A DNA stretch of 64,000 nucleotides, taken from NCBI GenBank assembly GCA_036379655.1, contig DASVGG010000130.1:6272-70271 (forward strand). Direction: 5' to 3'. This stretch comes from Pyrinomonadaceae bacterium. Lineage in GTDB: Bacteria > Acidobacteriota > Blastocatellia > Pyrinomonadales > Pyrinomonadaceae. Under the pieces are notes generated by a model that searched no databases, was not told where the DNA came from, and saw only the letters and a list, made by a program, of their open reading frames with translations. Both the position numbers and the translations under genes were made by a program. Within the stretch, counting starts at the first letter, position 1, and every line of letters starts with the position of its first letter. This document shows positions 1-64,000 of the stretch, piece after piece.

Positions 1-669
1 TTCCAGCGCGCACTGAAAATTAAGCCGGACAACGCCTACTTTCACCAGGCGCTCGCGGAGGTCTACGAGAAGGCGGGCAGGACGGACGAGGCCGCGAAGG
101 AGCGCGCGGAGTACCAGAGGCTCGACCCCAACGTGCGCGCGCGGACGCTGCTCGCCGCCGGCAAGTTCGAGGAGGCCGCCGCCGAGGCGCGCAAGGTCTC
201 GAAGGCCAACGCGGAGACGCACTACATCCTCGGCGGCGCGCTCCTCGGACTCAAACAGCCGGCGGAGGCGCTCGCCTCCTTCCGCGCGGCCGTCCGCCTC
301 GACCCGAAGCACGCCAACGCATACTTCCAGTCGGGTAACGCCTACGACCAACTGAACCAGCAGGAGGAGGCCGCCAGGGCGTTCCGCGAAGTCACGCGCA
401 TCAACCCGAAGGATGCCGACGCCTTCTACAACCTCGGCAACACGTACAACAAGCTGAACCGCCCGAAGGAGGCCGCCGAAGCCTTCGCGGCGGCCGTCCG
501 CCTGCGCCCCGGCGACGCCGAAGCACGCGTCCGCCTCGCCGTCGCACAGCTCAAACAGGGCAACGCCTCGGCCGCGCGCGAACAGCAGGAGGCGCTCAAG
601 TCAATCGACGCCGAGGCCGCCAAACAGCTCCAACTGGCTATCGACACGGACGTTCAAAAACAGCCCTGA
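1..669 (+). CDS. TPR-repeat protein (5' end outside window)
   Basis: Frame 1 is open from base 1 (FQRALKIKPDNAYFHQALAEVYEKAG...) into the listed 133..669 ORF. It shows repeated 34-aa TPR-like units (A..F..A....P....A...LG..Y). Confidence 0.8.
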   Translation, partial: FQRALKIKPDNAYFHQALAEVYEKAGRTDEAAKERAEYQRLDPNVRARTLLAAGKFEEAAAEARKVSKANAETHYILGGALLGLKQPAEALASFRAAVRLDPKHANAYFQSGNAYDQLNQQEEAARAFREVTRINPKDADAFYNLGNTYNKLNRPKEAAEAFAAAVRLRPGDAEARVRLAVAQLKQGNASAAREQQEALKSIDAEAAKQLQLAIDTDVQKQP

Positions 670-738
670 GTCCCCTCTCTCCCCCGTGCCCGCCGGCGCG
701 AGACGCTTTTACAGATTCTAAGTTGTCCGTCTAAATCC

Positions 739-778
739 GAAGGGCTTCGGGAATGACTTCCCGAAGCCTTTCGTTTTC
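739..778. terminator. hairpin between convergent genes (putative bidirectional terminator)
   Basis: Stem GAAGGGCTTCGGGAA (739-753) pairs with TTCCCGAAGCCTTTC (758-772) with 1 mismatch, has a 4-nt loop, and is followed by GTTTTC. It lies between the TPR gene stop and the yhhQ stop. Confidence 0.55.
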
Positions 779-802
779 AGTTCGACGTGCGCGTCTTCGG
801 CG

Positions 803-1507
803 TCAGGTCCGCAGTGTGAACGGGTTGAAGTCCGTGCCGCGGTCGTAGAAGTCTTCGCGCTCGGCGCGCTTGAGGAACCCCACGACGAGGTACGTCACAG
901 GCGTCATCAACGTCTCGACGCCGACCTTCACGAAGAAGTTGGAGACCATCACCGCCGCCACCAGTTGCGGCGGCCAACTGCCGAGGAAGGCGAGCGGGTA
1001 GAAGATGAGCGAGTCCACGCCCTGCCCGACGATTGTCGAGCCGATGGTCCTCATCCAGAGGAACCGCCCCTCGGTCTTGAGCTTCATCTTCGCCAGCACG
1101 AACGAGTTGATGAAGTCGCCCGCCCAGAACGCCGCCAGCGAAGCCGCCACGATGCGCGGCGTCGAGCCGTAGACGATCTCGTAAGCGGCCTGGTGCGGCC
1201 AGTCCGGTGCCGGCGGCAGCGCAATCACCCCCTGGCTCATGACCGACGCGAAGATGAGCGCCCCGAAGCCCGCCCAGATCACCCGCCGCGTGCGCGCGTA
1301 GCCGTAGACCTCGGTCAGGATGTCGCCGAAGATGTAGCTGATCGGGAAGAAGAAGACGCCCGCGCCCACCGAGTAGCCCGCGATGCGGCAGACCTTCCCG
1401 ACGCCGATCAGGCTGGAGCAGAGCAGCACGGTCACGAACGCGGCCATGACGAAGTCGTAGTACTTGTAGACGCGCCTCTGCGAGGCGGCGGCGGCTCCTG
1501 TCCCCAA
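803..1507 (-). CDS. yhhQ: queuosine-precursor transporter, YhhQ/VUT (DUF165) family
   Basis: Polytopic membrane protein with the family-typical stretch FFFPISYIFGDILTEVYGYARTRRVIWAGF and YhhQ-like overall length. Confidence 0.8.
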   Translation of the reverse strand: MGTGAAAASQRRVYKYYDFVMAAFVTVLLCSSLIGVGKVCRIAGYSVGAGVFFFPISYIFGDILTEVYGYARTRRVIWAGFGALIFASVMSQGVIALPPAPDWPHQAAYEIVYGSTPRIVAASLAAFWAGDFINSFVLAKMKLKTEGRFLWMRTIGSTIVGQGVDSLIFYPLAFLGSWPPQLVAAVMVSNFFVKVGVETLMTPVTYLVVGFLKRAEREDFYDRGTDFNPFTLRT

Positions 1508-1522
1508 CAGTCTTTACCTCCC

Positions 1523-2008
1523 TTAAGCCCTATGGCCGAGGAATATCTCGACCAACTCTTCCAACCCCTTTGCGTCCTCTTCGTCGAAGCGGCCGAGGGA
1601 GGGGCTGTCGAGGTCGAGCACGCCGTACAGCTCTTCACCCTTTATCAACGGGACGACTATCTCTGAGTTCGACGCCGAGTCGCACGCGATGTGTCCAGGG
1701 AACTCGTGGACGTTCACGACCACGACGGTCCTTCGCGTCGCGGCCGCCGTCCCGCACACGCCGCTCCCGACGTGTATGCGCACGCAGGCGGGCTTACCCT
1801 GAAACGGGCCGAGCACCAGCTCGCCGCCCTTGAGCAGATAGAAGCCCGCCCAATTCAAGTCCGGCAGTGTGTGAAAGAGTAAGGCGGAGAAGTTCGCCGC
1901 GTTGGCGATGAAATCGTCTTCACCCTCGACGAGCGCGCGCAACTGGGCCGCCAGTTCCGCGTAAGTCTCGCCCTTCGTCTGCCCCTTCGTCGCCGTCAAC
2001 GTATGCAT
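1523..2008 (-). CDS. msrC: free methionine-(R)-sulfoxide reductase, GAF domain (MsrC/YebR-like)
   Basis: Near-colinear with E. coli YebR as I recall it: NWAGFYLL...LVLGPFQGKPACVRI.VG.GVCGTAA...GHIACDSASNSEIVVPL...GVLDLDS...GRFDEED. I prefer the start at MHTLTAT (ATG 2008) because a GGGGAG SD lies about 8 nt upstream. Confidence 0.85.
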   Translation of the reverse strand: MHTLTATKGQTKGETYAELAAQLRALVEGEDDFIANAANFSALLFHTLPDLNWAGFYLLKGGELVLGPFQGKPACVRIHVGSGVCGTAAATRRTVVVVNVHEFPGHIACDSASNSEIVVPLIKGEELYGVLDLDSPSLGRFDEEDAKGLEELVEIFLGHRA

Positions 2009-2132
2009 TATCGGCGTCTCCCCTTCTCCTCCGCCCCAAGACAAAACGGCCGCATTATTGCGGGCGGGAATTTATTCTACGGCCGCTGGGATGAACTCGA
2101 CAGTTGCCAGAGCATACTTTACACCCGCCAGC

Positions 2133-2565
2133 TCAAACGGGAGCGGCAGCTTTCTCATACATCCGGCGGTACGTGCGCAAGCGGTGGCAAGTTTGCGCAT
2201 ACCACGTCGCACTTCTCTATCTCTTTCAACAGCCGCGCGTCCGTGCAGCCCTTGGAGACAAGGTTGGCGACTGCGGCCTCTTTTTTTGTACCCTCGCGGT
2301 GGTCAAGCTCCATCACCCACGGGTGGAAAGTCCCGCCGCAATCCTGACAGGGCCGCTGTTTGACTTCTAACAGAATGTTGCGCAGACGCTTACGCTGTCT
2401 GTTCTTATTCTGGCGGTTCTTCGTGATGAAGCGCGACTTGTGTCGCTGATAGTAGAGACGGTGGTAAGCGCGCTGGCACGACTTACACTTGCTCTGGAGA
2501 GCGTCGCCTTTGCGGTTGAACTCATCCACAGACTTTTCCAGCGAGCAGTTCGAACAGACTTTCAT
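2133..2565 (-). pseudogene. HNH endonuclease, frameshifted inside the CANCH motif
   Basis: The protein starts MKVCSNC..CKSCQ...CQDCGG...ELDHREG...ANLV...KCDVVCAN. The as-read frame then gives LPPLAHVPPDV* (stop at 2155). Skipping one T (plus-strand A at 2189/2190) restores CHRLRTYRRMYEKAAAPV* (stop at 2133-2135). The gene is visibly A/T-richer than its neighbours. Confidence 0.6.
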
Positions 2566-2618
2566 CTCTTCGCGCACAGCTTTAAGCCCTCGTCGTGAAG
2601 TGAAAGTCGGCGGAAAGC

Positions 2619-2652
2619 AAAAGCCTCCAACCAATGGCGGTTGGAGGCTTTT
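2619..2652 (-). terminator. rho-independent-type hairpin downstream of tRNA-Pro
   Basis: AAAAGCCTCCAACC (2619-2632) pairs perfectly with GGTTGGAGGCTTTT (2639-2652) around a 6-nt loop, with T-rich flanks. It separates the tRNA from the HNH gene. Confidence 0.6.
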
Positions 2653-2657
2653 GTGTA

Positions 2658-2731
2658 TCGGGATAGGCAGATTCGAACTGCCGACCTCTCGCACCCCAAG
2701 CGAGCGCGCTACCAGGCTGCGCCATATCCCG
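2658..2731 (-). tRNA. tRNA-Pro (anticodon GGG)
   Basis: The reverse complement folds as a cloverleaf: CGGGATA-TG-GCGC-AGCCTGGTA-GCGC-G-CTCGC-TTGGGGT-GCGAG-AGGTC-GGCAG-TTCGAAT-CTGCC-TATCCCG-A. The anticodon loop is TTGGGGT and CCA is not encoded. Confidence 0.9.
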
Positions 2732-2742
2732 TGACGGCGTTT

Positions 2743-2771
2743 AGTATCTACGGAAATTTTATTTTGGTCAA
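2743..2771 (-). promoter_or_regulatory. sigma70-like promoter for tRNA-Pro
   Basis: On the minus strand: TTGACC (2771-2766), a 17-nt A/T-rich spacer, then GATACT (2748-2743). This places the start about 10 nt upstream of the tRNA 5' end. Confidence 0.4.
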
Positions 2772-2786
2772 ATGAGGCGCGCGGGT

Positions 2787-3341
2787 TTAGCGACGGTGCG
2801 AGTCGGGGCGCGGGTCTTCGGCTTCGAGGAGGAGCATGATGTCACGCAGTTGCTCGCGCAGGCGGCGGAGGGCGGCGCGGCCTTCGTCGGTCTGAGGGGG
2901 TTCGGGCCGCGCGGCGTAGGCGTTCGGCGCGGGCGGCGGCGCGGGTTCGGCGTGCTCGTCTTCGAAGTCGTGCGGGGGCTCTTCCGCCTCGGGCAAAGGT
3001 GTGGGAATGAACTGCGGGACGGGCGGTGCGCTCATGGCCTGCGCGCCCATGTCGGGGGTGACGACTTTGAGTTTACTGGCGCCGCGTATCTCGTTCGTCA
3101 GGCGCTTCTTCGCGCCGGCGATGGTGTACTGGTCTTCGTAGAGCAGTTCCTTGATGCGCAGCACCATCTCCACGTCGCGCTTGCGGTATGTGCGCTGGCC
3201 GGCGCGGTTCTTCTGCGGCGCGAGCATCGGGAACTCAGACTCCCAGTAGCGGAGCACGTGCGCCTGTATCCCCGTGATGTCGCACACCTCTCCGATCTTG
3301 AAGAAGAGCTTCTCGGGGATGGAGACGGCGGCTCGGTTCAT
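2787..3341 (-). CDS. MerR-family transcriptional regulator
   Basis: N-terminal [57 protein letters not shown], followed by a Pro/Glu-rich tail. The start is taken at MNRAAV (3341). Confidence 0.8.
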
Positions 3342-3514
3342 AACTGAAGGGAGACCCGAAAGGGGCGCGACTTCGGTTCGCGTCCGTCGAACAAGCACTG
3401 TTGCGATTTTGACTGTTGACGGCTCGCCCCCCGTCGAAGGCGAGAAGTTAAACTGGCGCAATGTTAACCGCGCCTCAAACCCTTGTCAACGTTATTGTTA
3501 GCGTTTGGCGGGAC

Positions 3515-4495
3515 TTAGCCCTCGCGCGGGTCGAGCATGATGAGGCGGTTGACGGGGTCGAAGGTGAGGCGGAACGGCCGGAGCGCGTCGCGGCCGAGGA
3601 TGACGGGCGCGCCCTTCTCCGCGCGCACGAGCAGGTCGGTTGGGACGCCGCGCAGGACGAGCGGGCCGACGCTCACCGTCGCCGCGCGCACGCGCCGCGC
3701 GTGCACTTCCCCTCCCGCGATGTCGCGCGCGCCGCGACCGCGACCGCCTTCGTTAACGAGCAGCCCCAACGCGCGCGCCGCCGACGCGTCAACCGCGAGG
3801 CCGAAGCCCGAGCCCGTATCAATCAACGCCCGACGCCCCTCGGCGAGCATGACGAACGGGCGTCGCGCGCCGCCTTCGGTCAGCCAGGGCACGACCGCGC
3901 CTTCGGGCGGCGCGGCGCCCGCGCGGAGCGGCTGTGTGCGCGGGTCGAAGAAACTGAGCCGGCCAGCGGGGATGTCTATGACGAAGCCGATTGTGGTGAA
4001 GACTTCCGAAGGGTCGAGGACGCCGTCCACGCCGTCGGGCAGTCCCGGCGCGACGACGAAGAGGCCGCGCGCCGGCAGCGTGTTCTCGCGCGTGCCGAGC
4101 GCGAGCGTGCGCACGAAAGCCTTCTTCGCGCCACCCGCGCTCGCGCCGCTCAAACCGCCCAGACGGATGCCCCCGCCTCCGACTTCAACCTCGACGCGCG
4201 CCTCGCTCGCCGCCCTCTGAGAGAGCAGCGTCGCGCCCGCGCCCGTGTCGAGGGCGAAGGTGAAAGGCCCGGCGCCGTTGACCCACGTCCTGACGAGCAG
4301 GCCACGCCCGTCGGACTCGCGGAAACTGACGGGCTCTGGGAGCGCCGCCGTCCCGCGCGCCTCTACCCTTGCGCCCTGCCACAGACGGGAACGGGCGGCC
4401 CCGGCATTCGCAGGGGTCGCCCGCCCGAAGAGTAGCAGCGCCAGGAGCAGAGCCGAAGTCACGCCCGCGAGGGCCGTCTTCAGACTTCTACGCAT
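3515..4495 (-). CDS. secreted retropepsin-like aspartic protease (two-lobed)
   Basis: Signal peptide (MRRSLKTALAGVTSALLLALLLFG...ANA) and two D-T-G motifs (FALDTGAGATLL and ALIDTGSGFGL). Confidence 0.7.
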   Translation of the reverse strand: MRRSLKTALAGVTSALLLALLLFGRATPANAGAARSRLWQGARVEARGTAALPEPVSFRESDGRGLLVRTWVNGAGPFTFALDTGAGATLLSQRAASEARVEVEVGGGGIRLGGLSGASAGGAKKAFVRTLALGTRENTLPARGLFVVAPGLPDGVDGVLDPSEVFTTIGFVIDIPAGRLSFFDPRTQPLRAGAAPPEGAVVPWLTEGGARRPFVMLAEGRRALIDTGSGFGLAVDASAARALGLLVNEGGRGRGARDIAGGEVHARRVRAATVSVGPLVLRGVPTDLLVRAEKGAPVILGRDALRPFRLTFDPVNRLIMLDPREG

Positions 4496-4510
4496 CGGCG
4501 TCGCCCTTTG

Positions 4511-5101
4511 TTAGTAGTTGCGGTTGCGCTTGCGCAGCTTGTACGTGTAGAGCGCCGAGCCGCCGCCGCCCGCGAGCGCGCCGATGGCCGCGCCCTTCTT
4601 GCCGCCGACGAGCCCGCCGATAAGAGCGCCGCCGCCCGCGCCCATCGCGACCGTCAACTTGTCGCGGTGCTTCTGCCAGAAGGAGCGACCCTTGGTCTGG
4701 CCGTAGTCGTAGTAGACGCGGCGCGGAGCAGCCGCGCGACGAACGGTGCGACGCGCGGGAGCGGTGTTAACGACGCGCGTGGTCCTCACCGCCGCCGGAG
4801 CGGCGGCCGTCAGATTCGACTCGCGAGCCGCCTCGACACCCTCAAGGAAGCCGTCCTTGAAAGCGGCGCGCTCCTCCTCGGTCATGTTCTTCGTCTCGTT
4901 GTTCAGCTCGTTTTCGAGCATGTTCTTCTGCTCGTCGGCCGGGTTGACGGTCGTGGCCTCCCCCGCCACGAGCGACTTCGGCGCTTCGACCTTGGCGATC
5001 TCCGGTCCGTTGTTGCTCGGGCGCATCACGAACGCGCCGACGGTGCCGCCGAGCAGTGCCGCCACGAGCGCCACGGGCAGAATTTTGTTCGTCGTCGTCA
5101 T
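4511..5101 (-). CDS. hypothetical membrane-anchored protein with C-terminal glycine-zipper
   Basis: N-terminal TM helix, a charged linker, and a C-terminal AMGAGGGALIGGLVGGKKGAAIGALAGGGGSALY. A GAGGAG SD lies 10 nt upstream of the ATG. Confidence 0.5.
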   Translation of the reverse strand: MTTTNKILPVALVAALLGGTVGAFVMRPSNNGPEIAKVEAPKSLVAGEATTVNPADEQKNMLENELNNETKNMTEEERAAFKDGFLEGVEAARESNLTAAAPAAVRTTRVVNTAPARRTVRRAAAPRRVYYDYGQTKGRSFWQKHRDKLTVAMGAGGGALIGGLVGGKKGAAIGALAGGGGSALYTYKLRKRNRNY

Positions 5102-5375
5102 GGGTCAGTGTCTCCTCAAGGTTCAAAAATTCTTAATGACGCTGGTGAATGAGCGTGCACACCGGGGAGAGTGGCAACTGCCGTTCCTCTGCGAAGCACA
5201 CACGGCAGCACCTCCGACAATTTAGCAAACTCGCGCGCCCTTGTGCTGTTTCCAGGGCCGTCGCAATCGTTTTGTCTCGAAATTGTAAGAAGGGACGTGC
5301 GCGCCCGCTACGTATTCGCACGAACGGCGTACACGATATGGGGCCGCGCGTTGACGATATCCTCAACGGATTGCG

Positions 5376-5406
5376 TTGGACGCCCCGCGAGTCCGAACGC
5401 TATAAT
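5376..5406 (+). promoter_or_regulatory. possible promoter of the aminotransferase gene
   Basis: TTGGAC (5376-5381), a 19-nt spacer, then a perfect TATAAT (5401-5406). The spacer is long, so confidence is low. Confidence 0.3.
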
Positions 5407-5448
5407 CCGACATTGGTCAAATCCACTCATAAAGTTGAGGAGCGAGCC

Positions 5449-6618
5449 GTGTCCACGTCCGCTTCGGTTTTCCGCCTCGCAAAGCGGCTTGAGGGTGTCG
5501 GCTTCTCCGACATCGTCAAAATCCGTAACAAGATTCTTGCGCTGCGCTCTGGCGGCGCGCAGGTCTTCCAGTTCGAGGGCGGCGAGCCCTTCCTCGAAAC
5601 ACCCGACCCCATCAAGGAGGCGATGACGCGCGCGCTGGCCGAGAACCGCACGCGCTACGCACCCTCCTCCGGCATTCCCGAACTGCGCGCGGCCATCGCA
5701 GAGAAGCTGCGCGAGCGCAACCGCATCCCCGCGCGTGAAGAGGATGTCATCGTCCTCAACGGCGGCATGCAAGGTCTCTTCGCGGCCTTCCAGTCGGTCG
5801 TGGACCCGGGCGACGAGGTGCTCGTCTTCTCTCCCTTCTGGACGCCCATCCGCGACCTCATCGCACACTGCGAGGGCAAGACCGTCCTCGTCCAAAGCCT
5901 TGAGGCGCGGCGCGAGGGCTTCTACGAGACGCTCGCGCGCCACGCCACCGAGCGGACGCGCGCCATCTACTACAACACGCCGCAGAACCCGACCGGCATC
6001 GTCTTCACGCGCGAGGAGGCGGAGGAGGTGGCGCGGTTCGCGCGCGAGCGTAACCTGGTCGTCATCGCCGACGAGGCTTACGAGGACCTCGTCTACGACG
6101 GCGAGCACGTCTCCATCGCCTCGCTCGAAGGGATGTTCGAGCGGACGATGACCTGCTACACGCTCTCGAAGTCGTACGCGATGACGGGGTGGCGCGTGGG
6201 CTACGCGGTGGCGGCCGAGCCGTGGATGACGGGGCTGAAGAAGTGCCTGCTCTACACGACGAACGGCGTCTCGACGCCGTCGCAGTACGCGGCGGTCGCG
6301 GCGTTCGGACTGCCCACGGAATTTTATGAAGGCATCCGTCGCGCGTACCGCGAGCGGCGCGACCTGCTCGTCTCGGGGCTGAACGAGTTGGGGCTTATCT
6401 GCGAACCGCCGACCGGCGCCTTCTACGCCTTCCCCGACGTATCGCGCGTACACCCCGACAGCCGCAACGCCGCCAACATCCTGCTCGAACGCGCGCAGGT
6501 GGCGACCGTGCCCGGCGTCGTCTTCGGCGAGCACGGCGAGGGCCATCTACGTTTCTCATTCTCGACTTCGCCCGACAACATCCGCGCCGGCCTCGACTCC
6601 CTCCGACAAAATCTCTGA
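5449..6618 (+). CDS. class I/II pyridoxal-phosphate aminotransferase (aspartate aminotransferase-like)
   Basis: PLP-lysine motif YTLSKSYAMTGWRVGY, plus NTPQNPTG and the RFSF tail. The GTG start at 5449 is preceded by a GAGGAG SD. The longer listed ORF (5149) has an implausible N-terminus. Confidence 0.85.
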   Translation: MSTSASVFRLAKRLEGVGFSDIVKIRNKILALRSGGAQVFQFEGGEPFLETPDPIKEAMTRALAENRTRYAPSSGIPELRAAIAEKLRERNRIPAREEDVIVLNGGMQGLFAAFQSVVDPGDEVLVFSPFWTPIRDLIAHCEGKTVLVQSLEARREGFYETLARHATERTRAIYYNTPQNPTGIVFTREEAEEVARFARERNLVVIADEAYEDLVYDGEHVSIASLEGMFERTMTCYTLSKSYAMTGWRVGYAVAAEPWMTGLKKCLLYTTNGVSTPSQYAAVAAFGLPTEFYEGIRRAYRERRDLLVSGLNELGLICEPPTGAFYAFPDVSRVHPDSRNAANILLERAQVATVPGVVFGEHGEGHLRFSFSTSPDNIRAGLDSLRQNL

Positions 6619-6629
6619 GAGAGTGATAA

Positions 6630-7667
6630 GTGATGAGTGACGAGTTGACGGGCGGCGGCGAGTTCGACTTTATCGAGCGCGTCCGCCGCCATGAACTCGC
6701 GCGCTTCACTAAAGAAAAACACTCATCACTCGTCAAAGGCATTGGCGACGACGCGGCTGTGTTGCGGCCGCGCGCGGGCTTCGACCTTGTTATCACGGCG
6801 GACATGTTGGTTGAGGGTGTTGACTTCCGGCTCGGGGGCGGTTGGGCCTCGGCGCGCGACCTCGGGCACAAGGCTCTGGCCGTGTCGCTGTCGGACGCGG
6901 CGGCGATGGGGGCGCGTCCGCGCTTCTGCCTGCTCTCGGTCGGCGTGACGCGCGCGCGTTGGCGCGGGCGTTTTATGGATGAGTTCTATGAGGGCGTGCG
7001 CGAGTTGGCCGAGAGGTTCGGCGTACGCATCATCGGCGGTGATACTTCGAGGACGACGGAGGGTGTCGTCGTTGATTCCGTCGTGCTCGGCGAGGTGCGG
7101 CGCGGGCGGGCGCTGACGCGGGGCGGGGCGCGCGCGGGCGACCAGATATTTGTGACGGGCGCGTTGGGCGGGGCTGCTGGCGGGCTGAAGCTTCTTGAGA
7201 GTGGTCGGGCTCGAACGTCGCGCGGGCGTGGCGCGAGCGGGCTCGTCCGTAGACAGAGGCGGCCCGAGCCGCGCGTCGAGTGGGGCGCGCTGCTTTCGGA
7301 GAAGGGGCTCGCGACGGCGCTCATCGACTTGAGCGACGGCCTCTCGTCAGACCTCGCGCACGTCTGCCGCGAGAGCGGCGTCGGCGCGCGCGTCGAGGCC
7401 GCGAGTCTGCCCTTGGACCCTTTGCTCGCTCAAGCAGGTGTAGGCGCGGACGAGGCGCTCAAGCTCGCGCTCGACGGCGGCGAGGACTTCGAGCTTCTCT
7501 TCACCGCCGACCCGCGTCGCGCCGCGAGGCTCCCGCGCGAGGTCGGAGGGGTGCCCGTGACACGCGTCGGCGAGGTCACGGGCGAGCGCGGCAAGGTGCG
7601 GCTCGTCCGCGACGGGAAGGCGCGTCTGCTCAGGCCCGGCGGCTTCGAGCACTTCGCCCGCGACTAA
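6630..7667 (+). CDS. thiL: thiamine-monophosphate kinase
   Basis: GEFDFI...GIGDDAAV...LVITADMLVEGVDF...GHKALAVSLSDAAAMGA...GGDTS, which matches the AIR-synthase-like ThiL layout. Confidence 0.85.
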   Translation: MMSDELTGGGEFDFIERVRRHELARFTKEKHSSLVKGIGDDAAVLRPRAGFDLVITADMLVEGVDFRLGGGWASARDLGHKALAVSLSDAAAMGARPRFCLLSVGVTRARWRGRFMDEFYEGVRELAERFGVRIIGGDTSRTTEGVVVDSVVLGEVRRGRALTRGGARAGDQIFVTGALGGAAGGLKLLESGRARTSRGRGASGLVRRQRRPEPRVEWGALLSEKGLATALIDLSDGLSSDLAHVCRESGVGARVEAASLPLDPLLAQAGVGADEALKLALDGGEDFELLFTADPRRAARLPREVGGVPVTRVGEVTGERGKVRLVRDGKARLLRPGGFEHFARD

Positions 7668-7755
7668 AAGGTTTGACTGGCCGTCTTTACTTGCCTAGAC
7701 TCTCACACACGAAGTGCTCCCCGGCCCGCGTCAAGTTTTGTTGAGGAGGAACAGC

Positions 7756-8232
7756 ATGATTCTCTACGGCCTTCGTCTTCTCGTCGCGCTCCTGACCTTC
7801 GCCGTCGGCACCGCCGCCGCGTGGCTCCTGGACTTCAAGTCCGCGCCCGACTCCGCCACCGTCTCCGTCGAGCGCGAGGTCTCGACGGTAGCCGTCGCCA
7901 TCCCGCACACGCCGCCATCGCCGCCGTCATACGGTTGCAAGTACGACCGCCGCGTCGTCTCGGGCGGCATCATCAACGGCAAGGCCGTCAGCAAGCCCGC
8001 GCCCGTCTACCCGCCGGCCGCGAAGAAGGCGGGCGTGAGCGGGATGGTCGTCGTGCAGGTCGAGGTCGGCGAGGACGGCAACGTCGTTAAGGCGGAGGCC
8101 GTGAGCGGGCCGGAGATGCTCCGCGAGGCGTCCGAGGAGGCCGCGCTCGCCGCGAAGTTCCCGCCGACGCGGCTCTCGGGACAACCGGTGCGGGTCTCGG
8201 GCGTCGTCACTTACTACTTCATGCTCGATTAG
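7756..8232 (+). CDS. TonB C-terminal domain protein (membrane-anchored)
   Basis: N-terminal TM helix, a Pro-rich linker, and a TonB_C-like KPAPVYPPAAKKAGVSGMVVVQVEVGEDGNVVKAEAVSG...YYF. A GAGGAGG SD lies before ATG 7756. Confidence 0.65.
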   Translation: MILYGLRLLVALLTFAVGTAAAWLLDFKSAPDSATVSVEREVSTVAVAIPHTPPSPPSYGCKYDRRVVSGGIINGKAVSKPAPVYPPAAKKAGVSGMVVVQVEVGEDGNVVKAEAVSGPEMLREASEEAALAAKFPPTRLSGQPVRVSGVVTYYFMLD

Positions 8233-8238
8233 TCTTTA

Positions 8239-8331
8239 AGTAGCACGATGAAGTAGGAACGATGAACGATGAACTGAAGGCATTCTCGTCTTACAGTTCA
8301 TCGTTCATCGTTCCTACTTCATCGTGCTACT
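8239..8331. repeat. perfect 38-bp stem-loop, GAACGMTGAAC family
   Basis: Left arm AGTAGCACGATGAAGTAGGAACGATGAACGATGAACTG (8239-8276) is the exact reverse complement of 8294-8331, with a 17-nt loop. Confidence 0.95.
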
Positions 8332-8366
8332 GACGGTCGGGCTACTGCCTTAACGTTCAACGACAG

Positions 8367-9770
<1,404 letters not shown>

Positions 9771-9785
9771 CTCTTACTTAAAAAC

Positions 9786-9882
9786 CCTTCGTGACCTTGG
9801 TGCATACCTTCGTGTCCTTTGTGGTTAAGTCGGACGTGCTTAACCACAAAGGACACGAAGGTATGCACCAAGGTCACGAAGG
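9786..9882. repeat. perfect 44-bp stem-loop built from CCTTNGTG words
   Basis: 9786-9829 (CCTTCGTGACCTTGGTGCATACCTTCGTGTCCTTTGTGGTTAAG) is the exact reverse complement of 9839-9882, with a 9-nt loop. The 3' arm ends 5 nt before the next start codon. Confidence 0.95.
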
Positions 9883-9887
9883 AATGA

Positions 9888-11135
9888 ATGAGGACTTCCC
9901 CCAACTTGAGCGACAACTCTGAACGCACACGCATCCTCGTTGCCGGCGACGGCGCGGTGCCGACGGGCTTCGCGCGCGTGATGGAAGGCATCTTCACGCC
10001 GCTTGCGGAGCGTTACGAGATTCACCAGCTCGCCACGAACTACCGTGGCGACCCGCACGGTCACGACTGGAAACTCTACCCGGCCGAGGCGGGCGGCGAC
10101 CGTTGGGGCGCGAACCGCCTGCTGACCCTGATTGAGAAGATAAAGCCGAGCCTCGTCTTCATCCTCAACGACATCTGGGTGCAGCACGCGTACCTGCGCG
10201 AGTTGCGGAAGATGAAGGAGCCGCCGCCGGTCGTCCTCTACTGCCCCGTGGACGGCGGGCCGCTCGACGCGGAGAGCGTCGAACCGCTGCGCGGCGTCAC
10301 GCGCTGCGTCGCCTATACGGAGTTCGGCCGCGGCATCATCGAGTCGGCCGTCGCGGCGCAGAGGTCGAAGGAGCCCGGCTTCGACTTCCCCACCGTCGAA
10401 ATCATCCCGCACGGCGTGGACACGGAGACCTTCCGCCCGCTCGAAACAGATGGAGTCCCGCAACGACTGCACGCGCGCCAACTCCTCTTCAAAGGCATGG
10501 ACGACCTCGAAGGCCGCTTCATCGTCCTCAACGCCAACCGCAACCAGCCGCGCAAGCGCATCGACACGACCATTCGCGGCTTCGCACTCTTCGCGCGCGA
10601 CAAGCCGCCGGGCGTCAACCTCTTCCTGCACATGGGCGTCGAGGACGTGGGCTGGAACGTTATCCTGCTCGCGCGGCGCTACGGCGTCGAGGACCGCGTG
10701 CTGATGTCGAGCCTCAACAAGGTCATGCAGACCGTCTCGGCCCGCCAGCTCAACGTCGTCTACAACGCATGTGACGTGGGTCTCAACACTTCGAGCGCCG
10801 AAGGGTGGGGCTTGCCGAGCTTCGAGCACGCTGCGACGGGCGCCGCGCAGGTCGTCCCGCGCCACAGCGCGTGCGCGGAGTTGTGGGAAGGCTCGGGCGT
10901 GCTGGTCGAACCTTCGGTCTCTATCATCAACGAGAAGATTCTGACGGAAGGGTGGCTGGTGACGCCGGAGGGCGTGGCCGACGCTTTGGAGAAACTCTAC
11001 GCCGACCGCGAGTTTCTGAAGGAGATGTCGGAGAGGGCGTTCCGCAACGCGACGCGCGAAGAGTACCGCTGGGAGAAGATCGCGGCGCGCTGGGACGCCC
11101 TCTTCCGGGAGGTGCTTGCGGGGCGGCCCGCCTAG
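9888..11135 (+). CDS. glycosyltransferase, GT-B fold (group 1/GT4-like)
   Basis: C-terminal sugar-donor domain with SSAEGWGLPSFEHAATGAAQVVP (an E-x7-E-like motif) and the usual two-Rossmann length. Confidence 0.75.
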   Translation: MRTSPNLSDNSERTRILVAGDGAVPTGFARVMEGIFTPLAERYEIHQLATNYRGDPHGHDWKLYPAEAGGDRWGANRLLTLIEKIKPSLVFILNDIWVQHAYLRELRKMKEPPPVVLYCPVDGGPLDAESVEPLRGVTRCVAYTEFGRGIIESAVAAQRSKEPGFDFPTVEIIPHGVDTETFRPLETDGVPQRLHARQLLFKGMDDLEGRFIVLNANRNQPRKRIDTTIRGFALFARDKPPGVNLFLHMGVEDVGWNVILLARRYGVEDRVLMSSLNKVMQTVSARQLNVVYNACDVGLNTSSAEGWGLPSFEHAATGAAQVVPRHSACAELWEGSGVLVEPSVSIINEKILTEGWLVTPEGVADALEKLYADREFLKEMSERAFRNATREEYRWEKIAARWDALFREVLAGRPA

Positions 11136-11404
11136 TCCGTGTTGATGGCGAGCTCGACCGTGGTCTTGTCGGTCACTTGCGGCGACCACGCGATGGAGGT
11201 CTCGTTGTTCTGCCACCCCACGGGGAAGAAGCCGACGGCGTAAGTGACGTAGCCGCTCACCTCGATCACGTTCTGCGAGCCTTCCTGACCCGAAGGCTGC
11301 AACGAACCGGACCACATCGGCGGGTTCGCCGACCCGTCCACGTAGCCGCAGATCATGAACTCAAGCCCGATGGCGGACGTGTCGTTGACAACAGTGATTG
11401 CCAT
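11132..11404 (-). CDS. small hypothetical protein (90 aa), paralog 1
   Basis: Strong SD (AAGGAGGA) 7-8 nt upstream of the ATG. About half the residues are identical to the adjacent ORF (MAITVVN...GLEF.ICGYVDGSANPPMWSGSL). Confidence 0.7.
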   Translation of the reverse strand: MAITVVNDTSAIGLEFMICGYVDGSANPPMWSGSLQPSGQEGSQNVIEVSGYVTYAVGFFPVGWQNNETSIAWSPQVTDKTTVELAINTD

Positions 11405-11422
11405 TTCAGTCTCTCCTCCTTA

Positions 11423-11698
11423 TCAGGCCATAACGTTAATCGCGAGCGAGACAAACGTGCCGTCCGGCACGGGCGCCGACCACGTGATGGGCCAGTTGTC
11501 CCCATTCCAGCCGACGATGTAGAAGCCGACGCTGTACGAGTCGAAGCCGCTCACGTCCATCTCGACCTGATAGCCGGAGGTGTTGATTGGCGTGAGCGAG
11601 CCCGACCACATCGGCGGGTTCGCCGACCCGTCCACGTAGCCGCAGATGCTGAACTCCAGCCCCTGCGCGGGCGTCCCGTTGACAACCGTGATTGCCAT
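11423..11698 (-). CDS. small hypothetical protein (91 aa), paralog 2
   Basis: I chose the internal start MAITVVNGTP at 11698 because an AAAGGAGA SD precedes it. The longer listed ORF (to 11869) has an unconserved Arg/Pro-rich extension. Confidence 0.7.
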   Translation of the reverse strand: MAITVVNGTPAQGLEFSICGYVDGSANPPMWSGSLTPINTSGYQVEMDVSGFDSYSVGFYIVGWNGDNWPITWSAPVPDGTFVSLAINVMA

Positions 11699-11945
11699 AT
11701 AGATTCTTCTCCTTTTGAGGGTTGATTCGTTTCGGGTTAAGAAAGGCTCTAGGCGAAAAATGCCACCGGCGGCAGCAAGGCATGTAGGGCAAGCTCTGAC
11801 GGCCGGCAGCATACGAGGTGCGCGTGAGTATAATGACATCGGCCGCTTTAGTCCAAGACTTATTTCCAAGGGCCGGCGTTCGCGGCCGACCGGCCGTCCC
11901 TGTTAATATCGCGTGAACGATTCGGAGTTAAAAGGCGGAACGTTG

Positions 11946-13022
11946 ATGTTAGTGCTCGGCATCGAAAGCTCTTGCGACGAGACGGCGGCGGCGCTGGTGC
12001 GCGACGGCCGCGAGATGTTGTCGTCGGTCATCTCTTCGCAGGTCGATATTCACAAACGCTTCGGCGGCGTCGTGCCGGAGCTTGCCTCGCGCGAGCACCT
12101 CGACAAGATCGTGCCGGTCGTCGAGGAGGCTTTCGCGCGCGCGAATATAAACAAGGAAGAGATCGACGGCATCGCCGTCACGCAGGGGCCGGGACTTGTC
12201 GGGTCGCTCCTCGTCGGGCTCTCGTTCGCGAAGGCGATGGCCTACGCGTTGGAGAAGCCCTTCGTCGGCGTCAACCACATCGAGGGGCACATCTACTCGG
12301 TCGTCTTCGACAACCCGCCCATCGAATACCCCGCCTTCGCGCTCGTCGTCTCGGGCGGCCACACGAACCTCTTCCTCGTGCCCGAGCCGGGCCGCTACCG
12401 CGTGCTCGCGCGCACGCGCGACGACGCGGCGGGCGAGGCTTACGACAAGGTCGCGAAGATGCTCGGCCTCGGCTATCCCGGCGGCCCCATCATCGAGCGG
12501 CTCGCGCGCGAGGGCGACCCGCGCGCCGTGCGCTTCCAGGTGCCGCGCATGGGCGACGGCCTGCCCGACTTCAGCTTCAGCGGTTTGAAGACCGCCGTCT
12601 CGAAGCACGTCCGCGAGACGGGCCTCAAACCCGTGGCCGATGGCGAGGAGCCTTCACAGGCCGTCAAGGATTTGGCCGCGAGTTTCCAGAGCGTGGTCAT
12701 CCGCTCGCTCGTCGGCACGACCGAGCGGCTGGCCGCCGAGCACCGGCCGCGCACGCTCATCGTGGCCGGCGGCGTCGCCTGCAACGAGGCCCTGCGCGAA
12801 GCCGCGCGCGAGTTGGGGCGGAAGATCGACGTGCCCGCACACTTCCCCTCGCGCCACCTCTCGACCGACAACGCCGCGATGATCGCCGCCGCCGGCACGG
12901 TCAAACTGCAAGCGGGATTCAGCGACGGCCTCGACCTCGACGCGGACGTTTCGCTGCGCCTTCAAAACATCGGCCTCGAAGAGGACGCCCGCGCCCGCGG
13001 CCACGTCCATTACAGACTTTAA
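11946..13022 (+). CDS. tsaD: tRNA N6-adenosine threonylcarbamoyltransferase
   Basis: MLVLGIESSCDETAAALV, NHIEGHIY and GGVACN motifs. The GTG at 11913 is an alternative start. Confidence 0.9.
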   Translation: MLVLGIESSCDETAAALVRDGREMLSSVISSQVDIHKRFGGVVPELASREHLDKIVPVVEEAFARANINKEEIDGIAVTQGPGLVGSLLVGLSFAKAMAYALEKPFVGVNHIEGHIYSVVFDNPPIEYPAFALVVSGGHTNLFLVPEPGRYRVLARTRDDAAGEAYDKVAKMLGLGYPGGPIIERLAREGDPRAVRFQVPRMGDGLPDFSFSGLKTAVSKHVRETGLKPVADGEEPSQAVKDLAASFQSVVIRSLVGTTERLAAEHRPRTLIVAGGVACNEALREAARELGRKIDVPAHFPSRHLSTDNAAMIAAAGTVKLQAGFSDGLDLDADVSLRLQNIGLEEDARARGHVHYRL

Positions 13023-13024
13023 CT

Positions 13025-13092
13025 GAAGTATGAACGCTGAACGCTGAACTGAAGGCAGCAGGTTTTAGTTCAGCGTTCAGCGTTCATACTTC
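13025..13092. repeat. perfect 26-bp stem-loop, GAACGMTGAAC family
   Basis: GAAGTATGAACGCTGAACGCTGAACT (13025-13050) is the reverse complement of 13067-13092, with a 16-nt loop. It starts 3 nt after the tsaD stop. Confidence 0.95.
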
Positions 13093-13101
13093 TGAGTTCC
13101 C

Positions 13102-13506
13102 ATGAAGCGTCTTCACCTCTGGGTTGGGGCCGTGGTGTTGCTCGCGTTCCTTTTGAGCGGGCAGTACATGGACTATCTCGAAGTGCGGACGAACGCGCTC
13201 GGCGAGACGGCGCGGGTGATGTTCCGTTCGCGCCACATCTACCTGCTGCTGGCCGGACTCGTGAACTTAGGCGTCGGGGCTTACTTCGATTATCGTGAGC
13301 GTGGTTGGCGGAGGGGTTTGCAGTTGCTCGGGTCGGCGCTGGTCGGCGCCGCGCCGGTGTTGATGGCGGCGGCGTTCTTCGCGGAACCGGTCGGGCCGGG
13401 GCTGAAGCGTCACTTCACGCTGCCGGCGGTCGTCATACTTTCAGTTGGGACTCTGCTGCACGCGTTAAGTGGAATGAGGTCGCGCGTCAGGGTCCAGACA
13501 GACTGA
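13102..13506 (+). CDS. hypothetical integral membrane protein (about 4 TM)
   Basis: Four hydrophobic segments and coding-like GC3. I recognise no family. Confidence 0.55.
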   Translation: MKRLHLWVGAVVLLAFLLSGQYMDYLEVRTNALGETARVMFRSRHIYLLLAGLVNLGVGAYFDYRERGWRRGLQLLGSALVGAAPVLMAAAFFAEPVGPGLKRHFTLPAVVILSVGTLLHALSGMRSRVRVQTD

Positions 13507-13550
13507 AAGCCGCCCGGCTTCACGAAGAGCGAGGGAGCCGGACGGCTTTC
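13505..13550. terminator. hairpin between convergent genes
   Basis: GAAAGCCGCCCGGCT (13505-13519) pairs with AGCCGGACGGCTTTC (13536-13550) with 1 mismatch and a 16-nt loop. Confidence 0.4.
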
Positions 13551-13622
13551 GTCATGCCGCGCGTTAACGGATTCTCCCGAGGGAGGTCAACGCCAACGGG
13601 CGGCAATCTTTTCAAATCGATT

Positions 13623-13982
13623 TTAGTCTCTGGCCGAAACGACCGTGTCGCCCGACTGTCCGCCGATGACGATGCGGCGCGCGAACTTCATCTCGTTCGA
13701 CGGGTCGAGATCGACCGTCACGATGTCGCCCACGCGGAGCTTCTTCAACTCGATGCGCTTGCCGCGCAGCGTGACGTGCGTATCGGCCGCGTCCGTCGCG
13801 ATGACGTGCTCGACGCCCGTGCGCGCGACGATGGAGATGTGCCGCTCGTTGACCTCGACGACCTTCGCGTCAACCTTCCTTACGTCCGTGTCCTCCGCGC
13901 CGTTCGAGGCCGCGAGCGCGGGCGCGCTGGCCGCGAGCGTCAACATGATTGCGAATAAAGTAGCGAGGCTGCGTCTTCTCAT
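13623..13982 (-). CDS. hypothetical secreted protein
   Basis: Signal peptide MRRRSLATLFAIMLTLAASAPALA. The start is taken at 13982. I recognise no family. Confidence 0.55.
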   Translation of the reverse strand: MRRRSLATLFAIMLTLAASAPALAASNGAEDTDVRKVDAKVVEVNERHISIVARTGVEHVIATDAADTHVTLRGKRIELKKLRVGDIVTVDLDPSNEMKFARRIVIGGQSGDTVVSARD

Positions 13983-14165
13983 CGTCAAGGCTCCTGAACC
14001 GACAGTCAAATGCTTTCGCACCGTCCTACACGGCAACCTATATGCCGCGCCGTCTCTAAGAGCAATGGCGTAAAAATTCCCGCAAAAGTATCATCCAGAC
14101 TTTGTGGCGATGCCTGCGCACGCGTCCGCTTGTACGGCGCGAGGACGTTTTGTTACGGTACAGAC

Positions 14166-15962
14166 ATGGCCGCGACCCGGGGCAAGTTTTCGAAGTTGAT
14201 TCGCTCCCTCTTACTGCTCGTGCTTGCGTTGGCTTGCGCCACGGGGGCGTACGCACGGCAGACGCCCGCGCCGCAACAGACACCGCCGACGCCGCAGCGC
14301 ACGGGCCGCTCTTACGACACCGCGCCGCCCACGCGCCGCGCCGCGCCGCCCGCGCCGCAGTCGCCCTCGCCCGTCGTCTTCGCGGACGTGACGGCCCAGG
14401 TCGGCGTCAACTTCAAACACGCCGCCTCGCCCACCTCGCGGAAGTACCTGCCCGAGACGATGGGCGCGGGCGTCGCGCTCTTCGACTTCGACGCGGACGG
14501 GCGCCTCGACATCTTCTTCACCAACGGCGCGCTCATCTCGGACCCGATGCCGAAAACTTCGGCGCCCGACAAACGCGACCCGCGCTTCTGGAATCGTCTC
14601 TATCGTCAGAAACAGGACGGCACCTTCGAGGACGTGACCGAGCGCGCGGGCCTGCGCGGCGAGGGCTACTCGATGGGGGCCGCCGCCGGAGACTTCGACG
14701 GCGACGGTCGCGCCGACCTCTACGTCGCGGCCTACGGCGGCGCGGGGCGCCTCTACCGCAACCGTGGCGACGGGACGTTCGAGGACGTGACGCAGAAGTT
14801 GAAAGCCACGGTCAACGGTTGGGGCACGAGCGCGGGCTGGTTCGACTATGACCGCGACGGCCGGCTCGACCTCTACGTCGCGCGCTACATGGAGTGGGAC
14901 TTCGAGCGCGGCTCGCTCTACTGCGGCTCCACGCAGGTGCGCGCCTACTGCCACCCGGACAACTTCAAAGGCGCCGCGCCCGTCCTCCTTCATCAAAAAC
15001 CCGACGGCACCTTCGATGACGTGAGCGCGCGCGCTGGAATAGCGGACCCCGAAGGCAAAGGGCTCGGCGTCGTCTTCGCGGACTTCGACGACGACGGCTG
15101 GACCGACGTGTTTCAGGCGAACGACAACGCGCGCCAGTTCCTCTTTCGCAACAAGGGCGACGGCACGTTCGAGGACGTGGCGCTGCTCGCGGGCGTCGGC
15201 TACGACGAGAACGGCAAGGCGTTCGCGGGGATGGGCGTTGACGCGGCCGACTACGACAACGACGGCCGCGTGGATGTCTTCGTCACCGCACTCTCAAACG
15301 AGACCTACCCGCTCTTCCGCAACAACGGCGACCTGAGTTTCTCTTACGCGACCGGCACGACGGGTTTAGGTCCCATCACCATCCCCTACTCGGGTTGGGG
15401 CGCACGCTTCGCGGACTTCGACGCGGACGGTTTGCGCGACCTCTTCGTCGCGCAGGGGCACGTGCTCGACACCATCGAGAAGACGACCGGCTACATCCTC
15501 TACAGACAGCCGCCGCTGCTCCTGCGCAACACGGGCAAGACCTTCGTCAACGTCTCGACGGCGGCCGGCCTCAAGCTCCCGCTCGCCGCGCGCGGCGCGG
15601 CCTTCGGCGACCTCGACAACGACGGCGACACGGACGTTGTGCTCGCGCAGACGGACGGCCCCGCGCTCGTCCTGCGCAACTCCGGCGCGAAGAACCACTG
15701 GCTCGGCCTCGCGCTCGCGGGCTCTGGGATGAACAGACAGGGACTCGGCGCGCGCGTCGTCGTGACGGACTCGACGGGCGCGCGGCAGGTCTTTGACGTG
15801 ACCGGCGCGGGCAGTTATCTTTCCACCAACGACACGCGCCTGCTCGTCGGACTTGGTAACAAGGCCGCAGTCCGCACGGTTGAAATTCGCTGGCCCGGCG
15901 GCGGGACGCAGACGCTTAACTCCCCGGCGGTTGACTCTTATCACATTGTCAGTGAGAAGTAG
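14166..15962 (+). CDS. CRTAC1-family protein (FG-GAP/VCBS repeats + ASPIC/UnbV C-terminal domain)
   Basis: Signal peptide, many repeats of the type D.D.DG..D......G....L.RN.GDGTFEDVT, and a C-terminal NHWLGLAL.G...NR.GLGARV.V...G..Q......GSYLS.ND.RL..GLG. Confidence 0.85.
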   Translation: MAATRGKFSKLIRSLLLLVLALACATGAYARQTPAPQQTPPTPQRTGRSYDTAPPTRRAAPPAPQSPSPVVFADVTAQVGVNFKHAASPTSRKYLPETMGAGVALFDFDADGRLDIFFTNGALISDPMPKTSAPDKRDPRFWNRLYRQKQDGTFEDVTERAGLRGEGYSMGAAAGDFDGDGRADLYVAAYGGAGRLYRNRGDGTFEDVTQKLKATVNGWGTSAGWFDYDRDGRLDLYVARYMEWDFERGSLYCGSTQVRAYCHPDNFKGAAPVLLHQKPDGTFDDVSARAGIADPEGKGLGVVFADFDDDGWTDVFQANDNARQFLFRNKGDGTFEDVALLAGVGYDENGKAFAGMGVDAADYDNDGRVDVFVTALSNETYPLFRNNGDLSFSYATGTTGLGPITIPYSGWGARFADFDADGLRDLFVAQGHVLDTIEKTTGYILYRQPPLLLRNTGKTFVNVSTAAGLKLPLAARGAAFGDLDNDGDTDVVLAQTDGPALVLRNSGAKNHWLGLALAGSGMNRQGLGARVVVTDSTGARQVFDVTGAGSYLSTNDTRLLVGLGNKAAVRTVEIRWPGGGTQTLNSPAVDSYHIVSEK

Positions 15963-15974
15963 GCAGTCAAACCC

Positions 15975-17840
15975 TTGATGACAAGTAATCCCCTTTCGCG
16001 CCGCCCGCGTCGCACGCTTGCCCTCGCGCTGCTCGCCGCGTCGGCGCTCCTCCCCTTCCTTGCGTACGCGCAACAGCAGAAGCCGCAGGGCATGGGCGTC
16101 AACGTCGGCTCGACGGCCGTCACGGGCGCGCGGCGCACCGCCGGCATCACCGACCCGAAGGCGCCCGTCGTCTTCGAGGACGTGACGGCGCGCACCGCGC
16201 TCGCACAGTTCAAGCACAACGGGGGAAGCAGGCAGAAGGACTACATCGTCGAGACCGTCTCGGGCGGCGTCGCCGTCTTCGACTACGACAACGACGGGCT
16301 GCCCGACATCTACCTCCTCAACGGCTCCACGATGGCCGCCGAGCGTGGCAGGGAGAAGGCGCCGCGCGCCGCGCTCTACCGCAACCTCGGCGGATGGAAG
16401 TTCGAGGACGTGACCGACAGGGCCGGCGTCGCGAACGAACGTTGGGGGATGGGCGTCGCCGTCGGCGACTACGACAACGACGGCTTCGCGGACATGTACG
16501 TCGGCAACTTCGGCACCTCGCGTCTCTACCGCAACAACGGCAACGGCACCTTCACGGACGTGGCGCCGAAGGTCGGCGTCGCGCGCAGGGGCTGGTCCAC
16601 GGGCGCGAGCTTCGGCGACTACGACACGGACGGCCGTCTCGACCTCTTCGTCCCCGGTTACGTCGCGCTCGATCTGGAGAACCTGCCGCCCTCGCCCTCG
16701 GACGCCGCGAAGCCCGGCCAGGTCGCGCCGAACTTCTGCCAGTTCCGTGGCGTCGCCGTGATGTGCGGCCCGCGCGGGCTCAAGGGCGACACGGACACGC
16801 TCTACCGACAGAAGGCCGACGGGACGTTTGAAGACGTGAGCGATAAGGCGGGCGTTAACGACTCGACGCGTTATTACGGATTCTCTTCGGCGTGGGTGCG
16901 CGCGGACGACGACGACCTGCTCGACCTCATCGTCGTCAACGACTCGACGCCGAAGCAGCTCTACATCAACAAGGGCAACGGCACGTTCGAGGAGGTCGGT
17001 TATCCTTCGGGCGTGGCGCTGAACGAGAACGGGCGCGAGCAGGCGGGCATGGGGCTCGGCGTCGGCGACTACGACAACGACGGGCGCGTGGACTTCTTCG
17101 TCACGAACTTCTCCGACGACTCGAACACGCTTTACCACAACGACGGCGAAGGCAACTTCACCGACGTGACCTTCCAGGCCGGCATGGGCGAGGCGTCCAT
17201 CCCCTTCCTCGGGTGGGGCACGGCGTTCTTCGATTACGACGCCGACGGGTGGAAGGATGTCATCGTCGCCAACGGCCACGTCTACCCGGCCGTGGACGCG
17301 CAGCAGTGGGGCACGTCCTACGCGCAGCAACTCCTGCTCTTCCGCAGCGCGGCGCACCCCGACGCGAAGCAGGCCGAGCGCGGCGCGCGCCATTTCCAAC
17401 GCGTCGGCGCCGCCCCCGGCTCCGGGCTCGCGGAGGCTTGGCCGAGCCGGGGTCTCGCCGTCGCGGACCTCGACGGCGACGGGCGCCTCGACCTCGTCAT
17501 CAACAACCTCGACACCTACCCGACGCTGCTCCGCAACGTCAACGAGGCGAAGAGCCACTGGCTCCGTCTCCGCCTCGTCGGCGACCCCGCAAAGAAGAGC
17601 CCGCGCGACGCGACCGGCGCGACCGTCTACGTCATCACCGGCAAGCTCCGCCAACGCGCCGACGTGGTCAGCGGCGGCAGCTACTCATCACAGAACGACC
17701 CCTGCCTCTACTTCGGCCTCGGCGCCGCCGCGAAAGTGGACAAGCTCCAGGTCAAATGGCCCGACGGCTCCGCCGAGACCTTCGACGTGCCCGCCGTCGA
17801 TAAGACCCTCACGCTCACACAAGGCAAAGGCACGAAGTAG
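15975..17840 (+). CDS. CRTAC1-family protein (FG-GAP/VCBS + ASPIC/UnbV), tandem paralog
   Basis: Same architecture as the upstream gene, with a C-terminal SHWLRLRLVG...ATGATVYV......Q.......GGSYSSQNDPCLYFGLG. Confidence 0.85.
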   Translation: MMTSNPLSRRPRRTLALALLAASALLPFLAYAQQQKPQGMGVNVGSTAVTGARRTAGITDPKAPVVFEDVTARTALAQFKHNGGSRQKDYIVETVSGGVAVFDYDNDGLPDIYLLNGSTMAAERGREKAPRAALYRNLGGWKFEDVTDRAGVANERWGMGVAVGDYDNDGFADMYVGNFGTSRLYRNNGNGTFTDVAPKVGVARRGWSTGASFGDYDTDGRLDLFVPGYVALDLENLPPSPSDAAKPGQVAPNFCQFRGVAVMCGPRGLKGDTDTLYRQKADGTFEDVSDKAGVNDSTRYYGFSSAWVRADDDDLLDLIVVNDSTPKQLYINKGNGTFEEVGYPSGVALNENGREQAGMGLGVGDYDNDGRVDFFVTNFSDDSNTLYHNDGEGNFTDVTFQAGMGEASIPFLGWGTAFFDYDADGWKDVIVANGHVYPAVDAQQWGTSYAQQLLLFRSAAHPDAKQAERGARHFQRVGAAPGSGLAEAWPSRGLAVADLDGDGRLDLVINNLDTYPTLLRNVNEAKSHWLRLRLVGDPAKKSPRDATGATVYVITGKLRQRADVVSGGSYSSQNDPCLYFGLGAAAKVDKLQVKWPDGSAETFDVPAVDKTLTLTQGKGTK

Positions 17841-17850
17841 ACTCTCCACA

Positions 17851-18080
17851 CGCGCGCACGTCATTCGCCGTCCCGCGCATGACGTGCGCACAGCTCCGCA
17901 TGACATGCGCAGACCTGCGCACGTCATGCGCACGCCCGCGCACGCCATGCGCACGCCCGCGCACGCTATTCGCAGGCGTGCGCGGCCTCTTCGCATTAAT
18001 GCGCACGTCATGCGCACGCCCGCGCATGACGTGCGCGGGCGTGCGCATGGCGTGCGCAGGTCTGCGCGGAGCGTTCGCGG
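17851..18080. repeat. 230-bp GC-rich palindromic array with helically phased TGCGCA boxes
   Basis: Nine TGCGCA hexamers begin at 17885, 17906, 17916, 17927, 17948, 18000, 18011, 18042 and 18053, plus TGCGCG variants at 17979, 18032 and 18063. 17907-17943 is the reverse complement of 18031-18067 (36/37). 17917-17942 is directly repeated at 18001-18026. Confidence 0.9.
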
Positions 18081-18101
18081 ATGGCCTTAGTGTTTACTTC
18101 G

Positions 18102-18470
18102 TCAGGCGGGTGCCTTGAAACGCTCCCGAAACTCCATGCGCAGCTCGCGCAAATCAGCATGGGTCTCGTGGATGACGCTGACCGTCCGGTCCAGCAACAG
18201 CGCCATCTTTTCCATGCGCGTTTCAAGTCCTTCGACGCGCGTTTCAAGCGCGTCGAGGCGTGTTTCGACCGCACCGACACGCGTTTCAAGCGCGCCAACG
18301 CGGGTTTCGAGCGCGCCGATGCGGTCTTCGAGCGCACCGACACGCGTTTCGAGCGCGTCGAAGCGTTCCTCCATGCGGGCGAAGCCGGCTCGCACTACGG
18401 AGAGCACTGTTTCGATTGTGGGGTTGGTGTCGTACTTCTGCGTCAGGTCTTGAGTGTGGTCTTCACTCAC
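18102..18470 (-). CDS. hypothetical coiled-coil protein with about 8 heptad (ALETRVG) repeats
   Basis: FDALETRVGALEDRIGALETRVGALETRVGAVETRLDALETRVEGLETRM is encoded by 21-bp DNA repeats. The N- and C-terminal flanks are non-repetitive. Confidence 0.55.
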   Translation of the reverse strand: MSEDHTQDLTQKYDTNPTIETVLSVVRAGFARMEERFDALETRVGALEDRIGALETRVGALETRVGAVETRLDALETRVEGLETRMEKMALLLDRTVSVIHETHADLRELRMEFRERFKAPA

Positions 18471-18542
18471 GTCTTACCGTAACCTTTCTGGCGGTAAGTG
18501 GAGACTAGCAGAGACGCGCGGAGGGCGCAAGAAAATCGTGGC

Positions 18543-19706
18543 TCAGAGGAGCGAGGGGTCGGCGTTCGATTGGCCTTCGGCGAAGCGCGAGGGGCGGAGG
18601 GCTTGAACGTCCAAGGTGTGCGCGGCGCCGTCGAGGATGATCTCTGAGAGGAGTTGGCCGAGGGCGGGCGCGTGCATGACGCCGTGGCCGGAGGAGCCGT
18701 TGGCGAGGTAGAGATTGTCGAACCCTTCGGCGCGTCCGAGCAGCGCGTGCCTGTCGGGCGACATCTCGTAGAGTCCCGCCCAGCAGGCCGCGCGGTCAAT
18801 CTCGGCCCGACGCAGACAAGGCACGTTCGCGTGCGCCTTCGCGACGACAGTTGTCAGCCAGTCTTCATCGACGCTCGTGTCGAAAGGGTCTTGCCCGCGC
18901 GGCTCGTCCGGCCAGAGCAGCAGCACGCGCCCGTTGCGCACGCGCAGGTGAAAGCCGTCGCTGACGCAGACCGTCATCGGCATCTCGTCCGGCAGGAGGT
19001 CCGTGGCGTGTGTGACCGCGACCTGACGGCGGAGCGGGGCGACGGGGATTTCGGCGCCGAGCACACGCCCGACCAACGCGGCCCAGGCCCCCGCCGCGTT
19101 CACGACCGCCCCGGCGGAGACCTCCCCGGCCGTCGTCAGCAACGTCCCGACCTTCCCGCCGGCGCCGCCCCTCGCGCCTTCGACCGCGACGCCGTACTCG
19201 AAACGCGCGCCCCCGCGCGACGCGGCCAACGCGTAGCCGCGCATGATTTCGAGCGGCCGGATGAAGCCGTCCGACGGGCAGTAGACGCCGCCGACAACGC
19301 CTTCAAGACTCAACGCGGGGTTGAGCCGCATGATGTCCGCGCCGCGCACGACGCACGCGTCGTTCACCCCGCATTCGCGCTGAACGGCCTGCGCGTTGAC
19401 GAGCGCGTCCAACTCGCCCTCGTCGCGCGCGACGAAGAGATACCCGCGCGGCATGTAACCCGCATCAACGCCCGTCTCCTCTTCAAACCTCAACAGTTTC
19501 TCGCGCGAGAGGAGCGACAGACGGACGTTGACCTCCGTGCCGAACTGCGCGCGGAACCCGCCCGTCGCGCGCCCCGTGCTGCCCTCGCCCGGCGCCGCGC
19601 CCCGCTCCAACACCAACACCTCGCGCACCCCACGCGCCGCGAGGTGGTACGCCACGCTCGCGCCGATGACCCCGCCGCCGATGATGACAACTTCCGCCGT
19701 CCGCAT
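18543..19706 (-). CDS. FAD-dependent oxidoreductase (DAO / sarcosine-oxidase-beta-like)
   Basis: MRTAEVVIIGGGVIGASVAYHLA dinucleotide-binding motif at the N-terminus and a C-terminal NGSSGHGVMHAPALG. The listed 584-aa ORF extends upstream over the ROK gene and is not credible. Confidence 0.8.
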   Translation of the reverse strand: MRTAEVVIIGGGVIGASVAYHLAARGVREVLVLERGAAPGEGSTGRATGGFRAQFGTEVNVRLSLLSREKLLRFEEETGVDAGYMPRGYLFVARDEGELDALVNAQAVQRECGVNDACVVRGADIMRLNPALSLEGVVGGVYCPSDGFIRPLEIMRGYALAASRGGARFEYGVAVEGARGGAGGKVGTLLTTAGEVSAGAVVNAAGAWAALVGRVLGAEIPVAPLRRQVAVTHATDLLPDEMPMTVCVSDGFHLRVRNGRVLLLWPDEPRGQDPFDTSVDEDWLTTVVAKAHANVPCLRRAEIDRAACWAGLYEMSPDRHALLGRAEGFDNLYLANGSSGHGVMHAPALGQLLSEIILDGAAHTLDVQALRPSRFAEGQSNADPSLL

Positions 19707-19720
19707 GTTGTAAGAACTCT

Positions 19721-20905
19721 TTACGCCTCGGCGAGGCCGAACTTGCTCGCGAGGACGAGGCTGAGCGAGCCCATGAGCGTCGGCTCCGAGAGCGTCGAGG
19801 CGACGATGCGGGCGGAGGGGAGGCCGCGGCGGATGCTGCGCTGGATGGTCTCTTCGAGCGAGGGCGCGATGATGGGCCAGGCGCGCGTGATCTGGCCGCC
19901 GACGACGACCGTCTCGGGCGAGAGCCCGACGATGAGGTTCGAGATGCCGATGCCGAGGTAGTGCGCCGTCTCGGTCAGCGCGTCGATGGCCGGTTGGTCG
20001 CCGCCGAGCGCGCGCTCGACGACCTCGTTGAAGGGGACGGACGCGCTCTTGCCCGAGTTGGCGACGTAGCGCGCGACGGCCGCGCGCTCGGAGGCGAACG
20101 CCTCCCAACAGTCGCGGTTGCCGCACGAGCATGCGACGGGCGCGCCCTGCCCGACGATCATGTGGCCGAACTCGCCGGCCGCCCCGCGCTCGCCGCGATA
20201 TATCTGGCCGTCGAAGACGATGCCCGTCCCGATGCCTTCGGCGACGAGCGCCATGATGAAGTCGCGCGCGCCGCTCACCTCCGGGCGCCCGAACCAAAGC
20301 TCCGCGAGCGCGGCGGCGTTGGCGTCGTTGTCCACGCGCGCCTTCAGCCCCGTCGCGCGCCCTATCTCTTCGGCGACGGGCCAGTCGCGCCAGCGGAAGA
20401 AGGGAATGTAGATGGCGCGCCCCGTCCCCGTGTCCACGAGCCCGGGCAGGCTCACGCCGACGCCCGCGATGGCGCCCTGATGTTGGCGCCCGGCGATGTC
20501 GCGCAGGCGCTCGACGACGTGCGCGGCCAACTCGTCTGGGCGCGGGCTGTTCTCGAAACTCTCGCGCGCGATGACGCGGCCGACGAGGTCGCTGGTGGCG
20601 ATGGTGGTGGCCGAAGGCGTGATGTCCACGCCGATGGCGGTCGCGCCGGCCGCGCGCAGGCGCAGGAGGGTCGGGCGTCGGCCGCCGGTCGAGGCGCCCG
20701 CGCCGATCTCCTCGATGAGCCCTTCCTCCTTCAGCTCCTCGACGATGGTCGAGACGGTCGAGCGTTGCAGCTCGGTCGAGCGCGCGATCTCCGCGCGCGA
20801 GATGGGCTCGCGGTCGCGGATGTAGTTGAGGACGAACTGCCGGTTGATGTCCCTGATCGTGGACGACCGCGCGGCCTGCGCCTTCGTGAGATCGATTCGT
20901 CTCAT
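19721..20905 (-). CDS. ROK-family transcriptional regulator
   Basis: N-terminal wHTH (ISRAEIARSTELQRSTVSTIVEELKEEGLI), the ROK sugar-kinase fold, and the Zn motif CSCGNRDCWE. Confidence 0.85.
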   Translation of the reverse strand: MRRIDLTKAQAARSSTIRDINRQFVLNYIRDREPISRAEIARSTELQRSTVSTIVEELKEEGLIEEIGAGASTGGRRPTLLRLRAAGATAIGVDITPSATTIATSDLVGRVIARESFENSPRPDELAAHVVERLRDIAGRQHQGAIAGVGVSLPGLVDTGTGRAIYIPFFRWRDWPVAEEIGRATGLKARVDNDANAAALAELWFGRPEVSGARDFIMALVAEGIGTGIVFDGQIYRGERGAAGEFGHMIVGQGAPVACSCGNRDCWEAFASERAAVARYVANSGKSASVPFNEVVERALGGDQPAIDALTETAHYLGIGISNLIVGLSPETVVVGGQITRAWPIIAPSLEETIQRSIRRGLPSARIVASTLSEPTLMGSLSLVLASKFGLAEA

Positions 20906-20917
20906 CGGCTTAAAGTA

Positions 20918-20970
20918 GGACTGAGGACTGAGTGAAGAAGTAGCGAACTCTCTGACTCAGTCCTCAGTCC
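20918..20970. repeat. 16-bp stem-loop built from GGACTGA words
   Basis: GGACTGAGGACTGAGT (20918-20933) is the reverse complement of 20955-20970, with a 21-nt loop. It lies downstream of the cytochrome gene on the minus strand. Confidence 0.9.
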
Positions 20971-20982
20971 TCAGCACTTTAT

Positions 20983-22182
20983 TTATGGCTTCGGCGTCGC
21001 AGCCGGCGCGGGTGGCATGTCGAACACCGTGTCTTCGACGGGGACGCCGTGTTTGACCTCGGTGACGGTCTGCGTGCGGCTGTAGAAGGTGTCGATGGCC
21101 GAGATGCGGACGGTGAAAGGTATCTTGACGCCGTCCACGTCGCGGTAGTCCTCGAAGTCAACCTGCTCGGGAATCTGGTTGAGGATGGCGTCGGTGAGCG
21201 TCACGACGCGCAGCAGCAGCCCCGTCTCCGCGTCGAAGAAGTAGCGGCGCTGGACGGTCTCCGAAGTGCGGTCCACGACGACGACCGCGTCGCGCTCGCC
21301 CACCTTCCTGCGCCCGCCCACGCGCATCGTCTGCGTGGGCGTGAACTTGACCACGTTGAAGAGGTCGAGCGTCCTGCGCGCGTCCGCGAGTTCGCCGGGG
21401 TTGAAGGCGCGCGTGCCGCGCGGGCCAGCCATCCAACCCGTCGTGCCGCTGACGGCCCTGCGCTGCTGCCCGCCCTGCGGCCCTTCCATAACGAGCAGGG
21501 CCTTGTCGGTTCCCTTCAGCGTGACCTCGAACTTCTGTGTGCGGCCCTGCGAGGCCACGGCCGTCCCCTTGACGACGAGCGTCTGAAACTGTTTGACCGC
21601 CTCGGGCTTGCCGACGGCCGCGACGTACTTGTCGAAGACCTGCTGCACGGTCGGCTGCTCGGGGCGCGCCGCGCCGGTAGCGGGCGCGCCGTGCGACGTG
21701 GCCGGCGCGCCGGGCGCCGGCTCGTGGCCCGAGACGGCGAGCGGAAGCGTGGGCAGGCTCTGCGGGTGCTCCTGCCCTCGGTGGCATGTGTAGCAGGTCA
21801 CCTGGCCACGGCTGATTCCGTACTCACCCTTGCCGACGGCCAGGACCATGCGCATCATCTCGCGCGCGACCTTCTTCTCCTCCTTCTCGTCGCTCTCCCA
21901 GACCCACTGCGTCTGTCCCGTCTGCGGGTCGCGCCCCTTGTTGACGTGGCAGAAGCCGCACTGCACGCCGAGCGAGGCCGCGATGAAGTTCATCTCGGGG
22001 AAGAGCTGCGACTCGGGCAGTCCCTTCAAGACCTGTATGTTCTTGCGCGTCTGCTCGACCGGTTTGTCCCCCTGGGGCGGCCCCTGCGCCTCGGTGCGCG
22101 CGGCCTGCCCCCACAGCACGAACGACGCGGCGAGGGTGAGAGCCGCGCACACGACTCCTCGCATCAAACGATCTTTCGACAT
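20983..22182 (-). CDS. di-haem c-type cytochrome (RC-cytochrome-c-like N-domain) with a C-terminal beta-rich domain
   Basis: Signal peptide, two CxxCH motifs (CGFCH, CYTCH), and context (NIQVLKGLP...M..I..SLGV.C.FCH) typical of the reaction-centre cytochrome c subunit family. I prefer the ATG at 22182 over the TTG at 22203. Confidence 0.7.
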   Translation of the reverse strand: MSKDRLMRGVVCAALTLAASFVLWGQAARTEAQGPPQGDKPVEQTRKNIQVLKGLPESQLFPEMNFIAASLGVQCGFCHVNKGRDPQTGQTQWVWESDEKEEKKVAREMMRMVLAVGKGEYGISRGQVTCYTCHRGQEHPQSLPTLPLAVSGHEPAPGAPATSHGAPATGAARPEQPTVQQVFDKYVAAVGKPEAVKQFQTLVVKGTAVASQGRTQKFEVTLKGTDKALLVMEGPQGGQQRRAVSGTTGWMAGPRGTRAFNPGELADARRTLDLFNVVKFTPTQTMRVGGRRKVGERDAVVVVDRTSETVQRRYFFDAETGLLLRVVTLTDAILNQIPEQVDFEDYRDVDGVKIPFTVRISAIDTFYSRTQTVTEVKHGVPVEDTVFDMPPAPAATPKP

Positions 22183-22383
22183 CGAGTCTTCAAGTCCTTT
22201 CAAGAATGGATGGGTGTTCGGCCGCGCCGCTCACGGTGAAGCCAGTGCGGGCATTGTACGTGCGCCGCCGAACCGCGTCCACCCATTTGGATAAACTCTT
22301 CTGCAACCTTTCGGACGCGCCCGCGTGTAAGGGAGGCGAGCGTCGGTCGCTTGAGACCAGCCCCCGCAGAAGAAGGAGAGACT

Positions 22384-23187
22384 ATGTACCAACCCGCAAA
22401 GAGAACGCTCCTCGCACTCGCCCTCCTCGTCCTCGCCGCGACGCCCGCGCTCGCGCAGACCGAGGCGTCGAAGCAGGATGATAACTACGTCACGCATAAG
22501 ACATTTCAGAACCGCGTCTTCGACGTGAAGAACCGCGACCCGCAGAGCCTCGTGCGCGTGCTCTCGCCGCTCACGAGCGGCTTCCGTGGCGCCGTCGTCT
22601 CGGCCAACCCGGAGTTCCGCACCATCTCCGTGCGCGACTTCCCCGAGAACCTCGCCGTCATCGAAGAGGCCATCCGCCGCCTCGACACGCCGGAGGTGGC
22701 GCGCCCCGCCATCGAGTTCCAGGTTCACATGCTCATCGCCTCGAACGAAGAGGCTTTGCAGAACCGCTATCCCGTGGAATTGAACGGCGTGGTCAAGCAA
22801 CTCCAGTCCACGCTCGGCTACAAGAACTTCAACCTGATAGGCTCGCAGATCGTGCGCGCGAAGGACGGGCAGACCGCCAACTGGAACAAGGGCGTGGCCG
22901 ACCTGCGGCTGTCGAGCGACACGCCGGCCAGCAAGAGCCCGGTCTACTACAGCTACAGCTTCAACCAGATTTCACTCGAAGGCGCGGGGGCGCGGACGCG
23001 CCTGCGGGTCGGCATGTTCAACATGGAGGTGAAGGTGCCGCTCTGGCTCGGCGGCGACAAACTGGCCTACGAGAACGTCGGCTTCAACAACCCCGTCACG
23101 CTCCGCGAGGGCGAGCACATGGTCGCCGGCACCACCAGCATCGCCGACAAGAGCCTCATCGTCATCCTCTCGGCCAAAACGCAGTAG
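22384..23187 (+). CDS. secreted protein with a secretin-N (NolW-like) domain
   Basis: Signal peptide ending ALA-QTE, then FQNRVFDVKNRDPQSLVRVLSPL...RTISVRDFPENLAVIEEAIRRLD. There is no secretin pore domain. A GAAGGAGAG SD lies before the ATG. Confidence 0.5.
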   Translation: MYQPAKRTLLALALLVLAATPALAQTEASKQDDNYVTHKTFQNRVFDVKNRDPQSLVRVLSPLTSGFRGAVVSANPEFRTISVRDFPENLAVIEEAIRRLDTPEVARPAIEFQVHMLIASNEEALQNRYPVELNGVVKQLQSTLGYKNFNLIGSQIVRAKDGQTANWNKGVADLRLSSDTPASKSPVYYSYSFNQISLEGAGARTRLRVGMFNMEVKVPLWLGGDKLAYENVGFNNPVTLREGEHMVAGTTSIADKSLIVILSAKTQ

Positions 23188-23281
23188 ACAGTAGTCAGTA
23201 GTTGAAAACAACAATCGGCGGGCGTCGGGTCTTTAAGAACCCAATGCCCGCCGATGTCTTTCTACTGACTACTGTCTACTG
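23182..23281. repeat. nested double hairpin (outer 20 bp of AGTAG words, inner 10 bp)
   Basis: CAGTAGACAGTAGTCAGTAG (23182-23201) is the reverse complement of 23262-23281. Inner stem: ATCGGCGGGC (23214-23223) pairs with GCCCGCCGAT (23246-23255). The stop codons of both convergent genes lie inside the outer arms. Confidence 0.95.
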
Positions 23282-23938
23282 CAAAATCGGGTGGCTGCCG
23301 CCACGGCTGTGGTCGTAGGTCTGCTGATAGAGACGGCGGTCGTTGTGGTAGAGGATGATGTGCTCGCCCTCGTAGCGCGCGACGTTGGCGATGCGCTGGA
23401 AGTCGCGGTCGTGCTCGCCGATGAGGAACGCACCCGGCTCCATCGAGAGCACCATCCCGGCCGCGTAGACGTACCCGCCCTTGTCGTAGACGCTCCCCCT
23501 GTACTGCGCCGCGCCCACGGCGATGTCCGGCGAGTAGGCGCCCGAGGCGTCGCGCTGGCGGTCGGCGCGGCCGATGAAGACCGTGTAGTCCGCGTAGTTC
23601 AAACGCTGCCGGTAGCCGTGGCGCGCGGCGATGGCGAACAACTCGCCGAGACCGCTATCGATGGCGCGCAACGCCTCCGCGCGCGGCCGGCTCACGGAGT
23701 AGACGCGCACGCCGCGCGGCGTCTGCGACTCGAACTCGAAGCGGTCGCCCGAATACTGCTGCGCCATCGCCAACAGGCGCGGGTCCGCGCCTCTCTGCGG
23801 CGCCGCCCTCTGCGGCACGGGCGCGGGCGTGTAGACGCGGCGCCGCCACTGCGCCGCGGCCTCGCCCCCGAGCGGCGTAAAGAGCGCGCCCCAGACAGTC
23901 AACGCAAAGATTCCGACCCTGAAAATTTTGAACTTCAC
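23276..23938 (-). CDS. hypothetical secreted protein
   Basis: GTG start with a GAGGGGG SD and a signal peptide (MKFKIFRVGIFALTVWGALF...AAAQ). I recognise no family. Confidence 0.55.
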   Translation of the reverse strand: MKFKIFRVGIFALTVWGALFTPLGGEAAAQWRRRVYTPAPVPQRAAPQRGADPRLLAMAQQYSGDRFEFESQTPRGVRVYSVSRPRAEALRAIDSGLGELFAIAARHGYRQRLNYADYTVFIGRADRQRDASGAYSPDIAVGAAQYRGSVYDKGGYVYAAGMVLSMEPGAFLIGEHDRDFQRIANVARYEGEHIILYHNDRRLYQQTYDHSRGGSHPILQ

Positions 23939-24098
23939 TTCCCTGCTACCCCCTCGTCAAAAAGATTCAGGCGCGCCGTGAGGGGGAAAACTTCAACGCC
24001 TCCTCCGGCGCGCCTGCTTGTCCGTGGCCTGCGCGGCCCGCGTCTTCCTGAGTCCCGCGCCCCTTCTGTGAAGAGGCTGCGTCCTCAACGCACGGCCC

Positions 24099-24317
24099 TC
24101 AGGGCCTTCCTCCGCGCTTGTCGCCGTTGTTGCCCCGGTTGCCGTTGTCGTTGCCTTTGTCGCGCGGGGGCGGCGACTCCTTCGGCGGGCGGGGCACGTC
24201 CTGCTTCTCCTTCGGCGGCGGCGGCTTGTCGTTACCCTTCTGCGGCTCGTACGCCATCGCGCTGACGGCGAGCACGCACGAAGCGAGGACCGCAATAATG
24301 AGCTTCTTTAACTTCAT
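24099..24317 (-). CDS. small secreted Pro/Lys/Asn-rich protein (72 aa)
   Basis: Clear signal peptide MKLKKLIIAVLASCVLAVSAMA followed by a low-complexity tail. This is a weak call. Confidence 0.4.
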   Translation of the reverse strand: MKLKKLIIAVLASCVLAVSAMAYEPQKGNDKPPPPKEKQDVPRPPKESPPPRDKGNDNGNRGNNGDKRGGRP

Positions 24318-24566
24318 GGTTCCTGCCTTTTGCCTCCTCTTTTCCCTGTTCGCGCACGGGAGGGAGAAGGAGAGACGCGCGAGTCTCGCCGGTCAAGGTT
24401 GCAAGGCCAGTGCCACGGCCGCCGGCCCGTTCTGCAAAGCTTTTCAAGCCTTAGTTTAGCTAAAGGGGACGCCGCTCGCACCGTATGGTCGGGGCTCGCA
24501 CCGTATCGTGTACGTTCTGGTGCGAACCGCGTCGGCGTTCGGTTTTGTGCACGGGGTGCACACTTT

Positions 24567-26795
24567 TCAACGTCTTACGACGATTCTCGTGCTGCTCACG
24601 TTGCCACTGCCGTCGATGGCGCGCAGAGAGATCGTGTGCTCGCCCGCGCCCTCCAGGGGCAGTTCGAGCGCGTAAGTCTCGCGCGGGCCGTCGGCGATGC
24701 CGTCTTCGGGGAAGACCGCGCGCCACTCGCCGCTATCGACCGAAACGTCCGCGCGGCGCACGCGCCCCGACGCGTCATCGACCGTGAAACGGACGCGCGC
24801 GCGCCCGTCGGCGCCCACCTGCGAAGCCCCTTCGGCGCGCACGACCGGCGGCGAGCTATCCACGTCAACGGGTTCGCTGACGCGCTCGCCCGACAACGCC
24901 TGACCCAGAGAGTTCTCGGGCGCGTCCGTGGCGACGACCTTGAAGACGTAGCTGCCGTCGCCGAGCGCGGCGCCGTCCACCGAGAAGAAGTTGTCGCGCA
25001 GATTCTCTTTAAGCTGATGGAACGCCGTCTCGCCGACCGAACGGTAGTAGACGCTGTAGAGCATCTGGTCGCCGTTGCGGTCTTCGGCCTGCCACTGCAA
25101 CGAGACGGCGCCGCGCTGGAACGTGCGGCGCGGCGGTATCTGCACCTGCGGCCCGATGAGCGAGGGGTCGAGCCCCGACGCCTCGATGTTCGGATCGACC
25201 TGCACCTGCACGGCCGACTGAAGCGAGATGCCGACCGGCAGGACTTGAATCTGCAAGACCTCGGGCGCGACGTTGCGCGGCAGGTAGGAGAGGCTGACGT
25301 ACTCGATGCGCGGCTCCGTGCCGCCCGCCGGCCGGAGCACCGCGCGCCACTGTATGAAGCGCGCGCGCGGGCTCGTCACGCCCGCGCCCGCCGGGTCTTT
25401 GTAAGGCGTACTCCAGTCGCTCCAGGTCATGTCGGGGCGCTCCGTGTTGCCGGTGCGCGTCTGCAACTCGACCTGCCCGCGCCCGCGCCACCAGACGCGC
25501 CCCCACGAGGCGACGAACTTCGCGTCGCGCACGGGCGACTCGTAAGTCCCTTCGGCCGACTGCTCCGCGCCGAGGCGGAAGAGTTTGCCCTGGTTCGAAG
25601 AGGCCGCGAACACTTCGGCGCCGCGCACGATGAACGAAGAGATTTGGTCTTCGCTCGACTGCAACAGCAGCGTGTCGCGCCCGTCGTCCGTGACTGAGTA
25701 GATACGCCCCTTGTCGCTCGTGCCGACGAGCACGCCGCCGCCGCGCGGCGAGGCCGCGACGGAGAAGGCCGTCACCGTCTGCGAACTCCACAGAACGTCC
25801 GAGCCGCCGTCCGACCCGATGCGGAAGACGGCGGAGCGCGCGCCGTTCAACTCGTTGCGGCTGCGCGCGGGCGTCTGCGCCTGCGCGGCGAGCGCGACCG
25901 CCTGCGCGCTGCCGTCGTCGGTCGTGACCGTGCCGGTCACTGTCCCGCCCGCGCTGGCGGTGCTGACCGTAGTCGTTGATGTCGAAGACGCGCGCGGGCC
26001 GGTCGCCGCGTCGCTCAAAGCGAGCGCGTAGAGCGAGCCGTCGGCGGCCAGCGAGAGCGCGTGTATCTCGCGCAGCGGCGAGTCGAAGAGCGCGAACGCC
26101 TTACCCTGCGGCGAGACGCGCAGCACCAGACCGCCCGGGTCCGTGCCCGCGAGCAGGTTCCCCTGCCGGTCGGCGACGAGCGAGATGACGTGCGTCTCGT
26201 TGGTGTCGATGAGCAGCGCGGTCTCGGGCTTGGCGTTGGCCGCGCTCACGCGGTAGAGCTTGCCCGTGTCGCCCGTGCCGATGGCGAGCGCGCCGTCGGG
26301 CATGAGCGCCAGCGACCAGATGTACTTGTCCGGCGGGTCGAAGTAGACCTCGGCCTTGCCGTCCGCCGTCACGCGGTAGACCTTGCCGTCGGGCGACGTG
26401 CCCGCGTAGAGCGCGCCGTCGCGGCCCACGACGAGCGCCGTCACGTCCAACTCGGCCGCGTCGTAGAGCAACGCGCCCTTGCCGTCCGCCCCGACGCGGA
26501 AGATGCGCCCGTCGTGCCCCGTCCCGAGGTAGACGTTCCCCGAGGCGTCGGCCGCGCTCGACCAGACGTAAGCCTGTTGCGTGTCGAAGACCTGCGTGAA
26601 CTTCGGCGCGAGCATCAACGCGCCCGTGTCCGTGACGGAGACGCCGCGCGACTCGCCCGCAAGAAGTTGCCCGCGCGAGTCGGTCTCCCACACGACCGGC
26701 CCGCCGGCCTCCGTTTTCACGACGCCGAAGATGAAGACCGCTGTCGAGAGGAGGAAGAGTTGAAGAGTGCGAAGGGGCATGCGTCTGTTTGTCAT
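24567..26795 (-). CDS. secreted beta-propeller repeat protein with C-terminal Ig-like region
   Basis: Signal/TM segment, then many repeats of the type G.LY.GT...GK.YRV..DGK...L. The start is taken at MTNRRMPLR (26795). Confidence 0.65.
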   Translation of the reverse strand: MTNRRMPLRTLQLFLLSTAVFIFGVVKTEAGGPVVWETDSRGQLLAGESRGVSVTDTGALMLAPKFTQVFDTQQAYVWSSAADASGNVYLGTGHDGRIFRVGADGKGALLYDAAELDVTALVVGRDGALYAGTSPDGKVYRVTADGKAEVYFDPPDKYIWSLALMPDGALAIGTGDTGKLYRVSAANAKPETALLIDTNETHVISLVADRQGNLLAGTDPGGLVLRVSPQGKAFALFDSPLREIHALSLAADGSLYALALSDAATGPRASSTSTTTVSTASAGGTVTGTVTTDDGSAQAVALAAQAQTPARSRNELNGARSAVFRIGSDGGSDVLWSSQTVTAFSVAASPRGGGVLVGTSDKGRIYSVTDDGRDTLLLQSSEDQISSFIVRGAEVFAASSNQGKLFRLGAEQSAEGTYESPVRDAKFVASWGRVWWRGRGQVELQTRTGNTERPDMTWSDWSTPYKDPAGAGVTSPRARFIQWRAVLRPAGGTEPRIEYVSLSYLPRNVAPEVLQIQVLPVGISLQSAVQVQVDPNIEASGLDPSLIGPQVQIPPRRTFQRGAVSLQWQAEDRNGDQMLYSVYYRSVGETAFHQLKENLRDNFFSVDGAALGDGSYVFKVVATDAPENSLGQALSGERVSEPVDVDSSPPVVRAEGASQVGADGRARVRFTVDDASGRVRRADVSVDSGEWRAVFPEDGIADGPRETYALELPLEGAGEHTISLRAIDGSGNVSSTRIVVRR

Positions 26796-26910
26796 CAAGT
26801 ATGAAGGTTCGCTTTCAATGTTCAAGGGGCATGAGCCGGGGCGACGTTCGTTCCCGCCCGCCTTCATGAATCATAACCCGAAAGAAGGACGCGCGAAACC
26901 GCTTCTGTCT

Positions 26911-26942
26911 GATTTGAAATTTCAACTCTGAAATTTCAAATC
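26911..26942 (-). terminator. A/T-rich 14-bp hairpin directly after the ThiF/MoeB-like gene
   Basis: GATTTGAAATTTCA (26911-26924) pairs with TGAAATTTCAAATC (26929-26942) around a 4-nt loop. It abuts the stop codon at 26943. Confidence 0.6.
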
Positions 26943-27959
26943 TCAATTCCCCACGTAACGCGCGTAGACCGAGCGCGCGACGGCCGCGTCGTCCGTGCCG
27001 CGCACGATGGCGCGCGCGTCGCGGAAGACGGTCAACTCGTACGCGCCCGCGCGCAGCCGCACGAGGTACTCGTTGACCTTCACCTCGCCCGCGCCGCTCA
27101 AACGTTCCGCTAAAGCCTTGAGGTCGAGCGACGTTGTTCCCCGTGGCGAGACCTGCACGGCGTCGCGCCCGCAGAGCACGGTCGTCAGATCGCCCGCCTC
27201 CGCCTCCAACGTCTCGAACCGTCGGAGCGCGCACGTCGGACAGTCCGGCAGACGTTCTCCCGTGGAGATGCCCCGCCACTCGTTGTGCCACACGTCGAAC
27301 CGCATCAGGCGCCCGTGAAGATTTTCGACCCGTCCCGTCAGGAGCTTCAAAGCCTCTGTCACTTGGACCGCGGCGACGATTGAGATGATAGGCATGATGA
27401 CGCCCGCCGTGTCGCACGTCGGCGCCGTGCCGGCGGCCGGCACTTCGGGGAAGACGCAGCGCAGGCAGGGCGTCGTGCCCGGCCTCACCGTGAGCGTCAC
27501 GCCGTAGCTCCCCACGGCCGCGCCGTAGACCCACGCGACGCCTTGCTTGACGCACGCGTCGTTGACGAGGAAGCGCGTCGCGAAGTTGTCTGTGCCGTCG
27601 AGCACCACGTCGCAGCCCTCAACGAGACGCTCGACGTTCGAACGGTTCACGTCCGCGACCTCCGCCTCGCACGCCACGTCGGAGTTAATCTCCGCGACGC
27701 GTCTCGCCGCCGCGACGGCCTTCGGCACACGCTCGCGCGCGTCGCGCTCCGTGAACATCGTCTGCCGCTGTAGGTTCGACTCTTCGACAAAATCTCTGTC
27801 AACGATTCGCAGTCGCCCCACGCCCGCGCGCGCCAGCATCTCGACCTGCGCCGACCCCAAAGCGCCGCACCCGACGACGAGCGCACGCGACTCGCGCAGA
27901 CGCCGCTGCCCCTCCTCGCCGATGCCCTCGAATAGAATCTGCCTGCTGTAACGCTCCAT
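26943..27959 (-). CDS. ThiF/MoeB-family E1-like adenylyltransferase
   Basis: YSRQILFEGIGEEGQRRL, GCGALGS nucleotide loop, two CxxC pairs (CLRC, CPTC), and the long C-terminal domain seen in the roughly 340-aa Bacillus-type MoeB/ThiF. Confidence 0.8.
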   Translation of the reverse strand: MERYSRQILFEGIGEEGQRRLRESRALVVGCGALGSAQVEMLARAGVGRLRIVDRDFVEESNLQRQTMFTERDARERVPKAVAAARRVAEINSDVACEAEVADVNRSNVERLVEGCDVVLDGTDNFATRFLVNDACVKQGVAWVYGAAVGSYGVTLTVRPGTTPCLRCVFPEVPAAGTAPTCDTAGVIMPIISIVAAVQVTEALKLLTGRVENLHGRLMRFDVWHNEWRGISTGERLPDCPTCALRRFETLEAEAGDLTTVLCGRDAVQVSPRGTTSLDLKALAERLSGAGEVKVNEYLVRLRAGAYELTVFRDARAIVRGTDDAAVARSVYARYVGN

Positions 27960-27973
27960 CCCTTAAAGCCGCT

Positions 27974-29545
27974 TCACTTCCCGAACAACTTCTTCTCCGC
28001 CGCAGTCCGCATCACACCCGGCGGCGGCACGCGGCCGGTCCAGAGGCGGAACTGCTCCTCGGCCTGCGCGACGAGCATCCCTAAGCCGCCGACCGTTTCG
28101 CAGCCGGCCGCGCGCGCCTCGCGATGGAAGCGCGTCTCGGCCGGGTTATAGACGAGGTCATAAGCGACGCGCGCGCCGCGCAGTTGTGACTCGACGGCCG
28201 CAGTCTCATCCTCATTCTTGCCGCGCGTGCCGAGCGGCGTCGTGTTCGCAACCACGTCGAAGCCGTCGAAGCTCGCGCCTTCGAGCGGCGCGCAGTCCGC
28301 GCCGAACTCTTCCGCGACCGCGCGACCCCGCGAGATGTCGCGCGCGTAGACCGTCGCGCGTGCGCCGCGCTCGCCGAGCGCCCACAGCAGCGCGCGCGCC
28401 GCGCCGCCCGCGCCGAGCACGGCCACGCGCGCCCCGCGCAGCTCGACCAATCCTTTCAAAGGCACGACCGAGGCGTCCGCGTCCGTGTTGTAGCCTTCGA
28501 GCCCGCGCTCCTCCGTGATGACGACCGTGTTGACCGCGCCCACGCGCGCGGCGTTCGGCGCGACCGAGTCGAGGTGCCGCATGACGGCCTGCTTGTGCGG
28601 CGCGGTCACGCTCAGGCCGCGCAGGTTCCAACGCAGCTCGCGCGTGCGTGGGTCGGCCATGCGCTTAACAAACTCGGGCAGGTCTTCGACCTCAAACAGG
28701 AGATAGACGAAGTCGAGCCCCAACGACGCGAAGCCGGCGTTGTGCGTGTAGGGCGAAAGCGAGTGCCCGACGGGCGAGCCGACGAGGCCCGCGACGGCCG
28801 TCCGTTCGCTCAACTCGTGAACGCGGTAGAGGCGGCGCAGGTCGCGCGCGTCGATCTGTCCCGGCGCCGTCGCCTGCTCCGCGTCGAGCGAGCCGTAAGT
28901 GAGAAACGCGCCGAAGGCCGGCGCGAGCACGCGCGTCAGAACGCCGGCCGCGCCCATCGAGACGGCGATCACGCCGCGCCCCTCGCGCCGCCCGCGTTCG
29001 AGCAATTGCATGAGAGTGATGCTGTCCGTAATCGAATTGGCGCGCGTCGCAAGCTTCGAGATGTCCGCGCGCGTGCGCGACATCCGCTCGTAGATTCGTT
29101 CGAGGTCGGCGGGCGTCTCCTCAAAGTCGTGGTGCGAGCAGATGACGGTGAAGTTCTCGAAGAGTTCGTTCAGAGATTCGGCGTGCGGCGATTCGAGCAG
29201 GTCCAACTCAACATCGACGAACGAGCGCCCGCGCCCGGCCGCGCGTTTGAGCCACGAAGGCACTTCACGCCAGAAGGCCGCGCGCTCTTCCAGGCTCAAG
29301 TCAACGCCGCCGCCCTGCTCGCGCGGGCGGTAGGTGATGAGGAACGGGCGCCCCAACGTTTCGAGTTGCGCGCAGAGTTCCGCGCGCGCCGCGTCAAGCT
29401 CCTTCGGTTCGAGGCAGTCGAGGCGCAGCTCGACGATGTCGCCGGCCTCGGCCGCGCGTTCGATTGAAGGGCGCAGCTCGGCCGCGCTCTTCACGCAGAC
29501 GGGGACGCAGACGCGCGCCCCGCCGGTCTCGCTCAACTCCTGCAT
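27974..29545 (-). CDS. bifunctional type I 3-dehydroquinate dehydratase / shikimate 5-dehydrogenase (AroD-AroE fusion)
   Basis: The N-terminal half has ELRLD...SHHDF...KLA (type I DHQase). The C-terminal half has GSPVGHSLSPYTHNAGF, LGAGGAARA and NTTPLG (AroE). Confidence 0.85.
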   Translation of the reverse strand: MQELSETGGARVCVPVCVKSAAELRPSIERAAEAGDIVELRLDCLEPKELDAARAELCAQLETLGRPFLITYRPREQGGGVDLSLEERAAFWREVPSWLKRAAGRGRSFVDVELDLLESPHAESLNELFENFTVICSHHDFEETPADLERIYERMSRTRADISKLATRANSITDSITLMQLLERGRREGRGVIAVSMGAAGVLTRVLAPAFGAFLTYGSLDAEQATAPGQIDARDLRRLYRVHELSERTAVAGLVGSPVGHSLSPYTHNAGFASLGLDFVYLLFEVEDLPEFVKRMADPRTRELRWNLRGLSVTAPHKQAVMRHLDSVAPNAARVGAVNTVVITEERGLEGYNTDADASVVPLKGLVELRGARVAVLGAGGAARALLWALGERGARATVYARDISRGRAVAEEFGADCAPLEGASFDGFDVVANTTPLGTRGKNEDETAAVESQLRGARVAYDLVYNPAETRFHREARAAGCETVGGLGMLVAQAEEQFRLWTGRVPPPGVMRTAAEKKLFGK

Positions 29546-29580
29546 GATGTTTGAAGACTAACACACGGGGCGTACGCGTC

Positions 29581-30105
29581 TCAGCCCTCGCCGCGCTTGC
29601 GCTCGACGGGGACGCCGAGGTGGCGCGTGGTGCCTTCGGTGACGCTCGGCGGCGGGACCATCTCGCCCGTGTCGCGCTGCGGCAGCGCGCTCACGTGTCG
29701 CGGCGGCAGGGCCGAAGTGTGCGGCGGGTTGAAGCCCTGCACCTCGCGCCGCTTCCCTTCACTGGCGAGGCGCGCGAAGCCGCCGACGCCGGAGGCGAGG
29801 TTCACGGCGGCGGGGATGAACATCCAGAACCACCAGATGTGACCGGCGGGCGCCCACTCCTTGACGGCGAAGGCGATGAAGAGGAAGGCCAGGCCGAGGA
29901 AGAAATACCTGACCGCGTGTTCGATGCTCGGCGGCTTCTCGCCCCTGTGGCGTCGGCGTCGGCCGTGCCGCGTATCTTCGACCGCCGCGAGGCGCTCGGC
30001 GAGCGCACCCGTCAAGACCTCCGGCACGAGGCTGATGTCGGCGCCGCAACCTCGGCAGAACCTCGCGTCGTCCGTATTTTGCGTCGCGCACTTGGGGCAG
30101 AACAT
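29581..30105 (-). CDS. zinc-ribbon membrane protein
   Basis: MFCPKCATQNTDDARFCRGCGADI followed by two TM helices. A GGAGG SD lies 10 nt upstream. Confidence 0.6.
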   Translation of the reverse strand: MFCPKCATQNTDDARFCRGCGADISLVPEVLTGALAERLAAVEDTRHGRRRRHRGEKPPSIEHAVRYFFLGLAFLFIAFAVKEWAPAGHIWWFWMFIPAAVNLASGVGGFARLASEGKRREVQGFNPPHTSALPPRHVSALPQRDTGEMVPPPSVTEGTTRHLGVPVERKRGEG

Positions 30106-30128
30106 CTGCTTTCAACCTCCGTGTGTCA

Positions 30129-30220
30129 GAACGATGAACTCAGAACGATGAACGATGAACTGTCAGACAGAAGTTCTCGATTCTTCGTTCACCCTTCATC
30201 CTTCATCCTTCATCCTTCAT
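30129..30220. repeat. degenerate GAACGATGAAC-family hairpin plus 4 x CCTTCAT tandem repeat
   Basis: GAACGATGAACT at 30129 and CAGAACGATGAACGATGAACTG at 30141-30162, an imperfect partner AGTTCTCGATTCTTCGTTC at 30172-30190, then CCTTCAT x4 (30193-30220) overlapping the rlmB 3' end. Confidence 0.85.
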
Positions 30221-31189
30221 CGTTTCCTTGCGCGCGGTTCGCTGGCGGACGGCTTCGTAGAGGACGATGCCGGCGGCGACCGAGACGTTGAGCGATTCTA
30301 TCTGTCCGCGCAGGGGGATTCGGACGAGCACGTCACAGCGTTCACGCACGAGACGACGGAGCCCTTCGCCCTCGCCGCCGAGCAGCAGCGCGCAGGGCTG
30401 CGTCCAGTCCCAGTCCGTATACGAAGTCTCGGCCTCAACCGCGGTGCCGACTGTCCAGACGCCGCGCTCCTTCAACTCTTCGAGCAGCCGCACGACGTTG
30501 GCCGCGCGCGCGACCGGGACGTATTCGAGCGCGCCGGCCGCGGCCTTCGCCACCGTCTCGGTCAGCCCCGACGCGCGCCGCTCGGGGACGAAGACGCCGT
30601 GCGCGCCCGCGCACTCGACCGTGCGGATGACTGCGCCGAGGTTGCGCGGGTCTTCGACGCCGTCGAGGACGACCGCGAGCGGAGGGTCCTGCGTCCCGAC
30701 GCGCGCGGCCAACGCGTCGAGCAACTCTTCGGTGTGCGTGTAGTGCGCGGCGGCGATGGTGGCGACGACGCCTTGATGGTTGGCGCCCACGGCGATGCGT
30801 TGCAGCTCATCGCGCGGCACGCGCCGGACGGGGATGTCCGCGTAGCGTGCTATCTCAAGAATCTCTCGCAGCCTCGACTCGTGCGCGCCCTCGGCCACGG
30901 TCAGGCGCTCGATGGGACGCGCGCCCGCGCGCAGGGCTTCGAGCACGGGCTGCACGCCGAAGACGTGCGCGCCGTCGTCGGTCGTCTCGGGCCTTCGCGC
31001 CTGCTCGCGCGGCTCGTTGGGACGCGCGGCCGGCGTGCGTTCGCTGTGCGGAGGCCGCTGGCGCCCGTCGTTGCCCGTGAAGGCGCGCGCCACGCGCTCG
31101 CCCGGCGACTCGCCACGGCCGTGCGGCCTGCCGCGCCCCTCGGCGCGGCGGCCCTTCGGCCCGCGCTTCTCTCCGTCGTAATGTTTCAT
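30203..31189 (-). CDS. rlmB: 23S rRNA (guanosine-2'-O)-methyltransferase, SpoU/TrmH family (RlmB-like) with Arg-rich N-extension
   Basis: GVQPVLEAL...HQGVVA...LDGVEDPRNLGAVIRT...LLLGGEGEGL...IP..G.IESLNVSVAAGI. Confidence 0.75.
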   Translation of the reverse strand: MKHYDGEKRGPKGRRAEGRGRPHGRGESPGERVARAFTGNDGRQRPPHSERTPAARPNEPREQARRPETTDDGAHVFGVQPVLEALRAGARPIERLTVAEGAHESRLREILEIARYADIPVRRVPRDELQRIAVGANHQGVVATIAAAHYTHTEELLDALAARVGTQDPPLAVVLDGVEDPRNLGAVIRTVECAGAHGVFVPERRASGLTETVAKAAAGALEYVPVARAANVVRLLEELKERGVWTVGTAVEAETSYTDWDWTQPCALLLGGEGEGLRRLVRERCDVLVRIPLRGQIESLNVSVAAGIVLYEAVRQRTARKETMKDEG

Positions 31190-32250
31190 GCTCTCTCTTC
31201 ACGCGCGCGCAGCAACAGCAGGTGCCGCAGCCGCGCGTAGCGCGTGAACTGTGTCTCGTTGCTGACCGTCGTCACGGCCCCCGCGTTGAAGCGCCCCGTG
31301 CGCTCGCGCCTCAAGCCTAAAGACTCCGTGTGCTCGGCCGAAGGCCACACGTCCGAGAGCAGCGGGCGCAGGCGCGCGTATTCCTCGTCGTGCGCGGCCG
31401 TGGGCGCGCGCTCGCGCAAGGCCGCGACGAGCGCGTTGAAGTTCTCGGCGGCGATGAGGCTCTTGCCTTCGCCGAGGCACGAATAGTCGAAGCCGCCCGA
31501 CATCACACGGAAGCCAGGTCCCCCGACCGCGTGCGCCTCGTGCTCTTCGACGGAGGAAGTGTAGAGGTCGAGCACCAACTCGTCGGACGTAAGCTCGCGC
31601 GTCTCGACCGTCTCGCTCCGTCCGCTCAAGCCGCGCTTGCGCTCCGCGACCTCGATGCGCCGCGACACGACGCGCCCCGTGACGAGCAGCACGACCTCCG
31701 ACCAGGGCACGCGTCGCGGCTCCGCCTCCGGCCCCGCGCGACAGACGACCGCCTCATCTTCAAACTCTAGCGCGCGCGCGCGCACGGGCCTCCGCGCAAT
31801 GACCTCGTCGGGGAAGACCTCCGTGTTGAGTCCTAACTCGCGGAGCTTATCGACTATCAACCAAGCCTCGTCCGCCGAAGTCACGCGAGCGAGCGGCATC
31901 GCGCGCCCCGCGAGCGACATCTCTTTCAATCCACCAACGTCCAGCCGCAGCAACGACGCGGCCTCCTCCGCCGCGTCCGACGTGAGCGCGCCGGCCGCGC
32001 GCGTGAGCGTGACGACGTTGAAGCCCTGCTCCCACTCCTCAAGCCGCTTCAGCTTCGGGCGCCACAGCGCCGCGCCCTCCTTCGTCCGTGGAAGCGACGC
32101 GCCGCAGTAGAGACACGTCAAACGCGTCGGCGCGTTGGCGCGCACGCACTCCTCGCACGCAACCATCTGCTCCGGCGCGAACGGCCGCGCCGCGCCCTCA
32201 CCGAGCGCGTCGAACTCGCCGAACGCCTCCCGCTCATCCTCGCGCGACAA
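31186..32250 (-). CDS. hypothetical protein with N-terminal zinc ribbon
   Basis: CEECVRANAPTRLTCLYCG. Its stop overlaps the rlmB start by 4 nt (ATGA), which argues for co-translation. I recognise no family. Confidence 0.55.
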   Translation of the reverse strand: MSREDEREAFGEFDALGEGAARPFAPEQMVACEECVRANAPTRLTCLYCGASLPRTKEGAALWRPKLKRLEEWEQGFNVVTLTRAAGALTSDAAEEAASLLRLDVGGLKEMSLAGRAMPLARVTSADEAWLIVDKLRELGLNTEVFPDEVIARRPVRARALEFEDEAVVCRAGPEAEPRRVPWSEVVLLVTGRVVSRRIEVAERKRGLSGRSETVETRELTSDELVLDLYTSSVEEHEAHAVGGPGFRVMSGGFDYSCLGEGKSLIAAENFNALVAALRERAPTAAHDEEYARLRPLLSDVWPSAEHTESLGLRRERTGRFNAGAVTTVSNETQFTRYARLRHLLLLRAREERA

Positions 32251-32300
32251 AGAAACCTCCGCTGCCCTTCAGCTTATCTTAACAGTCCCGGTGAAACCGA

Positions 32301-32328
32301 TTGCCCCAAGCACTTTCTTGAGTATAAT
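32301..32328 (+). promoter_or_regulatory. sigma70-like promoter of the lipoprotein gene
   Basis: TTGCCC (32301-32306), a 16-nt spacer, then TATAAT (32323-32328), about 54 nt upstream of ATG 32382. Confidence 0.5.
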
Positions 32329-32381
32329 CCTTCTCGCCGGTTTCCCCTTCAACATTTTGCCTTAGAGCCCGCGCGCTTACC

Positions 32382-33290
32382 ATGAGCTACGTTCAAAGGA
32401 TTGTGTGCGCCGTCGTTATCGTCATGCTGGCTTTCGTGCTCGGCGCGTGCGCGTCCGCCGCGCGTCCGGCCGGGGCCGAGCGCCCGCGCGGGAACGAGGC
32501 GCCGAAGTTCGCCGTCCTCGCCGCGAGCGACGAGCGGCGCACGGCCGCGCTCGCCAACTGGAAAGCGGTCGTCGGCGAGCAGTCGGCCGAAGCCTCCGCG
32601 ACGCCCGAGTTGCGCCCCGTCACGGCGACGCTTAACGCTCTGCCCGTGGGGTTGCGCGACTTCCCGCGCCTGCCGCTCGTCGTCGCGGGCGACGAGAAGG
32701 AGCGCACGGAGGAGGAGACGCGCGAGTCTCTGCGCCGCTTCCTCGCGACGGCCGCGCCGCTGCTCGGCACGGACCTGAAGAGTCTGTCGCTCGTCGGCGT
32801 CTCGGACGCGCCCGCGTCCGGGGCGGGCGCGAAGAGCGCCCTCTATCAACAGAACCCTTTCGCGTATCCTCTGCGGAACGGCTACGGCCTCGTCCGCGTC
32901 ACCTTCACGCCCGACCTGCGCGTCGTCGGACTTTCGAGCACGGCCGTTCCGGAAGGCGACCGGCTCGCGCGCACCTTAGCCGCAGTCCCTAAGACGCTCA
33001 ACGCCGCGCAGGCCGCCGCCGCGCTCGACAACCGCGCCCTCACGTACACGGAGGCGGACGGCACGCAGCGCACGCGCACCGTCACGCCGGCAGACACGAA
33101 GCAGGCGCAGCAACTCGTCGTCTTCCCCGTCCGCCGCGACGACGCGGCCGCGACGGCGCTCGAACTGCACGTCGCGTGGGAGGTCACGGTCGGCGAGTCG
33201 GCCAACGCGCCGCTCGTCTTCTACGTGGACGCGGCCACGGGCGAGGTGCTCGGCGGCGCGGTCGGGATAGGCGTGCCGGCGGTCGGTTGA
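32382..33290 (+). CDS. hypothetical lipoprotein
   Basis: Lipobox (VLGAC) after an N-terminal hydrophobic segment. The C-terminal end (HVAWEVTV...VFYVDAATGEVLG) looks PepSY/FTP-like, but I am not certain of this. Confidence 0.55.
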   Translation: MSYVQRIVCAVVIVMLAFVLGACASAARPAGAERPRGNEAPKFAVLAASDERRTAALANWKAVVGEQSAEASATPELRPVTATLNALPVGLRDFPRLPLVVAGDEKERTEEETRESLRRFLATAAPLLGTDLKSLSLVGVSDAPASGAGAKSALYQQNPFAYPLRNGYGLVRVTFTPDLRVVGLSSTAVPEGDRLARTLAAVPKTLNAAQAAAALDNRALTYTEADGTQRTRTVTPADTKQAQQLVVFPVRRDDAAATALELHVAWEVTVGESANAPLVFYVDAATGEVLGGAVGIGVPAVG

Positions 33291-33502
33291 ATGCAACAGT
33301 TGAGAGGCCGGCGGACGCGCCCTGTTGTCGCTCCGGCAAAGTTCGTGGTTAAATAACTTGCCGCCGCGTCGGGCTTGAGGGTTATAACAGGGTCCGGGTC
33401 TCGTCTCTTGAATTAAAGGCCGGCGGGCGGCGGGCGGGTCTGAGGGCTCCGCTGATGTTTGAAATCTCGTGAATCAGAAAACTCGAATGGGGTGTCTTTC
33501 GC

Positions 33503-34279
33503 ATGCATTATGATCCCACTAACAACATCTCCTGGCAGTTAGGTTACAGAGGGCGGGTGGCGGTTTTCATCGACGGCAACAACCTTTTTCACGCGGCGCG
33601 GTTCCACAACATCGACATCGACTACAACAAGCTCCTGCGCGTCCTCCTGGGCGACGGGAGGCTTCTGCGCGCCTTCTTCTACACGGGCGTCGATGTCGGG
33701 GCCGAGCGACAGCAAGGGTTCCTGCTCTGGATGCGCCGCAACGGCTTCCGCGTGATCCACAAGGAGTTGAAGACCTTCTACGACGGGACGCGCAAAGCGA
33801 ACCTCGACGTGGAGATCGCCGTTGACATGCTGAGTTTGGCCGGGCGCTACGACACGGCCGTGCTGGTCTCGGGCGACGAGGACTTCGTCTACGCCGTCAA
33901 CGCCGTGGCCTACAAGGGCTGCCGCGTGGAGGTCGCGGGCTTCCGCTCGAACACGGCGCCGAAGCTCATCGACGTGGCCGACTACTTCATCGACCTCGGC
34001 GACATCGCGCACAAGGTCCGCAAGGAGCCGTCGCACACGCACCGCTATTACGAGAACCACGCGCCCCCGAGCGCCTACCCCAACCACGCGCAGCCGGCGC
34101 CCGACGACGTGCTCGACGAGCAGGCGCGCGAACTCATCTGCGACGCCGAGGCCGAGCGCGACGAGGTGCGCCGCACCGAAGAGTTCGACGAGACGGTTCC
34201 CCGCCTCGTCCCCGAGACGGTCGAGGACGAAGACGACCCCAAGGGTTCCAACTTCATCCGCGTCACGGACGACCAGTAA
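33503..34279 (+). CDS. NYN-domain (LabA/DUF88-like) protein with acidic C-terminal tail
   Basis: VAVFIDGNNLF...FYTG.......GF..W....GF......LK........K.N.DVEIAVDML.......AVLVSGDEDF..AV. Confidence 0.75.
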   Translation: MHYDPTNNISWQLGYRGRVAVFIDGNNLFHAARFHNIDIDYNKLLRVLLGDGRLLRAFFYTGVDVGAERQQGFLLWMRRNGFRVIHKELKTFYDGTRKANLDVEIAVDMLSLAGRYDTAVLVSGDEDFVYAVNAVAYKGCRVEVAGFRSNTAPKLIDVADYFIDLGDIAHKVRKEPSHTHRYYENHAPPSAYPNHAQPAPDDVLDEQARELICDAEAERDEVRRTEEFDETVPRLVPETVEDEDDPKGSNFIRVTDDQ

Positions 34280-34280
34280 C

Positions 34281-34342
34281 CGTGAATAGTGAATAGTAAA
34301 TGGTGAATGGTTAAAACAGGTTCTTACTATTCACTATTCACG
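34281..34342. repeat. perfect 19-bp stem-loop built from GTGAATA words
   Basis: CGTGAATAGTGAATAGTAA (34281-34299) is the reverse complement of 34324-34342, with a 24-nt loop. Confidence 0.95.
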
Positions 34343-34351
34343 AACGACATT

Positions 34352-34729
34352 ATGAAGCTTTTCACCGTCGATGAGGCGAACGCGCTGCTGCCGACCGTGC
34401 GTGGGGTCGTGCGGCGGATTCAGCGTGCTTACGCGCGCGTCTCGGCGGCGCAGGAGCAGGCGCGGCTGGCGGCGGACGGGGCGGCGCACGGCGGCGGCGG
34501 GATGGCGGGCGGCGGCGACTACGTTATGTCGCTCTCGGAGTTGGCGGAGGCTTCGGGCGAGTTGGAGGAGTTGGGCGTGCAGATGAAGGATTACGCGCGC
34601 GGCCTCATCGACTTCCCGACCATGCGCGAGGGGCGCGTCGTGCTGCTCTGCTGGCAGATGGGCGAGGGCGACGAGTTGGAATGGTGGCACGACCTTGAGG
34701 CCGGCTTCGCCGGGCGCCAGCCGCTCTGA
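34352..34729 (+). CDS. DUF2203-like protein
   Basis: MKLFTVDEANALLPTVRGVV...GVQMKDYARGLIDFP......V.LCWQ.GE..L.WWH. The family assignment is from memory. The start is taken at 34352, just downstream of the hairpin. Confidence 0.55.
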   Translation: MKLFTVDEANALLPTVRGVVRRIQRAYARVSAAQEQARLAADGAAHGGGGMAGGGDYVMSLSELAEASGELEELGVQMKDYARGLIDFPTMREGRVVLLCWQMGEGDELEWWHDLEAGFAGRQPL

Positions 34730-34765
34730 CTTTCGGCCTCGCATTGAGAAAGGTTCTGAACCTAC

Positions 34766-35605
34766 TTGGCGACGACGGAGACCGAGGAGAAGTCTGAGGG
34801 GACGCGCGAAGGCGCGGAGGAACTCCCCAAGGGGCCGCCCCGCAGCCTCTGGCGCGAGTATTTCGAGTCGGGCGTGGTCGTCCTCGTCATGGCGATGTTC
34901 TTCATGACCTTCGTCGCGCAGGCGGCCGAAGTCCCCTCGGCCTCGATGGAGAACACGGTCTACGTCGGCGACCGCTTCCTCATCAACAAGTTCATCTTCG
35001 GCCCCGGCCCGCACCTCCCCTTCCTCCCGCAGCGCGAGATACGACGCGGCGACATCATCGTCTTCAAGTACCCGGCCGAGTCCATCCCCGCCGAGAAGAT
35101 CGTCCAGTTCAAGACGCTCTTCATCAAGCGCGTCGTCGGCCTGCCCGGCGAGACCATCGAGATTAAAGGTCGCGACGTTTACATCAACGACCGGCTCATT
35201 CCCGAATACCAGATCGAGGCGCGCGACTGCGACATGGGCAACAACAAGGCCGAGTTGAAAAGTCTCGTCGCCGAGCGCCAGAAGACCGACGAGCCTTACT
35301 CCGTCTACTACCGCAGCCGCGCCGTGCGCTGCCCGAACCGCTACGACGCGTCGGACGCCCCCAACGGCGTCGGTCGTCCTTACCGCATCCCCGCGGGCCA
35401 CTACTTCATGATGGGCGACAATCGCGAGAACAGCCGCGACAGCCGCTACTGGGGACCAGTCTCGCGCGAACTCGTCGTCGGCCGCGCCATGTTCGTCATC
35501 TGGTCCTCCGACCTGAGCGCGCCGCCTGAGCCGGGCATCGCGGGCTTCGTCAGCGGCTTCTTCAAGAACACGCGCTGGGGCCGCATCGGCACCTTCCTGC
35601 GCTAG
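34766..35605 (+). CDS. lepB: signal peptidase I
   Basis: VPSASMENTV (catalytic Ser box), IKRVVGLPGETIEI (Lys box) and YFMMGDNRENSRDSRYWG. TTG start. Confidence 0.9.
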   Translation: MATTETEEKSEGTREGAEELPKGPPRSLWREYFESGVVVLVMAMFFMTFVAQAAEVPSASMENTVYVGDRFLINKFIFGPGPHLPFLPQREIRRGDIIVFKYPAESIPAEKIVQFKTLFIKRVVGLPGETIEIKGRDVYINDRLIPEYQIEARDCDMGNNKAELKSLVAERQKTDEPYSVYYRSRAVRCPNRYDASDAPNGVGRPYRIPAGHYFMMGDNRENSRDSRYWGPVSRELVVGRAMFVIWSSDLSAPPEPGIAGFVSGFFKNTRWGRIGTFLR

Positions 35606-35803
35606 TCGCGCGCCCCGGCAATCCCCCAAATATTGTACCCGCCGAACCCTCAAATACAGCGCCTTGTACATTTTCTGGTTGACGACTTAAAGTAAGTTCT
35701 GATAGCATCCGCCGCGACTCCGCAGTGGGCATGGATTTACAGGCATGTGCCCTTCGCCCCTCGAACAAGAGACGCAGACGACAGGGAGGCCGCACTTTTA
35801 GTG

Positions 35804-37105
35804 ATGCAGTGTGCCGTTTGCAGCGAAGAGTACCCGGCAGAACTCGACCAATGTCCTCAATGCCAGACGGCGGAGTCGGCGCCGAGAGACACCCCCCTCG
35901 AAGCGGACGAACTACAAGAGCTTGTTGACATGACAGAGAACTCGAACGTCACGACCCGCGCCGCGCAAGCCCCGAACAACTCGACCCTCATCGAATTCCC
36001 CGGCGTCAATCGCCCGGCCTGGCGTAGGGAGCTGAGCGAGCGTTTCCGCGAAATACAGCAGAAGCGCGCCCGCGACGCCGACACCGACGCGAGGTCCGCG
36101 CCCGCCGAGCAGTCCCAGACGACGCTCGAAAGCGCGCGCGCCGCCGCCAAGGAACGCGCCGCCGAGTCCGCCTCAAAACAGCTCGGCCTCGTCCCAACGC
36201 CAAACGAGCCCGAACTGAATCCACTGGTCGCCGCCGCCCTGCGTCGCATCGAGCGCGCACGCGTGAGCGCGTCGTCCGCGCGTCCGTCTTCGGGCCGCGC
36301 GCAGGCCGCCACGGCCGCCGCGCGCGTCGTCGAGGAGCAGCCCGTGCAGGAGGCGCCCGAGCCGGTCGCGCCCCCGCCGCCGCCCCTCGTCGTCGTCCAG
36401 CCGAAGCCCGCGCCGCCTGTTGCAACCGCCTCGGTCGAAGAGACGATGGCGGCCTCGGTTCAGGCGCCCGTCGCTAAGACTCTGGTGACGCGTGAAGTCG
36501 AGGCCGTCGCCGAGCCCGTCAGGAAGACGGAGGTCGCCGAGGCCGCGCCGCAGACGTTCGCGTCCGCCGAGGCCGAGATGGAGGCGCAGTCCAACTCAAA
36601 ACAGCCGCGACATATCTCGGGCGTGCTCGACGAGTTCTGGCTTGAGCGTCAGGGCATCGAGCTGCTGCCGAAGGTCGAGGAGAAGGAGTTGACCTACGAC
36701 GACCGCGCCCCGCGCATCAAGCGCATGGCCGCGGCCTTCGTAGACCTGTTCGTCGTCGCACTCCTCTGCGCGCCCTTCGCGGTGGCCATCGAGTTGACCA
36801 TCGGCAACTGGAGCGACCCGCGCGTGTCGAGTTCGATGGGGCTCATCGCGGCGCTCGTGATGTTCCTCTATCACACCTGCTCGGTCGCGTTGGCCGGGCG
36901 CACTCCGGGGATGCGTCTCTGGTCGCTTCAGGCCGTGGACGCGCGCAAGGCTTGCGTCCCGACTACGCGTCAGTGCGCGGGCCGCGCCCTCGTCTACATG
37001 ATCTCGCTCGCGGCCGGCGGGCTCGGCATCATCTACTCGCTCTTCGACGCGGAGGGGCGCACCGTCCACGACCTGCTCTCCGGCACCGTCGTCGTCAGGA
37101 AGTAG
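35804..37105 (+). CDS. zinc-ribbon / RDD-domain membrane protein
   Basis: MQCAVCSEEYPAELDQCPQCQ at the N-terminus, a long Ala/Pro-rich linker, and a C-terminal RDD-type module (RIKRMAAAFVDLFVV...GRTPGMRLW...VHDLLSGTVVV). Confidence 0.7.
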   Translation: MQCAVCSEEYPAELDQCPQCQTAESAPRDTPLEADELQELVDMTENSNVTTRAAQAPNNSTLIEFPGVNRPAWRRELSERFREIQQKRARDADTDARSAPAEQSQTTLESARAAAKERAAESASKQLGLVPTPNEPELNPLVAAALRRIERARVSASSARPSSGRAQAATAAARVVEEQPVQEAPEPVAPPPPPLVVVQPKPAPPVATASVEETMAASVQAPVAKTLVTREVEAVAEPVRKTEVAEAAPQTFASAEAEMEAQSNSKQPRHISGVLDEFWLERQGIELLPKVEEKELTYDDRAPRIKRMAAAFVDLFVVALLCAPFAVAIELTIGNWSDPRVSSSMGLIAALVMFLYHTCSVALAGRTPGMRLWSLQAVDARKACVPTTRQCAGRALVYMISLAAGGLGIIYSLFDAEGRTVHDLLSGTVVVRK

Positions 37106-37126
37106 AGTTCAGAACAACAGTCTGAG

Positions 37127-37161
37127 GGAGGCGCGTCTTCAACGGACGCGCCTCCTTTTTT
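37127..37161 (+). terminator. canonical rho-independent terminator
   Basis: GGAGGCGCGTC (37127-37137), loop TTCAACG, GACGCGCCTCC (37145-37155), then TTTTTT (37156-37161). Confidence 0.85.
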
Positions 37162-37216
37162 GTCGGCGCGGGAAAGTCTGTTAGCCTTTGCGCGAAACCC
37201 TTCAAGGCGTGCACGA

Positions 37217-38719
37217 ATGAACGAGCAGTTGATCGAAGAGGTGTTGGAGGAGCTGCGGCCCGCGCTCTCGGGGCGGCCGTGGGGCAAGGTCTTTCAGCTC
37301 TCGGCCAACACGCTCGCGGTGGACTTCCGTACGGGCGACGGGCGTTACCTTTTGCTCTCGGCCGACCCTTCGCGCCCGCGCCTGCACTTGATAGCGCGGA
37401 CGGTGCGTGAGCTTGAGCGCGCCTCGCTCGCGCCCACGCAGTTCGCGCTCTTCCTGCGCAAGGCGCTCGGCGGCGCGACGCTGCGCGCGTTGACGAAGGA
37501 CGCGGGCGAGCGCGTCGTGCGCTTTGAGTTCTCCGTGCCCGACGCTTTGGGCGAGGAGCACGGGGCGACGCTCGTCGCGCAGCTCACGGGTCGCTCGTCG
37601 AACCTCTTCCTGCTCGACGAGCGCGGGCGTGTACGCATCGCGCTGCGCCCCGCGCGCGGCGAGGGACAGACCGAGGGCGAGGTCTACGGCCCGCCCGAGC
37701 CGCCGGCCGGCGCGGCGCCGCGCGCGGGCGAGACTGCGCGTAAGCGCGTCGGCCCGGACATCCCGCGCGAGGGCTTCGCGTCACTGTCGGAGGCGCTCGA
37801 CCGTTATCACCTTCGACAGGAATCTGAGCGCGCCTTCGACGCGCGCGCGGGTGCGGCCACGGCGCGCGTGCGGCAGCAGATAGCCAACCAGCGGAAGCTG
37901 CGCGACAACCTGGGCCGCGACCTCACGGGCCACGGCGACGCGGAGGAGCACAAGCGCGCGGGCGACCTTTTGCTCGCCAACATCGGGACGGCCGTGCGCG
38001 CGGGCGGCAGGGTGCGCGTGACGGACTTCTACGCGGAGGACGCGCCGACGGTCGAGCTTGAGATTGATGAGAACCGGACGTTGCAGGAGGAGGCCGCGCG
38101 CCGCTTCGCGCGCTACACGAAGGCCAAGCGCGCGGCGCGCGAGATCGCGGAGCGGTTGGAGAAAATAGAGCCGGAGTTGGCCGCGCTCGAAGCGAGGCGC
38201 GAGGAGCTTGAGCGGATAGTCGCCGCGCGCGACGAGGCGGCGCTCGCGGCGTTCGTCGGCGGGAAGACGGATGAAGGAACTAGGGACGGACGTTCCCTTC
38301 CCCTCGCGCGCGAGAAGGGTTCGAGGAAGAGTTCAGCGGAGAAGGGTCGCACGCTCAGGCGCTACCGCTCGTCGGACGGTTACGAGATCGTCGTCGGTCG
38401 TGGAGCGCGTGAGAACGACGAGTTGACCTTTCGCGTCGCGCGCTCTTACGACACGTGGATGCACGCGGCCGACTATCCCGGCTCGCACGTCGTCGTCCGC
38501 GCGCGGGGCAAGGACGACGCGGTCCCGCACCGCACGCTCGTCGAGGCCGCGCGCCTCGCCGCGCAGTTCAGCCAGGCGCGCAAGGACGCGAAGGTCGCCG
38601 TCAATTACACGCAGCGCAAGTTCGTCTCGAAGCCTCGCGGCGCCGCGCCCGGCCTCGTCTACCTCTCATCCTTCCGCACGCTCTTCGTCGAGCCCGGCGA
38701 AGAGATAGAACGCATCTGA
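37217..38719 (+). CDS. NFACT-family protein (FbpA/RqcH-like; NFACT-N + coiled coil + DUF814)
   Basis: The N-terminal half has GKVFQLS...L...F........LLLSADPS.PRLHL. The C-terminal half has SSDGYEIVVGRGARENDELTFRVARSYDTWMHAADYPGSHVVVR, which is the DUF814 signature. Confidence 0.8.
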   Translation: MNEQLIEEVLEELRPALSGRPWGKVFQLSANTLAVDFRTGDGRYLLLSADPSRPRLHLIARTVRELERASLAPTQFALFLRKALGGATLRALTKDAGERVVRFEFSVPDALGEEHGATLVAQLTGRSSNLFLLDERGRVRIALRPARGEGQTEGEVYGPPEPPAGAAPRAGETARKRVGPDIPREGFASLSEALDRYHLRQESERAFDARAGAATARVRQQIANQRKLRDNLGRDLTGHGDAEEHKRAGDLLLANIGTAVRAGGRVRVTDFYAEDAPTVELEIDENRTLQEEAARRFARYTKAKRAAREIAERLEKIEPELAALEARREELERIVAARDEAALAAFVGGKTDEGTRDGRSLPLAREKGSRKSSAEKGRTLRRYRSSDGYEIVVGRGARENDELTFRVARSYDTWMHAADYPGSHVVVRARGKDDAVPHRTLVEAARLAAQFSQARKDAKVAVNYTQRKFVSKPRGAAPGLVYLSSFRTLFVEPGEEIERI

Positions 38720-38779
38720 CCTATTCTTCGCAAATGACGAACACTTTCGCGACGCCCTCCCTTTAGTCTAAAAATCAAT

Positions 38780-39967
38780 ATGAGCACCAATCTCATCGAC
38801 ACGGTTGGGGAGACGGCGGCGAGCGTGCTGGACGGGCTGGCGGAGGCCGTGCTGGGGCCGGCATCGACGCTGCGCGACGGGACGGAGCACGCGGGCGTCG
38901 AGTTGCCGCGCGACCTCTATGCGCACGCCGTCGCGCAGACAGAGTGGTGGTACTACACGGGCCACCTTCTGACCGACGCGGGGCGCAGGCTCGGCTTCGA
39001 GCTGGTCTTCTTCAAGCGGCGGACGGACCTCGACCGCTTCGGCGTGGTGCCGCTCCGTCTCATCGGCAACCCGCTCTACCTCGCGCACTTCGCCTTGACG
39101 GACGAGACGCGGCGGAGCTTCCGCTACGAGCACCGCAAGAGCGCCAACGGCCTCTTCGACCCGGCGGCGCGCGCCGACTCGCGCCGCTTCTATCTGCGCT
39201 TAGGCGACTGGACGGTGCGCGAGGCGCACGGCCTGCACCTTTTGCGCGCGACGCTCGACGGCGGCGACACCGTCTTCGAGGCCGCGCTCCGGCCCTCGAA
39301 GCCCGCCGCGCTCAACGGGCGCGAGGGCGCGGGCGTCAGTTTCAAAGACCACGGCGAGGCTTCGCGCTACTTCTCCTACACGCGCATGGAGGCGGAGGGC
39401 GACATCACGACGGGCGGCGTCACCGAACGCTTTCGCGGCGAGGCGTGGATGGACCGCGAGTTCGGGACGTGGGCGACGACGCAGGGGCAGAAGGGTTGGG
39501 ACTGGTTCAGCATCCAGTTCGAAGACCGCACAGAGCTGATGGTCTACCACATACGCGACGCGCAGGGCCGCCCCTCTGACTTCTCAAGCGGCACGTTCGT
39601 CGATGCCGACGGCCGTGGCACGCACCTCTCGCGCGCGGACTTCGAGCTTGAGCCGACCGACCACTGGAAGAGCCCGCACACGGGCGCAACCTACCCGAGC
39701 GGCTGGCGCCTGCGCGTGCCGCGCTTCGGGGTTGACGTGAACGTGACGCCGGTCATCAAGGACCAGGAGTTGGACACGCGCGGCACGACGATGATCGTCT
39801 ACTGGGAGGGCGCGTGCGCGGTTGAAGGTCGTCGGGACGAGGACGAGGTGAAGGGACGCGCCTACGTCGAGCTGGTCGGCTACGACCGCTCGCACGAGTC
39901 GCCCTCGCTCGTCACCTTCCTCTTCGGCTCCGCGCTCGACCGTGGCTGGCGCAGCATCTTCGGCTGA
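38780..39967 (+). CDS. carotenoid 1,2-hydratase (CrtC)/AttH-like lipocalin-fold protein
   Basis: EWWYYTGHL....G...GFELVFF...YLAHFALTD...G.AWMDREFG....QGQKGWDWFSIQ...YWEG...V.G. The true substrate is unknown. Confidence 0.65.
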   Translation: MSTNLIDTVGETAASVLDGLAEAVLGPASTLRDGTEHAGVELPRDLYAHAVAQTEWWYYTGHLLTDAGRRLGFELVFFKRRTDLDRFGVVPLRLIGNPLYLAHFALTDETRRSFRYEHRKSANGLFDPAARADSRRFYLRLGDWTVREAHGLHLLRATLDGGDTVFEAALRPSKPAALNGREGAGVSFKDHGEASRYFSYTRMEAEGDITTGGVTERFRGEAWMDREFGTWATTQGQKGWDWFSIQFEDRTELMVYHIRDAQGRPSDFSSGTFVDADGRGTHLSRADFELEPTDHWKSPHTGATYPSGWRLRVPRFGVDVNVTPVIKDQELDTRGTTMIVYWEGACAVEGRRDEDEVKGRAYVELVGYDRSHESPSLVTFLFGSALDRGWRSIFG

Positions 39968-40018
39968 GCCGCGCGGGGGCACTTGCTCCCGGGGACTTCC
40001 TATGTTCTTCTTATCAGC

Positions 40019-40351
40019 ATGTGGTTTTTAACTGTCAGGGCCGTACCGAAGCCCGAGTCACCGCTCGCGCTCGAAAGAGGCATTGCCTACGTGAGCTGCT
40101 GGGTTGATTTTCAGCTTCAGGACGGGGCTGAGTTGCTCGCGAGGCATTACATCGATCAGGCGGGGTGGTTCCCGGAAGAGGTCGAAGACGCGGTGTGGGT
40201 CGAGGGCGACGACTACGCCGAGGACAGGAAGAACGCGCTCTACTACTCCGAGGCCGAGAGTGAAGGGGCGAGCTTCGTCTTCCACGAGACCCGCGCGACC
40301 GGCCAGGGAGGAAAACAACCAACGAGCGGGACGCCGCTTGCCAACTTATGA
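40019..40351 (+). CDS. hypothetical acidic protein (110 aa)
   Basis: Coding-like third-position bias, and its stop overlaps the hemL ATG (ATGA at 40348-40351). I recognise no family, and the start is uncertain (ATG 40019 or TTG 39983). Confidence 0.45.
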
Positions 40352-41649
40352 GCGTCAGCGATAGTAACAGGCCGGGAAATTCCGAGAGGCTGTTCGCGCG
40401 CGCGGTCGAGTTGATGCCGGGCGGGGTCAACTCGCCGGTGCGCGCGTTCCGGGGCGTGGGCGGGACGCCGCGCTTCATCGCCTCCGCTTCCGGCGCGACG
40501 ATGACCGACGTGGACGGGCGGACGTACATCGACTACGTCGGCTCCTGGGGGCCGATGATTCTTGGCCACGCCGCGCCCGAAGTCATCGACGCGCTGCACG
40601 AGGCTCTGGGGCGCGGGACGAGCTACGGCGCGCCGACCGAGCTTGAGTGCGAGATGGCCGAAGAGATCATCGACGCCGTCCCTTCGGTCGAGATGGTGCG
40701 CATGGTCAACTCGGGGACGGAGGCGACGATGTCCGCGCTGCGCCTCGCGCGCGGCGCGACCGGCAGAAATAAGATCGTCAAGTTCGAGGGCTGCTACCAC
40801 GGCCACGGCGACAGCCTGTTGGTGAAGGCCGGCTCCGGCGTCGCGACGCTCGGCCTGCCCGACAGCCCCGGCGTCACCGCCTCGGTCGCGGCCAACACGC
40901 TCACCGTCGCTTACAACGACCCCGCGTCACTCGAAGCGGTCTTCAACGAACACGGCGAGGACATCGCCGCCGTCATCGTCGAGCCCGTCGTCGGCAACAT
41001 GGGCTGCGTGCCGCCGCGCGACGGTTACTTACAATCTCTGCGCGACATCACACGGAGGCACGGCGCGCTGCTCATCTTAGATGAAGTGATGACCGGCTTC
41101 CGCCTCGCGCGCGGAGGCGCGCAGGAGCTTTACAACGTTTCACCCGACCTCACCACGCTCGGCAAGATCATCGGCGGCGGCCTGCCCGTCGGGGCCTACG
41201 GCGGCCGTCGCGATTTGATGGAGCAGGTCGCGCCCGCCGGGCCGGTCTATCAGGCGGGCACGCTCTCCGGCAACCCTCTGGCGATGACGGCGGGCCTCGC
41301 CGTGTTGAGGCGTCTGCGCGACCGTTCCGTCTACGAGCGACTTGAAGAGGCGGGCCGACGCCTGACCGAGGCCGTATCCGAGGCCGCGCGCGAGGCGGGC
41401 GTCGAGACGGTGACGAACCGCGTCGGCTCGATGTTCACGACCTTCTTCAACGACGCGGAAGTCTACGACTGGGCGACGGCGGCGCGCTCCGACCGCGACC
41501 GCTACGGCCGCTTCTTCCACGCGATGCTCGCGGAGGGCGTCTACCTCGCGCCCTCGCAGTTCGAGGCCGCCTTCATCGGCACCGCGCACACCGACGACCT
41601 CCTCGACCGCACGGCCTCGGCCGCGCGCAAAGCCTTCCGCACGCTCTAA
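40348..41649 (+). CDS. hemL: glutamate-1-semialdehyde 2,1-aminomutase
   Basis: [10 protein letters not shown]....G.P.F......G....[18 protein letters not shown]...LDEVMTGFR...[15 protein letters not shown]. Confidence 0.95.
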
Positions 41650-41728
41650 CACACCGAGGCCGCCGCTCCTCTCACGTCGCGCGGCGGCCCGCAACTTCAC
41701 CCGCTCGCACACGGGAGTTCAACCAAAG

Positions 41729-43195
41729 ATGAGCGAGACCTTCGACTACGACGTTTTCATCAGCCACAGCTCTAAAGACAAAGCCGCCGTCCGCGACCTC
41801 GTCACCCGCCTCAAGGCCGACGGCCTCCGCGTCACCAGCGGCCTCAGGGTCAAGAATCGGCTCGAACGCTCGCGCACGCTCATACCCGTCATGTCCGCGA
41901 ACGTCTCCGACTCCGAATGGGCGATCTTCGAGAGCCAAGCCCTCTTCTTCAACGACCCCACCAATCAACAACGCCGCCTCATCCCCCTCCGCCTCGACGA
42001 CACCGAACCTCAACTCACCCTCAAACAATTCGCCTACGTAGACTGGCGCCACAAATCCCCCGACCAATACGCCGCCCTCCTCTCCTCCTGCCGCCCACCA
42101 GCAGCAACGATGGAATCCTCCGCAGAACATAAGGACGAACTACAGCCTAGCAGAATCCTCAATGGGCACTCAGGAGCAGTCTTCAACGTGGCAGTAACCC
42201 CGGACGGACGGCTGGCCGTCTCCGGCTCCTCTGACACGACAGTGCGGGTGTGGGACGTGGAGGCGGGCAGGTGCATCGCCAAGCTCGAAGGGCACAGTAA
42301 TAAGGTGCTCGGAGTGGCGATGACGGCGGATGGCCGACTGGCCGTCTCGGGCTCCTACGACGGTACGGTGCGGGTGTGGGAGCTACCATCGATGGAAGGG
42401 AAATCCGTTGAAGGGGCAGAGGTAACGCGCTACACCAATGCCAAGGTTCTGCTTGTGGGGGACAGTGGCGTGGGGAAGTCGGGGTTGGCGGTGCGGTTGA
42501 CGGAGGATAAGTTTGAGGCGACGGTTTCGACGGATGCGGTGTGGGCGACGCAGTTGAAGTTGCCGGGTGAGGTGAGCACGGAGGAGATTGAGCGGGAGAT
42601 TTGGTTGTGGGATTTTGCGGGGCAGGCGGATTATCGGTTGATTCATCAGTTGTTCATGGACGAGACGGCGTTGGCGGTGTTGGTGTTCAATCCGCGGAGC
42701 GAGAACCCGTTCGAGGGGTTGGGGCAGTGGGATAGGGATTTGCAGAGGGCGGCGCGGCGGAGGTTCAGGAAGTTGTTGGTGGCGGGGCGTTGTGACCGTG
42801 GGGGGTTGATGGTGAGTGGGGGGAGCGTGGAGCAGTTCATCAGGGAGCGCGGGTTCGACGAGTATTTGGAGACGAGCGCGTATGCGGGGACGGGGTGTGC
42901 GGAGTTGCGCGAGGCAATCGTTACTAACATTCCGTGGGATGAGATTCCGTGGACTTCGTCGCCGCGCATCTTCAAGCTTTTGAAGGAAGAGATTATCAGG
43001 CTGAAGGACGAGGGAAAAGTGCTGCTGCGGATGGGGGAGTTGAAGCAGCAGTTGGAGATGCGTCTGCCGGGCGAGGCGTTCACGTTGGAGCATTGGACTG
43101 TTAGCGGGGCCGGGCGTGGTGTGGCAGTTGGAGTTCGGCGACTTCGTGCTGCTCATTCCGGAGCGCGTCAACGCGTACGCGGCGGCCGTGATTAG
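41729..43195 (+). CDS. TIR / 2x WD40 / Roc-type small GTPase / start of COR: the N-terminal fragment of a frameshifted ROCO-like gene
   Basis: TIR motifs: DVFISHSSKDK, SDSEWAIFESQ, LIPLRLDD, FAYVDWR. WD40: GHSGAV...SGSSDTTVRVWD and GHSNKV...SGSYDGTVRVWE. GTPase: G1 GDSGVGKSG, G3 WDFAGQ, G4 GRCD, G5 ETSA. After about residue 455 the as-read frame becomes Gly/Arg junk up to the stop at 43195. Confidence 0.75.
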   Translation: MSETFDYDVFISHSSKDKAAVRDLVTRLKADGLRVTSGLRVKNRLERSRTLIPVMSANVSDSEWAIFESQALFFNDPTNQQRRLIPLRLDDTEPQLTLKQFAYVDWRHKSPDQYAALLSSCRPPAATMESSAEHKDELQPSRILNGHSGAVFNVAVTPDGRLAVSGSSDTTVRVWDVEAGRCIAKLEGHSNKVLGVAMTADGRLAVSGSYDGTVRVWELPSMEGKSVEGAEVTRYTNAKVLLVGDSGVGKSGLAVRLTEDKFEATVSTDAVWATQLKLPGEVSTEEIEREIWLWDFAGQADYRLIHQLFMDETALAVLVFNPRSENPFEGLGQWDRDLQRAARRRFRKLLVAGRCDRGGLMVSGGSVEQFIRERGFDEYLETSAYAGTGCAELREAIVTNIPWDEIPWTSSPRIFKLLKEEIIRLKDEGKVLLRMGELKQQLEMRLPGEAFTLEHWTVSGAGRGVAVGVRRLRAAHSGARQRVRGGRD

Positions 43196-44381
43196 GAAGG
43201 TGCGCGCGCACACGGAGGAGATCGGCGTCATCGTTGAGGAGGACGTGCTCGCGGGCAAGCTCGACTATCAGGACATGAGGCGTCTGCCGGAGGATGAAGA
43301 ACAGATCGTCCTGCGCGCGATGCACCAGACGTTCGTGGACCACGGCCTCTGCCTGCGCGAGCCGACCGAGGCCGGGACGCTGCTCGTCTTCCCTTCCTAC
43401 TTCAAACGCGAGCGGCCGGAACTCGAAGGTCACCCGGCGGTCTTCGTCACATACCTTTTCAACGGTCAGCTCGACGAGGTCTACTCGACGCTGGTCGTGC
43501 GGCTGCATCACACGTCCGCCTTCGAGAAGGACCAGCTCTGGCGCTTCGCCGCCGACTTCAAGACGCAGGCGGGCCTGCGCGTCGGGCTCAAGATGACGAA
43601 GCAGCAGGAGGGGTCGGCCGAGATCGCCGTCTACTTCGAGCCGGGCGTGACGGACGAGACGAAGGTCATGTTTATCAAGTACGTCCACGAGCATCTCAAG
43701 CTGAAGGCGCAGGACGTGGTGCGGCTCAGGCATTACGTCTGCCCGCACTGCGGGACGCCCGTGGAGAACCGCAAGACGGCTTTGGACAGACTCGAACGCG
43801 GGCTCAAGGACATCGTTTGCGTGAACTGCGAGAAGCGAATCCCGCTGTGGGACTTGATAGAGCAGAAGTTCGCCTCCGAAGAGTTCCAGCGGCGCGTGCG
43901 CGAGATGGAGGAGCAGGCGCGCGCGAGCATCGACAACGAGAGCCGCGAGTTGATCCTGGTCGGCCACGCCTTCGCCATCGCGGGCGAGGCCGGGCAGATT
44001 TTTCGGCCGACGGCCAACTCCGATTGGGGCATCGACGGCGAGATTGAGTTCAAGAACAACCGTGGCGAGGCGAGCGGCCGGCGCGTCTACCTACAGCTCA
44101 AGTCGGGCGACTCTTACCTACAGAAGCGGAAGGCCGACGGCAAGGAGGTCTTCCAGATCAAGCACGCGCGCCACGCGGACTACTGGCGGGAGCAAGCCTA
44201 CCCTGTGATGCTGGTCGTCCGCACCTCGGACGGCATGATTCGTTGGATGAACGTGACCGACTATCTCAAACAGCATGGGGCGAAGACGCGGCAGGTCGTC
44301 TTCGACGGCGAGCCCTTCACGGCGCTGAGCGTGGCGAGGCTGCGGGACAGGATGTTCCCGGAACTGATGGGTCTGGCGTAA
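43116..44381 (+). CDS. COR-like domain / 4-Cys zinc ribbon / DUF4365-type PD-(D/E)xK nuclease: the C-terminal fragment of the same gene
   Basis: COR-like: VWQLEFGDFVLLIPERVNAYAAAVIRK, LVFPSYFKRERPE, FVTYLFNGQLDEVYSTLVVRLHH. Ribbon: CPHCG...CVNCE. Nuclease: ESRELILVGHAF...SDWGIDGEIEF...RVYLQLKSG. This frame is open upstream to 43044 and has no SD, so the listed GTG 43116 start is probably artificial. Confidence 0.75.
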   Translation: MVWQLEFGDFVLLIPERVNAYAAAVIRKVRAHTEEIGVIVEEDVLAGKLDYQDMRRLPEDEEQIVLRAMHQTFVDHGLCLREPTEAGTLLVFPSYFKRERPELEGHPAVFVTYLFNGQLDEVYSTLVVRLHHTSAFEKDQLWRFAADFKTQAGLRVGLKMTKQQEGSAEIAVYFEPGVTDETKVMFIKYVHEHLKLKAQDVVRLRHYVCPHCGTPVENRKTALDRLERGLKDIVCVNCEKRIPLWDLIEQKFASEEFQRRVREMEEQARASIDNESRELILVGHAFAIAGEAGQIFRPTANSDWGIDGEIEFKNNRGEASGRRVYLQLKSGDSYLQKRKADGKEVFQIKHARHADYWREQAYPVMLVVRTSDGMIRWMNVTDYLKQHGAKTRQVVFDGEPFTALSVARLRDRMFPELMGLA

Positions 44382-44384
44382 CTC

Positions 44385-45308
44385 GTGGTCAACGTCCCGC
44401 AAGCGTTCGCGCGTACGATTGTTGCGCTCCACGGCGAGGCCGGGCGGCTGTGGCTGGAAGGGCTGCCGTCGCTCGTTGAAGAGTGCGCCGGGCGTTGGGC
44501 TCTGAAGGTCGGGCCGCACTTCCCTTCACTCTCATACAACTACGCCGCGCCGGCCGAAGGCCAAGGTGGCGAGCGGTTCGTCCTGAAGCTGGGCGTGCCC
44601 GCGCAAGGTCTGCGCAACGAAATCGAGGCGTTGCTCGCATTCGATGGTCGCGGCGCCGCGCGGCTCGTCGATTCGGACGCCGCGCTCGGCGCACTGTTGT
44701 TGGAGAGGCTTGAGCCCGGGACGCAGCTCGTCGCCCTCTGCGAGGATGACGACGGCGCGGCGACCGACGCCGCCGCGTCCGTCATGCGGAGCTTACGACG
44801 CACCACGTTGCGCGAGCCGCACTCGTTCCCCACGGCCGCCGACTGGGGACGCGGCTTCGAGAAGTGTCGCGCGCTCTTCGGCGGCGGCACCGGGCCTTTC
44901 CCTCGGAGACTGTTCGAAGAGGCCGAGTCTCTTTACGCCGAACTCCTCGACACTTCGGCCCCGCGCACGCTCCTCCACGGCGACCTGCATCACGGCAACA
45001 TCCTCGCCGCCGGACGCGAGCCCTGGCTCGCCATCGACCCGCAGGGCGTCGTCGCCGAACCGGCCTACGAGGTCGGCGCGCTCCTGCGCAATCCGCTCCC
45101 GCAACTCCTGCGCTGGCCCGACCCCGTGCGCGTGACCGAGAGACGCATCGCACAACTCTCCGACGAACTCGGCTTCGAACGCGCGCGCGTTCGCGGCTGG
45201 GGACTCGCGCAGGCCGTGCTCTCCGAGTGGTGGACGATTGAAGACGGGGGCGAGTTGGGCGAGACGAGTCTCGCGGCAGCGAAGATCATAGCTGCGACTA
45301 AACTCTGA
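44385..45308 (+). CDS. aminoglycoside/streptomycin 6-phosphotransferase-family kinase (APH(6)-like)
   Basis: LLHGDLHHGNIL (Brenner motif), AIDPQGVVAEPAYEVG, and the RRIAQLSDELG tail, which resembles StrB/APH(6)-Id as I recall it. GTG start 3 nt after the upstream stop. Confidence 0.75.
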   Translation: MVNVPQAFARTIVALHGEAGRLWLEGLPSLVEECAGRWALKVGPHFPSLSYNYAAPAEGQGGERFVLKLGVPAQGLRNEIEALLAFDGRGAARLVDSDAALGALLLERLEPGTQLVALCEDDDGAATDAAASVMRSLRRTTLREPHSFPTAADWGRGFEKCRALFGGGTGPFPRRLFEEAESLYAELLDTSAPRTLLHGDLHHGNILAAGREPWLAIDPQGVVAEPAYEVGALLRNPLPQLLRWPDPVRVTERRIAQLSDELGFERARVRGWGLAQAVLSEWWTIEDGGELGETSLAAAKIIAATKL

Positions 45309-45312
45309 AATA

Positions 45313-45527
45313 ATACCGACTAGCGAATCAACATAAGGCCGCGCACCGCCGGGAGCGCGGGCATCCCTGCCCGCCATGAGCGCGTCAGCGCGAATAGAGT
45401 GAGACTTTACACCTCAACGTTGAGGGATAGAGTTTCTCTGTTAAGCGTGCTGGCGCACGTTTTGGCGGGCAGGGATGCCCGCGCTCCCGGCGCGGAGTTC
45501 GCCTTATTTCAGCTCGCAAGTCGGTAT
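45313..45527. repeat. 215-bp MITE-like element / long imperfect palindrome
   Basis: Outer inverted repeat: ATACCGACTAGCGA (45313-45326) with TCGCAAGTCGGTAT (45514-45527), 13/14. Perfect 29-bp inverted repeat: CGCCGGGAGCGCGGGCATCCCTGCCCGCC (45347-45375) with 45464-45492. Central palindrome CCTCAACGTTGAGG. No ORF is credible. Confidence 0.85.
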
Positions 45528-45530
45528 AAC

Positions 45531-45594
45531 CACAGAGACACGGAGGCACGGCTTGAAGATGATAGACCTCAAGCTGTGCCTCCGTGTCCCTGTG
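45531..45594. repeat. 26-bp stem-loop (CACAGAGACACGGAGGCAC type)
   Basis: 45531-45556 pairs with 45569-45594 (24/26) around a 12-nt loop. It lies immediately downstream of the histidine-kinase stop on the minus strand. Confidence 0.9.
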
Positions 45595-45602
45595 ATTAAA
45601 GT

Positions 45603-47465
45603 TCAAACAGTCTCGGGCGAGAGTGGGAGTTCGATGGTGAAGCGCGTGCCCTGGTCGGGCGCGCTCTCGGCGCGGATGTGGCCGCCGTGCTGCTCGACGA
45701 TCTGCTTGGCGATGGCGAGCCCGAGCCCCGTCCCTTTCTTCTTCGTCGTGAAGAAGGGCTCGAAGATGCGCGCGCGCGTGCGGTCGTCGATGCCCTGTCC
45801 ACGGTCGGTGATGGAGATGCGCGCGGCGGGCACCTGCCGGCCGCCCTCGCCGTTGCGCCGGTCGCCCGCGCTCATCTGGACGCGCTCGGCCGTGATGGCG
45901 ACGGGGCTCTCGGCCGGGCCTGCGTCCACGGCGTTGGCGAGCAGGTTGACGAAGACCTGCCGGAGCTGATCTTCGTCCCAGTGGCCGCGCACGGGCTCTT
46001 CGGGGAAGCGACGCTCGACGGGCGTGCGCTTCTCGCGCAGCTTCTCGGTGACGAGGTCGAGGCTCTCGTTGAGCAGCTCCGCGAGGTCAACGTCGGGCGC
46101 GAGCGTGAGCTGCCGCCGGCGCGAGAACTGCGTCACGTCGAGCGTGAGCTTGGAGAGGTGCTCGATGCCGCGCTCGACGAGGTCGATGGTGGTGATGGCC
46201 TCGCGGTCGCGCGTCATGTCGCGCAGCATGGCGACGCCGAGCCTGATGCTGCCGAGCGGGTTCTTGATTTCGTGCGCCACCTGCGCCGCGGCCTGCCCCA
46301 CGGCGGCCAGAGACTCGCTGCGCCTCAACTCCTGCTCGGACTCGGCCGCCTCGGTCGCGTCCACGAGCGTGAGGAGTTGACCCAACTCGCCCTCTATCTC
46401 AAGCGGCGAAGAGTAAACGTCGAAGGCGTGCTCCTTGCCGTCGCCCTCGGCCGACATGCGGAAGCGGCCGTGGTAGGCCGTGCGGCGGACGCGCGTCGAG
46501 GTGGCGGCGGCCAGGAGCTTGAGCCCGTCGGGCGTCGTGAACTTGTCGTGGATGGAGGCGCCGACCGACGCGCCGGGGAAGACACGGAAGAAGGCCGCGT
46601 TGGCCGAGCGGATGCGGTCGCGCCGGTCAACGGCCGCGACCGCCGACGGCATGCCTTCGAGCATCTGCGTGCTGAACTGCCGCTCGCGGTGCAGCTCCGT
46701 ATAGCCGCGCCGCATCTGCCGGAACCGCCGCCACACTTCGAAGATCGCTGCTCCCGCGACGACCAGCCCCGTGAAGGCCGCGAGCCACATCAGACTCTTG
46801 ATGTCGCTCTGCGCGGCCCTGAGCGTGTCGGAGCGCCGGTCTTCGAGCCGCGTCCGCTCCTCCGAAAGGTCCGACATCAGCGCACGCAACTTGAGGTCGA
46901 GGTCGCGGTTCTTCTGAAAGCCTTCGAGCGAGTAGGTCTTCGTGTCGCGGGTCGTCGCGACGTATTCGACGGCGCGGTCGCGCACCTCCTGCTTCTTGGC
47001 GGGGTTCGGGATGGAGAGTTTGTCGAACTCGGCCAGAAGCTTCTCGAACTCGCCGCGCTCGTTGCGCAGGCGGAGGTCGGAGGGCGGCAGCATGACCCTG
47101 CCCGTCCCCGCTTCGAGGCGCGCGCGCATCCGCGCCTCGGTGTCGAGCCGGCTCAAAGCGAGGCGCAGGTTGAGCAGCGCGTCCGACATCGTCGAGAGAC
47201 GGAGGTACTCGTTCTTCGTCCCGTAGTTGATGTCGCTGACCTTCCCCGCGCTCTTGTAGCCGAGGCCGATGACGAGCCCGACGAGCAGCGCGAATCCGGC
47301 CGACAGCGGCACCAGCGTCTGCCACGGCGCCCCGTACGCGCCGCCCGCCGCCGCCCGCACGCCCGGAGGAGGCGGCGCCTCCAACGCGGGACGCGCCTCT
47401 CCCTCGCCGCCCTCCCCGCCCGGCCGGCTGTACACCACGCGCCCCCCGTCCTGCTTCTCGTTCAT
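45603..47465 (-). CDS. sensor histidine kinase (TM / PAS / HisKA / HATPase_c)
   Basis: H-box [16 protein letters not shown]-box [10 protein letters not shown], and G-boxes DRGQGI and [25 protein letters not shown]. Confidence 0.9.
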
Positions 47466-47471
47466 AAGAAC

Positions 47472-47527
47472 CAGTTTTCAGTTTTTAGTTAAGAGCTGCT
47501 TAACTGAAAACTAAAAACTGAAAACTG
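47472..47527. repeat. stem-loop built from CAGTTTT words (one extra 7-mer in the 3' arm)
   Basis: CAGTTTTCAGTTTTTAGTTAAG (47472-47493) pairs with CTTAACTGAAAACTAAAAACTGAAAACTG (47499-47527). It lies directly after the polA stop on the minus strand. Confidence 0.9.
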
Positions 47528-47530
47528 CCT

Positions 47531-50269
47531 TCACTTCTTCACGTCCATCCAGTTCTCGCCGACGCCGGCCTCGACTTCGAGCGGCACGTCCAGTTCGACG
47601 GCCGTCTCCATCTCGCGACAGAGAATCTCTTCGACCTGCTTCGCCTCCTTCTTCGGCGCCTCGACCAGCAGCTCGTCGTGCACCTGCATCACCATCCGCG
47701 CCTTGAGCCCCGCCGCGCGCAGCGCCTCTTCCACCTTGAGCATCGCGATCTTGACGATGTCGCTCGCGCTCCCTTGAATCGGCATGTTGATGGCTTCGCG
47801 CTCGGCGCGGGCGCGGATGTTGCCGTTGCGGTCGTTGATGGTTGGGACGGGTCGGATGCGGCCATAGATGGAGCGGACGACGGCCGTCTCGCGCGCCTGC
47901 TCGGGAATCTCCTCCATGAAGCGGCGGACGCCCGTGTAGGTCTTGTAGTAGTCGTCGATGACCTGCTTCGCCTCCTTGCGCGAGATGCCGACGCGCTGCG
48001 AGAGACCGAAGGGCTCGACCGCGTAGGCGATGGCGAAGTTGACGATCTTGGCGAAGCGGCGCTTCTCCTTCAACTCCTCCTTCGTCCGCGCGCCGAAGAC
48101 GAGACGGGCCGTGCGCTCGTGTATGTCCTCGTCCTTCTGGAAGGCGTCGAGCATCTGCTCGTCGCGCGTGACGTGCGCGAGCAGGCGCAGTTCAAGTTGT
48201 GAATAATCGGCCGCGACGAAGACGTTCCCCTCCTCCGGCACGAACGCGCGGCGGATGCGGCGCCCGAGTTCCGTGCGGATGGGGATGTTCTGAAGGTTCG
48301 GCTCACTCGAACTTAAACGTCCGGTCGCCGTGACGGTTTGATTAAGTTGACTGTGGATGCGGCCGTCGGGTCCGACGAGCGCGGGCAGCGCGTCTGTGTA
48401 GGTCGCCTTGAGCTTGTCCAACTCGCGGAACTCGATGAGGAGGCGCGGCAGCTCGTATCCCTGCGCGGCCAACTCGTCCAGCACCGCGCGGCTCGTCGAG
48501 ACCTGGCCCGTCGCGGTCTTACGCTTCGTGCTGATGTTGAGCTCTTCCAAGACCTCGCCGACCTGCTTCGGCGAGTTGATCTTGAACTCGCGTCCCGCGA
48601 CCTTGTAAATCTGCGCCGTCAGCTTCTCCAGCTCCGCGCCGAACAACGCCGACAAGTCTCCGAGGACGGACGTGTCCACCTTCAGCCCCACGCGCTCCAT
48701 GCGATGGAGGAGCGGCGCGATGGGCAGCTCTATCTCGTTGTAGATGGCTTCGAGCCCCTGTTCCAGTATGCGTCCGTGCAGCACGTCCGCGACCTGCGCG
48801 GTGAGGTCCGCGGCCTCGGCCGTGCGCCAGTGCTCGGCCGCCCAGCCCTCGCCGGGCGTCTCCGACCAAGCCTCGTCAACGCTCAGCGCCTCGCGCGCGA
48901 GGTCGCCGAGGTCGTAGCGGCTCCGCACGGGGTCGAGCAGGTACGCGGCCAACAGCGTGTCGTCGGCCACGCCTTCCAACTCGACGCCGACGGCCGCGAG
49001 CAGCCCCGTCGCGCGCTTCAGGTCGTGGACAGACTTTGAGAGCAGGCCGTTCGACAGAACGTCCCGCAGCATCGAGACGGCCTGCTCGCGCCCGCCCTCG
49101 AACTCCTCGAAGTTGATGAAGTGCGCCGTGTTCGGCGCGTGCGAGATGGCGATGGACGTGGGCGCGCTCCCCTCGCGCACGCTCGTCTGCTGCCCCGCCC
49201 CGGCGGGCGTCGCGTCGCCGACGGCGAACGACCAGTGGTCAACGTCCCAGAGCTTGCGCGTCAGCGCCTCCAACTCCGAAACCTTGCGCACCTGCACGTA
49301 GACCTTCACGGCCGCGCCCAGGTCAACCTCGGACGCGGCGTCGGAGAACTCGCGCGTCAGCGTTTGAAATTCCAACTCGCGGAAGAGCTTGTAGGCGGCG
49401 GCGCGGTCGGGCGCCTTGCAACGCAGGCGTTCGAGGTCGAGCTTGATGTTAACGTCCGTGCGGATGGTCGCGAGGTCTTTCGACTGAAGGATGATGTCGC
49501 GGTTGTCGCGCAGAGACTCGCGGTAGGTCTTGTGCTTGACCTCCTCCCAACGCTCCAAGGCATTCTCGATTGAGCCGAACTGCTGGACGATCTGCACCGC
49601 GCCCTTCGCGCCGATGCCGGGCGCGCCGGGGATGTTATCGACCGAGTCGCCCATCAGCCCCAGCAGGTCGATGATCTGCGTCGGCTTGACGCCGAACTTG
49701 TTCACGACCCACGCCTCGTCGCACCACTCGACCGGCGGCACGGGCTCCTTGCGCTTCACGTTCTGCGAGTTGTTGCGCATGCAGACGACCCACGGGTCGC
49801 GCACGAGCTGCGTCATGTCCTTGTCGTTCGAGACGATGACGGCCTGCAAGCCCTCCTCGGCCGCCTGCACGGCGAGCGCGCCGATCACGTCGTCGGCCTC
49901 GAAGCCGGGGACGTTGAGAATGGGCACGTTGAAGGCTTCGCAGACGCGGACGATGTAAGGAATCTGCGACTCTAAATCGTCGGGCATCTCCGCGCGGTTG
50001 GCCTTGTAGCCGACGTTCATCTCGTGGCGGAACGTCGGCACGCCCGACTCGAAGACGGCCGCGATGTAATGCGGCTTCTCGTCGGCGAGGAGCTTGCGCA
50101 GCATGTTGGTGAAGACGAAGACGGCCTGCGTCACCTGCCCGCGGCTGTTCGTCAAAGGTTCGCTGCGCCCGCCCATCGGCGCGAAGAACGCGCGGAAGAT
50201 GTGCGAGAACGAGTCGATGAGAAAGACCCGCTCGGTCGGCTCTTTCGGCTTCGATTTTTTCGACGGCAT
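47531..50269 (-). CDS. polA: DNA polymerase I
   Basis: The 5'-3' exonuclease N-terminus (FLIDSFSHIFRAFFA), the 3'-5' exonuclease-like middle, and the polymerase motifs (LVAADYSQLELRLLAH, RRFAKIVNFAIAYA, QVHDELLVE) are all present. Confidence 0.95.
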   Translation of the reverse strand: MPSKKSKPKEPTERVFLIDSFSHIFRAFFAPMGGRSEPLTNSRGQVTQAVFVFTNMLRKLLADEKPHYIAAVFESGVPTFRHEMNVGYKANRAEMPDDLESQIPYIVRVCEAFNVPILNVPGFEADDVIGALAVQAAEEGLQAVIVSNDKDMTQLVRDPWVVCMRNNSQNVKRKEPVPPVEWCDEAWVVNKFGVKPTQIIDLLGLMGDSVDNIPGAPGIGAKGAVQIVQQFGSIENALERWEEVKHKTYRESLRDNRDIILQSKDLATIRTDVNIKLDLERLRCKAPDRAAAYKLFRELEFQTLTREFSDAASEVDLGAAVKVYVQVRKVSELEALTRKLWDVDHWSFAVGDATPAGAGQQTSVREGSAPTSIAISHAPNTAHFINFEEFEGGREQAVSMLRDVLSNGLLSKSVHDLKRATGLLAAVGVELEGVADDTLLAAYLLDPVRSRYDLGDLAREALSVDEAWSETPGEGWAAEHWRTAEAADLTAQVADVLHGRILEQGLEAIYNEIELPIAPLLHRMERVGLKVDTSVLGDLSALFGAELEKLTAQIYKVAGREFKINSPKQVGEVLEELNISTKRKTATGQVSTSRAVLDELAAQGYELPRLLIEFRELDKLKATYTDALPALVGPDGRIHSQLNQTVTATGRLSSSEPNLQNIPIRTELGRRIRRAFVPEEGNVFVAADYSQLELRLLAHVTRDEQMLDAFQKDEDIHERTARLVFGARTKEELKEKRRFAKIVNFAIAYAVEPFGLSQRVGISRKEAKQVIDDYYKTYTGVRRFMEEIPEQARETAVVRSIYGRIRPVPTINDRNGNIRARAEREAINMPIQGSASDIVKIAMLKVEEALRAAGLKARMVMQVHDELLVEAPKKEAKQVEEILCREMETAVELDVPLEVEAGVGENWMDVKK

Positions 50270-50329
50270 GTGCCCCGATGATAAGGAATCACAACGGCGG
50301 GTGACAAGCTACGGGGCGTGTCGCCAACT

Positions 50330-50995
50330 TCAGGAAGAAGTACGCGAGCGTAACATCCGGCGGAAAGCCTTCAACGCGGCGGTCTGACCTTCTGTCTTGC
50401 TCTGCTCCAGATATTGCGTGAGGTCTTCGGCCGTGATAGTCGGGAAGGCGAGGCTGTTCTGTATCACTTCGTAGTTTTCACCCGTGAGTTTGTAGAAGCG
50501 CGTACTCTCTCCGTCGTAGCACCAGATTTCGTGCACACCGAGCGCGGCGTAGATGGGGAACTTGTCGAGTGGGTCGTTGCTCATGTCAATCTCAACAGCG
50601 ACATCTGGTGGCGGGTCAACGTCCAAGTCAAGTTCAAGGTGGCCGATGATGCGGGCGGCGTTTTGGACATAGAAACTCTCATCCGCCTCGACGCCCTTCA
50701 TCAACTTCCTGCGTTGCAGGGTCGTAGCGCCCGTGGCCTCGATGTTAAGATTCAACTCCTCCGCGAGAACATGCGCCGCCCTACTAACAAACGCCTTGAA
50801 AAATTCATGCTCTCGTTTGGGGCTCACGACAACTAGCCTCCCGCGGTCGTAGCTCAGACGGTGGCCGGGATGAAAATTCTCCATCTGAGTGAGCAGGTGC
50901 TCGTACTCGTCCCAATCTATATTGAAGAGTTCGAGCTTTGCGCCGGCGGTTAAGTGCTCGATGATGTCGAGATAGTTCGTGGTCTGTGTGCTCAT
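50330..50995 (-). CDS. Uma2-family (DUF820) PD-(D/E)xK endonuclease-like protein
   Basis: RLSYDRGRLVVVSP...H..........L....PDVAVEI.S.....D...K...YA..GV.EIW. It is markedly A/T-richer than its neighbours. Confidence 0.7.
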   Translation of the reverse strand: MSTQTTNYLDIIEHLTAGAKLELFNIDWDEYEHLLTQMENFHPGHRLSYDRGRLVVVSPKREHEFFKAFVSRAAHVLAEELNLNIEATGATTLQRRKLMKGVEADESFYVQNAARIIGHLELDLDVDPPPDVAVEIDMSNDPLDKFPIYAALGVHEIWCYDGESTRFYKLTGENYEVIQNSLAFPTITAEDLTQYLEQSKTEGQTAALKAFRRMLRSRTSS

Positions 50996-51249
50996 GTTGG
51001 TTCAGCCCTGAGCCGATGCGGGTCATTATCCGCCCACGGCGCGGGGCGGGCAAGAGGTTTGTGTGGCGCGGGTGCCACAGGGTGGGGCGGGGTTTGTCGC
51101 CCGCGTGCCACAGGAGAAGATTGTCGCGGTCGAAAGTGTCAGGGTTTTCGCGTGCAACGCGGGGGCACGGCCGTTGCTCTTATAATGTGCGTTCCTTCAT
51201 AAAGAGAGCGCCGCGCGCGCTCGGTAGACGAAAGGTCTGAGACCTCGCC

Positions 51250-52134
51250 TTGATTAAACAGACGACCATCGCCGCGCCCGTCGAGACGAGCGGACTGGGC
51301 TTGCACACGGCCGTGCCGGTGCGCCTGCGCCTGCGCCCCGCGCCGCCCGACACGGGCCACGTCTTCGTCCGCACGGACCTCGACGACTTCGAGATTCCCG
51401 CCTCGGTCGAGTGCATCTCACACTGCTCTTACGCCACGACGCTGATGCGTACGGGCGTCATGCTCTCCACGGTCGAGCACCTCCTGTCCGCGCTGCGTGG
51501 CCTGGGGGTGGACAACGCTTACATCGAGGTCGATAACCTCGAACTGCCAATCATGGACGGGTCTTCGGACGACTTCGCGGCGATGGTGCTGCGCGCCGGG
51601 ATAGTGGAGCAGCCGGCGGCGCGCAGGGCCTTGCGCGTGCGTCATAAGGTTGAGGTCGAGCAAGGGCAACGGCGCGTGTCGGTCGAGCCGCTCGAAGGGT
51701 GGGAGATCGAGTGCATGATCGACTTCGCGCACCCGCTCATCGGCGTGCAGCGGATGACGTTCGACGCGCTCGACCCCGAAGCGTTCCTGCGCGAGATTTC
51801 GCCCGCGCGCACCTTCGGCTTCACGGAAGAGATTGAAGCACTGCGGCGCGCGAACCTCATCCGTGGCGGGTCGCTGGAGAACGCCATCGTGCTCACGCCC
51901 GAAGGGATGCTCAACGAGACGCCGCTCCGCACGCCGGACGAGTTCGTCCGTCACAAGATACTCGACATCGTCGGCGACCTCGCGCTGCTCGGCATGCCGC
52001 TGCTCGGACTCGTCAAAGCGGAGCGCAGCGGCCACCTCCTCCACGCCGCGCTCATGTCGAAGCTGCTGCGCGACGAGTCGGCGTGGGAGATCGTGGACAT
52101 GCCCGTCGCGGCGAGCCTCGCCGTGGCGAAGTAA
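51250..52134 (+). CDS. lpxC: UDP-3-O-acyl-N-acetylglucosamine deacetylase
   Basis: TTIAAPVETSGLGLHT, TVEHLLSAL.GLGVDN, PIMDGSS, FGFTEEIE.LR...L.RGGSLENAIV, and HKILDIVGDLALLG. TTG start. Confidence 0.9.
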   Translation: MIKQTTIAAPVETSGLGLHTAVPVRLRLRPAPPDTGHVFVRTDLDDFEIPASVECISHCSYATTLMRTGVMLSTVEHLLSALRGLGVDNAYIEVDNLELPIMDGSSDDFAAMVLRAGIVEQPAARRALRVRHKVEVEQGQRRVSVEPLEGWEIECMIDFAHPLIGVQRMTFDALDPEAFLREISPARTFGFTEEIEALRRANLIRGGSLENAIVLTPEGMLNETPLRTPDEFVRHKILDIVGDLALLGMPLLGLVKAERSGHLLHAALMSKLLRDESAWEIVDMPVAASLAVAK

Positions 52135-52145
52135 CAGGGCAATAG

Positions 52146-52210
52146 TGAAGACGAAGGTCGTCGCGTCCTTCTTCATCAATTGATGAAGGACGCGACGACC
52201 TTCGTCTTCA
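52146..52210. repeat. 65-bp near-perfect palindrome between convergent genes
   Basis: TGAAGACGAAGGTCGTCGCGTCCTTCTTCATCAA (52146-52179) pairs with TTGATGAAGGACGCGACGACCTTCGTCTTCA (52180-52210), with a 3-nt bulge and the centre at CAATTG. Confidence 0.9.
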
Positions 52211-52220
52211 GTCCGCCCTT

Positions 52221-54881
52221 CTACTTCTGACTCTCTTCCGGCGCGACGCGGCGGATGGCCTCGACGTTAGCGAGCGCCGGGAGTTTTTCGACGGGCATGC
52301 GGCCGACGACGAGGCCCGACGACGGCGCGTCGAGTATCAGCTCGAACCCGAGTTCCTTCAACCGCGCCAGCACGGCGGGCGACTTCTCCGTCAGCCAGAT
52401 GCGCAGCTCGGCCTTGCCGTCGCGGACGAACGTCGCCTCCGCCTCGCCCGGCGTCTCCTTCCCTTCGCCCAAACGCTGTAGGAGCGCGGCGACGAGCGGG
52501 TGCGCCTTCGCGATGAGTTGTCGCCACTTCTGCTCGTCAACGACGACCTGCACCGAGACAGTGCCCTGCGCCCTCGCGGCCTTCGCGATTGGCGGATCGG
52601 CGGGCACGGGCTTCGAGACGGCCTTGCCGTTCAGCACGCTGCCCGAGATGACCGCGGTCGGCGTGGGCGCGGGCGTCGGCGCGAGCGGAGGAGGAGCCGG
52701 CGGCGCCTCTTCCACGACCACCGGCAGGGCGCCGGTGCTTACGGCTATGCCCCCACCTCCAGCTCCCCCCCCACCTGCACCGCTGGCGACGCCCATGCGT
52801 CTTAGAGAACGGCGCGACTTCCTGACCGGCGCCATCGCGGATATCTCCGTGCGCGTCTGGACCTGAAGCGTCTTGTTCGCCGTGACAGGGGCGGAGCCGA
52901 CAACATCCTCCTCGACATCGTTGCCTGACTGCGGGACCGTGCCTTCGGGCACATCGACGGGAACGTCTATGCGGCGCGGCTTGCCGCCGTCGGTGACGAT
53001 GGTCTCTTCGACGGCGACGAACGACGTGAACTGAGTCAACAACCTGTATTCGAGCCCGAGCCCCGTTATCTGCTCGCGCAGGTCTTCGCGCGGGTTGCCC
53101 GACTGCGCGCCCGCGTAGTCTTCACTCATGAGGTCTTCGACCCGGCGCCGCGCCCAGAGCGTGGCGAGCACGTCGTTCTCCGCACGCGACTCGGGCAGCT
53201 CGACGGCCAGCTCGCGCTCGAAGAGTTGTCCCGACATCGTCCCGCGCAGCCGCACCACGCCGCGCCCGCCGGCCGTGTAGCGCCCGCTCACGATGACCGG
53301 GGCCGCGCCGAAGAGGTCGGGGATGCGCCGAGGGTAAACGTCCGTCACCTGTAGGCCGCCCCAGTCGATGGAGATGTCCGTCAGCAGAGGGTTGCGCACG
53401 CGCTCGTGGAAGCGGCGCGCGGCGGCCGAGCCGTCGTCGTCGAGCGTGACGTACTCGACCTCGCCGCGCCCCTCCTCGGCCATCTTGTCGAGCAGGAAGC
53501 GGTTGACCGAACCGCCGATGCCGAACGAGAAGACGCGCGCGTTCGGGTGCTTCCTGACCTCGGAGATGATCTCGAAGTCGTTGCCGACCTCACCGTCGGT
53601 CATGAAGCAGACGATGCGGACGTGCCCCTGCGCGTCCGACGGTTCGAGCGCGGCCCTGATGGCGTCCATCATCTCTGTGCCGCCGCCGCCCGTGCGCGAA
53701 CGCAGAAAGCTTTGCGCCTTCTGAAGGTTCTCGCGCGTCGCGGGCACGGGCTCGTCGAAGAGGACGTGCGTGTCGCCCGCGAACGTGATGAGGTTGAACG
53801 TGTCCTGCGGGTTGAGAGCGTCGAGCGCGAGCCCCATCGTCTCCTTCGCCTTCTCGATGGGAAAGCCCTCCATCGAGCCCGACGTGTCGAGGACGAAGAC
53901 CAGCTCCTTCGGCGTCACGTCCGCGACGGTCACGCGTTGCGGCGGCTGAAGTATCAAAGTGAAGTAGCCGCCGCGCTCGTCGCGGTGCGTCAACATCGCG
54001 TCCTGAATCTTCGCCCCGGCCACGTCGTAACGCAGGATGAAGTCCTTGTTGGGGATGACGTTCAAACTCCTCAGACGCACGCGCGCGCCCGACTGCGACG
54101 GCCGCTCAACGTCAATCGCATGTGAAGGCGACTTGAGCCCTTCGACCGGCACGCCCGCGTCGAGCGAGACCTCGACGGAGATGTCGTGGCCGGCGCGCGT
54201 GCCCGGCCGCGCCTGTGCCGGCGTGATGCGCGTGGCGTCCGGGACGCGGTCGGTGTTCGCCCGACGGCCGCGCGGAGCCCTGCGTCCCGTCGGCGTGCCG
54301 GGGATGTAGCGCGGGCCGACGACCATCGGGAAGACGAACTCGTACGTGCCCGCCTCGTACTTCAGAGTCTCGACGTAGCTGATGACGACCGTGACGCGCT
54401 CGCCGGGCATGACGTTGGCGACCGACTGCGTGAAGACGTTCGGCCGCTCCTGGTCGAGCAGGCTCGCCACCTGACCCGCGTCGCGCGCGGCGCGATAGAC
54501 CTGCCCCGCCTCCTCGCGACGCATGATCTTCCCCTTCACCGTGCGCCCGCCCACCTGCATCGTCATGTCGTCCACGGCCGCCGACTGCGGCAGAGGGAAC
54601 GTGTAGACGGCCTCGATCTTTTCGTTGAAAGGGTTCTCGAACTCCTGCGTCACCGTGACGCGCGCGAGGAAGCCCGCGACGCTCGCGCGCACGTCCGTAT
54701 GCTTGAGCGGGCACAAGCCGCGCGCGCGCCCGTTCGCGCCGAACGCGCCCAGCGAGCCCGGCGTCGCGCCCTGCGACGTGCCCTGCGCGGCGGCCCACGG
54801 CGCGAGCACGGCGGCCGTGAATAGAACCAACAGGAAGGAAGCGAGTGACGCCGCGCGCCTCGATATGAATCTCTGAAGCAT
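52221..54881 (-). CDS. secreted VIT + von Willebrand factor A domain protein
   Basis: Signal peptide, VIT region (LKHTDVRASVAGFLARVTVTQEFENPF...YTFPLP..AAVDDM), and a VWA MIDAS motif (VFVLDTSGSM). Confidence 0.8.
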   Translation of the reverse strand: MLQRFISRRAASLASFLLVLFTAAVLAPWAAAQGTSQGATPGSLGAFGANGRARGLCPLKHTDVRASVAGFLARVTVTQEFENPFNEKIEAVYTFPLPQSAAVDDMTMQVGGRTVKGKIMRREEAGQVYRAARDAGQVASLLDQERPNVFTQSVANVMPGERVTVVISYVETLKYEAGTYEFVFPMVVGPRYIPGTPTGRRAPRGRRANTDRVPDATRITPAQARPGTRAGHDISVEVSLDAGVPVEGLKSPSHAIDVERPSQSGARVRLRSLNVIPNKDFILRYDVAGAKIQDAMLTHRDERGGYFTLILQPPQRVTVADVTPKELVFVLDTSGSMEGFPIEKAKETMGLALDALNPQDTFNLITFAGDTHVLFDEPVPATRENLQKAQSFLRSRTGGGGTEMMDAIRAALEPSDAQGHVRIVCFMTDGEVGNDFEIISEVRKHPNARVFSFGIGGSVNRFLLDKMAEEGRGEVEYVTLDDDGSAAARRFHERVRNPLLTDISIDWGGLQVTDVYPRRIPDLFGAAPVIVSGRYTAGGRGVVRLRGTMSGQLFERELAVELPESRAENDVLATLWARRRVEDLMSEDYAGAQSGNPREDLREQITGLGLEYRLLTQFTSFVAVEETIVTDGGKPRRIDVPVDVPEGTVPQSGNDVEEDVVGSAPVTANKTLQVQTRTEISAMAPVRKSRRSLRRMGVASGAGGGGAGGGGIAVSTGALPVVVEEAPPAPPPLAPTPAPTPTAVISGSVLNGKAVSKPVPADPPIAKAARAQGTVSVQVVVDEQKWRQLIAKAHPLVAALLQRLGEGKETPGEAEATFVRDGKAELRIWLTEKSPAVLARLKELGFELILDAPSSGLVVGRMPVEKLPALANVEAIRRVAPEESQK

Positions 54882-55014
54882 GACCTTCTCCTGACAGACC
54901 TATGGCTTTACGTCGGGCTTAACAGGCCCGGCGCCGGAGACCTCGTGCGCGCACGTTCACATAGACACCGCGCGCGGAAAAAAGGTCCCCGTCTGTCTGG
55001 AAGAAGTGTGCGGG

Positions 55015-55671
55015 TCAGTCGGGCAGGACTATCTCGTAGACGATGCGGAGACGCAGCTCGCGTCCCGAGACTTCGTGGCGCACGTCGGCCGCGCGCAGGC
55101 GCAGCTCGTCGTTGCGCGTGACGGGGACGCGCGCGCCGAGCTGTTCGGCGCGGAGGATTTCGACGGGGTTGACGCGCTCGTCAATCGCGTCCTGCACGAG
55201 TCCCGTGAGGCCGCCGCCGAGGAGCGAGGTGGGGACGTTCTTCAACTTCAAGTCGCGGACGGTGACGCGCGCGCCGAGCACCTGCCGCTCGCGGTTGAAC
55301 TCCAACTGGAAGGACGTGCCGGCCCAACCCTCGAACCGCAGGCAGCCGACGAGCGGCGCGTCGTACGAGCCGCGAAAAGCAACCGGCGCGGTGATGCGTC
55401 CGTCGGCGAAGCGCACGGCCGTCCGCGTCCCCCCGGCCTCGGGCAGGAGTTGCACGCGGCTCTCGCACTTCTTCCCCTCGCCGCCCTTCGACAGAGGGAA
55501 GCTCGGCGGCTCCGGCCGCGAAGCAACCGTCACGAGCAGCGCGTTCAAAAACTCCTCGCTCAAAACGACGACCACCTCGCCCGCCGGAGCGACACGCTCG
55601 GCACGCGCGGACGCAAACGACGACGACGAGAGCGCCAGCAAGACGCTCAACAACATGTTGAATGCTTTCAT
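55015..55671 (-). CDS. hypothetical secreted protein
   Basis: Signal peptide MKAFNMLLSVLLALSSSSFASA. Its start is 1 nt downstream of the kdsD stop. I recognise no family. Confidence 0.55.
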   Translation of the reverse strand: MKAFNMLLSVLLALSSSSFASARAERVAPAGEVVVVLSEEFLNALLVTVASRPEPPSFPLSKGGEGKKCESRVQLLPEAGGTRTAVRFADGRITAPVAFRGSYDAPLVGCLRFEGWAGTSFQLEFNRERQVLGARVTVRDLKLKNVPTSLLGGGLTGLVQDAIDERVNPVEILRAEQLGARVPVTRNDELRLRAADVRHEVSGRELRLRIVYEIVLPD

Positions 55672-55672
55672 C

Positions 55673-56653
55673 TCAGAGTCCGCTGCGGACGATGTCGTGG
55701 AGGCGCAGGAGGCCGACGCTGCGGCCTTCGGCGTCGATGACGGGGAGGACTGCGATCTGCGAGGGGCGGTTCTCCATCAGTTGGAGGGCGGTGTGTGCGA
55801 GCACGTCGGGCGCGACGACGACGGGCTCGCGCGTCATGAAGCCCTCGGCCGTTAAGGCCGCGAGGTCTTCGAGCCGCACGCGCTGCAACGCGCGGCGCAC
55901 GTCGCCGTCCGTCACGATGCCCGCGAGACGCCCGGCGCCGTCGAGCACGTTGACGGCCCCGAGCCCGCCACGGCTGATGGCCTGCACGACTTCCAGCAGC
56001 GACGCACCGACTTCGACCGTCGGATTCGCTTCCCCGCCGTGCATCAAGTCTGAAACCTTAATCGTGAGCCGCTTGCCCAGACGCCCGCCCGGATGGTTGA
56101 GCGCGAAGTCCTCGGGCGTCAGCCTCTTCACGGACATGAGCGTCATCGCCAGCGCGTCGCAGACGGCGAGCGCGACGGTCGTGCTCGTCGTCGGCGCGAG
56201 GTTCAGCGGGCACGCCTCCTTGTCCACGGACGCGTCGAGCACCACGTCCGCGCGCCGCGCGAGCGCGCTCTGCGTGTTGCCGACGACCGCGAGCACCCGC
56301 GCGCGACGATGTTGCAGGTAGGGCAGCAGCTCAAGCAGTTCGGCCGTCTCGCCGCTGTTGCTGACGAAGAGGCACACGTCGCCCTCCGTCACAAGGCCCA
56401 TGCCGCCGTGCAGCGCGTCCGAGGGATGAAGGAAGACGGCGGGCGTGCCGGTGCTCGTCAGCGTGGCGGCGGCCTTCTGCGCGATGTGGCCGGACTTGCC
56501 GACGCCGACCGTGACGACCTTGCCGTGGCACGAGGCGAGCAGCGAGACGGCGCGCTCGACCTCGGCGGGCTCAAGCCGCCCGGCCGTGCAGGCGACGGCC
56601 GCGGCCTCCATGCGCATGATCTCGACGACCTGTTCGTGGTGGGTGCTACTCAT
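55673..56653 (-). CDS. kdsD: KpsF/GutQ-family arabinose-5-phosphate isomerase (SIS + 2 CBS)
   Basis: GVGKSGHIAQKAAATLTSTGTPAVFLHPSDALHG (SIS) and a C-terminal CBS pair. The start is taken at MSSTHHEQ (56653); the longer listed ORF runs into the intergenic hairpin. Confidence 0.85.
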   Translation of the reverse strand: MSSTHHEQVVEIMRMEAAAVACTAGRLEPAEVERAVSLLASCHGKVVTVGVGKSGHIAQKAAATLTSTGTPAVFLHPSDALHGGMGLVTEGDVCLFVSNSGETAELLELLPYLQHRRARVLAVVGNTQSALARRADVVLDASVDKEACPLNLAPTTSTTVALAVCDALAMTLMSVKRLTPEDFALNHPGGRLGKRLTIKVSDLMHGGEANPTVEVGASLLEVVQAISRGGLGAVNVLDGAGRLAGIVTDGDVRRALQRVRLEDLAALTAEGFMTREPVVVAPDVLAHTALQLMENRPSQIAVLPVIDAEGRSVGLLRLHDIVRSGL

Positions 56654-56700
56654 CGGCTCAAGGCGTCGAGGATACGACGAACCCGCCGGGCAGGACAATT

Positions 56701-56796
56701 GCGGAACGCGGATTTCGGATTGCGGATTGTGAGTCTGATTGAAGGACGAGCGATTATCATCTTCCTTTAATCCGCAATCCGAAATCCGCATTCCGC
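56701..56796. repeat. 28-bp stem-loop built from CGGATT words, in a divergent promoter region
   Basis: GCGGAACGCGGATTTCGGATTGCGGATT (56701-56728) pairs with 56769-56796 (27/28) around a 40-nt loop. Confidence 0.9.
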
Positions 56797-56802
56797 ATTC
56801 GG

Positions 56803-56831
56803 TAGACATCGCGGCGGCGTTGTTCTATATT
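56803..56831 (+). promoter_or_regulatory. sigma70-like promoter of the DUF47-pit operon
   Basis: TAGACA (56803-56808), a 17-nt spacer, then TATATT (56826-56831), about 50 nt upstream of ATG 56884. Confidence 0.45.
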
Positions 56832-56883
56832 TCGGCTCTCGATCCAAAACAGCAAGACCAACGGGGCAGGGAGAAATCTGTTC

Positions 56884-57507
56884 ATGGGACGATTCAGCCT
56901 GATTCCGAAAGAGGAGCAGTATTTCCTCCTCTTCCGCCAGATGACCTCGCACATCTACGACGCCGCCAGCAAGCTCGCCGAGATGCTGGCCGGCAATGCG
57001 AGCGAGTTCAAGACCCACCTCGACAGCATCAAGGCCATCGAGCACACCTGCGACGAGCTGACGCACTCCATCTCGAAGAAGCTCAACACCTCCTTCATCA
57101 CCCCGTTCGACCGCGAGGACATCTACATGCTCTCGGGCGCGCTCGACGACATCGTGGACCTCATCGACGACGCGGCCCGCGCCGTCGTCATGTACAACGT
57201 GAGGGAGACGACCGACTTCGCGCGCCAGTTCGGCGACGTGATCCAGCGCATGGCCGTCCAGCTCCACGAGGTCGTCTCGACGCTCGAACGCCCGGCCGGC
57301 ATCGCGCCCCGCCTCGTCGAGATACACCGCCTGGAGAACGAGGGCGACGACCTCTACCACGAGGCCATCGGCGACCTCTTCCAGGGCACGCCCGACGCCA
57401 TCCGCATCATCCGCTGGAAGGACATCTACGACAAACTCGAAGCCGCCGTGGACCGCTGCGAGCAGGCCGCCAACATCATCGAGACCGTCATCATCAAGCA
57501 CGCATAG
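56884..57507 (+). CDS. DUF47 / PhoU-like phosphate-transport accessory protein
   Basis: IEH.CDELTH.I...L..SFITPFDREDI..L...LDDIVD...LE.EGD.L. It sits immediately upstream of a PiT transporter, which is the usual pairing. Confidence 0.8.
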   Translation: MGRFSLIPKEEQYFLLFRQMTSHIYDAASKLAEMLAGNASEFKTHLDSIKAIEHTCDELTHSISKKLNTSFITPFDREDIYMLSGALDDIVDLIDDAARAVVMYNVRETTDFARQFGDVIQRMAVQLHEVVSTLERPAGIAPRLVEIHRLENEGDDLYHEAIGDLFQGTPDAIRIIRWKDIYDKLEAAVDRCEQAANIIETVIIKHA

Positions 57508-57523
57508 GGGAAAGGATGAACGA

Positions 57524-57580
57524 GGAACGCTGAACGCTGAACTGAAAGCTTAATCTCTTCAGTTCATCGTTCAGCGTTCC
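57524..57580. repeat. 23-bp stem-loop, GAACGMTGAAC family
   Basis: GGAACGCTGAACGCTGAACTGAA (57524-57546) pairs with 57558-57580 (22/23) around an 11-nt loop. Confidence 0.9.
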
Positions 57581-57598
57581 TACTTCAGCGTTCCGTAC

Positions 57599-58621
57599 AT
57601 GACTGCCACCATCACCTTCGTCGTCGTCATCATCCTGATCGCGCTGGTGTTCGACTACATCAACGGGTTCCACGACGCGGCCAACTCAATCGCGACGGTC
57701 GTCTCGACGCGCGTGCTCTCGCCCGGCGCGGCGGTCGTGTGGGCGGCCTTCTTCAACTTCATCGCGTTCCTCGTCCTCGGCGAGGCCGTGGCGAAGACCA
57801 TCGGGAAGGACATGGTGGACATCAAGGCGATCCCCGGCGACTGGCAACTCTGGGTGTTGCTGTGCGGGTTGATCGGGGCCATCGCCTGGAACCTGATTAC
57901 GTGGTACTACGGCATCCCGTCGAGTTCTTCGCACGCGCTCGTCGGCGGCTACGCGGGCGCGGCGGTCGCGGCCTCGGGCGTCGGCGTCATCCTCCCCTCG
58001 GGCTGGACGAAGACGCTCATCTTCATCGTCCTCTCCCCCATCATCGGGGCGGCGCTCGGCTTCTTCATCATGGTGGCGGTGATGTGGATTTTCCGCAGTT
58101 GGTCGCCGCACCGCGTGGACAAGTTCTTCCGGCGCGGGCAGCTCGTCTCGGCGGCGCTCTTCAGCCTCGGCCACGGCGGCAACGACGCGCAGAAGACGAT
58201 GGGCATCATCGCGGGCGTGCTCGTCGCCTCGAACCTCGACGCCACGGCGTCCAGTGACATCCCGCTCTGGGTCGTGCTCATCTGCCACGCGGCCATCGGG
58301 TTGGGGACACTCTCGGGCGGTTGGCGCATCGTGAAGACGATGGGCTCGCGCATCACGAAGCTCAAGCCGGTGGGCGGCTTCAGCGCCGAGTCGGCGGCGG
58401 CGGCGGCCATCATCGGCGTCACGTGGGGCGGCATCCCTGTCTCGACGACGCACACCATCACGGGCGCCATCGTCGGCGTCGGCGCGACGCGCCGCCTCTC
58501 GGCCGTCAAGTGGGGCGTGGCCGGCCGCATCGTCTGGGCGTGGGTTCTGACCATCCCGCTCGCGGCGCTCATCTCCGCCATCTCGTTCTACATCTACCGC
58601 GCCGTCGCCGGCCTCTTCTAA
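57599..58621 (+). CDS. inorganic phosphate transporter, PiT (PHO4) family
   Basis: INGFHDAANSIATVVSTRVL, GNDAQKTMGII and PVSTTHTITGAIVGVG motifs, with about 10 TM segments. Confidence 0.9.
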   Translation: MTATITFVVVIILIALVFDYINGFHDAANSIATVVSTRVLSPGAAVVWAAFFNFIAFLVLGEAVAKTIGKDMVDIKAIPGDWQLWVLLCGLIGAIAWNLITWYYGIPSSSSHALVGGYAGAAVAASGVGVILPSGWTKTLIFIVLSPIIGAALGFFIMVAVMWIFRSWSPHRVDKFFRRGQLVSAALFSLGHGGNDAQKTMGIIAGVLVASNLDATASSDIPLWVVLICHAAIGLGTLSGGWRIVKTMGSRITKLKPVGGFSAESAAAAAIIGVTWGGIPVSTTHTITGAIVGVGATRRLSAVKWGVAGRIVWAWVLTIPLAALISAISFYIYRAVAGLF

Positions 58622-58736
58622 CACGCCCCGCCCGGCCCGAAGTTCCAAGGCACGCCCGTTGCGGCGGATACGTCGGGGCGTTTGCGACGCACGCATCCCG
58701 TACGACATGACCTTCAACCGACAGGAGAGGAGCACG

Positions 58737-58937
58737 ATGGCAGAACAGCGCGAGGGCGGCGAGAGCTTCCCCAAGAACGAGTCCACCGGCGAGGGCTCGA
58801 ACTCGGACAACGCGGGCGAGGGCAAGCCGCGCACAGGCGAAGACAACTACGGCGAAGGCTCTACCGAGCCCAACGTCGCCGGCCAGGGCACGGGCCAGAT
58901 CGGCGGCGCGTACGGCGACAGGGAGACGGAACGATGA
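58737..58937 (+). CDS. small acidic Gly/Glu-rich protein (66 aa)
   Basis: A GGAGAGGAG SD lies 5-6 nt upstream of ATG 58737. The composition is low-complexity (MAEQREGGESFPKNESTGEGSNSDNAGEG...). This is a weak call. Confidence 0.4.
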   Translation: MAEQREGGESFPKNESTGEGSNSDNAGEGKPRTGEDNYGEGSTEPNVAGQGTGQIGGAYGDRETER

Positions 58938-58941
58938 AGTA

Positions 58942-59032
58942 GGAACGCTGAACGATGAACTGAAAGACGAAGGCCGGGACTCTCGCGTTGGGAATCCCGG
59001 CCTTCGGTTCTTAGTTCATCGTTCAGCGTTCC
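58942..59032. repeat. nested double hairpin, GAACGMTGAAC family outer stem
   Basis: GGAACGCTGAACGATGAACT (58942-58961) is the reverse complement of 59013-59032. Inner stem: GAAGGCCGGGA (58969-58979) pairs perfectly with TCCCGGCCTTC (58995-59005). Confidence 0.95.
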
Positions 59033-62000
59033 GAGTTCATCGTTTCATCGCGTCGCTCCCAGAAGAAGGGCGGGCGGGGTTTCTGTTCGGGGTAGATTTC
59101 GTCCATGTTGTCGGCGCTGTAGAGGCGGCCGTTCGCCATGACGTAGCGGATTGACTCGGAGTTGCGTATGTCGTCCAGAGGGTTCTTGTCAAGGACGACG
59201 AGGTCCGCGAGCTTGCCCGGCTCAAGCGAGCCGAGGTCGCCGTCGAGCCCGAGATACTGCGCGCCGTAGAGCGTCGCGCACCTCAACGCCTCCAACCGCG
59301 TTAAGCCCCCCTGTTGCAACATCCAGAGTTCCCAGTGCGCGCCCAACCCCTGCAACTGCCCGTGCGCGCCGAGCTGCGCCTTGCCGCCCGCGCGCACCAC
59401 GTCGCGCACGGTTTTCGCCAGCTCGAAGTGGTAGAAGTCGTCGCCCGAAACGTGCATCCGCCGCCGCGCGCGCGGCTCGACGTGCGCGCGCGGCGTGAAG
59501 CGCAGGAGCTTCTGGTTCTCGTAGACGTTCGACTGCTGATACCAGTAGTTCTCGCCCCAGATGCCGCCGTAGCCGACGATGAGCGTCGGCGTGTACTGCG
59601 TCCGACTCTTGGCGAAGAGCATCACGCAGTCCTTGTAGAGCGGCGCGACCGGGACGGCGTGCTCTATCCCTGTGTGGCCGTCGAGAATCATCGACATGTT
59701 GTAGGCCCACGTCGAGCCGCCCTCGGGCACGACCATCATGTTCAGGTCGCGCGCGGCGCGGATGATGCGCTGGCGGTTGTCGCGCCGCAGGTGATTGTAG
59801 CTCTTGACGGAGAAGGCGCCGACCGCCTTCAAACGTTCGAGGTGCGCGCGCGCGTCGTCGTAGGAGTTGATGACGGCCTTCTCCGGGTTCTCCGCGCCGT
59901 AGAGGATGTAGCCGGTCGAGAAGATGCGCGGCCCCGTCATCGCGCCCGATTTGACCAGTTCGGACTGCGCGAAGACGGTCTGCGTCGCGGCCGAAGGGTC
60001 GTGCGTCGTCGTGACGCCGTAGGCGAGGTTGACCCAGTACGGCCACTGCTTCTCGGGGATGATGTCGAGCGTGTCGTAGGACATGTGCGCGTGCACGTCG
60101 ATGAGGCCGGGGATGATGGTCTTACCGGCCACGTCGATGCGCCTCGCGTTGGTGGGGATGTTAACGCGCGCCCCGACCTCCTTGATGCGGTTGTCCTCGA
60201 CGAGCACGGTCCCCTTCTCTATCACCTCGTCGCCGCGCATCGTGACGATGCGTGCGTTGGCGAGCGCGACCAAGCCGCGCGGGCGCGCGGGCTCGAAGTC
60301 GAAGCCGACGACGGTCTTTTGCGGCGCGGGCGCTTTCTCGTCCTTCGCAAGCGAGCGCAGGACGTTGTCGAGCGTCTGCTCGTAGAAGTTCTCGCCCGCC
60401 GTCCACCCGACCGTCTTGCTGTCGGCGGACCACGCGAGCCAGTCGCCGGAGGCCGAAGAGACGGGACGGACGGGCACGCCGGTCTCCGTCGAACTCAGGC
60501 GGACGGTCTTGCCGACTCTGGGGAACGGCGCGACGTAGAGCTTGTGCTGCTCCTTGAAGAAGACCCAGTTGCCGTCGGGCGAGGGCACGATCTCGGTGAC
60601 GTAACTGCCCTCGATGTGGCGGCGCGAGTCGTCGCCGTCGAGCTTGACGCTCGAAAGGTACGTGATGAAGCGCGCGGGCTCGGTCGGCCCGGCGCCGGGG
60701 CCGCCGCCGGCCTCCATGAAGTAGATGCGCTCGCCCGCCGCGTCGAAGCTCAGGACGGGCATGCGCGCGTTGGTGCCACGACTCTGCAAGTCCATCACGT
60801 AGTTGTGGCGCGAGCCGTCCCAGTAGTGAATCTCGAACGTGGAGTCGCTCGCCAAATCCTCTTCGTGGTAGACGCTGCCGCGCCCCTTCAGATAAGCGAT
60901 CTTCGACCCGTCGCGCGAGAAGACGGGGTTGGCGTACTGGTCGCCGACAGTGGTCAGCTTACGCGCGTTGGTGCCGTCCGAGTTGGCGACCCACACGGCG
61001 CCCTTCTCCGCGTCGCTCCAGGTCACGTACGTCAACTGTTTGCCGTCGGAACTTAACGAAGGGGCATATTCGAGGTAGTTCGTTTTGAAGAGTTGACGGG
61101 GCGCCGCGTCGCCCTCCTTCACATAAATCTTCCCGAGCGCGCTGTAGACGACCCGGCCCGCGCCGCGCTGCGCCCAGCGCAGGAGCCGCGCGCGTTCACG
61201 CTCCGGCGCAACCTTGATGGGAGAGCGGACGGCCTCCGTGACCTTCTGCGAGACGTGCGCGGTGAAAGGGATCGGCGTCGCCTTCTTCGACGCCACGTCA
61301 ACGCTGACGAACTTTCCCTGTGCCGTGATGACGATTGACTTGGCGTCGGGCGTCCACGCGTAGCCGGGGTATGTGCCGTAGACGGCCCACGTCTCCTGCT
61401 GGTCGTGCGTGAGGCCGTCGTAGACCGCCCACTCGCGGCCGGTCTCTATCTCGCGCAGGAAGAGCGTGGACTTGAGCCCGACGCGGCGGATGAAGGAGAG
61501 ATACTTGCCGTCGGGCGAGACGGCCGGCCGGACGCTGCCGCCCGCGCCGCGAACGAAGGTCGAGCGTCTACCTTTTTGCGTGTCGTAGCGGTCGATCCAG
61601 TAGATGCTGTCGTAGACGTTCTTGTTGTAGTCGAAAGCGGTGCTCGCGACGAAGTAGACGAAGCGGCCCTTCGTGTCGGCGACGGGCTCGCCGATGTTGG
61701 CTGTCCAGTTCGGCCGCTCGGTCAACTGCACACCCTTGCCGCCGCCGTTGACGTGGTACATCCAAATCTCGCCCGCGCCGATTGAGCGCGTGTCAACGAA
61801 GTGCTTGCGCGTGAGGATGTACTGGCCGTCGGGCGTCCAATCGGGCGTGTTGAGAAGTCGCTGCGTCTCCTTCGTCACCTGCCGTCGGTTCCTGCCTTCG
61901 GCGTCCATCACCCAGATGTTGTCGCCGCCGTCGCGGTCGGAGGTGTACGCGATCCACTTGCCGTCGGGCGAGAAGCGCGGCTGCCACTCCCAGGAGGCGC

Positions 62001-62331
62001 CGCCGAGGAGCAGCTCCGCGCGGCCGCCCGTGACCGGCATGCGGTAGATGTCGCCGAGCAGGTCGAAGACGATGGCGCGGCCGTCGGGCGACACGTCGCA
62101 ACTCATCCAGGTGCCCTCGTCCGTGTCGAACTCGACGGTGGTCGTGGGGCCGTGGTCGCCCTCCACGTCCCAGGGCTCAGGTTTCTTCGCGGCCTCCTGC
62201 AACTGCTCGATCTTCTTCTGCGCGTCTTGCAGTTGCTTCTCCTTGTCCTGCTGGCTCTGCGCGCGGGCGGGCGCGAACGTCGAGAGTGCGACGCAGAGGG
62301 TCAGGAGGAGCACTTGGAATCTTCTGGACAC
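59023..62331 (-). CDS. secreted TolB-like beta-propeller (PD40 repeats) fused to an amidohydrolase-family domain
   Basis: Signal peptide, repeats of the type SPDG..IAY.S.R.G..NIW, and a C-terminal metal-dependent hydrolase (PGLIDVHAHM, HTGIEHA, DLVVLD). Confidence 0.85.
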   Translation of the reverse strand: MSRRFQVLLLTLCVALSTFAPARAQSQQDKEKQLQDAQKKIEQLQEAAKKPEPWDVEGDHGPTTTVEFDTDEGTWMSCDVSPDGRAIVFDLLGDIYRMPVTGGRAELLLGGASWEWQPRFSPDGKWIAYTSDRDGGDNIWVMDAEGRNRRQVTKETQRLLNTPDWTPDGQYILTRKHFVDTRSIGAGEIWMYHVNGGGKGVQLTERPNWTANIGEPVADTKGRFVYFVASTAFDYNKNVYDSIYWIDRYDTQKGRRSTFVRGAGGSVRPAVSPDGKYLSFIRRVGLKSTLFLREIETGREWAVYDGLTHDQQETWAVYGTYPGYAWTPDAKSIVITAQGKFVSVDVASKKATPIPFTAHVSQKVTEAVRSPIKVAPERERARLLRWAQRGAGRVVYSALGKIYVKEGDAAPRQLFKTNYLEYAPSLSSDGKQLTYVTWSDAEKGAVWVANSDGTNARKLTTVGDQYANPVFSRDGSKIAYLKGRGSVYHEEDLASDSTFEIHYWDGSRHNYVMDLQSRGTNARMPVLSFDAAGERIYFMEAGGGPGAGPTEPARFITYLSSVKLDGDDSRRHIEGSYVTEIVPSPDGNWVFFKEQHKLYVAPFPRVGKTVRLSSTETGVPVRPVSSASGDWLAWSADSKTVGWTAGENFYEQTLDNVLRSLAKDEKAPAPQKTVVGFDFEPARPRGLVALANARIVTMRGDEVIEKGTVLVEDNRIKEVGARVNIPTNARRIDVAGKTIIPGLIDVHAHMSYDTLDIIPEKQWPYWVNLAYGVTTTHDPSAATQTVFAQSELVKSGAMTGPRIFSTGYILYGAENPEKAVINSYDDARAHLERLKAVGAFSVKSYNHLRRDNRQRIIRAARDLNMMVVPEGGSTWAYNMSMILDGHTGIEHAVPVAPLYKDCVMLFAKSRTQYTPTLIVGYGGIWGENYWYQQSNVYENQKLLRFTPRAHVEPRARRRMHVSGDDFYHFELAKTVRDVVRAGGKAQLGAHGQLQGLGAHWELWMLQQGGLTRLEALRCATLYGAQYLGLDGDLGSLEPGKLADLVVLDKNPLDDIRNSESIRYVMANGRLYSADNMDEIYPEQKPRPPFFWERRDETMNSER

Positions 62332-62444
62332 AGTTTCACCTCATTCAGGGCGATCCGAATTTAAAGCAGGCTTGTACGTTGAGATGGTTCGGCCGGCTCG
62401 GCGAGCGAGCACTTTGCCGCTTTTGGAATATAGGGAAAGTCGAA

Positions 62445-62517
<73 letters not shown>

Positions 62518-62656
62518 GAACTCAAGTCGGGAGTAAACATAACACGGCCCGCTCATCCTTTCCAGCGAGGGCTATCAACTGGCAAACCTACTCGCGCCGG
62601 TTTATCATCGAAGACACCTGCACTCATCGCAGTAGAAGCAATCGTTTGGAGGGGAC

Positions 62657-64000
62657 ATGCGTAGATTGACTACGGTCGGCCTCGTGCTGACCTTCTTGTT
62701 CGGACAGCTTCCGGCGCCGCTGGCGCAGCAGCCGCGGGGGGCGCGCGTCGCGGCGGGCGCGGCGCCTTCCGCATACTTTGCGCCCGCGCGCGCGGCCGCC
62801 GAGCGCATCACCGCCGAGGGGATGAAGGAGATTCTCTACACCATCGCCTCGGACGAGTACGCGGGGCGCGACACGCCTTCGCCGGGGCAGGACAAGGCCG
62901 CGCAGTTCATCGCCGACCGTCTCAAGAAGCTCAAGGTCAAGCCGGCCGGCGACAAGGGCTCATACTTCCAGCGCATCGCGCTCACCAAGACCGAGGTTGA
63001 CCGCGAGCACTCGACGGCGCAGCTCGGCGACAAGCCCTTCCGCATCGGCATCGACTTCCTCCCCAACGGCCGCGCGAGCGGCGAGACCGAGGCGCCGCTC
63101 GTCTACGCGGGCTACGGCTGGGTCATCAAGTCGAAGAACATCAACCCGTACGAAGGCATCGACCTGCGCGACCGCATCGTCGTCGTCTCCGGCGACGGGG
63201 TGACGCCGCCGCCGGGCGTGACGGCCGCGTCGCTGCGCGCGGGCGACTGGGAGACGCCCATCAGCTACGCGCAGAAGAACGGCGCGCGCGCCATCGTCCT
63301 CGTCCCGCGCAACTTCGACCGGCGCTGGCGCTACGGCGCGTTCCGCATCGCGCAGCCCTCCTACGCCGTGCCGCGCCTCGAAGGCGTCACGACCGATGAC
63401 GAAGAGGAGGAGCAGCAGCCGGCGACGCCCGCGTCGGGGCTGGTCTCGATTATCCCCTCGCGCGCCATGCTCGACGTGCTCTTCGCGGGCGAGCAGTTGG
63501 ACGGCGCGGCCGTGCTCAGGATCGCGCAGGCGCCCGCCGCCGACGAGCAGCCCAAGGCGTTCGCGCTCAACGCGGACAAGCGCCTGCGGCTGAGCGTCAA
63601 GCTCGCGGTGACGGACGCGTACACGCAGAACGTCGTCGGCGTGTTGGAGGGCAAGGACTCGAAGCTCAAGAAGGAGTACGTGGCGCTCGGCGCGCACTAC
63701 GACCACGTGGGCGCGAGCGGCTCGTCGGGCTGCCGCCCCGTCGGGACAGATTCGATCTGCAACGGCGCGGACGACGACGGCTCCGGCACGACCGGTCTGC
63801 TCGCGATGGCCGAGGCGTTCACGAAGGGGCCGCGCCCCAAACGCTCCATCCTCTTCGTCTGGCACACGGGCGAGGAGAAGGGCCTGTGGGGCTCCGACTA
63901 CTTCACGCGCTACCCGACCGTGCCGCTCACACAGGTCGTCGCGCAGCTCAACATCGACATGATCGGGCGGAGCAAGAAGGAGGGCGACCAGAACCCCGCC
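62657..64000 (+). CDS. M28-family metallopeptidase (3' end outside window)
   Basis: This gene is not in the ORF track because it has no stop in the window. My translation from ATG 62657 (GGAGGGG SD) gives MRRLTTVGLVLTFLF...AQQ as a signal peptide, then ...HYDHVG...CNGADDDGSGTTGLLAMAEAF...ILFVWHTGEEKGLWGSDYF...NIDMIG. Confidence 0.8.
   Translation, partial: MRRLTTVGLVLTFLFGQLPAPLAQQPRGARVAAGAAPSAYFAPARAAAERITAEGMKEILYTIASDEYAGRDTPSPGQDKAAQFIADRLKKLKVKPAGDKGSYFQRIALTKTEVDREHSTAQLGDKPFRIGIDFLPNGRASGETEAPLVYAGYGWVIKSKNINPYEGIDLRDRIVVVSGDGVTPPPGVTAASLRAGDWETPISYAQKNGARAIVLVPRNFDRRWRYGAFRIAQPSYAVPRLEGVTTDDEEEEQQPATPASGLVSIIPSRAMLDVLFAGEQLDGAAVLRIAQAPAADEQPKAFALNADKRLRLSVKLAVTDAYTQNVVGVLEGKDSKLKKEYVALGAHYDHVGASGSSGCRPVGTDSICNGADDDGSGTTGLLAMAEAFTKGPRPKRSILFVWHTGEEKGLWGSDYFTRYPTVPLTQVVAQLNIDMIGRSKKEGDQNPA

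Follow-up and report, generated by a model that had tools for sequence, protein, structure and literature searches.

The two overlapping ORFs listed in Table 1 lie in different frames within the 64,000-nucleotide stretch of Pyrinomonadaceae DNA analysed here (the window). They raise the question of whether they form a single gene for an immune protein built around a Roc GTPase, and whether this protein is active at the locus, as the original prediction implied. The ORFs are halves of one gene, as had been proposed, and comparison with five intact syntenic orthologues reveals three lesions in it: a 33-nt deletion in the TIR domain, a WD40 array of only two blades and a 14-nt frameshift deletion. 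The locus probably holds a gene for a vertically resident single-gene Roco-type NLR-like protein that decayed recently and is now most likely a pseudogene; intact members of the family would serve in abortive-infection immunity.

In the joined gene the TIR domain is followed by two WD40 repeats, the Roc GTPase, the COR region, a four-cysteine ribbon and the DUF4365 nuclease. Intact relatives (about 1,000–1,100 or about 1,400 amino acids) have the order of N-terminal TIR, WD40 propeller, Roc GTPase, predicted COR, zinc ribbon and C-terminal DUF4365 nuclease. All the motifs on which the original prediction was built were found, and their coordinates were computed (Table 1). Its domain assignments are borne out by Pfam for TIR_2 (aa 9–117, 4.7e-16), the two WD40 repeats (1.3e-22), Ras/Roc (aa 239–401; Ras 1.8e-21, Roc 6.3e-18) and DUF4365 (aa 288–412 of ORF2, 2.3e-21). 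The exception is COR: a HMMER family profile of the COR-like region gave no meaningful match in Pfam or PDB. The Roc domain is Ras-like and carries the G motifs of the Roco family, with G4 being GRCD and not NKxD (the Asp is kept, the NK is lost).

Table 1. Features of the disrupted gene and its surroundings (positions in the window).
Feature	Coordinates	Strand	Remarks
hemL (Aminotran_3)	40348..41649	+	conserved upstream neighbour
Strand-asymmetric composition block	41700..43300	.	extreme GC skew
ORF1	41729..43195	+	5' half: TIR (BB loop deleted), two WD40 blades, Roc, initial ~45 aa of COR
TIR (TIR_2)	41750..42079	+	Pfam, protein and DNA alignments, model secondary structure
Remnant WD40 array	42164..42394	+	2 blades: GHSGAVF..., GHSNKVL...
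Roc GTPase	42428..42931	+	Pfam Ras/Roc, NCBIfam small_GTP, motif coordinates
Roc G1 GDSGVGKS	42458-42481	+	
Roc G3 WDFAGQ	42608-42625	+	
Roc G4-like GRCD	42785-42796	+	
Roc G5 ETSA	42869-42880	+	
COR-like region, N-terminal part	42953..43092	+	ORF1 frame; ends at 43092/43093 junction
COR-like region, remainder	43093..43739	+	ORF2 frame; fold match of homologue model
ORF2	43116..44381	+	GTG start; 3' half of disrupted gene
FPSYFKRERPE	43389-43421	+	in COR-like region
VVRLHH	43494-43511	+	in COR-like region
Four-Cys zinc ribbon (CPHC ... CVNC)	43740..43829	+	invariant Cys and weak Pfam matches
DUF4365 (DREN-type PD-(D/E)xK nuclease)	43977..44351	+	Pfam, PADLOC, PDB
DWGIDGEIEFK	44022-44054	+	DUF4365 motif
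YLQLKSG with QxK motif	44088-44108	+	DUF4365 active-site motif, kept in window
APH_6_hur-like kinase gene	44385..45308	+	downstream neighbour
Palindromic "MITE-like" element	45303-45537		after APH-like gene

The nature of the region following Roc was approached through the AlphaFold2 model of a 75%-identical homologue, P0067 (pLDDT 82.5). In Foldseek this model is matched best by Roc-COR tandems, namely those of C. tepidum Roco (3dpu_A; E 5.5e-19 over 500 aligned columns), 6hlu, LRRK1 and LRRK2, the E-values ranging from 5.5e-19 to 1e-14. It is this predicted fold that suggests that the region is a COR domain. In the proposed Roc-COR tandem, Roc stands by its Pfam match and COR by the predicted fold of P0067, with no sequence support for the latter.

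The CPHCG...CVNCE ribbon is present as had been described; its Pfam match is weak (E about 0.02) and its four cysteines are invariant in 76 homologues. The DUF4365 region is matched by the PADLOC model Aga_REase (7.9e-15) and by PDB entries 9qbq and 9qbp, the alignment with 9qbq setting LQLK against VQVK. Its sequence retains the Asp and the QxK of DUF4365 nucleases, which form a putative active site. In the DUF4365 protein TmuRE, Q62 and K64 of the active site are essential (PMC10810196), and DUF4365 of the SPARDA system is a proven collateral DNase effector, the DNase being switched on by oligomerisation (PMC10810196, PMC12205087).

The cause of the frameshift was located by DNA alignment with the orthologues. 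It is a 14-nt deletion at 43092/43093, where the window has GAGCA joined directly to TTGG and the orthologues have GTTGCGNGCNGTNG, encoding QLRAV. From 43093 to its stop ORF1 is out of frame, and the connection between Roc and COR is severed. In the TIR domain a 33-nt in-frame deletion at 41832/41833 has removed the residues WLDEWEIRPGD, kept by the orthologues, that form the end of strand B and the BB loop. The putative catalytic Glu of SEWAIFE (41912-41932), which is at least 90% conserved in the family, is still there. TIR NADases need an intact BB loop for self-association and activity, and the window copy does not have one. The WD40 array comprises 4–7 blades in close orthologues (4 in P0001, 6 in P0005, 7 in P0002) and reaches 14 in more remote relatives (P0045 from Acaryochloris marina), the overall range being 2–14. 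The array of the orthologous locus L002 consists of 5.5 copies of a 126-nt repeat with 92% self-identity, and across the orthologue arrays the 126-nt tandem repeats are 74–92% identical; in the WD40 region of the window TRF detected no tandem array. As judged from its sequence, the window copy is unable to make the full-length protein. An active protein at this locus is at odds with the three lesions, and the copy is probably dead, most likely a pseudogene.

A trace of pseudogenisation was sought in dN/dS and in private changes, and none was found beyond the three deletions: dN/dS of pairs including the window copy (0.17–0.20) equals that of intact pairs, and only 2 private changes fall in columns that are at least 97% conserved. 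Since dN/dS is not raised, the damage is either recent or partly an artefact of assembly. If artefact were the whole explanation, the gene would be intact in the organism, the frameshift and the missing blades, if not all three lesions, would stem from metagenome-type assembly or consensus, and the protein would work at full length. Substitutions indistinguishable from those of intact orthologues agree with this, as do the tandem 126-nt repeats, which short-read assemblers tend to collapse, and the existence of other metagenomic homologues with only two blades (P0065, P0067, P0084); of the three lesions, the short WD40 array is the likeliest to be artefactual. We nevertheless regard the explanation as unlikely: the sequence around the 14-nt and the 33-nt deletion is unique and non-repetitive, neither deletion resembles a 1–2-nt homopolymer error, and all three lesions fall within a single gene, with clean alignment of the genes on either side. 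It is less probable still that the gene is functional in its split form, with TIR-WD40-Roc and COR-ribbon-DUF4365 polypeptides reassembling or acting separately. The GTG at 43116 is a possible start of ORF2, and a relative (L059) is likewise split, but at a different place. Against this reading, the break is a deletion inside the conserved N-terminal segment of COR and not a start-bearing domain boundary, the TIR domain and the propeller are damaged independently, and the syntenic orthologues are single ORFs in 5 of 5 cases. A recent pseudogene remains the preferred reading of the window copy.

Five related Pyrinomonadaceae-type genomes (loci L001, L002, L003, L005 and L008) carry the gene in the same setting of hemL, histidine kinase and polA. 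Nucleotide identity is 79–90% and equal for the gene and its flanks, and the chromosomal position is stable across dS of about 0.3–0.5 in six genomes including that of the window. On synteny and the equal divergence of gene and flanks a recent horizontal acquisition of the locus was rejected, and the "accessory islet" that had been proposed fails on the shared position in five related genomes and the same equality of divergence. Sequence comparison points to a gene vertically resident at this position in a Pyrinomonadaceae-like acidobacterial clade. The atypical codon usage that had been read as a sign of an islet is real, and the unusual composition is common to all syntenic orthologues, so it is inherited and does not mark an islet. 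The neighbourhood differs in part from the earlier description: hemL lies upstream as stated, whereas the APH_6_hur-like gene intervenes before the histidine kinase, and the palindromic "MITE-like" element follows the APH-like gene and not the gene under study. This APH_6_hur-like gene is found in L001, L003, L005 and L008 and is missing from L002, and no further copies of the palindrome were found in the window. No tRNA or integration hallmark was found near the gene, and Rfam, tRNA and promoter/terminator scans of the locus gave nothing informative.

The variability of the blades peaks (by entropy) at unit positions 4, 5, 7, 23 and 25, which we take to be the top-face D-A and B-C loop positions of WD40. 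The orthologues combine near-identical blades, few hypervariable positions and variation in copy number, as highly internally conserved (HIC) WD40 arrays do; the window has two blades only. Such near-identical, hypervariable and copy-number-variable blades are counted as an immune-type signature. The same near-identical 42-aa blades with few variable loop positions, variable blade number and frequent disruption are seen in cyanobacterial WRAP (Npun_R6612; PMC9218822) and in fungal NWD/HET-E NLRs (PMC12222747), where they are joined to STAND ATPases and not, as here, to Roc-COR.

The array also harbors a switch in GC skew, which lies between -0.3 and -0.37 as far as about 42200 and between +0.35 and +0.52 beyond it, the top strand being rich in C and A over the TIR half and in G and T over the Roc half. 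The position of the switch within the WD40 array is conserved across the syntenic clade, and the pattern is maintained through dS of about 0.3–0.6. A G-quadruplex behind the G-rich Roc block was rejected: the motif at 42715-42737 is broken in L003 and L008 (such motifs occur at 7 per 64 kb window-wide). Double-strand-break resection in the repeat array would, by reasoning, give the opposite polarity and was likewise rejected as the cause of the skew. A highly speculative idea is that some recurrent process, acting locally on the DNA of the array, has left the origin-like switch as its footprint. Candidates would be divergent transcription or repair synthesis running outward, tied to the turnover of blades, and such a process, if true, would give a Roco-type immune sensor a built-in mechanism of diversification.

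The family is patchily distributed over more than 10 phyla, with members in Acidobacteriota, Armatimonadota, Planctomycetota, Cyanobacteria, Chloroflexota, Nitrospirota, Firmicutes, Actinobacteria and Methanothrix. With a cutoff of E<=1e-30, matches were obtained to at least 511 clusters (50% identity). Amino acid identity across phyla is 75–79%, and this spread looks like horizontal transfer. In relatives the output domains are exchanged for AAA_15/21 ATPases (AbiEii/OLD-type) or NACHT, and disrupted copies recur (L059). At 25 non-syntenic loci about 6–7 of 172 neighbouring ORFs (a raw count, without background) match independent PADLOC models, namely OLD/Gabija-like, mad2/3, SduA, pVip and PDC-M68A. 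Neighbour matches to the Aga_REase and TIR models were rejected as independent systems, since the ORFs concerned are pieces of this gene or of a paralogue. IMG/VR yielded no relatives, which gave no support to carriage by phages, and on plasmids only distant ones were found. A housekeeping setting away from defence islands, named in the original prediction as evidence against it, is what the window's clade displays; family-wide it is only weakly contradicted.

These data bear on the possibility that the family consists of chromosomal signalling or regulatory Roco GTPases, in which TIR and DUF4365 are interaction or regulatory modules. A position among housekeeping genes that is stable in six genomes, strong purifying selection (dN/dS 0.06–0.14 for Roc and 0.06–0.10 for COR), the small number of known defence neighbours, IMG/VR viral contigs devoid of relatives and the signalling role of the characterised Roco proteins LRRK2 and CtRoco (PMC6337361) would all suit such a role. 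We nevertheless hold it to be improbable: the catalytic signatures of both effectors (the TIR Glu and the DUF4365 QxK) are conserved, the blades have the variability described above, the distribution over phyla resembles horizontal transfer, disrupted copies recur, and relatives are fused to AbiEii/OLD-type ATPases and to NACHT. An immune function of the intact members is the interpretation followed below.

In these intact members an invader-derived ligand would be bound by the top face of the propeller. Binding would shift the nucleotide and dimerisation cycle of Roc-COR, in the manner of C. tepidum Roco and LRRK2, and the changed oligomeric state may gather the TIR (NADase) and DUF4365 (collateral DNase) domains, leading to abortive infection. 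Direct observation covers domain anatomy, lesions, synteny, distribution of the family and hypervariability of the repeats; the sensing of a ligand, the GTP switch, the activation of NADase and DNase and the role in immunity are inferred. The window copy is unable to work by this mechanism because its BB loop is lost, its sensor has two blades and the 14-nt deletion uncouples Roc from COR, ribbon and nuclease. The design logic recognised in the original prediction, that of a repeat sensor, a Roc-COR switch and TIR/DUF4365 effectors, is real and represents the grammar of NLR-like conflict proteins. The term AP-GTPase, also applied to Roc, is said to have been used earlier by Koonin and Aravind. 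The implied novelty did not hold, as Kaur et al. (eLife 2021, PMC8195603) had already described, by computation only, counter-invader systems of prokaryotes in which AP-GTPase(Roc) and COR are combined with effectors that include TIR and REase, and "TIR+BetaPropeller+AP-GTPase" proteins, i.e. the present architecture, are listed in their source data. The gene has the repeats, AP-GTPase, predicted COR and effectors of those systems on a single polypeptide, in the window as a disrupted gene only. Typically such a system is LRR-Roc-COR-effector, its one effector being C-terminal, whereas here the sensor is WD40 and both ends bear an effector; that listing gives no annotation for the tail of COR, Zn ribbon and DUF4365. 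No experimentally tested Roc/Roco defence system and no experiment on any family member were found in the literature, in line with the earlier statement that no validated prokaryotic defence function was known for Roc-COR.

The Roc-COR tandems of the solved Rocos (C. tepidum 3DPU/6HLU, LRRK1, LRRK2) are the structures closest to the homologue model, and these proteins likewise have repeats N-terminal of Roc and the output C-terminal of COR. They differ in sequence (identity only 14–17%, no Pfam COR match and the G4 GRCD here), in having a kinase in place of a nuclease output and LRR in place of WD40, and in lacking the additional N-terminal TIR. SPARDA (short pAgo with DUF4365/DREN-APAZ) has in common DUF4365 with its QxK active-site motif. 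No APAZ or Argonaute matches were found in the protein or its neighbours, and the input would be a GTPase switch with a protein sensor and not the guide-directed recognition of nucleic acid. The STAND/NLR antiphage proteins (Avs, bNACHT) and Apaf-1-like WD40 STANDs are similarly built of effector, NTPase switch and repeat sensor, with TIR and nuclease effectors, and WD40 sensors occur in defence STANDs too (PMC13581612). In contrast to their P-loop ATPase (NACHT, NB-ARC or AAA-type), the only NTPase detected in the present protein is Ras/Roc, so that a Ras-like GTPase with a predicted COR would be the switch, and the sensor is N-terminal of it.

The window itself adds only a broken copy, which shows that at least one clade has the gene as a long-term chromosomal resident and not as an island passenger. 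The family is large and its core strongly conserved, which makes it a reasonable experimental target. Human LRRK2 and DAPK1 are switched by Roc-COR. If intact members are shown to sense invaders and fire their effectors, they would offer a simple model for the control of an output domain by the nucleotide state of Roc-COR, and Roco GTPases would gain an origin in immunity, in parallel with the history of the NLR/STAND proteins.

The gene carrying TIR, WD40, Roc, COR, four-cysteine ribbon and DUF4365 parts is divided between two ORFs in different frames, as originally predicted, and the domain list proposed for it proved right. By Pfam, ORF1 contains TIR_2 (aa 9–117, 4.7e-16), two WD40 repeats and Ras/Roc (aa 239–401, 1.8e-21 / 6.3e-18), and ORF2 contains DUF4365 (2.3e-21). 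PADLOC groups the C-terminus with Argonaute-associated REase models (7.9e-15) and matches the N-terminus weakly to ThsB-type TIRs. The DUF4365 part aligns with PDB entries 9qbq and 9qbp, where VQVK lies opposite LQLK of the family; mutating this QxK motif abolishes the activity of the SPARDA nuclease TmuRE (PMC10810196). None of the four cysteines of the ribbon varies among 76 homologues. COR was not recovered by sequence: the profile of the COR-like region has no match in PDB or Pfam. The AlphaFold2 model of a 75%-identical homologue, P0067 (pLDDT 82.5), finds as its best Foldseek matches the Roc-COR tandem of C. tepidum Roco (3dpu_A, E 5.5e-19 over 500 columns), 6hlu, LRRK1 and LRRK2, with plain small GTPases ranking well below them. 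The COR assignment is supported by the fold of this model, not by sequence.

Features of the split gene and its downstream region (window coordinates)
Feature	Position	Description
ORF1	41729–43195	488 aa
ORF2	43116–44381	421 aa
Lesion 1	41832/41833	33-nt in-frame deletion; WLDEWEIRPGD lost
Lesion 2	WD40 array	two blades only
Lesion 3	43092/43093 (GAGCA/TTGG, the slash marking the junction)	14-nt deletion; QLRAV codons at COR start lost
APH_6_hur-like gene (aminoglycoside/hydroxyurea kinase family)	44385–45308	starts 3 nt past the stop of the disrupted gene
Palindromic element	45303–45537	~235-nt insertion; perfect 30-nt arms 45347–45376 / 45463–45492; imperfect outer arms
Second hairpin	45527–45598	30-nt arms

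Three lesions were called from the protein alignment with the closest homologues (85–88% aa identity in the shared region) and from their DNA. In the secondary structure of the P0067 model, the peptide lost in lesion 1 spans the TIR BB loop and the last part of strand B. The close orthologues P0001, P0005 and P0002 possess 4, 6 and 7 blades, respectively, and distant relatives up to 14. The frameshift between ORF1 and ORF2 is caused by the 14-nt deletion. In other respects the window copy looks sound: private changes at columns conserved at 97% or more number only 2 (0–3 in intact relatives), and dN/dS is 0.17–0.20 for pairs containing it versus 0.16–0.21 for intact pairs. The damage should therefore be either recent or partly artefactual. 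Of the three, blade loss is what assembly collapse would most readily produce; the 33-nt and 14-nt deletions, sited in unique sequence, are unlikely to be errors. With no BB loop, no closed propeller and its Roc-COR interrupted, the window copy should be inactive and is probably dead. An Armatimonadetes chromosome (OY970325.1, L059 8090–11435) bears a family member split into 828-aa and 285-aa ORFs, the latter comprising the COR end, ribbon and DUF4365, and separate DUF4365-like fragments lie beside family copies at two further loci (L082, L083). Disruption of the family seems to be recurrent, or alternatively these cases are long-read frameshift errors.

The gene had been read as an accessory islet followed by a MITE-like element; the islet reading fails. 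The order hemL, subject gene, APH_6_hur-like gene, HisKA kinase, polA, lpxC is common to the three closest-homologue contigs, among which L002 alone lacks the APH-like gene, and recurs in L005 and L008. Nucleotide identity to the window is 79–90% in the subject gene and flanks alike, and neither tRNAs nor Rfam families nor integration hallmarks were found near the gene. The gene is thus a long-standing vertical resident of the syntenic clade rather than a fresh islet. The flanking hemL and histidine kinase genes are both present as predicted, but the intervening APH-like gene had been overlooked; it occurs in L001, L003, L005 and L008 and not in L002, so it is the variable element of the neighbourhood. 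The palindrome comes after this gene and, with the second hairpin (together 45303–45598), lies in the convergent gap before the histidine kinase, a gap that in the orthologous locus L001 spans only ~52 nt by gene coordinates. No further copies of the palindromic element were found within the window. A 395-aa ORF and a short ORF between an NFACT-like gene and hemL (38780–40351) are shared with L005 and L008 and absent from L002, a small presence/absence difference amid synteny. The L002 polA orthologue (15333–19328) encodes 1331 aa versus 912 aa in the window, and a weak LAGLIDADG_3 match within DNA_pol_A suggests an intein-like insertion.

The most extreme strand asymmetry of the 64-kb window falls in the subject gene (41700–43300). 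Over the TIR half GC skew is near -0.35, and over the Roc half it climbs to as much as +0.52 (window mean -0.01, sd 0.10), with the change of sign inside the WD40 array; C and A are enriched on the top strand over the former, G and T over the latter. Third codon positions are 67% C, 12% G and 16% A in the TIR segment, 66% G, 14% C and 16% T in the Roc segment, and balanced from COR to the end. The same mosaic is seen in all syntenic orthologues (L001, L002, L003, L005, L008) at dS ~0.3–0.6 and is absent from most other lineages; it is therefore being maintained in this clade and is more than an inheritance. In polarity the mosaic is similar to the signature of a replication origin or of divergent transcription, with the WD40 array at its centre. 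G-quadruplex formation and resection were considered as sources of the skew and rejected.

The first homology search gave thousands of matches, the best being ~1,100 aa (7 blades) or ~1,400 aa (14 blades) long, and ORF2 alone retrieved 2,797 representatives at 50% clustering, 511 of them with E<=1e-30. When one genome was scanned for each species, the module of COR, ribbon and nuclease turned up in Acidobacteriota, Armatimonadota, Planctomycetota, Cyanobacteria (Nostoc, Acaryochloris), Chloroflexota, Nitrospirota, Heliomicrobium, Actinobacteria, Verrucomicrobiota and Methanothrix. Its cross-phylum identity, often 75–79%, implies horizontal spread. Outputs are exchanged or added among relatives: ATPase modules of the AbiEii/OLD type (AAA_23/AAA_15/AAA_21) come after the Roc / COR / DUF4365 core in P0129 and P0137, and in P0171 a response-regulator receiver domain stands ahead of it. 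A distant 1731-aa relative on Nostoc flagelliforme plasmid pNFSY08 (WP_157817021.1, L086 2267–7462), adjoining an IS630 transposase, runs from WD40 through Roc and a COR-like region to NACHT and so joins a Roc-COR cassette to a STAND ATPase. No relatives were found in IMG/VR.

A 126-nt tandem array, 92% self-identical in L002, codes for the blades. Variability over 460 blades peaks at unit positions 4, 5, 7, 23 and 25, which in WD40 propellers are D-A and B-C loop positions on the top face, and the same pattern is seen inside single proteins such as P0005. Such a pattern marks sensor propellers that were amplified recently and are diversifying, as described for cyanobacterial WRAP (PMC9218822) and fungal NWD/HET-E receptors (PMC12222747).

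Association of the family with defence genes is at most weak. Neighbours are housekeeping genes in the window's clade and metabolic ones around the P0007 gene; the Acaryochloris copy adjoins an AAA_35+WD40 pair and a DUF559 endonuclease. Among 172 neighbouring ORFs at 25 further loci, ~6–7 match independent PADLOC defence models (OLD/Gabija-like ATPase, mad2/3, SduA, pVip, PDC-M68A), a raw count with no background control. Neighbouring REase and TIR matches were discarded as separate systems, being fragments of the gene itself or paralogues.

The layout is that of canonical Roco proteins, with repeats N-terminal of Roc and output C-terminal of COR, but with WD40 instead of LRR, a DREN nuclease instead of the kinase and a TIR at the N-terminus. 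In CtRoco and LRRK2 nucleotide state is coupled to COR-mediated dimerisation (PMC5714945, PMC11052575), and oligomerisation turns on both TIR NADases and the SPARDA DUF4365 nuclease (PMC12205087). In the most economical model, a ligand would bind the hypervariable propeller face, binding would alter the nucleotide and oligomeric state of Roc-COR, and active centres of TIR and nuclease would form as a result, aborting infection.

The implied novelty does not hold, as the source data of Kaur et al. 2021 already list TIR+BetaPropeller+AP-GTPase and LRR+AP-GTPase+COR+REase7 proteins (PMC8195603), and AP-GTPases were mentioned in conflict systems by Kaur et al. 2020. Literature searches yielded no paper in which a Roc/Roco defence protein was put to experiment. 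The gene is therefore a new member, though a broken one, of a kind known from computational prediction; the published listing is extended in that the COR / ribbon / DUF4365 tail and the dual-effector arrangement are made explicit. The original interpretation stands in part: its domain logic holds, unlike its islet reading and implied novelty, and the copy itself is probably dead. This locus is of moderate-low interest; the family is a worthwhile experimental target.
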